Of a stretch of DNA of 32,000 nucleotides, positions 1 through 32,000 are shown one piece after another. Made by a program: the position numbers and the translations under genes. Where the stretch lies: the NCBI RefSeq assembly GCF_016938855.1, contig NZ_JAFHAP010000001.1, positions 87,501 through 119,500 of the forward strand, in the 5' to 3' direction. Source of the stretch: Polycladomyces zharkentensis. GTDB lineage: Bacteria; Bacillota; Bacilli; Thermoactinomycetales; JIR-001. Below the pieces are notes generated by a model, which worked only from the letters and a program-made list of their open reading frames with translations, had not been told where the DNA came from and ran no database searches. Numbering within the stretch: position 1 is the first letter of the stretch; every line of letters starts with the position of its first letter.

Positions 1-63
1 GATACTGCCACTGCCACTCGCCACGCGGACCGGAACCCGCGTGTAGGTCGGAAACAAAGCCAC
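1..63 (-). CDS. argD: acetylornithine aminotransferase, first 21 codons only (gene runs off the left edge)
   Basis: GTG at 63..61, 6 nt after the argB stop and preceded by GGTGAGGA. Translation VALFPTYTRVPVRVASGSGSI has the LFPTY-R-P N-terminus typical of ArgD. Fits argCJBD gene order. Confidence 0.6.
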   Translation of the reverse strand, partial: MALFPTYTRVPVRVASGSGSI

Positions 64-69
64 GGTTCC

Positions 70-861
70 TCACCACTCCCTTACAATGCTGGTGCCTGCA
101 AACACCGTTTGGTTATCGTCTTTCCACTCCTGCGGAGCGCGTCCGTCGACGATCATCACGCGTTCCACTTCACCGCTCAAGCACCGCATCCCGGCTGTCA
201 CTTTTGGGATCATGCCGCCGGCGATCGTGCCATCTTCGATCATGTCGTCAATCTGCTCGGGTGTGACGCGTCGCAGTACACGCTTCTGCCCGTTTTCCAC
301 CTTCCAGATGCCGGGGACGTCGGTCACCAGAGCCAAGGTGTGCGCCTTCAGCGCCTGTGCAATTGCCCCCGCGACGTGATCGGCGTTGACGTTGTAGTGT
401 TGACCGGTTGCATCCACACCCAGCGATGCGACGACGGGCAACCATCCTTGATCCAGCAACCCCTGCAAAATACCTGGGTTTACCTCCGTCACGTCGCCCA
501 CATAACCCAGGGCGGGATCGCGTTGTTTCACCCGAAGCAGCTCGCCGTCAACCCCGCTGATTCCGATTGCCCGCGCACCGGCTTGGGTGAACCGCGTAAC
601 CAAATGTTTGTTCATCACACCGGCCAGTACCATCTCGACCACTTCCAATGTATCGGCGTCCGTGATGCGCAATCCGTCAACAAAGCGGGGCGTGATCCCG
701 GCTTTCTCCAGCCAGCGGTTGATCCAGGGACCGCCTCCGTGTACGATGATGGGCTGCCACCCCCGCTCCCAGAGAGAGACGCAGGTGGAAAAGAACGATG
801 GATGAAGCTGATCCGTCACACTGCCGCCGATTTTGATGACCATGATATTGCCGGTATCCAT
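70..861 (-). CDS. argB: acetylglutamate kinase
   Basis: 263-aa ORF with VIKIGGSV and IVHGGGP motifs of the amino-acid kinase family. SD GGAGAGGAGAGAGG lies upstream of the ATG at 861. Fits arg operon context. Confidence 0.93.
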   Translation of the reverse strand: MDTGNIMVIKIGGSVTDQLHPSFFSTCVSLWERGWQPIIVHGGGPWINRWLEKAGITPRFVDGLRITDADTLEVVEMVLAGVMNKHLVTRFTQAGARAIGISGVDGELLRVKQRDPALGYVGDVTEVNPGILQGLLDQGWLPVVASLGVDATGQHYNVNADHVAGAIAQALKAHTLALVTDVPGIWKVENGQKRVLRRVTPEQIDDMIEDGTIAGGMIPKVTAGMRCLSGEVERVMIVDGRAPQEWKDDNQTVFAGTSIVREW

Positions 862-996
862 GTCGCCTCTCTCCTCTCCGGTCTGTATATAAAAACACGA
901 TCATGTATAAATATGCAGATCAACCAGAAAATCAGCACCCTGCCCCGGCGCTTTTTGTCAACATCGCTCCGGGACATCGGATGCCAATTGCAGACA

Positions 997-2265
997 TCAT
1001 GTCCGGTAACAAGCGTTGATACGCACGTATTCGTATGTCAGGTCGCATCCCCATGCCGTCGCCTCAAACTCTCCCTGATGCAGGTCGACATGGAATTTCA
1101 CCATGTCACCGGCCAATACCAATTGGGCTGCTTCTTCGTCAAACGGGACGGGCAAACCGTTTTTCACGACCGGAATCTCTCCGATCTTCACATCCACTGA
1201 AACGGGATCAATCAACGGCGCACCATATCCGACCGCGCAGAGTATTCGCCCCCAGTTGGGGTCGGCACCGAACACCGCCGATTTGACCAGATTGGAACCC
1301 ACCACCGCCTTGGCCGCCTGCCGTGCCGTCTCCTGCGTCGGAGCACCACTGACGGTCACCTCCACCAGCTTGGTCGCTCCTTCTCCGTCTCGTGCAATCA
1401 TCTGCGCCAAACGGCGACATACATAAGCGAAACCCGAGCGGAACGCTGGCCAATCCGGATGATCCGGCTGAAGGGCGGTGGGGTGTGCAGCCAATCCGCT
1501 TGCCATCGCAACCACCATGTCATTGGTGCTGCAGTCGCCATCGACGGTGATCATGTTGAATGTTTCATCCGTCACTTCTCTGAGCAGTCCCCTCAATACC
1601 GCCGGTTCGATCACCGCATCCGTCGTAAGAAAGGCCAACATGGTTGCCATATTGGGATGAATCATGCCTGATCCTTTGGCCACACCGGCGATTTTCACTT
1701 CCTGACCTTCAACCGTGACCACCACTTCCACGGCTTTGGTGCAAGTGTCGGTGGTCAAGATGGCCTGGGCGAAATCGTCGTGACCGCTGTCTCTCACATC
1801 ATGATCCATTTGCTCCCGCAAAGCGCGAATCCCTGCCGAAATCCGGTCCATCGGCAGCAATTCACCGATCACCCCGGTGGAAGCGACACCGACCAAATGC
1901 TCAGAGATCCCGAATAATTCCGCCGTTTCCCTGCGCATCCGGTACGCATCCGCTTCTCCCTGCGGGCCGGTACAGGCATTGGCATTGCCGCTGTTGACCA
2001 GCATCACCTGCAGGTGATGCTCTTTTTCCAAGCTCTCGCGCGTCACTTTCAAAGGCGCCGCCTGAAAAGCGTTCATCGTGTACACGGCGGCGGCGGAAGC
2101 GGGAACCTCACAGACGATCCAACCGAGATCTTTCCGTTTCCGTTTGATGCCACAGTGCAAACCCGCTGCGTTAAACCCTTTGGGCGAATGGATCCGTGGA
2201 TGCTCCACCACCGAAAACGCGCCAATCGTCGTTTGTTGTAGCTGGGCCACGTCCGTTCCGCTCAT
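997..2265 (-). CDS. argJ: bifunctional ornithine acetyltransferase / N-acetylglutamate synthase
   Basis: 422-aa ORF with the autoproteolysis motif HPNMATMLAFLTTDA and the characteristic C-terminal ...INACYRT. SD AAAGGGGAGAAA upstream. Confidence 0.93.
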   Translation of the reverse strand: MSGTDVAQLQQTTIGAFSVVEHPRIHSPKGFNAAGLHCGIKRKRKDLGWIVCEVPASAAAVYTMNAFQAAPLKVTRESLEKEHHLQVMLVNSGNANACTGPQGEADAYRMRRETAELFGISEHLVGVASTGVIGELLPMDRISAGIRALREQMDHDVRDSGHDDFAQAILTTDTCTKAVEVVVTVEGQEVKIAGVAKGSGMIHPNMATMLAFLTTDAVIEPAVLRGLLREVTDETFNMITVDGDCSTNDMVVAMASGLAAHPTALQPDHPDWPAFRSGFAYVCRRLAQMIARDGEGATKLVEVTVSGAPTQETARQAAKAVVGSNLVKSAVFGADPNWGRILCAVGYGAPLIDPVSVDVKIGEIPVVKNGLPVPFDEEAAQLVLAGDMVKFHVDLHQGEFEATAWGCDLTYEYVRINACYRT

Positions 2266-2300
2266 TTTTCGTTTCTCCCCTTTTTCTCAACGAGTCTCTA

Positions 2301-3335
2301 TCACGGATACAACGGTAATCCTTCCAAACCCGCCGTTTCCGGCCATCCCATCCGGAGATTCAGGTTTTGCACCGCCTGGCCCGCCGCTCCTTTCATCAAA
2401 TTGTCGATCGCGGCAACGGCAGTGACGATTCCCGTCCGTTCATCCACATGCCATCCCAGATCGCAGAAATTGCTGCCGCGCACGTGCTTGGTCTGTGGCC
2501 ATTCTCCTTCAGGTTTCAACCGAACAAATGGGGCGTTTTCATAGTACGACCGATAGCAGTCAGCCACATCTTGACCGGTTACGCCCGGGTTCGCTTGGGC
2601 GTATATGTTGGCCAGAATCCCGCGGTTCATGGGAACCAGGTGCGGCGTGAACAGTATTTTCACCGGCTCACCAGATTCCGCTGCCGCAAACCGCTCCAAC
2701 TCGGGTGTATGCTGATGTACCCCAATTTTGTATGGGTACAGATTTTCGTTCACTTCGCAGTACAGTTTGGATTCGCTTAATCCCCGTCCCGCGCCGGATA
2801 CGCCCGATTTGGCGTCCACCACCAGCGGGGAAGTCTGAATGAGTCCCTCTTTCAATAATGGCAAAACCGCCAGCAACGTGGCTGTCGGATAACATCCCGG
2901 GTTGGCGATCAACGTCGCCTCGGCGACTTGCTCTTTGTACCATTCACTCAACCCGTACACCGCCCGTTCCATCCATTCGACCGGTGCGGGTTCCCGTTGG
3001 TACCACTGTTGATAGATGTCAGGGTTCCCCAATCGAAAATCTCCGGAAAGATCGATCACGATCTTCCCTCTCTCCAAAAAGGCAGCAGCCCATTTGCCGC
3101 TGACGCCGGGAGGTGTGGCAAAAAAGATCACTTCCCCCGCTTCCGCGATACCGTCAACGTCCATTTCCTCCAAGGTGAACGTGAGGTGTGCCGCGTGTGG
3201 GTACACTTCTCCAAGCGGTTTTCCCGCCGAGGAAGAAGAAACCATCGCGCCGATCTCGGCATTCGGGTGCCCTTGCAACAATCGGATCAATTCGACGCCA
3301 CCATAGCCCGTCGATCCGATCACCACTGCTTTCAC
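2301..3335 (-). CDS. argC: N-acetyl-gamma-glutamyl-phosphate reductase
   Basis: 344-aa ORF with an N-terminal Rossmann motif (VIGSTGYGG) and active-site ANPGCYPTA. GTG start at 3335 with GAGGAGGT 10 nt upstream. Confidence 0.93.
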   Translation of the reverse strand: MKAVVIGSTGYGGVELIRLLQGHPNAEIGAMVSSSSAGKPLGEVYPHAAHLTFTLEEMDVDGIAEAGEVIFFATPPGVSGKWAAAFLERGKIVIDLSGDFRLGNPDIYQQWYQREPAPVEWMERAVYGLSEWYKEQVAEATLIANPGCYPTATLLAVLPLLKEGLIQTSPLVVDAKSGVSGAGRGLSESKLYCEVNENLYPYKIGVHQHTPELERFAAAESGEPVKILFTPHLVPMNRGILANIYAQANPGVTGQDVADCYRSYYENAPFVRLKPEGEWPQTKHVRGSNFCDLGWHVDERTGIVTAVAAIDNLMKGAAGQAVQNLNLRMGWPETAGLEGLPLYP

Positions 3336-3373
3336 TGGATAAGCTACCTCCTCACGCGGTCGAAGTTTGTATC

Positions 3374-3402
3374 ATTATACGGCCATAGTAATATTTATTC
3401 AA
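3374..3402 (-). promoter_or_regulatory. arg operon sigmaA-type promoter overlapped by an ARG-box-like operator
   Basis: On the minus strand: TTGAAT (3402..3397), 17 bp, TATAAT (3379..3374), ~40 nt upstream of argC. TTGAATAAATATTACT (3402..3387) resembles the ArgR/AhrC box TGAATAAAAATTCA. Confidence 0.6.
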
Positions 3403-3423
3403 CCCCTTTTTTCATTTCGACAC

Positions 3424-3454
3424 AAAAAAAATCGCCCCCGTTTTGAGGGACGAT
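3424..3454 (-). terminator. rho-independent terminator (distal of a tandem pair)
   Basis: On the minus strand: ATCGTCCC-loop-GGG(G)GCGAT followed by T8. Sits just upstream of the arg promoter. Confidence 0.6.
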
Positions 3455-3489
3455 TCCAAGAAAATCAAAACGCGTGACCAAATGCCCGT

Positions 3490-3510
3490 AAAAAAGCCGT
3501 TCTCCGGCTT
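3490..3510 (-). terminator. weak rho-independent terminator (proximal of a tandem pair)
   Basis: On the minus strand: AAGCCG-GAGAA-CGGCTT followed by TTTTT. The stem is only 5-6 bp. Confidence 0.45.
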
Positions 3511-4121
3511 GCCCCAATGGCTTTCACTGAGACTGCCGACCAAATCAACCACTCGTCATTCGGGAAGGGGGCCGAATTTCCCGTTGAGTGACTCCGCTTT
3601 TGCCCTGGAGCGTGGAGTGATCGGATCAAAGACTTTGTCATCTGCCCGATGACGGAATCGTTTTTTGGGTGTCTGCCTTCAAGATTGATGTCACTGCGCC
3701 CGCAAGTGATTCGGCTCTTGAACTTTGTCGGCGTTTTGGGATTCCGTTTTTCCTTGCGGCTGTTCCATCAGGTTTTTTCGATCCTCAGACTCTTCCGCCA
3801 CGCGCGTTTCACGTTGTTCGGCCAATGGTCTCACCCCCCGTTATCATCAGGGTGCGACTCATTGGCCGTCATTATGCGTCACGCAACCTGAGGTTTCTTC
3901 GCTTCCGACCCATAATGATCCGGGTACGCCTTTCTCCCGCTCGCACCTGATTCATCAAGCGGAAACACCACTTGAAAAAAGGTCACCCTTCCCTTCTTTT
4001 CGATTACGCTACATGTTCCGATCGGAACACAGCGAAAGACGTGGGCTTCTCGCTTCATTTGGCGTCGTGGCCAAATGGAGGGCTGTTTTTTACTTTCTCT
4101 TTTTCACGTTTTCCACCATGA

Positions 4122-4739
4122 TTATTTCTTCCGCTTGCCTCGGGGCGGCAATGTTGATTCGGAATCATACGGATTGCCCGATTTGGCGACAGGATCCTTT
4201 TCCTTCAACCATGAAGGCTTGAACGGGATTTTGGCCGGTTCCTGTTCATTTTCTTCCTGTTCTCCCGATTCTTCCTCCCATTCCTCCGTCTCCTGTTCTT
4301 GTTGTTTTTGAATTTCCGGATCGACCAACACATGATCCGACTTATCCTTTTTTTCTTCTTCTTTAGACGGTGGTTCCCAATTGACCTCTTCTTCCGGCTC
4401 GTCGTCCTTCTTTTTTTTCAACCAACCCAATACGCCGCGTTTTTCTTCCTCCTCCTCATCAAATTTGGGACGATAACGCGGCTCCAGGTTTTCCAGCTCT
4501 TTTCGTTTTTGCTCTTCCCGCTTGGCCCGGCGTTCCAGGACGGAAAACTCGGTGAAATCGATATCCTCCGAATCACGCTGAAACATGCGCTCCAGTTCTT
4601 CCACTTCCTTGTTACGCGCTTTGGACAACCAGATTGAACCCACTACCGCACCGATGATCACCACAGCGAGAATGATCCAAACATAAGTGGGTATCACGCT
4701 GAAAATCCCCTCCAACAGCATGGCATGCAACCATACCAT
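4122..4739 (-). CDS. hypothetical membrane-anchored, highly acidic/charged (E/K-rich) protein
   Basis: ORF 4122..4748 trimmed to the ATG at 4739 (AGGGAGGTG, 8 nt spacer). One N-terminal TM segment (VWIILAVVIIGAVVGSIWL), then a low-complexity E/K/D-rich tail. No family recognised. Confidence 0.7.
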   Translation of the reverse strand: MVWLHAMLLEGIFSVIPTYVWIILAVVIIGAVVGSIWLSKARNKEVEELERMFQRDSEDIDFTEFSVLERRAKREEQKRKELENLEPRYRPKFDEEEEEKRGVLGWLKKKKDDEPEEEVNWEPPSKEEEKKDKSDHVLVDPEIQKQQEQETEEWEEESGEQEENEQEPAKIPFKPSWLKEKDPVAKSGNPYDSESTLPPRGKRKK

Positions 4740-4836
4740 TAATGTCACACCTCCCTGAAATTGAACGCACTTTGCTCACGATTGGTGTCAATCGGATTGT
4801 GAACACCATCGTGTCCCGCCGTCCCCATACAGAAAA

Positions 4837-4865
4837 GTTGTAGCAATCTCCGCCCTTTTTGTCAA
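4837..4865 (-). promoter_or_regulatory. candidate sigmaA promoter of the 4122..4739 gene
   Basis: On the minus strand: TTGACA (4865..4860), 17 bp, TACAAC (4842..4837). Confidence 0.45.
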
Positions 4866-4910
4866 ACCCGCCTGTTTTTTAAATCGACGTGACGGATGAT
4901 TATTTCCCGG

Positions 4911-4943
4911 GAAACGACAACTGCCGGCTGATCAAGCCGGCAG
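4911..4943 (-). terminator. rho-independent terminator after the crotonase gene
   Basis: On the minus strand: CTGCCGGCT-TGATC-AGCCGGCAG (9-bp stem) followed by TTGTCGTTTC. Confidence 0.6.
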
Positions 4944-4951
4944 TAGACAAA

Positions 4952-5737
4952 TTATTTCCCTTGAAATTCCGGTTTCCGCTTCTGAAGAAATGCATCCATT
5001 CCTTCTATGCGGTCCCTGGTGTCGAAAGTCAGACCAAAACAAGCCGCCTCCAACTGCAAGCCGGATTGCAAATCCGTCTCTGCTCCTTGATTGATTGTCC
5101 GTTTAATGTATTTCATGGCGATGGGCGCTTTTTTGACAAGCACTTCCGCCAGCCGTTTCGACTCGTCCAGCAACATGTCGGGCGGCGTCACTTTTTGCAC
5201 CAATCCCAAACGATAAGCCTCAGCGGCAGAAATGATCTCCCCGGTCAAACACCAGTATTTTGCGGTCGCCTTTCCAACCAACCTCGCCAATCGCTGGGTC
5301 CCGCCATATCCCGGAATCACACCCAGATTCACTTCCGGCTGACCGAACTTGGCATTTTCGGACGCGATCAAAATATCGCCGCTCATCGCCAACTCACACC
5401 CGCCACCCAAGGCGAAGCCGTTGACGGCCATGATCACCGGCTTGTCCAGCTCTTCGATTTTGCTGAAGAGCGCCTGCCCTTTCGCCGCCAACCGTTGTGC
5501 TTCGGCAGCCGATTCGATTTGCCTCAGCTCGTTGATGTCCGCTCCCGCAACGAATGCTTTTTCCCCCGCTCCGGTAATGATCAGACAGCGCACATCTTCA
5601 TTTTGCTCCACCCAATCGACCGCCTCTGACAACTCTTCCAACGTTTTACGATTGAGCGCATTGAGCACTTGCGGGCGCTGAATGGTCAGGAGTGCCCATC
5701 CGTTACCTTGTTCCAGCACAATATTGTTCCATTCCAC
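4952..5737 (-). CDS. enoyl-CoA hydratase/isomerase (crotonase) family protein
   Basis: The ORF track gives 4952..6100, but crotonase similarity begins at VEWNNIVLEQGNGWALLTIQRPQVLNALN. GTG at 5737 has AGGGGGTG 7 nt upstream. The upstream 121 codons overlap the neighbouring gene and look like non-coding read-through. Confidence 0.88.
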   Translation of the reverse strand: MEWNNIVLEQGNGWALLTIQRPQVLNALNRKTLEELSEAVDWVEQNEDVRCLIITGAGEKAFVAGADINELRQIESAAEAQRLAAKGQALFSKIEELDKPVIMAVNGFALGGGCELAMSGDILIASENAKFGQPEVNLGVIPGYGGTQRLARLVGKATAKYWCLTGEIISAAEAYRLGLVQKVTPPDMLLDESKRLAEVLVKKAPIAMKYIKRTINQGAETDLQSGLQLEAACFGLTFDTRDRIEGMDAFLQKRKPEFQGK

Positions 5738-5829
5738 ACTGCAACACCCCCTGGCTCGTCTTCGGGAACCATGTCTGGTTATGAATTCGGTGTCGAATGG
5801 TGCTCTTCCTCCCATCTGATCGATCCATC

Positions 5830-6879
5830 CTATTCCACCTGCACCCGTGAACGGCAGACGGCGTTGTACCCGTACCCTTTCCGGTTCCATTGGGCACGGA
5901 GCGGTTGCATACGGCCGGCTGTGTCCGCCGCCCGCGACCAGATTTCGTATTTCCCCGGTTGCAAGGCTTTCCAGTTCCAACTCCATTGGACCCATGCATA
6001 GGGATGATCCCAGGGGCGTTGAAGTAACCGTGCAGGATGCCAATGCGCCCCACGGTCGACAGATACCTCCACTCTCCTGATGACACCCTTCCCCGTCCAC
6101 GCAAGCCCCTCCACCCGGTGACGCCCCGTTTTCAGCACCGAAAAATCATGGGGATACCGAATGAGGGAATTGACGCGGAGAACGGTGACGGGCCGTTTCC
6201 CCTCATCACTGTCGGGAAAGGGATAGTAGTGGTAATCCTCCTTTTGATAGTACCCCTGAAACGGTTCCGTTACCACTTCGATGCGTCTCAACCATTTTAC
6301 GGACGCCATCGCATACCAACCCGGCACGATCAGCCGAAGAGGCGCACCGTGTTCCGGTGACAGCAGCCGACCGTTTTGGGCATAGGCCACCAACGTATCC
6401 GGGTGAAGTGATTTGCCCAGTGATAAGCTGCGGGCAAACGGCCCCTTCTCCTCCCCTTCACCATCCATGCCCCAAAACACGACTTCCCGTGCCGTCGAGC
6501 AGATACCGGCCTCCCGCAACAAATCCCGGAGCGGGATGCCCGTCCATTCTGCCTGGCTGATCGCCCCTTCGTTCCAGGGTACGCCGTATACCCGCGGACG
6601 GAACATGGTCCTGCGGTTGCCCGCGCATTCCATCACCGCCACTACTGACTTGGCCGGTCTGGACCGGATCTCTTCGCAACTCAGGGTCAAGGGACGATGT
6701 ACCGCCCCCACCACTTGCAAACTGTCCATATTCGGCGCAGGATAAGCGTAATGATTGCGACGGTACCATAAATCGTCCGGTGTCATCCAATCCGTGATCC
6801 AGCGAACGGGGGAACTTTGATTTTCCGGTTGCATCGTTACCGTTTCCCGAAACAATTGCTTTGCTCGTGACATTTTCAT
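5830..6879 (-). CDS. sulfite-oxidase-family molybdopterin oxidoreductase
   Basis: Contains the Mo-ligand cysteine motif MECAGNRR and a C-terminal Moco-dimerisation-like region. Start is ATG 6879 (GGAGGGGTG ~10 nt upstream); an in-frame GTG at 6888 is an alternative. Confidence 0.85.
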   Translation of the reverse strand: MKMSRAKQLFRETVTMQPENQSSPVRWITDWMTPDDLWYRRNHYAYPAPNMDSLQVVGAVHRPLTLSCEEIRSRPAKSVVAVMECAGNRRTMFRPRVYGVPWNEGAISQAEWTGIPLRDLLREAGICSTAREVVFWGMDGEGEEKGPFARSLSLGKSLHPDTLVAYAQNGRLLSPEHGAPLRLIVPGWYAMASVKWLRRIEVVTEPFQGYYQKEDYHYYPFPDSDEGKRPVTVLRVNSLIRYPHDFSVLKTGRHRVEGLAWTGKGVIRRVEVSVDRGAHWHPARLLQRPWDHPYAWVQWSWNWKALQPGKYEIWSRAADTAGRMQPLRAQWNRKGYGYNAVCRSRVQVE

Positions 6880-7097
6880 CTCATTCACCCCTCCTGCGAA
6901 TGTTCCGCTGTGTTGGAGAAACCCGGCTGCGCGGGATCATATCCCACACAACCGGGTATGTAAGAGATCTCAATGATATTGAAAAAATAAAATCGGACCA
7001 CCTCGCAGAATGACGATCACCCTTCTCAAACAACGGTTGAAGCACCAAACATACTCCCGTTATCACCCAGACCGGCCATCCTCCTCCGCATCCCCGA

Positions 7098-7526
7098 TCA
7101 GCCGGTCGGTCCGGCTTTCGCCTTCCCTTGCAACAAATGGTCCAGCGTCGTCCGGTCCAATACCTGTGCCACTGTATCGCGAACCAACGCCCACAACGGT
7201 TTCAACAAACAATTTCCTTCCAACGGGCACGGCTCATATGCCGTCACACTGACACAGCTCATGGGAGCCAACGGTCCTTCCAGCCTGCGGATCACTTCTC
7301 CGATCACGATCCGCTCAGGCGGAAGTCGAAGAGAATATCCTCCCTGGGCTCCCCGTTTGCTCTTCACGTACCCATTGGTTTTCAACTGAAGTAAAATCTG
7401 CTCCAAATAGTGATTGGGAACCAACGTTTTTTCCGCAATCTCGGATATGGGAACCACATCCCCTTTGCGCAATCCCAACAACAACAAGGCACGCAATGCG
7501 TACTCCCCGCGGCTGGAAACCTTCAT
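7098..7526 (-). CDS. Rrf2-family transcriptional regulator with three clustered Cys (probable Fe-S type, NsrR/IscR-like)
   Basis: N-terminus MKVSSRGEYALRALLLLG is typical Rrf2 wHTH. Cys pattern is C-x8-C-x5-C (MSCVSVTAYEPCPLEGNC). SD GGGAGGGGAG upstream. Confidence 0.9.
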   Translation of the reverse strand: MKVSSRGEYALRALLLLGLRKGDVVPISEIAEKTLVPNHYLEQILLQLKTNGYVKSKRGAQGGYSLRLPPERIVIGEVIRRLEGPLAPMSCVSVTAYEPCPLEGNCLLKPLWALVRDTVAQVLDRTTLDHLLQGKAKAGPTG

Positions 7527-7592
7527 GCTCCCCTCCCATCCCTACCATCCCGAGCTGAATGGTCGACAATGATATCACAGCCGTCGATTATT

Positions 7593-7606
7593 ATGTATAT
7601 ACACAT
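7593..7606. promoter_or_regulatory. operator-like palindrome (distal copy)
   Basis: ATGTATATACACAT contains the perfect 10-bp palindrome TGTATATACA (7594..7603). The same 12-mer TGTATATACACA recurs at 7684..7695, 90 bp away. Confidence 0.5.
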
Positions 7607-7654
7607 GATGAGAGATGTGTGCCGGTATTTTTGTACATCAGGACAAAAAGCGGG

Positions 7655-7697
7655 TTGACAACGGTTTGTCAAAGTGTATATATTGTATATACACACT
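7655..7697 (+). promoter_or_regulatory. promoter of the gntR-ABC operon overlapped by an inverted-repeat operator
   Basis: TTGACA (7655..7660), 18 bp, TATATT (7679..7684). The inverted repeat GTGTATATA-TTG-TATATACAC (7674..7694), flanked as AGTGTA...ACACT, covers the -10 and the start site. This is the layout expected for autorepression by a YtrA-type GntR. Confidence 0.6.
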
Positions 7698-7720
7698 ATT
7701 TATTCATGGAGAGTGATTGT

Positions 7721-8110
7721 TTGAACATCACGATTTCCCATTCTTCGAAAGAACCGATCTACCAACAAATCATCGACCAGATCCGTGATCAGATATTGAA
7801 AGGAGCCGCCCGTCCGGGAGATCCACTGCCCTCCATCCGGCAATTGGCCCGGGATTTACGGGTGAGCGTGATTACGACAAAACGCGCCTATGAAGAATTG
7901 GAACGGGAGGGATTGATCCGATCCGTCGTTGGGAAGGGGTCTTACATCGCTCCGGGAAACACCTTGGATACGCTTCGGGAGCAACGGATCTTCCAACTGC
8001 GATGCCGTTTGCAACAACTGGTGGAGGAAGCCGCAGAACTCGGCTTAAGCAAGGAAGAATTGATCACTTGGGTACGACAATGTGATTGCGGGGAGGATCA
8101 GGAATCATGA
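7721..8110 (+). CDS. GntR-family transcriptional regulator, YtrA subfamily (short effector domain)
   Basis: wHTH PLPSIRQLARDLRVSVITTKRAYEELEREGLI. About 129 aa from the TTG at 7721 (GGAGAG at 7708..7713, 7-nt spacer). ATG 7706 lacks an SD and 7559 is implausible. The stop overlaps the next start (ATGA). Confidence 0.85.
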   Translation: MNITISHSSKEPIYQQIIDQIRDQILKGAARPGDPLPSIRQLARDLRVSVITTKRAYEELEREGLIRSVVGKGSYIAPGNTLDTLREQRIFQLRCRLQQLVEEAAELGLSKEELITWVRQCDCGEDQES

Positions 8111-8970
8111 AGGCATTGGAAGTCCGACATTTATCCAAATCCTTTCGGGGTTTTGCGCTTCAGGACGTCTCGTTCTCCTTGGAAGAGGGGTACATCACCG
8201 GTTTGATCGGGGAAAACGGGTCAGGGAAGAGCACCACAATCAAGCTCATCCTGCAACTTCTGACCCCTGATTCGGGGGAAATTCGGATTTTCGGACTGGA
8301 CCCGTCCCGGCACAGTCGGGAGATCAAAGAGCGCATCGGCTTTGTGTTCGATGAACACCATTTCTATGAACATCTTACCGCTGATGAGATGAAGCACATC
8401 ATCGCTCCTTTTTACAAGCGGTGGAATGAGCGGATGTTTCAACGTTACGCCCGCGATTTTGATCTCCCGCTTCACAAAAAAATCAAGCAGCTCTCCAAAG
8501 GAATGAAAATGAAACTGTCGCTTGCATTCGCCCTCGCTCACGAACCGGATCTCATCATCATGGATGAACCCACATCCGGCCTCGATCCCGTCTTTCGTCG
8601 AGAGATACTCGATTTGTTGCGAGAGATCATGCTGGACGAGCACAAAACCATCTTCTTTTCCACCCATATCACCACGGATCTGGAACAGATCGCCGACCAC
8701 ATCATCTTTCTGCACAAAGGACGCGTGGTATGGGATGAGACCAAGGACCGGATTGAAGAGACGTATGCCTTGGTAAAAGGGGATACCCGATGGCTCACAC
8801 CGGAAGCGCGTCAAGCATTGATCGGCCTGCGGGAAACGGATGTGGGATTTGAAGGATTGGCTGCCGATGCGGACCATGTACATCGTCTGTTGGGTGAGCG
8901 TTGTGTGATGGAAAAGCCGTCGCTCGAAGACATCATGTATTTTACGATCAAAGGAGGGCGTTCCGCTTGA
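8107..8970 (+). CDS. ABC transporter ATP-binding protein (YtrB-like)
   Basis: Walker A GENGSGKST, signature LSKGMKMKL, Walker B LIIMDEPTSGLD. ATG 8107 preceded by GGAGGA. Confidence 0.92.
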   Translation: MKALEVRHLSKSFRGFALQDVSFSLEEGYITGLIGENGSGKSTTIKLILQLLTPDSGEIRIFGLDPSRHSREIKERIGFVFDEHHFYEHLTADEMKHIIAPFYKRWNERMFQRYARDFDLPLHKKIKQLSKGMKMKLSLAFALAHEPDLIIMDEPTSGLDPVFRREILDLLREIMLDEHKTIFFSTHITTDLEQIADHIIFLHKGRVVWDETKDRIEETYALVKGDTRWLTPEARQALIGLRETDVGFEGLAADADHVHRLLGERCVMEKPSLEDIMYFTIKGGRSA

Positions 8971-9611
8971 GTGTATGGTATTTGATCATCAAAGATCTGC
9001 GTGTGCAGAAATACATGTTCCTCGTCGCGCTGTTCTTCGCCTTTGTAAACATGTTGCTGACCAGAATGAACCAACTGGTCAACATCGTCATCCTCGCCTA
9101 TATGATGATCACAAGCTCGATTCAGTATGACGAAAAGCAGCGAACATCCGTATTGCTCAACTGCCTTCCCATCACCCGCCGATCTTTTGTCGCATCCAAA
9201 TATCTCAGTATTTTCCTGTATACATTGATCTCTGTGGTGATGGTGTTTCTGGTCAATCTGGCCGCCCTGTTCATCGCCCGGTTCGGATTACACCACAATC
9301 CGTTTACCTTGTCACTGTTTACGATACAGGATGTATTCTGGGCACTGGTGTGCATCATGGTACTCGCCGCCTTGTTTTTTCCGATCGCTCTCACGTTCGA
9401 CTGGAATGTGATGCAATATCTGTTGTTCGTCGTTTTGGCAGTGGGCGGAACGGGTCTGTTTTTCTTCGCCAACTGGATAAAAAGTCCTGATTCGCCGCTG
9501 GCCGGATCTCCTTTCGTACTGCATGTCGCTGTGATCGGGTTGGGTGTATCATTGTTGTTGTACGGATCATACCGTCTATCCCTGTTTTTGTATCAAAAAA
9601 AGGATTTGTAG
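8967..9611 (+). CDS. ABC-2 family transporter permease
   Basis: About six predicted TM segments and the LLNCLPITRRSFVASKYL motif typical of ABC-2 permeases partnered with GntR/ATPase pairs. TTG 8967 follows AAGGAGGG (8-nt spacer) and overlaps the ATPase stop (TTGA). Confidence 0.75.
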   Translation: MSVWYLIIKDLRVQKYMFLVALFFAFVNMLLTRMNQLVNIVILAYMMITSSIQYDEKQRTSVLLNCLPITRRSFVASKYLSIFLYTLISVVMVFLVNLAALFIARFGLHHNPFTLSLFTIQDVFWALVCIMVLAALFFPIALTFDWNVMQYLLFVVLAVGGTGLFFFANWIKSPDSPLAGSPFVLHVAVIGLGVSLLLYGSYRLSLFLYQKKDL

Positions 9612-9645
9612 GGTGACGTGAACTTGATCAGCAAATGAACAGCTC

Positions 9646-9671
9646 AACCGTCCGTTCAAGGGGCGGTTTTT
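9646..9671 (+). terminator. rho-independent terminator of the gntR-ABC operon
   Basis: AACCG(t)CC-loop-GG(g)GCGGTT followed by TTTTT. Confidence 0.6.
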
Positions 9672-9770
9672 GACTTACTCTTTCGTTTCACGTACAGCAA
9701 GGACGATGAAGGAAGTCGCAATGAAAAGAAACAGCCATGAGGAATGTCAACGGCATGATTCGTCACCTTT

Positions 9771-10040
9771 TCACATCGAAGTGATCAATAAACCCAAAAG
9801 GATGAACCCCAATATCAAGATGTCGAGGATCAAAACAACGGCGGCCCAGTACACTTTCGAGCCTTCCCGAAATCCCGCCGTACCGAAAACAAAACCCGTG
9901 ATCACGGTGATGAACAGATAAAAGTATATGATCGTTTTAGGGAGAGAGGGCAAAACATTTGTAAAATATAGCGTCAAAAAAACCAGTGCCAAAATCGTTG
10001 AAACAATCAACCCAAGGAAAACCATCCGCGGATTGGTCAT
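9771..10040 (-). CDS. small hypothetical membrane protein (about 3 TM)
   Basis: 89-aa strongly hydrophobic ORF. Strong SD GGAGGAGG 5 nt upstream of the ATG at 10040. Confidence 0.6.
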   Translation of the reverse strand: MTNPRMVFLGLIVSTILALVFLTLYFTNVLPSLPKTIIYFYLFITVITGFVFGTAGFREGSKVYWAAVVLILDILILGFILLGLLITSM

Positions 10041-10532
10041 TGTGCCTCCTCCAAAGCGTCATGATTGAACCCATTTAAACGGCTGGCCCGTCAGGAATTC
10101 CCATCGCCTACATACTCTCCTCTAATATCGTCCACTCACACTCACCGTCAGTCAAGAGATTACACAAATGCCTCCGAAAGGATTTCCGATACTGAATCAG
10201 AGCTGATGCCGTTCGATGCCGACGGGCCGTCTTCTCCCATAAATGACATCACCACCGGATAGTTTCTTCCCGGAATGCTCGCAAATGGAGACAACTCACA
10301 CACAATCGTCCACCTACCCCGGTTCGGCTCCATCGCGGCCAAATGTTCCACCGCCTTCTCCAATGGCTGATTAACCATAATAACACCCATTGGTACTGCC
10401 GCTAAAGTGAAATCCAGACGCCCGTGGAGTATTGGGAACGATCAGATACGGATGGAAGGCCCTGTTGGAATTGTTGTTCATTCATCGGAAATCATTAGCG
10501 GCGGGGCTACGGTCGGGAAATTGCGGAAGGTT

Positions 10533-10560
10533 CCTGCCTTGGGCGGTCGCCCAAGGCAGG
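10533..10560. repeat. perfect 13-bp inverted repeat with a 2-nt spacer
   Basis: CCTGCCTTGGGCG-GT-CGCCCAAGGCAGG, with no U-tract on either side. Lies in an ORF-poor stretch (10391..10680). Confidence 0.8.
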
Positions 10561-10692
10561 CTGGAGGTGCGCCTTGAAGTGGTGAATCGCGCACTGGCGT
10601 TTTCTCGTTCGTTGGGATTTGAGCATTACACCTGCTTCCAGTGTCAAGCAAGGGATCTGCATGCGGTATGAGTTGAGGGGATCATAATTTAT

Positions 10693-10721
10693 TTTACAAA
10701 AAAGGTTATTTGTGGTATAGT
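10693..10721 (+). promoter_or_regulatory. sigmaA promoter of the AT-rich csp gene
   Basis: TTTACA (10693..10698), 17 bp, TGg-TATAGT (10713..10721, extended -10). Implies a ~130-nt 5' UTR. Confidence 0.65.
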
Positions 10722-10751
10722 AAATTCTGGTTGTTATATTGAGGGTATATA

Positions 10752-10863
10752 ATTCACACATCTTATAAAGGATGATAAGTTTCGATTTGTCATTCTTTAT
10801 AATGTGTGAATGCATACCTTAAATATTATCAACACAAATATTTTTCGGAGGAATTCACACATG
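10752..10863 (+). promoter_or_regulatory. csp 5' UTR with mutually exclusive pairings that free or occlude the start codon
   Basis: Segment B (10795..10811) pairs with A (10752..10770; 10+7 bp with a 2-nt bulge). Alternatively its 10-mer ATGTGTGAAT (10802..10811) pairs with ATTCACACAT (10853..10862), which spans the SD-to-ATG spacer and the AT of the ATG. Confidence 0.45.
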
Positions 10864-11061
10864 CTACAAGGAACCGTTAAATGGTTTAATGCTGACAAAG
10901 GCTTCGGGTTTATCGAAGTGGAAGGCAGAGATAACGTATTCGTTCATTACTCTGCAATCAATGGTGTAGGATTTAAGACTTTGGATGAAGGCGATAAAGT
11001 GAGCTTTGAAATCACGAAAGGCAACCGTGGTGATCAAGCCGTCAATGTGGTGAAGTTGTAA
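10861..11061 (+). CDS. cold-shock protein (CspA family)
   Basis: 66 aa: [33 protein letters not shown], with RNP-1/RNP-2 motifs. GGAGG lies 9 nt upstream. The gene is about 42% GC by my count, below its surroundings. Confidence 0.95.
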
Positions 11062-11089
11062 AAACAGAGAAATAACCCATTCAGAACCG

Positions 11090-11120
11090 CCCCACTGGAG
11101 CTTAACTCCTGTGGGGTTTT
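11090..11120 (+). terminator. rho-independent terminator of csp
   Basis: CCCCACTGGAG-CTTAA-CTCCTGTGGGG followed by TTTT. Confidence 0.75.
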
Positions 11121-11262
11121 AGGTCTCATACTTCCATTGTCCAGTGTTTCGGCCATTCTGCCCAGAAAGACTCCTTGGTAAGAGAGCCTGGTCCTCTTTT
11201 GCTCAATTCCGTGACCGTCTGGGAAGGGTTCAACAAAAAAACATGCCCAATCCATATACAAA

Positions 11263-11288
11263 CCCGGCGGTTTTTCCGCCGGGTTTTT
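11263..11288. terminator. bidirectional terminator hairpin downstream of prfB
   Basis: CCCGGCGG-TTTTT-CCGCCGGG, with T5 on the plus side and AAA (TTT on minus) on the other. 44 nt past the prfB stop. Confidence 0.65.
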
Positions 11289-11331
11289 CAGGTAGCCTCA
11301 CCGGAACAAAATGCCCCGGTCCTTGGTATCG

Positions 11332-12454
11332 TCACTTTTTCGATTGTTGGCCGCCGATTTTTTGCCGGAGATACGCGTCGATAAAGATATCGATCTCCCC
11401 GTCCATCACGGCCTGCACGTTGCCCACCTCAACCTGCGTGCGGTGATCCTTGACCATACTGTAGGGGTGGAAGACGTAAGAGCGGATCTGGTTGCCCCAA
11501 CCGATCTCCGTCTGCTCCCCTTTCAACTGGTCGATCTGTTTGCGCCGCTCCTCCATCATGCGTTCATACAGACGCGCCTTCAGGATTTTCATCGCGCGCT
11601 CCCGGTTTTTGATCTGCGAACGCTCCGATTGGCATGTCACCACGATGCCGGTGGGCAAGTGCGTGATCCGCACCGCCGAATCGGTCGTGTTGACGTGCTG
11701 TCCCCCGGCGCCGCTGGAACGATACGTGTCGATTTTGAGTTCTTCCGGCTTGATCTCCACCTCTACATCATCATCCACTTCCGGCATGACGTTGGCGGAG
11801 ACAAACGACGTATGCCGGCGCCCGGATGCGTCGAACGGCGAAATCCGCACCAGACGGTGGACGCCTTTTTCCGCCTTGAGATATCCGTAGGCATTGTGCC
11901 CTTTGATCAACAGCGTGACGCTTTTGATGCCCGCTTCCTCGCCGGGCAGGTAATCCAACGTTTCCACCTTGTATCCTTTGCGCTCCGCCCAGCGCGTATA
12001 CATCCGGAGCAGCATCGACGCCCAGTCCTGCGATTCGGTTCCGCCTGCGCCGGGGTGAAGCTCCAGGATGGCATTGTTTTTGTCGTAGGGTTCGCTCAAC
12101 AGGAGACTCAGCTCAAACTGCGTCATCTCTTTTTTGAGCGAACGAATCGTTTCTTCCGCTTCCTCCAGGAGCGACTCATCGTCCTCCTCGGCGGCCAGCT
12201 CCAACAGGACCTGCAGATCTTCGTGCGCCTGCTCCAGTTTGGTCATCGTTTCGACCTGGGCTTTCAGCGCGTTGGCTTCGTCAATCACTTTTTGCGCTTG
12301 TTGCTGATCATCCCAGAAATCGGGGGCAGTCATTTGCGCTTCCAGTTCCGCAATGCGCGCTTTTTTCTGATCGAGGTCAAAGAGACCCCCTGATGTCCGC
12401 CAATCGCTTGGCTGTATTGTTTACTTCCTGTTTCAGTTCACCCAATGAAATCAC
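11332..12454 (-). CDS. prfB: peptide chain release factor 2, expressed via programmed +1 frameshift
   Basis: Main ORF 11332..12333 has the SPF and GGQ motifs ([18 protein letters not shown]). Frame 0 starts at GTG 12454 (AGAGGTGAT upstream) and encodes [25 protein letters not shown]. It then meets TGA at 12379..12377. A +1 shift resumes at GAC 12378..12376 ([22 protein letters not shown]...). Confidence 0.93.
12376..12391 (-). other. RF2 recoding site: SD-like AGGGGG, 3-nt spacer, CTT TGA C
   Basis: The minus strand reads AGGGGG TCT CTT TGA C, near-identical to the canonical AGGGGG TAT CTT TGA C. Confidence 0.9.
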
Positions 12455-12504
12455 GACAAATCACCTCTTCGCGCTTTTCCGTTTCAAGGAAATGTACCTC
12501 CCTC

Positions 12505-12534
12505 ATTATAACGCAATCCGGAACGAAATTCGAA
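12505..12534 (-). promoter_or_regulatory. candidate prfB promoter
   Basis: On the minus strand: TTCGAA (12534..12529), 18 bp, TATAAT (12510..12505). The -35 is weak. Confidence 0.4.
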
Positions 12535-12594
12535 TCCGTAGACCAGGCATGCCTTCTTTCTCTCCCGTTTTTCTGTACGCAAAGGGACCTGTCG

Positions 12595-12624
12595 AAAAAG
12601 GCCCCCCATTTTAAAGGGGAGGCC
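12595..12624 (-). terminator. rho-independent terminator after secA
   Basis: On the minus strand: GGCC(t)CCCC-8-nt loop-GGGGGGCC followed by TTTTT. Confidence 0.75.
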
Positions 12625-12670
12625 TCCTGAGATACGAGACGGACTTTCCTTTTGCTCCATTATTCCTGCA

Positions 12671-15205
12671 TCAACCCGTTTGTTTTGCGCGGGCGCAACA
12701 GTGTTTGTACTTTTTGCCGCTTCCGCACGGACAGGGGTCATTGCGCCCCACTTTGTCCGCCCGGCGAACCGGCTGGCGTTTGGCTTCCTCTTTGGCTTGC
12801 GAATCGCTGTGGACGGCGGTGGTGTTGACTGCCACCTCTTCGCGCTCGATCTCTTCGCCCACGCTGGACTTCATCACGTATTTTACCACTTCTTCCTGGA
12901 TCTCGCGCACCATCTGCTCAAACATCTCGAAGCCTTCAAACTGGTATTCGCGCAACGGATCGGTCTGTCCGTACGCCCGCAGGTGGATGCCCTGACGCAA
13001 TTGGTCCATGGCATCGATGTGGTCCATCCATTTGCGGTCCACCGTGCGCAGGATGACCACTTTGGAGAATTCCTGCATCCGGTCGAAGCCGATCTCCTCC
13101 ACACGCTGGTCATAGGTTTTTTCCACGGCTTCGTACAACGTGTCGATGATTTCATCCGGCTCCTTGTCCTGCAAGTCCTCTTCGCTCACCGAACCGGGCG
13201 GGAGCAGGTTGGATTCCATGTAGTCGATGATCGACTCCAAATCCCACTCTTCCGGCAACGCGTCTTCGGATGTGTGGGCCTTCACCGCGTGTTCGATCAC
13301 GTCTTTGGCCATATTGAGGACGACATCGCGCAGGTTGTCGCTGAACAGCACTTCGCGCCGCTGTTTGTAGATGATTTCCCGTTGCTGGTTCAGAACGTCA
13401 TCGTATTGCAACACCCAGCGACGGGCATCGAAGTTCATGCCCTCCACCTTTTTCTGCGCGTTTTCCACCGCTCTGGTGAACATTTTGCCCTCGATCGGCT
13501 GGTCGTCCTCCATCCCCAGACGATCCATCATGTTTTTGATGCTGTCGGAGCCGAACCGCCGCATCAAATCATCTTCCAACGACAGATAGAACTGCGACGA
13601 ACCCGGATCGCCCTGCCGGCCGGAACGTCCGCGCAACTGGTTGTCGATCCGGCGGCTTTCGTGTCGTTCGGTCCCGATGACATGCAATCCGCCCAACTCA
13701 GCCACGCCTTCGCCCAAGACGATGTCCGTTCCGCGTCCGGCCATGTTGGTAGCGATGGTCACAGAACCTTTTTGCCCCGCCTGCGCGATGATTTCCGCTT
13801 CGCGCTCGTGGTTTTTGGCGTTGAGTACCTGATGGGGAATACCGCGTTTTTTCAGCATGCGGGACAACTGTTCCGATTTCTCGATTGACACCGTTCCGAC
13901 AAGGACAGGTTGCCCCTTCTTGTGTCGACGGACAATCTCTTCGACGACGGCTTTGAATTTGGCCTCCTCGGTCTTATAAAGCAGATCCGTCATGTCTTCG
14001 CGGATCATCGGGCGGTGGGTCGGAATCTGCACCACATTCATACCGTAAATTTTGCGGAACTCTTCTTCTTCCGTCTTGGCCGTACCGGTCATCCCAGCCA
14101 GTTTCTTGTACAGACGGAAATAGTTTTGCAGTGTGATCGTGGCCAACGTCATGCTCTCCCGTTGGACCTGCAAACCTTCCTTGGCCTCAATCGCTTGGTG
14201 CAGACCGTCGCTGTACCTGCGACCGTGCATGAGGCGACCGGTAAACTCGTCCACAATCACCACGCCGTCTTCGTTGACGACGTAGTCACGGTCCCGCTTC
14301 ATCAGCACATGCGCTTTGAGGGCCTGTTGGACATGGTGATTCAACGTAATGTTTTTCACGTCATACAAATTGTCCACACCCAGGAATTTTTCCGCTTTGC
14401 TCACACCCTGCTCGGTCAGGGAGACAGCTTTCGTCTTCTCGTCCACCGTGTAATCCTCTTCCGGGCGGAGTCGGCGCACCAGCTGATCGGCCACGTAATA
14501 CAAATCAGTCGCCTTGTTGGCCTGCCCGCTGATGATGAGCGGCGTCCGCGCTTCGTCGATCAGGATGCTGTCCACCTCGTCCACGATGGCGAAATGCAGG
14601 TCCCGTTGCACGATCTGCTCGGGATACAGCACCATGTTGTCGCGCAGATAGTCAAATCCGAACTCGTTGTTGGTCCCGAAGGTGATGTCCGCCTGGTAAG
14701 CGGCACGCTTTTCTTCGGGAGTCAGCCCGGGAAGGTTCAACCCGACGCTCAGGCCGAGAAATTCAAACACCTGACCCATCCACTCTTTGTCCCGTTTGGC
14801 CAGGTAGTCGTTTACCGTCACGACGTGGACGCCCTTCCCTTCCAGAGCGTTCAAATACGCCGGCAACGTGGCGACCAGGGTTTTCCCCTCCCCGGTCTTC
14901 ATCTCGGCAATATCGCCGTTGTGCAGGACGATGCCGCCCACCAGCTGAACGTAAAAATGGCGCATGCCCAGCACGCGCTTGGCTGCCTCCCGAACGACCG
15001 CATACGCTTCCGGGAGCAGATCGTCCAAGGTTTCGCCTTCCGCCAGGCGCGCTTTGAACTCGTCCGTTTTGTTTCGAAGCTCCGCGTCGGAGAGTTTGGA
15101 GATCTCCGGCTCCAGCGCTTCGATCTGATCGGCAATTTTATAGCAACGTTTCAATTCGCGTTCGTTGGCATCCGGGATCAGCTTTTTGAGCAAACCCAGC
15201 ATCAT
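12671..15205 (-). CDS. secA: preprotein translocase ATPase SecA
   Basis: 844 aa. Walker [14 protein letters not shown]-like [19 protein letters not shown]-terminal zinc motif [13 protein letters not shown]. Confidence 0.97.
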
Positions 15206-15362
15206 TTCATCCCCTTCCCCATCATCCAGGGTATATTGGTAAGTGCGACATCCGAGGTCACACGAAATTCCAAGGAAGGTATCAACTATTAGTTTACCAA
15301 AAATACCAGCTGAATTTCACTTTTTTCGCAAAAGGTTCGAAAGCTTTTTGTCTCCTCTTCAT

Positions 15363-15397
15363 GGACAAAACGAGGCGGCAGTGAAATCACTGCCGCC
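15363..15397 (-). terminator. rho-independent terminator, ~240 nt downstream of the hpf stop
   Basis: On the minus strand: GGCGGCAGTG-ATTT-CACTGCCGCC (10-bp stem) followed by TCGTTTTGT. Confidence 0.8.
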
Positions 15398-15640
15398 TGG
15401 AACCGGCCTGTTTGGCCGATCCGCACAATCATTCATTTGAAGGACGGTCAGGTGAGTGGCCCCTCACGGCTGAAGCACCTGAGGCAATTCCTTCGGTCGC
15501 CGTGGGCTTCCAGCTTCATCTGGCGTGGCAACCCACATCCATCCACCACGCCCTGGTGAAGAGGGTGTTTTCCGGGTTTACTTTTTTCTTCCCCTCAAAC
15601 TGGGCCGTCAAACCCGAATCGAATTCCTTATATTTCCTTA

Positions 15641-16189
15641 TCATTCAGGCTCAATCAAACCATAACGCCCGTCTTTTCTACGGTACACCACATTGATTTC
15701 ATCCGTATCCGCATTGGTGAATACGAAGAAATTATGTCCGAGCATTTCCATCTGCATGATGGCTTCTTCCACATCCATCGGTTTCAAGTGAAAACGCTTT
15801 GTGCGAACCACAACGGGTTCTTCTTCATCATCCACCAAAGCGGTGGAGGTGTTTCCGTTTTCAACAAGTTGCGAACGGAGGCTTCCTTCCTGACGGACTT
15901 TGCGGTTGACCTTGGTTTTGTACTTCCGAATCTGGCGCTCCAACTTTTCCACGACCAAGTCGATCGAAGCATACATGTCCGCGCTTTTTTCCTCCGCGCG
16001 AACCAGCACGCCTGGAAAGGGAATCGTCACTTCCACCTTGTGATCATCGCGAATCACGCTGAGCGCGATGTGTGCATCGGCGGAAGGAGGGGTGTCGAAA
16101 TACTTCTCCAGACGGCTGATCTTTTTTTCGACAAAATTCCGCAAAGCTTCCGTCACTTCGAGGTTATTTCCGCGAATGACATAATTCAT
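15641..16189 (-). CDS. hpf: ribosome hibernation-promoting factor, long form (YvyD/HPF)
   Basis: MNYVIRGNNLEVTEALRNFVEKK..., plus the C-terminal dimerisation domain (KPMDVEEAIMQMEMLGHNFFVFTNADT). ATG 16189 with AAGGGGGAT 7 nt upstream. Sits directly upstream of secA as in B. subtilis. Confidence 0.93.
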   Translation of the reverse strand: MNYVIRGNNLEVTEALRNFVEKKISRLEKYFDTPPSADAHIALSVIRDDHKVEVTIPFPGVLVRAEEKSADMYASIDLVVEKLERQIRKYKTKVNRKVRQEGSLRSQLVENGNTSTALVDDEEEPVVVRTKRFHLKPMDVEEAIMQMEMLGHNFFVFTNADTDEINVVYRRKDGRYGLIEPE

Positions 16190-16321
16190 GAAGCGAATCC
16201 CCCTTTTCGCTTTATACATTATCTATTCCTGCGTTATCCGAAAATTCCTCCCTTATATTCACTATTTCTTAATAGTAAGTTCACCCATTTTTAACAAATC
16301 GCTTCCTTCGAAAAACGTCGA

Positions 16322-16355
16322 ATCAAAACGAAACCCCTTCGCCGAAGCGAAGGGG
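16322..16355 (-). terminator. rho-independent terminator of the second csp gene
   Basis: On the minus strand: CCCCTTCGC-TTCG-GCGAAGGGG followed by TTTCGTTTTG. Confidence 0.8.
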
Positions 16356-16395
16356 TGAGTAGTCATCGGTTGTTCATCCAGTCAAGGAAAAACGA

Positions 16396-16596
16396 TTACC
16401 CGATTTTCGTGACGTTCGCAGCCTGTGGTCCACGCGGACCTTCCACGATGTCAAATTCTACAAACTGACCTTCATCCAGGGTTTTGAATCCTTCTTCCTG
16501 GATGGCCGAGTAGTGGACGAATACGTCTTCGCCACCCTCGCGCTCAATGAAACCATAGCCCTTCTCCGCGTTGAACCACTTGACTTTGCCTTGCAT
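16396..16596 (-). CDS. cold-shock protein (CspA family)
   Basis: 66 aa: [35 protein letters not shown] track entry 16396..16650 trimmed to the ATG at 16596. GC is typical of the host. Confidence 0.95.
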
Positions 16597-16661
16597 GAAA
16601 ACACATTCCCTTCTTGATTTAAATACGCAAATGAGACGGGTAAATCTCATAATGCTTTTTC

Positions 16662-16690
16662 ACTATATCATTGGGCTGAACCAAAGTCAA
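16662..16690 (-). promoter_or_regulatory. sigmaA promoter of the second csp gene
   Basis: On the minus strand: TTGACT (16690..16685), 17 bp, TATAGT (16667..16662). Confidence 0.6.
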
Positions 16691-16724
16691 GAATATTTCT
16701 CCAAACGGGGAAATGATCGCCTTG

Positions 16725-16970
16725 AGGCTTACTTACTGACGCGGTTCACCATTCCTGCGCCGTTCGGTTCCAGGATGTGTTTGGTGAATCCTGTCCACAT
16801 TGATTTTCCGGCCTGCTCCCCTAAGTCCTGCAGTGAGGCGGAGATGATCTCTCCGGCCCGATCAGCACGGGACGCGGACAAGCACGCTTCACTTGGAGGA
16901 AATTGCCTGCGATTTCAATCCTGCGCCTCCCGGGTCTTCGCTCAGTCAGGCCCCGGTAAGTCGCTCGCCT
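16725..16970 (-). ncRNA. candidate structured non-coding RNA (unclassified; raiA-motif RNA is a context-based hypothesis)
   Basis: ORF-free GC-rich block between the ABC ATPase stop and the csp promoter. It is closed by AGGC/GCCT plus CTTAC/GTAAG (16725..16736 with 16956..16970). Several perfect 5-7-bp internal helices and direct repeats are listed in the findings. Strand is assigned from context only. Confidence 0.35.
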
Positions 16971-17014
16971 GAAAAACGTTGCTCCGCTACGGAACGACCA
17001 GACTCTCCCTGTTC

Positions 17015-17743
17015 CTAGAGCACTTTGCTCAAAAAGGCACGGGTCCGTTCGTGCTTCGGAGCATTGAACAACTCGTTCGGCGTTCCTTCTTCAACGATTA
17101 CGCCTTGGTCCATAAACAGCACCCGGTCGGACACTTCTCGGGCAAACCCCATCTCGTGGGTGACGACGACCATCGTCATCCCCTCTTTGGCCAGTTGCTT
17201 CATGACGGCCAACACCTCGCCCACCATTTCGGGGTCAAGGGCCGACGTGGGCTCGTCAAACAGCATCACCTTGGGGTCCATCGCCAGTGCACGTGCGATG
17301 GCCACGCGCTGTTGCTGTCCGCCGGAGAGCTGTTCCGGATAAGCCTGGGCCTTGTCTGCCAAGCCCACCTTGTTCAACAGCTCCATCGCCTTGGCTTCCG
17401 CTTTTTCCTTGGTCCAACCCCTGACTTGGATCGGTGCCAGCGTGATGTTTTCGATCACGCGCTTGTGCGGGAACAGGTTGAACTGTTGGAACACCATGCC
17501 CACTTCGGTACGCACCTTGTTGATGTTCGTCTTGGGATCGGTCAGGTCATGCCCGTCCACCCATACCTTGCCGCCGGAGATGGACTCCAGGAGATTGAGA
17601 CAGCGCAGAAACGTGCTTTTCCCGGAACCGCTGGGACCGATCACACAGACCACTTCTTTTTCCTGGATTTCGACGTTGATATCCTTCAATACTTCCAATG
17701 TGCCGAATTGTTTGCGCAGATGTTCGACGCGGATCATGGCCAT
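17015..17743 (-). CDS. polar amino-acid ABC transporter ATP-binding protein (GlnQ-like)
   Basis: Walker [10 protein letters not shown], signature [15 protein letters not shown], Walker [24 protein letters not shown] upstream. Confidence 0.93.
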
Positions 17744-17746
17744 GGA

Positions 17747-18433
17747 TCATCCCTCCTGTCTGTCGGTGCGGTAGCGGTTTTCCAGGAAAAGGACGAAGCG
17801 CGATAAGACAAAAGTGAGTACAAAATACATTGCGGCGGAAGTGATATACGGAGCCCAGCGTTCAAATGTGTTTTTCGCCGTGGTGAAGGCGGCGTAGGTG
17901 ATGTCATTGACCGAAATGATTGTGACCAAGGACGAATCTTTGAGCAAGGCGATGAATTCGTTGCCCAACGGAGGCAACATCCGCTTGAACGCCTGCGGGA
18001 GAATCACGTGCCGCATGGCTTGTCCGTATGTCATGCCGAGCGAACGGGCCGCTTCCATCTGCCCCTTTTCAATGGATTGAATGCCGCCGCGAAAAATCTC
18101 CGCGATATAGGCCCCGGCGTTGAGCGATAAGGCCACGAAACCGGACACGATCGCCTCGGGCGGTTTCACGCCGAGCCACTCTTCACAAATCGTGGGAATC
18201 ACAGCGAAATGAACGGCCAGGATTTGCAGCAGCAACGGCGTTCCCCGGAAGATATCCACATACACCTGAGCCGGGATGACCAACCACCGGCTGCGCGAAA
18301 GCCGCATCAATCCCAATATCAGTCCGATGACCAACCCAACCAAAACAGCCACCGTCGTCAGTTCGATGGTGGTCCAAAGTCCACGGATAAAATAGGCTTT
18401 GTACTCCACAATGACGGACCAATCGATTGGCAT
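17747..18433 (-). CDS. polar amino-acid ABC transporter permease (His/Glu/Gln/Arg family)
   Basis: 228 aa, multi-TM, EAA loop EAARSLGMTYGQAMRHVILPQA. SD AAGAGGTGGA upstream. Confidence 0.92.
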   Translation of the reverse strand: MPIDWSVIVEYKAYFIRGLWTTIELTTVAVLVGLVIGLILGLMRLSRSRWLVIPAQVYVDIFRGTPLLLQILAVHFAVIPTICEEWLGVKPPEAIVSGFVALSLNAGAYIAEIFRGGIQSIEKGQMEAARSLGMTYGQAMRHVILPQAFKRMLPPLGNEFIALLKDSSLVTIISVNDITYAAFTTAKNTFERWAPYITSAAMYFVLTFVLSRFVLFLENRYRTDRQEG

Positions 18434-18482
18434 ACATCCACCTCTTTCCAGGCAGAATGGATTGCATCATGAATTGCGCAAC

Positions 18483-18512
18483 TTATCCACATATTTATCC
18501 ACATTATCCACA
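18483..18512 (+). promoter_or_regulatory. three perfect tandem DnaA boxes (TTATCCACA)
   Basis: TTATCCACA at 18483..18491, 18495..18503 and 18504..18512, all in the same orientation. They lie in the 141-nt gap between the SBP and permease genes. The sequence is certain; the function is inferred. Confidence 0.6.
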
Positions 18513-18519
18513 GGAAATT

Positions 18520-18561
18520 GTTTGAAAACAGGAGGAAATGGGGAGTACAAGGGCACTCCCC
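18520..18561 (-). terminator. intra-operon hairpin / partial terminator after the SBP gene
   Basis: On the minus strand: GGGGAGT-8-nt loop-ACTCCCC followed by ATTTCCTCCTGTTTTC. Confidence 0.45.
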
Positions 18562-18574
18562 AACCCCGCTCCTT

Positions 18575-19345
18575 TTATTGCATTGGACCGAAATATTTCT
18601 CGTAGATCTTCTTGTAGGTGCCGTTTTCCCGGATTTTCTTCAGACCGTCATTGATTTTCTTCAGCAGTTCCTTGTTTCCTTTTTTGACGATAATCCCGTA
18701 TTGTTCCGGTTCAAACGACTGATCTTCCACCTTTTTGAACTTACCGGCAGGCAGTTTTTTCAGGTATTCGAGGACCACCCCATTGTCCGCCACCACGGCA
18801 TCGACACGGCCGTTGGCCAAATCGTCAATCGCGGCCGGTGTATCGTCATATCCCTTGATGCCCTGATACGTTTTACCGAATGCCTTTTGTACGACGATTT
18901 CACCGGTCGTCCCCGTTTGCACGCCGATCCGTTTCCCTTTCAGATCTTTCAGCGACTGCACGTTGGAATTGGCCGGTACGAGAATCAACTGTTTGGCGTC
19001 AAAATACGGGTCGGAGAAGTCATACACTTTTTTGCGGTCGTCCGTGATGGAGATGGCGGAAATTCCCGCATCCAGTTTGCCGTTTTTTACGGCGTCCAGC
19101 ATCGGGTCCCAACCTGCGTGTTGAATATCCACCTCAAAGCCGCCGGCTTTGGCGATCGCGTTCATCAGTTCGATGTCAAAGCCGGTCAGTTTCCCGTCCC
19201 CTTCCTGTTTCTCAAACGGCGGATAGGCGGCGTCGGTACCCACTTTGACGATTCCGCCTGCCCCCGCGTTGTTCTTGGCACAGCCGGTTAAAGCAAATGA
19301 GCACAAGAATACCAGTGATAAGATCAAAACCCCCAATTTTTTCAT
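18575..19345 (-). CDS. polar amino-acid ABC transporter substrate-binding lipoprotein
   Basis: MKKLGVLILSLVFLCSFALTGC lipobox followed by an SBP family-3-like body. ATG 19345 with AAGGGGGAT upstream. ORF track start 19375 rejected for lack of an SD. Confidence 0.9.
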   Translation of the reverse strand: MKKLGVLILSLVFLCSFALTGCAKNNAGAGGIVKVGTDAAYPPFEKQEGDGKLTGFDIELMNAIAKAGGFEVDIQHAGWDPMLDAVKNGKLDAGISAISITDDRKKVYDFSDPYFDAKQLILVPANSNVQSLKDLKGKRIGVQTGTTGEIVVQKAFGKTYQGIKGYDDTPAAIDDLANGRVDAVVADNGVVLEYLKKLPAGKFKKVEDQSFEPEQYGIIVKKGNKELLKKINDGLKKIRENGTYKKIYEKYFGPMQ

Positions 19346-19482
19346 GTTTGATCCCCCTTGAGATTGCATATTCAAACATACGTCTCTTCCACCGCATGAA
19401 CGGAGAAATCGCGGTGGATTGAAACCTTCTCTGGTTTAAAAGCGTCTACAATGCTTTAGCATGATGAAATCTCCCTTGAGTT

Positions 19483-19511
19483 ATTATAAGTGTTGTTGTA
19501 TTTATATTCAA
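19483..19511 (-). promoter_or_regulatory. sigmaA promoter of the amino-acid ABC operon
   Basis: On the minus strand: TTGAAT (19511..19506), 17 bp, TATAAT (19488..19483). Leaves a ~130-nt leader. Confidence 0.7.
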
Positions 19512-19652
19512 TTTGTATGTTTTGGTAACCCTCCCCTTTCTTTCTCTCCTGTTCAATAAAAGGAATATTCTAAAATTATCTTCTTTAGAAATACTTCTTT
19601 CGATTTTGGGTTCATAAAGTCCTGTAGAAAATATAGGAAGACCTTCTGAATC

Positions 19653-19675
19653 AAAAAAGCCGCCGAATGGCGGCT
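19653..19675 (-). terminator. rho-independent terminator of the HU gene
   Basis: On the minus strand: AGCCGCC-ATTC-GGCGGCT followed by TTTTTT. Confidence 0.8.
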
Positions 19676-19681
19676 CTTCAC

Positions 19682-19957
19682 TCACTGATTGACGGCCTCT
19701 TTCAACTGTTTGCCGGGACGAAATGCCGGAACCCGGCTGGCTTCGATCTGAATTGTTTCACCGGTTTGCGGGTTGCGGCCCGTTCGGGCGGCACGCTCGC
19801 GAACCTCAAAGTTGCCGAAACCGACCAACGACACTTTTTCACCATTACGCAAAGCTTCGGCGATGGTGCTCAACACGGCTTCCACCACTTGAGCCGATTC
19901 CTTTTTCGTTTTCCCCGTCGCCGCAGCCACGCGATCGACCAGTTCCGATTTGTTCAT
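19682..19957 (-). CDS. hbs: DNA-binding protein HU
   Basis: 91 aa: [20 protein letters not shown]...[22 protein letters not shown], a canonical HU/IHF fold signature. SD AAAGGAGAG upstream. Confidence 0.95.
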
Positions 19958-20077
19958 GTGTCAACTCTCCTTTTCTCTCACAAGTTTTTGGGTTTTGAAT
20001 CATGACTATTACCCTGTGTTTCCCATCTTTTGGTTGTTTATACCTCTTTTTTTGATAGGTAGATTGACTTTTCCTTT

Positions 20078-20779
20078 TTAACGCGCAAATGTCAAAGAAC
20101 GGACCATTCGACATCCCGCCTCTGCCAGTACGCGGGCACAGGCGCCCAATGTGGCGCCGGTCGTATATACATCATCCACCAACAATACATTCAAAGCGAC
20201 CAACTTTTCGGCGGGGATCGACGGATGCAAATCAAAAACCCCCTCCATCGACCGCAAACGCTCCGCCCGGGATCGCCGACTTTGAGGTGGAGTGGGTGAT
20301 GACCGCACCAACAATGACACCACCGGTACTCCCCATTGCTTTCCGATGACGCGGGCCAATTGCTCCGACTGATTGAACCCTCGCTCTGCCAGCCGGGAGG
20401 GATGCAGGGGAACATAGGAGATGACATCCGGCTTCCGTCCCCTGCGGGCAGCGACCGACACCATCATCTCCCCCATCGGACGGGCGTATCGCTCCCTGCC
20501 CAGATATTTGTACAAACGAATGACTTCGCGGGTATGGGGCGTGTAGGATACTGCACTCCAGTTCTGTATCAGCTCCGGATACGGATGGGATCGGCAATCG
20601 GTACAAAGCGCTTCCCCACCCGCTCTCCCGCAACGACGGCAGTAGGGAGGTTCAACGGGAGAAAACCCGTCGCGGCAATACGGACAGATTTTTTCCCATA
20701 CCGGTGCCCAGGGAAGAGCGCGGACTGGCGTGTCGCAAAACGGACACCTACCGGACGATGAGAACAGCCATCCGATCAT
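20078..20779 (-). CDS. comFC: ComF family protein (competence protein ComFC; PRTase-like)
   Basis: N-terminal Cys-rich zinc-finger region (CPFCDT...CPYCRDGF...CRRCGR...CTDCRSH) and C-terminal PRTase motif LLVDDVYTTGATL. ATG 20779 overlaps the comFA stop (ATGA). The ORF track extension to 21157 overlaps comFA and is rejected. Confidence 0.88.
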   Translation of the reverse strand: MIGWLFSSSGRCPFCDTPVRALPWAPVWEKICPYCRDGFSPVEPPYCRRCGRAGGEALCTDCRSHPYPELIQNWSAVSYTPHTREVIRLYKYLGRERYARPMGEMMVSVAARRGRKPDVISYVPLHPSRLAERGFNQSEQLARVIGKQWGVPVVSLLVRSSPTPPQSRRSRAERLRSMEGVFDLHPSIPAEKLVALNVLLVDDVYTTGATLGACARVLAEAGCRMVRSLTFAR

Positions 20780-22491
20780 CGCTTCACCCCGGGCGCATGC
20801 AGACACCCCATCCGGGATGCCAACCGGTTCATCGCTTTGATTTCCCGAATCGCCCGCCGCTGAGCTTCCGTCCATTCCTCCGAGATCCACCGGACGATCC
20901 CCGCCGGGTCTTCCGGTGACCGTCCCGCCCGTCCCGACATCTGAACCAAAGTGGCGGCGTCCATGACGGTATGGTCCGCACCCAGCACCAACACTTGACA
21001 ACCGGGAACCGTCACGCCGCGCTCCAAGACAGTCGTGGAGAGCAACACGCGAACACGGCCCCGGCGAAATCGTGCCACGATCTCCTCCCTGTTGCGCTCT
21101 TTTCCGGACACAGCCGCACAGAACCGGGCCATTGAAGGGTACCTCCGATTGATCCACTGCAGCAGACGCGGCAAATCCGCCACCCGTGGCACAAAAATCA
21201 ACCCTGGTTTGCCGGTTTGCATCAGATGACGCAAATAATCCGACAACGGCGGGACAGGTTTGCCGCGACTCACCTTATTCCACAAACCGCGGACCCCGTA
21301 CCGTTCGGGTACGGGCAGCGGATGACCGTGAAATCGGGCGGGCAGGGTGATGACGGGCAATTTGCCCCGCCGCGCTTTTCTCTGCCAGACCATCGGTGGA
21401 GTGGCCGTCACCCACACTGCTTTTCCATCGTTGCATAAAGCTTGGTCGATCCCCGATTGCAGCGCGGGATCTCCATACAATGGATAGGCATCCACTTCAT
21501 CAACGATCGCCAAAGCATACCGTCGGTACATCCGCCAGGCTTGGTGCGCCGTGGCGATGACCAGCTCTCCGTCATCCCATGTCGACCGCGTTCCCCCATG
21601 AACGGCCGTTACCCGAACGCCTTCCACCGCTTTTTTCAAACGCGGATACAACTCATCCACCACATCACGACGCGGTGTCACCCACAGCACACGCTGCCCG
21701 CTTTGCAGTGTCCGGCGAACCAACGGCAAACAAACCTCCGTCTTGCCCGCTCCCGTTGCCGCCCACAGCAACAGTATCCGCTCCTGTCCGTCTCTCCAGC
21801 CTTCCAGAAGGGAGGCGACTTCCTGTTGTTTCGGGGTCAGTGGGGGCAAGCGGAGACGAACCCCGTCGGTGCGAACCGCGGAAGCATCGGGGGGACGGAT
21901 ACGAAACAACGGAACGCATGACCGGCATCTGCCCAATACGAGACAATGATCGCAGGTGGCACATGCTTGGCGGCACCGTTTACATTTCGTCCGAAACAAC
22001 CGGGACGGTCCACTGCCGCATCGGCTGCAATGCCACTTCACCGCGGGACCGGCCATTTCGACGGCGGGCACGCATTCCGCGGCTCCCATCAGGCACAACC
22101 ATTGCAAACCCGCACGCAGGGCCGCCGGATCGGGGTCCTTACCCCACCGGAATCGCAATAATGATCGAATTTCCTCCTCCAACAGCACACGACCACCTAA
22201 TATATTCCATATTGCCACACCGTACCTTTGTCCCGGCGACAGATGATCATCATCGGTCGTTTGTTCGAAGTGCTCCATCCCATTCCCGATCAGCGATGAT
22301 TTGGATTGTTCTTTTGAAACATGTTTCCTTAAAACAAACCAAGCTTGTCCAATCGTTTCAAACGAACCGGCTATGCGAAACTCCCTCCCCCGGTCCCGCC
22401 AAAACCGCTCGTCCACCTCAGGAGCCAAACTGATCCCCCAATGAGGAGGTTCTCCTCTCACCGTCGCCTGATACAGCGTAAACATGGCCAT
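20776..22491 (-). CDS. comFA: ComFA-like DEAD/DEAH-box helicase (DNA uptake ATPase)
   Basis: Walker A WAATGAGKTE, DEAD box IVDEVDAY, VTATPP, and a four-Cys zinc-finger segment (CSRCG...CKRCRQACATCDHC). Starts at ATG 22491 or 22485 (AAGAAGGGG upstream). About 100 aa longer at the N-terminus than B. subtilis ComFA as I recall it. Confidence 0.88.
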   Translation of the reverse strand: MAMFTLYQATVRGEPPHWGISLAPEVDERFWRDRGREFRIAGSFETIGQAWFVLRKHVSKEQSKSSLIGNGMEHFEQTTDDDHLSPGQRYGVAIWNILGGRVLLEEEIRSLLRFRWGKDPDPAALRAGLQWLCLMGAAECVPAVEMAGPAVKWHCSRCGSGPSRLFRTKCKRCRQACATCDHCLVLGRCRSCVPLFRIRPPDASAVRTDGVRLRLPPLTPKQQEVASLLEGWRDGQERILLLWAATGAGKTEVCLPLVRRTLQSGQRVLWVTPRRDVVDELYPRLKKAVEGVRVTAVHGGTRSTWDDGELVIATAHQAWRMYRRYALAIVDEVDAYPLYGDPALQSGIDQALCNDGKAVWVTATPPMVWQRKARRGKLPVITLPARFHGHPLPVPERYGVRGLWNKVSRGKPVPPLSDYLRHLMQTGKPGLIFVPRVADLPRLLQWINRRYPSMARFCAAVSGKERNREEIVARFRRGRVRVLLSTTVLERGVTVPGCQVLVLGADHTVMDAATLVQMSGRAGRSPEDPAGIVRWISEEWTEAQRRAIREIKAMNRLASRMGCLHAPGVKR

Positions 22492-22598
22492 ACCCCTTCT
22501 TAATGGTTCTCCCGACTCGTGACTGGCCCCACACAGCTCAGTGGGCTGTTCGCTTCATCCGGTAAAGCAACCTTACATCGGTCCACGATGGCCCGGAT

Positions 22599-22640
22599 AA
22601 AAAACAACGCAGGTTCGCTCCTTCATCGCTGACCTGCGTT
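22599..22640 (-). terminator. rho-independent terminator after the degU / small-membrane-protein unit
   Basis: On the minus strand: AACGCAGGT-17-nt loop-ACCTGCGTT followed by GTTTTTTAT. Confidence 0.65.
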
Positions 22641-22726
22641 CCACTTGCTGTCGGATATGGTGTTGAATCTTCAGGATCCATCTCTGTCAGTGTTGTCCGA
22701 CAGAACCGGTCCCGCTTCTCATCGCA

Positions 22727-23134
22727 TCAGGACAACACCTGTATGCTCCGGTTCGGCGAACGGAGATCCATCACCCAAACCCTGCGGACATCCGAATGGC
22801 TTCGCGACGCCACTTCATTCCACATTTCATTCTCATCCCGCACGGTAACCACTTCCAATCCCGGCAACTGCCCTTGCAAACGGGTGAGAATGGACAACGT
22901 ATCATCAACGGAGAATCGGTCCACGCAAGTGATGCGGCTGGACTTCCCCTGAATCCAATGCCAAAACACATAGGAACGGATGACCCATTCAATGGTTCCC
23001 TGGCTGTTTCCTGTCAAGAGGATGAGATGAACCGGGTCGACACGGACGGGACGCCAACAGGCTTTGCCGATGCAATGCAACAAAAACCACATGACGCCGT
23101 ACAACACGATTCCCCATACGATTGATTGCACCAT
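22727..23134 (-). CDS. hypothetical membrane-anchored protein
   Basis: ORF track entry 22727..23212 trimmed to ATG 23134 (AAAGGAGGA, 8-nt spacer). One N-terminal TM segment (IVWGIVLYGVMWFLL), then a ~100-aa soluble domain. No family recognised. Confidence 0.6.
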   Translation of the reverse strand: MVQSIVWGIVLYGVMWFLLHCIGKACWRPVRVDPVHLILLTGNSQGTIEWVIRSYVFWHWIQGKSSRITCVDRFSVDDTLSILTRLQGQLPGLEVVTVRDENEMWNEVASRSHSDVRRVWVMDLRSPNRSIQVLS

Positions 23135-23193
23135 CGCACTCGTCCTCCTTTGCCCACAGTATATGCCGTGGGCATAGACGGGGTGCGACGGCG

Positions 23194-23946
23194 TCAATGC
23201 AACCTCACCCATCCTTTTTTCAGCGCGACCAACACGGCTTGCGTGCGGTCCTGAACACCCAGTTTGTACAAAATATTGCTCACGTGATTCTTGACCGTTT
23301 TTTCGCTTATGTAAAGCACATCACCGATGGACCGATTGTTTTTCCCTTGCGCCATCAGCCGTAATACGTCCATCTCCCGCTGGGTCAGGATGTCCGGCCA
23401 TTCAGGTACATCAAATTCGGGGACGGTGGTTGTCATTTCCCGTTGTTGCCGGCTGATTCGGAGGATCTCCCGTACCAGTTGCCCGCTCGCACGCGGATGA
23501 ATGTAGATTTCACCCGACAAGACCAAGCGTACCGCCTCAACCAGATCTTCCGCCTCCACATCTTTGGGAAGATAACCGGAAGCACCTGCTCGAACGGCTT
23601 CCACCACCATGGTGGTCTCCCGTTCACCCGAAAACAGAATGATCGGCAACCGCGGATACTCCTCTTTGAGTCGGATCGTGACGTCCACTCCGCTGCCCTT
23701 GGATAAGTCCAGGTCCATCAACACCAAGTGCGGTTCGTTTTCTCGACAGGCCATCAATACCGATTCGCCATCCCCACAATCAACAAATGAGATGGGACGG
23801 TTCATTTGCGAAAGGATTCGTTTCACCCCTTCACGAAACAACCGATGCCGATCAGCCACAACCATACGGATCACGTAAAGGCGGCGAGGGTCGTTTTCAG
23901 ACGGCGGTGACTGCTGCAAAGCGGGAAGTGACAGGCGCTTGATCAC
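23194..23946 (-). CDS. degU: DegU-like NarL/LuxR-family response regulator (orphan; start uncertain)
   Basis: LFREGVKRIL near the N-terminus and C-terminal ISEKTVKNHVSNILYKLGVQDRTQAVLVALKKGWV closely resemble B. subtilis DegU. GTG 23946 is the only start with a good SD (AGAGGTGA, ~7 nt). Alternatives 23874 (GTG) and 23865 (ATG) fit DegU length better but lack an SD. Confidence 0.85.
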   Translation of the reverse strand: MIKRLSLPALQQSPPSENDPRRLYVIRMVVADRHRLFREGVKRILSQMNRPISFVDCGDGESVLMACRENEPHLVLMDLDLSKGSGVDVTIRLKEEYPRLPIILFSGERETTMVVEAVRAGASGYLPKDVEAEDLVEAVRLVLSGEIYIHPRASGQLVREILRISRQQREMTTTVPEFDVPEWPDILTQREMDVLRLMAQGKNNRSIGDVLYISEKTVKNHVSNILYKLGVQDRTQAVLVALKKGWVRLH

Positions 23947-24015
23947 CTTCTCACCTCTTCTACCAGCCATACAACGGAAAATTCCGTCGAATTTTCTGAA
24001 TGAATGTCCAGTACT

Positions 24016-24024
24016 ATTCTACCA
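24016..24024 (-). promoter_or_regulatory. candidate extended -10 element for degU
   Basis: The minus strand reads TGG-TAGAAT. The -35 is weak (TTTCCT). Confidence 0.4.
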
Positions 24025-24060
24025 TTATTGACATGTGAAGGAAACCGTTTTTACAAAATG

Positions 24061-24134
24061 ACTGTCTGAAAGCTCACGGCGACCATAGGAAGTACCCTTG
24101 GGGTATTTGCATCGTGGGCTGAAAGACAGTTTTG
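24061..24134 (+). ncRNA. 70-nt extended hairpin with a U-tail: candidate small RNA or insulating terminator
   Basis: ACTGTCT/AGACAGT (24061..67 / 24124..30), GCTCACG/CGTGGGC (24072..78 / 24113..19) and an apical 8-bp stem (24090..97 / 24101..08), followed by TTTT. Two G-U pairs exist only on the plus strand. TTGACA (24028..33), 18 bp, TACAAA (24052..57) lies just upstream. Confidence 0.4.
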
Positions 24135-24156
24135 CCCGTGATCCTCTTCACCGGTA

Positions 24157-24185
24157 TTGTTAGTACAAACAAGAAATGTTAGAAT
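24157..24185 (+). promoter_or_regulatory. near-consensus sigmaA promoter with extended -10, firing into an ORF-free region
   Basis: TTGTTA (24157..62), 17 bp, TGt-TAGAAT (24177..85). Confidence 0.55.
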
Positions 24186-24189
24186 CTTC

Positions 24190-24490
24190 ATCGAGCTGTG
24201 CTCATCCTGCTGGTAGTAGGATTTTGTACGTCATGGTAGGAGGTTCTGGCGGCGAAGACTCCCACCAGGTAAAACCATGAGAGTAAGTAAAGGAGAACCA
24301 GCGTACTGGTAATACCACGGGCACTTCCGTTGGTCGCAGGTACGCCGCCCAGGCGGGTACATACAGCGTTGCTGCAGAACTGCCTGGGACGGGGTGATGA
24401 CACACCCCTGAACCTGGGCGTTGTCCAAAACGGAAACGGACTGCGGACGCTAACGACCCAGGAATCCCACGTCTTCAGACGTGTGGAGTG
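24190..24490. ncRNA. candidate large structured RNA (unclassified; strand unresolved)
   Basis: No ORF with a start plus SD. All three minus frames are open at once. There are dense perfect helices, including interleaved CGCCCAGG/CCTGGGCG and CCTGGG/CCCAGG pairs. Details are in the findings. Confidence 0.35.
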
Positions 24491-24508
24491 TCAAAATCCG
24501 TGTACATG

Positions 24509-24532
24509 AAAAAAACCGCCAAAAATGGCGGT
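24509..24532 (-). terminator. rho-independent terminator of metK (168 nt past the stop codon)
   Basis: On the minus strand: ACCGCC-ATTTTT-GGCGGT followed by TTTTTTT. Confidence 0.8.
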
Positions 24533-24700
24533 GAAACTGTTGGCAAATGTGATTTTGGGAGCGAAGCCGCCTTTCCCGTCGCGACTCCGGCCAACCGGTT
24601 GCGAAGCTGTGGAGAGGAATCCAAGCCGATGGTGATAGCCGGATCCGCCTCCGACAAATTCGCTGGAAAAGCCACCTTTCCCTTCACACGATCTTTCGCA

Positions 24701-25894
24701 TCACAAACCGGCTTCGCGACGCAGCACTTCGGCTTTGTCCGTACGTTCCCACGGCAAATCCAAGTCGTTGCGTCCGAAATGCCCGTAAGCCGCGGTTTGT
24801 TTGTAAATCGGACGACGCAGATCCAGCTGGCGGATAATGCCGGCCGGACGCAGATCAAAGTGTTTGCGTACCAAATCCACCAACACGGATTCGTCCACCC
24901 GTCCGGTACCGAACGTATCTACACGGATGGAAACCGGTTTGGCCACACCGATGGCATACGCCAGCTGCACTTCGCATTTGTCGGCCAATCCGGCAGCGAC
25001 GATGTTTTTGGCCACGTAACGCGCCGCATAGGCACCGGAGCGGTCCACTTTGGTCGGATCTTTACCCGAGAAGGCGCCACCGCCGTGACGTGCATATCCG
25101 CCATAAGTGTCCACGATGATTTTCCGACCGGTCAGTCCGGCATCGCCCAACGGACCCCCGATCACGAAACGGCCCGTGGGATTGATGAAGTATTTCGTTT
25201 TGTCATCCAGCATCTCTTGCGGAACAACCGGCAAAATCACGTGTTGATGTACGTCTTTCTTGATTTGCTCCAATGTCACTTCCTCGGAGTGTTGGGTGGA
25301 CACGACAATCGTATCAATCCGCACCGGCTTGTCGTCCTCGTACTCGACGGTAACTTGTGTTTTGCCGTCGGGGCGCAGATACGGCAAGGTGCCGTTCACC
25401 CGCACTTCGTGGAGACGACGGGCCAGTTTGTGGGCCAACGAAATCGGAAGCGGCATCAGTTCCGGCGTTTCATTGGTGGCGAAACCGAACATCAAACCTT
25501 GGTCACCGGCACCGATCGCTTCGATTTCCTCCTCAGTCATTTGACCTTCCCGTTTTTCCAACGCTTCATTAACCCCCGCCGCGATATCCGGGGACTGTTC
25601 GTCGATGGAGGTCAAAACGGCGCACGTTTCAGCATCGAAGCCGTATTTGGCACGCGTGTACCCGATTTCCTTGATGGTCTCCCGTACAATTTTGGGAATG
25701 TCCACATAACAGGTCGTGGAGATTTCACCCGAAACCAACACCAACCCCGTCGTGACGGAAGTTTCGCAAGCAACCCGTGCGTTGGGATCTTTGGCCAGAA
25801 TCGCATCGAGAACGGCATCGGAAATTTGGTCGCAAATCTTGTCCGGATGACCGGCTGTCACCGATTCCGAAGTGAACAAACTGCGTTTCGGCAT
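24701..25894 (-). CDS. metK: S-adenosylmethionine synthetase
   Basis: [39 protein letters not shown] 25894 with AAGGAGGA 8 nt upstream. The ORF track start at 25900 is an in-frame GTG. Confidence 0.96.
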
Positions 25895-25929
25895 CGTCAC
25901 GCTCCTCCTTTTCCTTCAAACGTAACCAT

Positions 25930-26017
25930 AAAAAAAGACCTTTCCTCGAGGAAAGGCGCTTTGACTTCACCTTGAGGCATCCTCGAAAACGGCGGCAACA
26001 CATCATGATCTATGAAG
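25930..26017 (-). promoter_or_regulatory. metK leader: short helix-closed element plus intrinsic terminator (attenuator)
   Basis: On the minus strand: CTTCA...TGAAG encloses ~43 nt (26017..25965). It is followed by the perfect palindrome CCTTTCCTCGAGGAAAGG (25956..25939), TC and T7. Upstream TCGAGGA can pair with the terminator 5' arm (TCCTCGA) as an antiterminator. Confidence 0.55.
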
Positions 26018-26132
26018 CTGTTGACCGTGCACAAACCGTTTCCATTCGGTCTGACCTATATCAATATATAGGATAGCGAAAACGGATGGGAAAGACAACC
26101 CTTCTTTTCCCTTTTTCGACAGGATTCGATTC

Positions 26133-28430
26133 TCAGCCGGGACGTTTCAACACCAATGAATAAGCACCTTCTCCCCTGTTTCCGGATGATTGGATACGAA
26201 TGTAATAGTTCCCAATTTCCAGCATGCGTGTCACTTCAACCACCCGACGGGAATCGGACAGCCGTACCTGTTTCAACGCCCGCTTCCGGGAATCGTAGAG
26301 GATCATCTCCACATCTTCCCATCCCTTTGGGATTTGCAACCGAATGGTGTGACGGGATCGTTCCGTCACCTGAAACACGTACCAATCCAAATCGGCCGGC
26401 CCCGTCAGTCTTCCCGTCAGCGTTTCGTCCGGGAAGAGGAGCGTGGCTTGATCCGAGTTGTCGTTGGGTTCAAAGGCATCACTCATCTCGGGTTGATAGT
26501 GAATGAGCAGTTGATACGGTTCAACGATCGGATTGCCACCGTAATCCGACACCCGGACATAGAGAAAACCCTTGGGCGCATGGAGGCGAATCGTCTCCTC
26601 TTCGCCCTCCGCTTTGACATCGACACGGACTGTGTGCCAGCTTTCATCCTCCTGCACAAACAGAACAGGATCGGCGCGCGGCGTGACAACACCCAGGCGT
26701 ACTTCCAGCGTGCCGGGACGGGGAATCTCCAGCTGATACCAATCCATGTCCCTTTGTTTGTGCCAGGTTCCCTTGATCGGCACCCAATCCGGCGTCAGTT
26801 TTACTTTCGTGGCATTCCATTGGTAGTCGTTGTTTTCATTGATGTCCGCCTGCGGTGAAAACGCATTGGCCAATGTATAGGAAACCGGCTTTTTCATGTC
26901 GGTCGCCCACACTTTCAGCCGGATCTGCCCACCGGGTACGGTCAGATACAACGGTTGAGAGGACAGATCGTATTCACCCGTCTGACCTGTTCGTTCCACT
27001 TCCACGCGAATGCGCATACGGGCATGCCGCTTGGCATCGCATGTCACCACCAGCGTGCCGGGGTGAAACAGATGAATTCTGTACCAATCCGCATCGGTTG
27101 AGGAATGGAGAGTCGCCTGGTAAACCTGATCCGTCGAGATGGGCATGGCCTGTTCGGCACGGTCGTTGGGCTCGAAAATGTCCGGTTCCGGTTTGGCGGT
27201 CATCGCACGATATACATCTATCGTGCCGAAACCGTACAGGGTATTCCAACGTTCTCCGCCCGACGGCCTGGCTGTTTGCCGGATCAAATTGCGAATCTGA
27301 GCGGGGGTGAAATACGGAAAGCGTTCCTTGACCAAAGCGGCCAATCCGGCCACTTGCGGAGCAGCAAACGACGTACCGGAGTCGTACCCGTATTTGCCGC
27401 CGGGAATCGCGGACCAGATATTTTCTCCCGGAGCCATGACGTCCAGCCCCGAACCCGAATTGGAAGTCATCGCGCGTTGACCTTGCGCATCCACGGAGCC
27501 GACGCCCAGGACGGTAGAAAACGCCGCAGGGTAATAGAGAGGATGATCATATAAAATGTCTCCATCATCGTTCAGACTGGCGTTTCCCGCAGCTCCGACG
27601 ACCGTCACGCCTGCTTGCTCAGCCTCTTCGACCGCTTCCGCCATCGTCTCGGAATATGTCCAACTTCCCTGCGCCAACACGATCACATCGGCTTTCCGGC
27701 GAACGGCCTCACGAATCCCCTCTGCCGTGTGGTATACATCTCCGTCCTGTCCATCCTCCATCACTTTGATGGGCATGATATGCGCCGACCCGATCAACGG
27801 ACTCTTTTTCCCGCCGACACTTCCCCAGACGGCGGCAATCACGCTCGCCACCCGCGTACCGTGACCCATGTGATCCTGCGGGGGTTGCGCCGGGTCACGC
27901 AGGTTGACGCCCGCCACCAGAAACGGGGCCAACATGGGATGATTCAAATCAACACCCGTATCGACGACGGCAACCGTCACACTGGAGATACGACCTTGCT
28001 TTTTCCATTTGGCAAGCAAAGGCCAGGCGGCTTCGGCACGAATCCGTTTCAGGTAGTATATACTGTTACCGCCCCGATGTTGCATCGACACCCGACTTTC
28101 CACCTTGAACTTGTGATTGGGGTGCAGATACTCCACACGCGGATCACCTGACCAACGGGATTCCCATTTTTCCTCGTCCACGTTGGGTTTCAGCCGAATC
28201 AGCATCGTCTGCCCTTTGTCCTTCGGGTCCAGCGACTCGTGAAGGATGTCCACTGTTTTCAAAAAGTCCGGGTCCGCCTCTTCTTTCCACTTAATCACCC
28301 ACTCCCGGTGGAACACCGTTTTGGACGAGTCCTTTTCGTTCACTTGGTGCTCACGCGACGCCTGTCCGCAAGCGGCGGTGATCAGCAAAGCGAACAGACA
28401 AATCCAGGTGACCCAAACGACTTTTTTCAT
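26133..28430 (-). CDS. secreted or lipid-anchored subtilisin-like serine protease (peptidase S8) with three C-terminal PPC-type repeats
   Basis: Signal/lipobox MKKVVWVTWICLFALLITAAC. Catalytic motifs VAVVDTGV (Asp), HGTRVAS (His), GTSFAAPQVAG (Ser). Three repeats of the type EPND...DxDWY (FEPNDRAEQA...DADWYRI; NENNDYQW...DMDWYQL; FEPNDNSDQA...DLDWYVF). Confidence 0.92.
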   Translation of the reverse strand: MKKVVWVTWICLFALLITAACGQASREHQVNEKDSSKTVFHREWVIKWKEEADPDFLKTVDILHESLDPKDKGQTMLIRLKPNVDEEKWESRWSGDPRVEYLHPNHKFKVESRVSMQHRGGNSIYYLKRIRAEAAWPLLAKWKKQGRISSVTVAVVDTGVDLNHPMLAPFLVAGVNLRDPAQPPQDHMGHGTRVASVIAAVWGSVGGKKSPLIGSAHIMPIKVMEDGQDGDVYHTAEGIREAVRRKADVIVLAQGSWTYSETMAEAVEEAEQAGVTVVGAAGNASLNDDGDILYDHPLYYPAAFSTVLGVGSVDAQGQRAMTSNSGSGLDVMAPGENIWSAIPGGKYGYDSGTSFAAPQVAGLAALVKERFPYFTPAQIRNLIRQTARPSGGERWNTLYGFGTIDVYRAMTAKPEPDIFEPNDRAEQAMPISTDQVYQATLHSSTDADWYRIHLFHPGTLVVTCDAKRHARMRIRVEVERTGQTGEYDLSSQPLYLTVPGGQIRLKVWATDMKKPVSYTLANAFSPQADINENNDYQWNATKVKLTPDWVPIKGTWHKQRDMDWYQLEIPRPGTLEVRLGVVTPRADPVLFVQEDESWHTVRVDVKAEGEEETIRLHAPKGFLYVRVSDYGGNPIVEPYQLLIHYQPEMSDAFEPNDNSDQATLLFPDETLTGRLTGPADLDWYVFQVTERSRHTIRLQIPKGWEDVEMILYDSRKRALKQVRLSDSRRVVEVTRMLEIGNYYIRIQSSGNRGEGAYSLVLKRPG

Positions 28431-28732
28431 CGCCGCTCACCCACTCCATCTCAGACTGACCGGCCGCCGGAACCCACCGTATTTCCCGGCGACTGCGACT
28501 TTGGCATCATCAACGTTAGCTTATCACGACTCGGATCAATTGGCGACTATGAAACTTTTCTGCTGATTTCACCGTTATAAATAAGAGAAGTCGGGTTACA
28601 TCAAGTGGATCGACTGTCCCGTACAAACCCTTCATTTTCCCAAAAATATTCGTTTTTTTCTACTTGATGGTCAGCCGGATCTGATGATAGTATGGTGAAA
28701 GACGTGAAAGGCTTTGCAAAGCGGGGAATACG

Positions 28733-29851
28733 ATGGAACGGATCGAAAAAAGCAGGGTAACGAGAGTCAACAAAAAAAGAAGACGCAAATGGATATGGCG
28801 ATCGATCGCCACATTGTTCGTCCTCATTCTGGTTATCGGTGCTTATTTCTTTTATCAAACGTGGGGCGTATTGGCCGGCACATACGAACCGCTTGCGCGT
28901 GACCACTCCAAAAAACGCGACAAGGCTGTATCGGTTGACAGCCCCGTCAACATTTTGCTGCTGGGTACCGACGTTCGAAAGGAAACTGAGAATTGGCGAC
29001 CGGATGTGATTATCCTGGCGGCCGTCAACCCAAAAACACACTCGATCAAAGTGGTGAGCATCCCGCGGGATACCTATGTGGAAATCGCGAACACCAACGG
29101 CCACAGGGATAAAATCAACTCCGCCGCTTCATGGGCACGCGCCCGCAACGTCGGTCCCGTGCTGAACACCGTGGAAACCGTCGAAAACTTTCTCAATGTT
29201 CCCGTAGATTATTACGCCAAAGTCAACTTCAAAGGATTTATGGACGTCGTTGACGCACTGGGGGGAGTGGACGTCAACGTCAAATTCCCCTTTCATCAGG
29301 AGACATTCGGCGGCGAGGTCATCCGGTTCAACCCCGGTCCTCACCATCTGGACGGAGAAGAAGCGTTGGCTTACGTCCGGATGCGCAAGCAGGATCCGTT
29401 GGGCGATCAGGGACGGAACCTGCGCCAGCGCGAAGTGGTCACCCAGCTGATCGACAAGATCGTCAGCTTTGACAACATCACCAAAGTGAACTCGATTCTC
29501 AAATCGTTGGGTGAAAATGTCTCCACCAGCATTACGGTGGATGAAATGATCACCTTGCAAAAAATCTACCGGGACATACCCAAGAAAAACATCCAGACCA
29601 TCAGCATCAAGGGCGAAAACAAACGCCTGAAATACTGGTACTTCTTCGTCAGCAAAAAAGAACGGCAGCGAATCAGTGACATCCTGCGCAAACAGCTGGA
29701 ACTGAAACCCGAAAAAATTCCCGGACCTGACCTGACTGAAGGCATCCTTGACGATTCATCCGAAGGGGACGGGCAGGACGATGGTTCGTTGGGTAACGGT
29801 AACGGTGACGGTATCGATTCATACGATCAAAGCGGGGGTTCCGACTACTAA
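28733..29851 (+). CDS. LytR-CpsA-Psr (LCP) family cell-wall glycopolymer ligase
   Basis: N-terminal basic stretch plus a TM segment. LCP motifs NILLLGTD, RPDVIILAAVNP, SIPRDTYV. Low-complexity G/D-rich tail. Confidence 0.92.
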   Translation: MERIEKSRVTRVNKKRRRKWIWRSIATLFVLILVIGAYFFYQTWGVLAGTYEPLARDHSKKRDKAVSVDSPVNILLLGTDVRKETENWRPDVIILAAVNPKTHSIKVVSIPRDTYVEIANTNGHRDKINSAASWARARNVGPVLNTVETVENFLNVPVDYYAKVNFKGFMDVVDALGGVDVNVKFPFHQETFGGEVIRFNPGPHHLDGEEALAYVRMRKQDPLGDQGRNLRQREVVTQLIDKIVSFDNITKVNSILKSLGENVSTSITVDEMITLQKIYRDIPKKNIQTISIKGENKRLKYWYFFVSKKERQRISDILRKQLELKPEKIPGPDLTEGILDDSSEGDGQDDGSLGNGNGDGIDSYDQSGGSDY

Positions 29852-29869
29852 GTCGGCCCTCTTTTTTTT
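29841..29869 (+). terminator. rho-independent terminator overlapping the LCP stop codon
   Basis: CCGACT-ACTA-AGTCGG followed by CCCTC and T8. Confidence 0.75.
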
Positions 29870-30247
29870 GGGTCCCGGATCATGCCGGGCAGACGGAGTG
29901 AACCAGATCGGGGATGTTTGATCATCTTGCCGAGCGGGAGCAGCCGGTTCTCCCGTCTGATCCACCAACGTCCCGACGCGTCCCCAAACGACGTGTGGAC
30001 CCGTTTCCACGACGGTAAATGGGATACGATCATATTGCCCATGATCACACTTTCTTTATAAAGGGACGGCATGACAAACCATATACGCATGCACGTTCAT
30101 TCCTTTTCACTGGTATTGAGTGGATTTGTTTATTAGGATAGAGGATATCGGAATATGCGGCTACCCTTTCGACAAAGGTTTTCAAAACATCGGCTCATCC
30201 CTGCCGCATGCGGATGATTGTAGGTTGATGACAGGAAGGTGAAGCAG

Positions 30248-30883
30248 ATGGAAACCCGTTACCGAACCGTGAAGGGATATGGCGAAACAGAAATCGTAAT
30301 CCAAAAATCGCGGTTTATCACCCGCGTCAACCGTGTTGCCAACGAGCAGGAGGCAGCCACATTTGTGGAGGAAATCAGCAAAAAGCACTGGGATGCAACC
30401 CACAACTGCTACGCCTACGTCACCCGCGGCACCCAAGTGCAAAAATCGTCGGACGACGGTGAACCGGCAGGAACGGCCGGTCGACCCATCTTGGAAGTGA
30501 TCCGAAATCGAGACTTGCATGATACGGTTATCGTGGTCACCCGTTATTTTGGGGGGATCAAGCTGGGGGCTTCCGGCCTGATACGCGCATACAGCCAATG
30601 CGCCGCAGCCGGCATCGACACCGCCGGGGAAGTGGAACGCATTTTGCACAAAAAAATGTCGATTACGACGGATTACTCGTTCGTCGGCAAAATGGAACAT
30701 GAACTGCGTACCCACGGATTCGACATGGAGCCGCCGGAGTTTACCGATCAAGTAACCTGGCACCTCTGGATACCGCTCGGAGAAGAAGCCGAGGTTACAA
30801 AATGGGTGACTGAACTGACCAACGGGAGGGCCTCCATTACCGAAGGGGAAACGATGTTCCGGGAAAAAGAAGTAAATCCCTAG
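30248..30883 (+). CDS. yigZ: YigZ/IMPACT-family protein (YvyE-like)
   Basis: YRTVKGYGETEIVIQKSRFI, ATHNCYAY, DDGEPAGTAG motifs. ATG 30248 after GGAAGGTGA (5-nt spacer); an in-frame GTG at 30239 is an alternative. Confidence 0.9.
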   Translation: METRYRTVKGYGETEIVIQKSRFITRVNRVANEQEAATFVEEISKKHWDATHNCYAYVTRGTQVQKSSDDGEPAGTAGRPILEVIRNRDLHDTVIVVTRYFGGIKLGASGLIRAYSQCAAAGIDTAGEVERILHKKMSITTDYSFVGKMEHELRTHGFDMEPPEFTDQVTWHLWIPLGEEAEVTKWVTELTNGRASITEGETMFREKEVNP

Positions 30884-30949
30884 GGTGCGTCCACATCCCA
30901 TCCGGTAAATGTTTTCCATCGGGAAAGCGATGCGCCCAATATGAACAGG

Positions 30950-30978
30950 AAAAAAGCCCCATGCTAATGCGTGGGGCT
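30950..30978 (-). repeat. terminator-type hairpin, copy 1 (U-tract on the minus strand)
   Basis: AGCCCCATGC-TAAT-GCGTGGGGCT preceded by A6 on plus, which is T6 after the hairpin on minus. Confidence 0.65.
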
Positions 30979-31173
30979 GAGGTTATTGACAAACTCCGTT
31001 GGCGTGCCGCTCCGTAGCGGCAGCCAGAGTCGCTCGACGGGAAATTCGGACCCAATACCTAAAAGAGGGTGGCCGTTTTCCCACGAGCGACCTTTGAGCG
31101 CAGCGATTCAGGAGCGAGAGGGAAAACGGTGCACCCGGAATTGGGAGTGGTTCAACACTTTGTCAGCAGTCTG

Positions 31174-31201
31174 AGCCCCACGTTGATGCGTGGGGCTTTT
31201 T
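31174..31201 (+). repeat. terminator-type hairpin, copy 2 (U-tract on the plus strand)
   Basis: AGCCCCACG-TTGATG-CGTGGGGCT followed by T5. Near-identical to copy 1 and in the same orientation. Starts 2 nt from the metQ stop. Confidence 0.7.
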
Positions 31202-31202
31202 G

Positions 31203-32000
31203 TCAAAACGCCGGAACGACGGCGCCTTTGTATTTTTGCTCGATGAATTTCTTCACTTCCGGGGAAGTGAGCGCTTTGGCCAGCTTTTGGATGGCCGGTT
31301 TCTTTTCATTGCCCGCCTTGACCGCCAGTACATTGACGTAGGGGGAATTTTTGTCCTCGATAAAGAGTGAGTCCTTCACCGGATTCAAGTTGGCTTGCAA
31401 CGCATAGTTGGTGTTGATGATCGCCACATCCACCTGATCCAGCACCCGCGGCAGGATCGCCGGCTCCAGCGGCTTGAACTTCAGGTTTTTCGGATTGGAT
31501 TTGATGTTGTTGAGCGTTTTGTCACCTTGACGGTTATCCAGTTTGATCAGGCCTTGCTGATCCAAGAGTAACAGCACCCGTGTCATTTCGCTGGTGGCAT
31601 TGGGCAGAGCGACGGTCGCACCATTGGGGATCTGCGATTTGGATTTGTATTTTTTGGAATAGGCGCCCATCGGTTCGATGTGTACACCCACCACTTTGAC
31701 CAAATGCCAACCCTGCTCTTTGTTGGAGGCTTCCATCCAGGGGATATGTTGGAAATAGTTGGCGTCCAACTCCCCTTCCTCCACCGATTTGTTGGGAAGG
31801 ACATAGTCTTGGAACACACGCACTTCCAAATGGACGCCCTGTTTTTCCAAGATCGGTTTGACATGGTTCAAAATCTCGGCATGGGGAACTTGCGTCGCCC
31901 CTACACGTATGGTTGCTTCATCCTTCTTGCCTGCACCGCAAGCGGTCGTCGCCAACATCATGACCAGTGCGAGCAGACCGATCAACCATTTTTTCATCAT
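31203..32000 (-). CDS. metQ: methionine ABC transporter substrate-binding lipoprotein (NlpA/MetQ family)
   Basis: MMKKWLIGLLALVMMLATTAC lipobox, then a MetQ-like body (IRVGATQVPHAEIL..., NYFQHIPW). The start lies at the very right edge (32000 or 31997), so an upstream start cannot be excluded. Confidence 0.88.
   Translation of the reverse strand: MMKKWLIGLLALVMMLATTACGAGKKDEATIRVGATQVPHAEILNHVKPILEKQGVHLEVRVFQDYVLPNKSVEEGELDANYFQHIPWMEASNKEQGWHLVKVVGVHIEPMGAYSKKYKSKSQIPNGATVALPNATSEMTRVLLLLDQQGLIKLDNRQGDKTLNNIKSNPKNLKFKPLEPAILPRVLDQVDVAIINTNYALQANLNPVKDSLFIEDKNSPYVNVLAVKAGNEKKPAIQKLAKALTSPEVKKFIEQKYKGAVVPAF

Follow-up and report, generated by a model that had tools for sequence, protein, structure and literature searches.

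IS608 of Helicobacter pylori, the reference element of the IS200/IS605 type, inserts 3' of the tetranucleotide TTAC and has the right end TCAA. Palindrome-associated transposable elements (PATEs) are also referred to as "omega-RNA-only" elements. The elements ISGst1-5 of Geobacillus stearothermophilus include native omega-RNA-only elements and PATEs, and the same study describes excision by TnpA and the cutting of the donor joint by TnpB (Meers et al. 2023, PMC10055086). The TnpA of Geobacillus is reported to be inactive on IS608 ends (PMC10055086). In the omega RNA of ISDra2 from Deinococcus radiodurans, a pseudoknot that joins the nucleotides just 5' of the guide to a segment ~90-100 nt upstream has been solved (Nakagawa et al. 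2023, PMC10097598).

The locus described here lies between metK and a degU-like gene of Polycladomyces zharkentensis and was analyzed within a window of 32,000 nucleotides, to which all coordinates refer. A preliminary description had read positions ~24157-24500 as an unclassified, free-standing structured RNA with a strong promoter of its own and an interleaved pseudoknot, on an ambiguous strand and in the slot where the degS kinase gene would be. The unit proves to be larger, comprising 440 bp at 24055-24494 (plus strand), and is very probably a non-autonomous, protein-less omega-RNA-only element (PATE) of the IS200/IS605 family (IS605 group), in which a TnpB omega RNA scaffold is combined with both ends of an ORF-less transposon. 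It is an element of a kind already described in Geobacillus, not a new class of RNA.

Gene context of the metK-degU spacer

On the minus strand, the locus comprises genes for a comFA-like helicase (20776-22491), a 161-aa protein without Pfam match (22727-23212), a degU-like response regulator with the Pfam domains Response_reg and GerE (23194-23970), and metK (24701-25900), whose product is 100% identical to the MetK protein of Polycladomyces sp. WAk. The spacer between degU and metK (23971-24700) contains short ORFs only, among them three overlapping minus-strand ORFs in three frames that cover 24188-24428, and Pfam searches with every small ORF of the metK-degU region returned no match. Both the non-coding character of the spacer and the three simultaneously open minus-strand frames were thus as first described. 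The intrinsic terminator of metK (24515-24532, minus strand) is host sequence that lies outside the element and is also present in relatives with an empty site; the element sits 20 bp beyond this terminator, with its right end toward it.

A decayed degS kinase gene, or a remnant of some other protein-coding gene, might lie upstream of a degU-like gene and show three frames open at once. Translations of all frames, however, had no Pfam match, and comparison with sister strains shows the stretch to be a clean insertion (see below). In the metK loci of family members, which were retrieved via metK homologues, the order of genes in Thermoactinomycetaceae was S8 peptidase (or LytR-type genes), metK, response regulator, small protein and comFA, with a metK-regulator spacer of ~140-430 bp in loci without the element. 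A kinase gene between metK and the response regulator was absent from every Thermoactinomycetaceae locus fetched, so that metK adjoins the regulator gene in all of them and the proposed degS slot does not exist there. Because none of the small ORFs matches Pfam, we reject a degS remnant or a small protein and consider a coding origin of the stretch next to impossible.

Boundaries of the element and empty sites in related genomes

As judged from blastn junctions, exactly the segment 24055-24494 is missing in P. abyssicola (L082/L083/L084), in P. subterraneus (L091) and in two metagenome relatives (L197, L198). When the two flanks of the window are joined (...CGTTTTTAC|AATCCGTGTACATG...), they align without gaps to the empty sites of L082, L084, L091, L197 and L198, and the 440 bp therefore represent a seamless insertion 3' of TTAC (24051-24054, plus strand), the target or transposon-adjacent motif (TAM) that directly precedes the left end. 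Comparison of the window with the empty sites revealed no target duplication at 24055-24494, and an inverted-repeat search found no terminal inverted repeats of the element. The natural empty sites carry GTAC or TTGC where the window has TTAC.

The DNA of L198 is 96-98% identical to that of the window while its site is empty, and since so close a relative retains the empty site, the insertion must be very recent. Contigs assembled from short reads of the same strain match the window exactly and break within the element: one (L001) ends at 24104, 50 nt into the element, and another (L196) starts at 24466, 29 nt into it. A multi-copy repeat would give such breaks, and these assembly break points, the sole basis for this suggestion, hint that the element is present in several copies in this strain.

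TTAC stands before most of the left ends identified in the family. It precedes those of the window, L170, L178, L106 and L137 and was read directly in L043 and L167/L177, whereas the left ends of L155 and L123 are preceded by TTCAC or TTCAG rather than TTAC.

Terminal structures

Imperfect subterminal hairpins are found at both ends and are homologous to those of elements that encode a Y1 TnpA. The left-end hairpin, ACTGTCTGAAAGCTCACGG ... CGTGGGCTGAAAGACAGT (24061-24130, plus strand; inverted repeat I3), contains in its loop an insertion of ~33 nt that is specific to the window (24080-24112). The corresponding motif, GTCTGAAAGCCCACGG..CGTGGGATGAAAGAC, occurs upstream of tnpA in L123 and L137, is common to L178 and L155, and is also present in the ORF-less copies L106 and L170; in the relatives bearing tnpA/tnpB its consensus is GTCTGAAAGCyCACGG..CGTGGGmTGAAAGAC. 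Folded as single-stranded DNA, the left end of the window resembles that of L123 (z -3.2).

The right-end hairpin, CCCACGTC-TTCA-GACGTG(T)GG (24465-24487, plus strand), is a DNA fold and at the same time the last helix of the RNA described below. It covaries, columns 170/177 of the homologue alignment (A2) alternating between CG, GC, UA and AU. The hairpin is followed by the terminus GUGUCAA (24488-24494), the last four nucleotides of which form the terminal TCAA cleavage motif (24491-24494). The right end was readable in 35 copies of the family; 34 of them terminate in GGAGTGTCAA and one, L043, in CTA, and the flanks of the family copies diverge directly after TCAA. The TTAC target, the shared end hairpins and the GGAGTGTCAA terminus are defining traits of the IS200/IS605 type.

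Relatives with and without tnpA and tnpB

The family was assembled by comparing conserved blocks of the window and L043 copies, as DNA patterns, with viral and metagenome contigs, followed by a profile search. The 3' 110-190 nt of the element recur right after genes for proteins of ~350-375 aa, which match the Pfam families OrfB_IS605 and Cas12f1-like_TNB and are therefore TnpB genes. A gene for a 132-aa Y1_Tnp transposase (TnpA, confirmed with Pfam) often precedes them. Examples linked to tnpB are L123, L137, L141, L144, L178, L176, L155 and a plasmid of B. thuringiensis, in which the match lies 25 bp past an annotated transposase. Matches in the plasmid collection were to the 3' core only and lay beside an annotated transposase, and a blastn search of the phage collection with the whole element returned none. 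The TnpB of L123 is 89-94% identical to Geobacillus TnpBs.

Within the 32-kb window, tblastn detected neither tnpA nor tnpB; together with the lack of Pfam matches in the ORFs, this places the Polycladomyces copy with the ORF-less form only. Among the best 120 relatives listed for each of two family TnpBs, none was a protein named Polycladomyces, a weak negative, and the nearest named TnpB hosts among the matches listed were Aneurinibacillus, Thermoflavimicrobium, Kroppenstedtia and Geobacillus. Any nuclease or transposase acting on the element is thus hypothetical.

ORF-less copies occur in two forms. Minimal copies of ~245 bp, in which the left-end hairpin is joined to the RNA, are present in L167 and L177. 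The long architecture of the window is found again in L170, in L106 and in the decayed copy L043, so that this form is distributed over two Thermoactinomycetaceae lineages, one metagenome contig and one phage-like contig.

The L043 copy was the single homologue in a degU-based scan of GTDB genomes that covered 80 loci of at most 48% identity; look-ups of proteins exactly matching the DegU-like and MetK products of the window led to no more than a truncated contig. It belongs to a metagenome-assembled genome of Thermoactinomycetaceae and, like the window copy, lies between metK and degU (nhmmer E 1.5e-23). Its orientation to metK and degU is opposite to that in the window, the insertion points differ, and L043 has its own relative without the L043 copy; these sequence comparisons indicate that the two lineages gained the element independently. 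The L043 copy is decayed, with a degenerate left end and CTA as its right end, and scores 78.8 bits with the covariance model R1 introduced below. An invertible segment was also considered for the two loci and rejected: neither the points of insertion nor the flanks agree, and an empty-site relative exists for the window as well as for L043.

The predicted omega RNA scaffold

The region of the element folds far better than shuffled sequences, with z -4.47 on the plus strand and -4.43 on the minus strand. A covariance model (R1), trained on eight tnpB-adjacent RNAs only and with the window left out, matched the window at 24330-24494 on the plus strand with 157 bits (E 2.5e-40), over the full model positions 1-152. 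This was the single match in the 32 kb and was confined to the plus strand, and R1 had no match in the relatives with an empty site. The segment 24330-24494 is accordingly annotated as the TnpB omega RNA (reRNA) scaffold. The end of the model falls on 24494, which is also the boundary of the insertion; since the scaffold ends at the right boundary, the guide would be the flanking DNA.

On the plus strand, the scaffold comprises the helices 24348-56/24380-88, 24391-94/24405-08, 24413-21/24453-62, 24423-26/24445-48, 24431-32/24437-38 and 24465-73/24478-87. In an alignment of 20 distinct homologues, this nested structure is 98.3% paired and contains 14 pairs with a compensatory change; none of 500 shuffles was as good, and slid controls were 32-47% paired. 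The window copy differs by a 15-nt loop insertion in the scaffold. The folding scores, the R1 match and the covarying nested structure bear out the view of the stretch as a structured RNA. The conserved helices contain many G-U pairs, which would turn into A-C mismatches if the opposite strand were the RNA. Together with the plus-only R1 match, these pairs identify plus as the RNA strand: the preliminary description had leaned to plus, which stands, while the ambiguity that it had left is removed.

The details of the structure first proposed fared less well. The complementary blocks listed then are all present at their positions, except that CCCAGG lies at 24457-24462 and not at 24447-24452. 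The pseudoknot built from two of the block pairs (24346-53/24413-20 interleaved with 24383-88/24457-62) is only 73% paired in the 20 homologues, with no compensatory change, and does no better than shuffles. The four CCCAGG/CCTGGG blocks pair instead as neighbours, in the helices 24348-56/24380-88 and 24413-21/24453-62, with compensatory changes. The long-range pairing 24325-33/24425-35 was likewise not upheld, its TTCCGTTGG arm coming from the segment 24306-24329 that is unique to the window.

Covariation thus refutes the pairs that had been proposed, whereas some pseudoknot is plausible. RNAalifold suggests a second, possible one between UGACAC (24398-24403, plus strand), in the loop of the helix 24391-94/24405-08, and GUGUCA (24488-24493, plus strand), just 5' of the guide (A2 columns 95-100 with 186-191). 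These candidate arms are complementary in 19 or 20 of the 20 sequences, with 98.3% of cells paired and no compensatory change; because the pairing never varies, it offers no covariation by which to judge it. Its topology would be the same as that of the ISDra2 pseudoknot.

No match to Rfam 15 was obtained at the gathering threshold in the whole window, the best in 23900-24750 (searched at E <= 10) having E 2.1, and ARAGORN found no tRNA or tmRNA, in agreement with the earlier failure to match the sequence to the core motifs of known RNAs. The preliminary description had named a significant Rfam match as what would reclassify the RNA into a known family; none arose, and it is the tnpB-linked model R1 that nevertheless assigns the element to a known kind. 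A group II intron or retron was also rejected, there being no Rfam match and no reverse transcriptase nearby.

The strong folding scores, together with the lack of an ORF and of an Rfam match, are also what would be expected of a free-standing, unclassified non-coding RNA gene, riboswitch-like or RNase-P-like, that is read from a promoter of its own and folds into an interleaved pseudoknot. The whole unit, though, is accounted for by its ends, the TTAC, the seamless presence or absence among relatives and the homology to tnpB-linked RNAs, and the pseudoknot on which that reading drew shows no covariation; we regard such a gene as extremely improbable.

Promoter-like site and 5' module

A promoter-like site (TTGTTA, a spacer of 17 bp and TGtTAGAAT; 24157-24185, plus strand) is located inside the left end and points into the RNA part. 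It scores 9/12; with 2.4 +/- 1.5 such sites expected in the region, the three observed are not above chance. Of the strong promoter claimed earlier, then, the site is present, as a match to the consensus only that by itself does not exceed chance. At the equivalent position, L170 has TTGCCA-17-TATAAT (11/12); L106 has kept the -10 sequence TAGAAT alone, with no match in the scan, and L043 has no promoter-like site. The lack of a U-tract terminator on the plus strand after the element was confirmed.

Downstream of this site lies a 5' module of 113 nt (24193-24305, plus strand) that characterizes the long ORF-less subfamily and contains a 5' hairpin, GAGCtgtGCTC, and hairpins at 24231-24280 and 24297-24310. 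In nhmmer searches with a four-sequence profile, the module was confined to four copies, those of the window, L043, L170 and L106; no tnpB-bearing copy had it. Its consensus structure from the four sequences is weak (-2.3 kcal/mol). A scan of viral contigs for motifs of the module gave 13 matches, of which only L106 is real; the other 12 have no R1 match. The module is separated from the scaffold by an extra segment of 24 nt specific to the window (24306-24329, plus strand), which is unaligned in the 19 other homologues (A2 columns 1-24).

There is a slender chance that the long ORF-less form is a self-standing mobile cassette consisting of a guide alone, a hyper-parasite and not a product of chance deletion, or else, in Polycladomyces, an orphan guide RNA that the host has started to use near metK/degU. 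If it were the former, the cassette would spread via the TnpA of other elements, whose TnpB it would supply with its own guide, and in either case its distribution over four places would reflect selection on the cassette.

As a side effect, transcription of the plus strand from the promoter-like site would enter the metK terminator antisense. Use of the RNA by the host, either to guide a nuclease-dead TnpB-like repressor encoded at another place or as an antisense RNA to the metK 3' end that tunes metK/degU, would draw on this site and this transcript. That the same subfamily also occupies the spacer between metK and degU in L043, a second lineage at genus level, points in the same direction, and TnpB-derived repressors with omega-like guides are known. 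On the other hand, the two lineages carry the element at different insertion points and in opposite orientations to metK/degU, the element is absent from the closest relatives, no TnpB-like gene is adjacent, and the guide region is plain flank, as in any transposon of this type. Such an exaptation appears highly unlikely.

Discussion

The Polycladomyces element shares with the omega-RNA-only elements and PATEs of G. stearothermophilus the lack of ORFs, the end hairpins common to relatives bearing tnpA/tnpB, a TnpB-type omega RNA ending at the right end and a seamless insertion by a short motif, as well as, by analogy, a presumed dependence on TnpA and TnpB acting in trans; this likeness to the ISGst elements was judged from their published description. 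They differ in motif, that of TnpB2 of ISGst2 being TTTAT (PMC10055086) and that of the present copy TTAC, and in host, which is here Polycladomyces of the Thermoactinomycetaceae. The Polycladomyces copy further differs in belonging to the long subfamily, with a promoter-like site in the left end and a 113-nt 5' module that is found in only four places.

With the omega RNA of ISDra2, the element has in common a multi-stem scaffold at its 3' end and, as predicted here, a guide taken from the flank. The two scaffolds are comparable in size, with 116 nt in ISDra2 (PMC10097598) and ~150-165 nt here; no sequence similarity between them was detected. In Polycladomyces, a hairpin loop would provide the upstream arm of the candidate pseudoknot, and no tnpB is adjacent. 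The resemblance to IS608 extends to subterminal imperfect hairpins, the lack of inverted repeats and the lack of a target duplication, whereas IS608 has its own tnpA and tnpB, and its hairpins are not related in sequence to those of the Polycladomyces element.

By analogy with the Geobacillus elements (PMC10055086), we infer the following mode of action. The promoter inside the left end (24157-24185) would transcribe the plus strand through the 5' module and the scaffold into the flank. The resulting omega RNA would carry the predicted guide AATCCGTGTACATGAA (24495-24510, plus strand), placed just outside the right end on the basis of the architecture of TnpB omega RNAs and the element boundary, and its sequence should recur at the empty donor joint, TTAC|AATCCGTG.... 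TnpB would come in trans, from a full-length relative at another site in the genome; once bound to this RNA, it would cut an element-free copy bearing TTAC and the guide match, after which recombination would restore the element. A Y1 TnpA, also in trans, would excise and reinsert the element as single-stranded DNA via its end hairpins. The 33-nt insertion in the left-end loop, the 15-nt insertion in the scaffold loop and the 24-nt upstream segment might impair mobility or the binding of TnpB.

If the genome has no TnpA and TnpB partners, the element would be a recent but stranded relic. A stronger version of this reading, in which the element shares the same descent but is dead, giving no useful transcription, having no TnpA/TnpB partner and decaying in the spacer, is possible though somewhat unlikely. 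It would fit the lack of tnpA/tnpB in the 32-kb window and of a Polycladomyces TnpB among the relatives listed, the extra sequence in the scaffold and in the loop of the left-end hairpin, and the plainly decayed sister copy L043 (degenerate left end, CTA, 78.8 bits). The window copy, however, has a scaffold that is intact over the full R1 model (157 bits) with all helices paired, has kept its promoter-like site and was inserted very recently, as the empty site of the 96-98% identical relative attests, and the contigs of the same strain break within it as they would for a repeat.

For the reading as an omega-RNA-only element, the recency of the insertion means that excision by TnpA and homing by TnpB could be studied at this locus in a natural setting. 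The case matters mostly for annotation, in that an apparent new structured RNA resolves into a transposon relic of 440 bp; the element itself opens no new question. This clade of TnpB guide RNAs escapes the models of Rfam 15, and R1 combined with the end motifs (TTAC, the left-end hairpin and GGAGTGTCAA) would make it possible to mask or annotate such elements. With the present copy, a thermophilic actinomycete-like genus of Bacillota joins the hosts of omega-RNA-only elements.

Like MITEs and REP/BIME repeats, the element is short, non-coding, structured and strain-variable, and lies in an intergenic region near a terminator. Its classification as a MITE was rejected, as no terminal inverted repeats were found; MITEs have such repeats as well as target duplications, whereas the Polycladomyces element has neither and carries a guide-RNA scaffold.

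Independent insertions in the metK-degU spacer

The same ORF-less subfamily of IS200/IS605-type elements occupies the metK-degU spacer in two lineages, at positions 24055-24494 of the window and at positions 5386-5764 of L043, a locus from a Thermoactinomycetaceae metagenome-assembled genome. The copies differ in the TTAC site that they occupy and are oppositely oriented, and they represent separate insertion events. The L043 copy is decayed and is located between metK and the metK terminator, and therefore its co-transcription with metK is predicted.

At the occupied site, the tetranucleotide preceding the element (window 24051-24054) is TTAC, whereas the corresponding position is GTAC or TTGC in all four empty sites, from P. 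abyssicola, P. subterraneus and two metagenome relatives (L197 and L198). Either TTAC arose in the lineage of the window prior to the insertion, or cutting by TnpB selects against empty sites that retain TTAC.

ORF-less omega-RNA elements on a phage-like contig and, probably, a plasmid

A long ORF-less omega-RNA element was also observed on the minus strand of a phage-like contig (L106, IMG/VR UViG_3300032083_002760; positions 7586 to approximately 7990), which in addition carries an ORF of 408 aa (5467-6693) that, from reading its sequence, we take to be terminase-like. Because this element sits inside a phage-like contig, phages may serve as carriers of guide-only elements. A full-length match to the omega-RNA covariance model was found at positions 2890-3036 of the Bacillus carboniphilus plasmid NZ_CP129015.1, where it overlaps a hypothetical-protein CDS annotated on the opposite strand (2917-3303), and the annotation of this plasmid contains no tnpB gene near the match. 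The annotated CDS is probably a mis-annotation covering an ORF-less element.

Regulatory features of the flanking genes

No histidine-kinase gene adjoins the degU-like response regulator gene (window 23194-23970) in any Thermoactinomycetaceae locus examined, including the window; an orphan response regulator upstream of comFA is the norm for this family.

The metK leader (window 25901-26092, minus strand) contains a promoter-like site (26092..26063) and, directly 5' of the ribosome-binding site of metK, a terminator-like hairpin followed by a U-run (25957..25938), both on the minus strand. Six Thermoactinomycetaceae loci share this hairpin, CTTTCCTC..GGAAAG, whereas the leader upstream of it is little conserved. 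A comparison with Rfam, even at E <= 1, gave no match to the SAM riboswitch or any other family, and the metK leader looks like an attenuator without a recognised sensor.

At the other end of the gene, the metK stop codon and the metK terminator are 170 nt apart. This distance includes a stretch of about 80 nt (window 24548-24628) that does not align to P. abyssicola or P. subterraneus, while the flanks on both sides do, and which is a variable segment of the metK 3' UTR.
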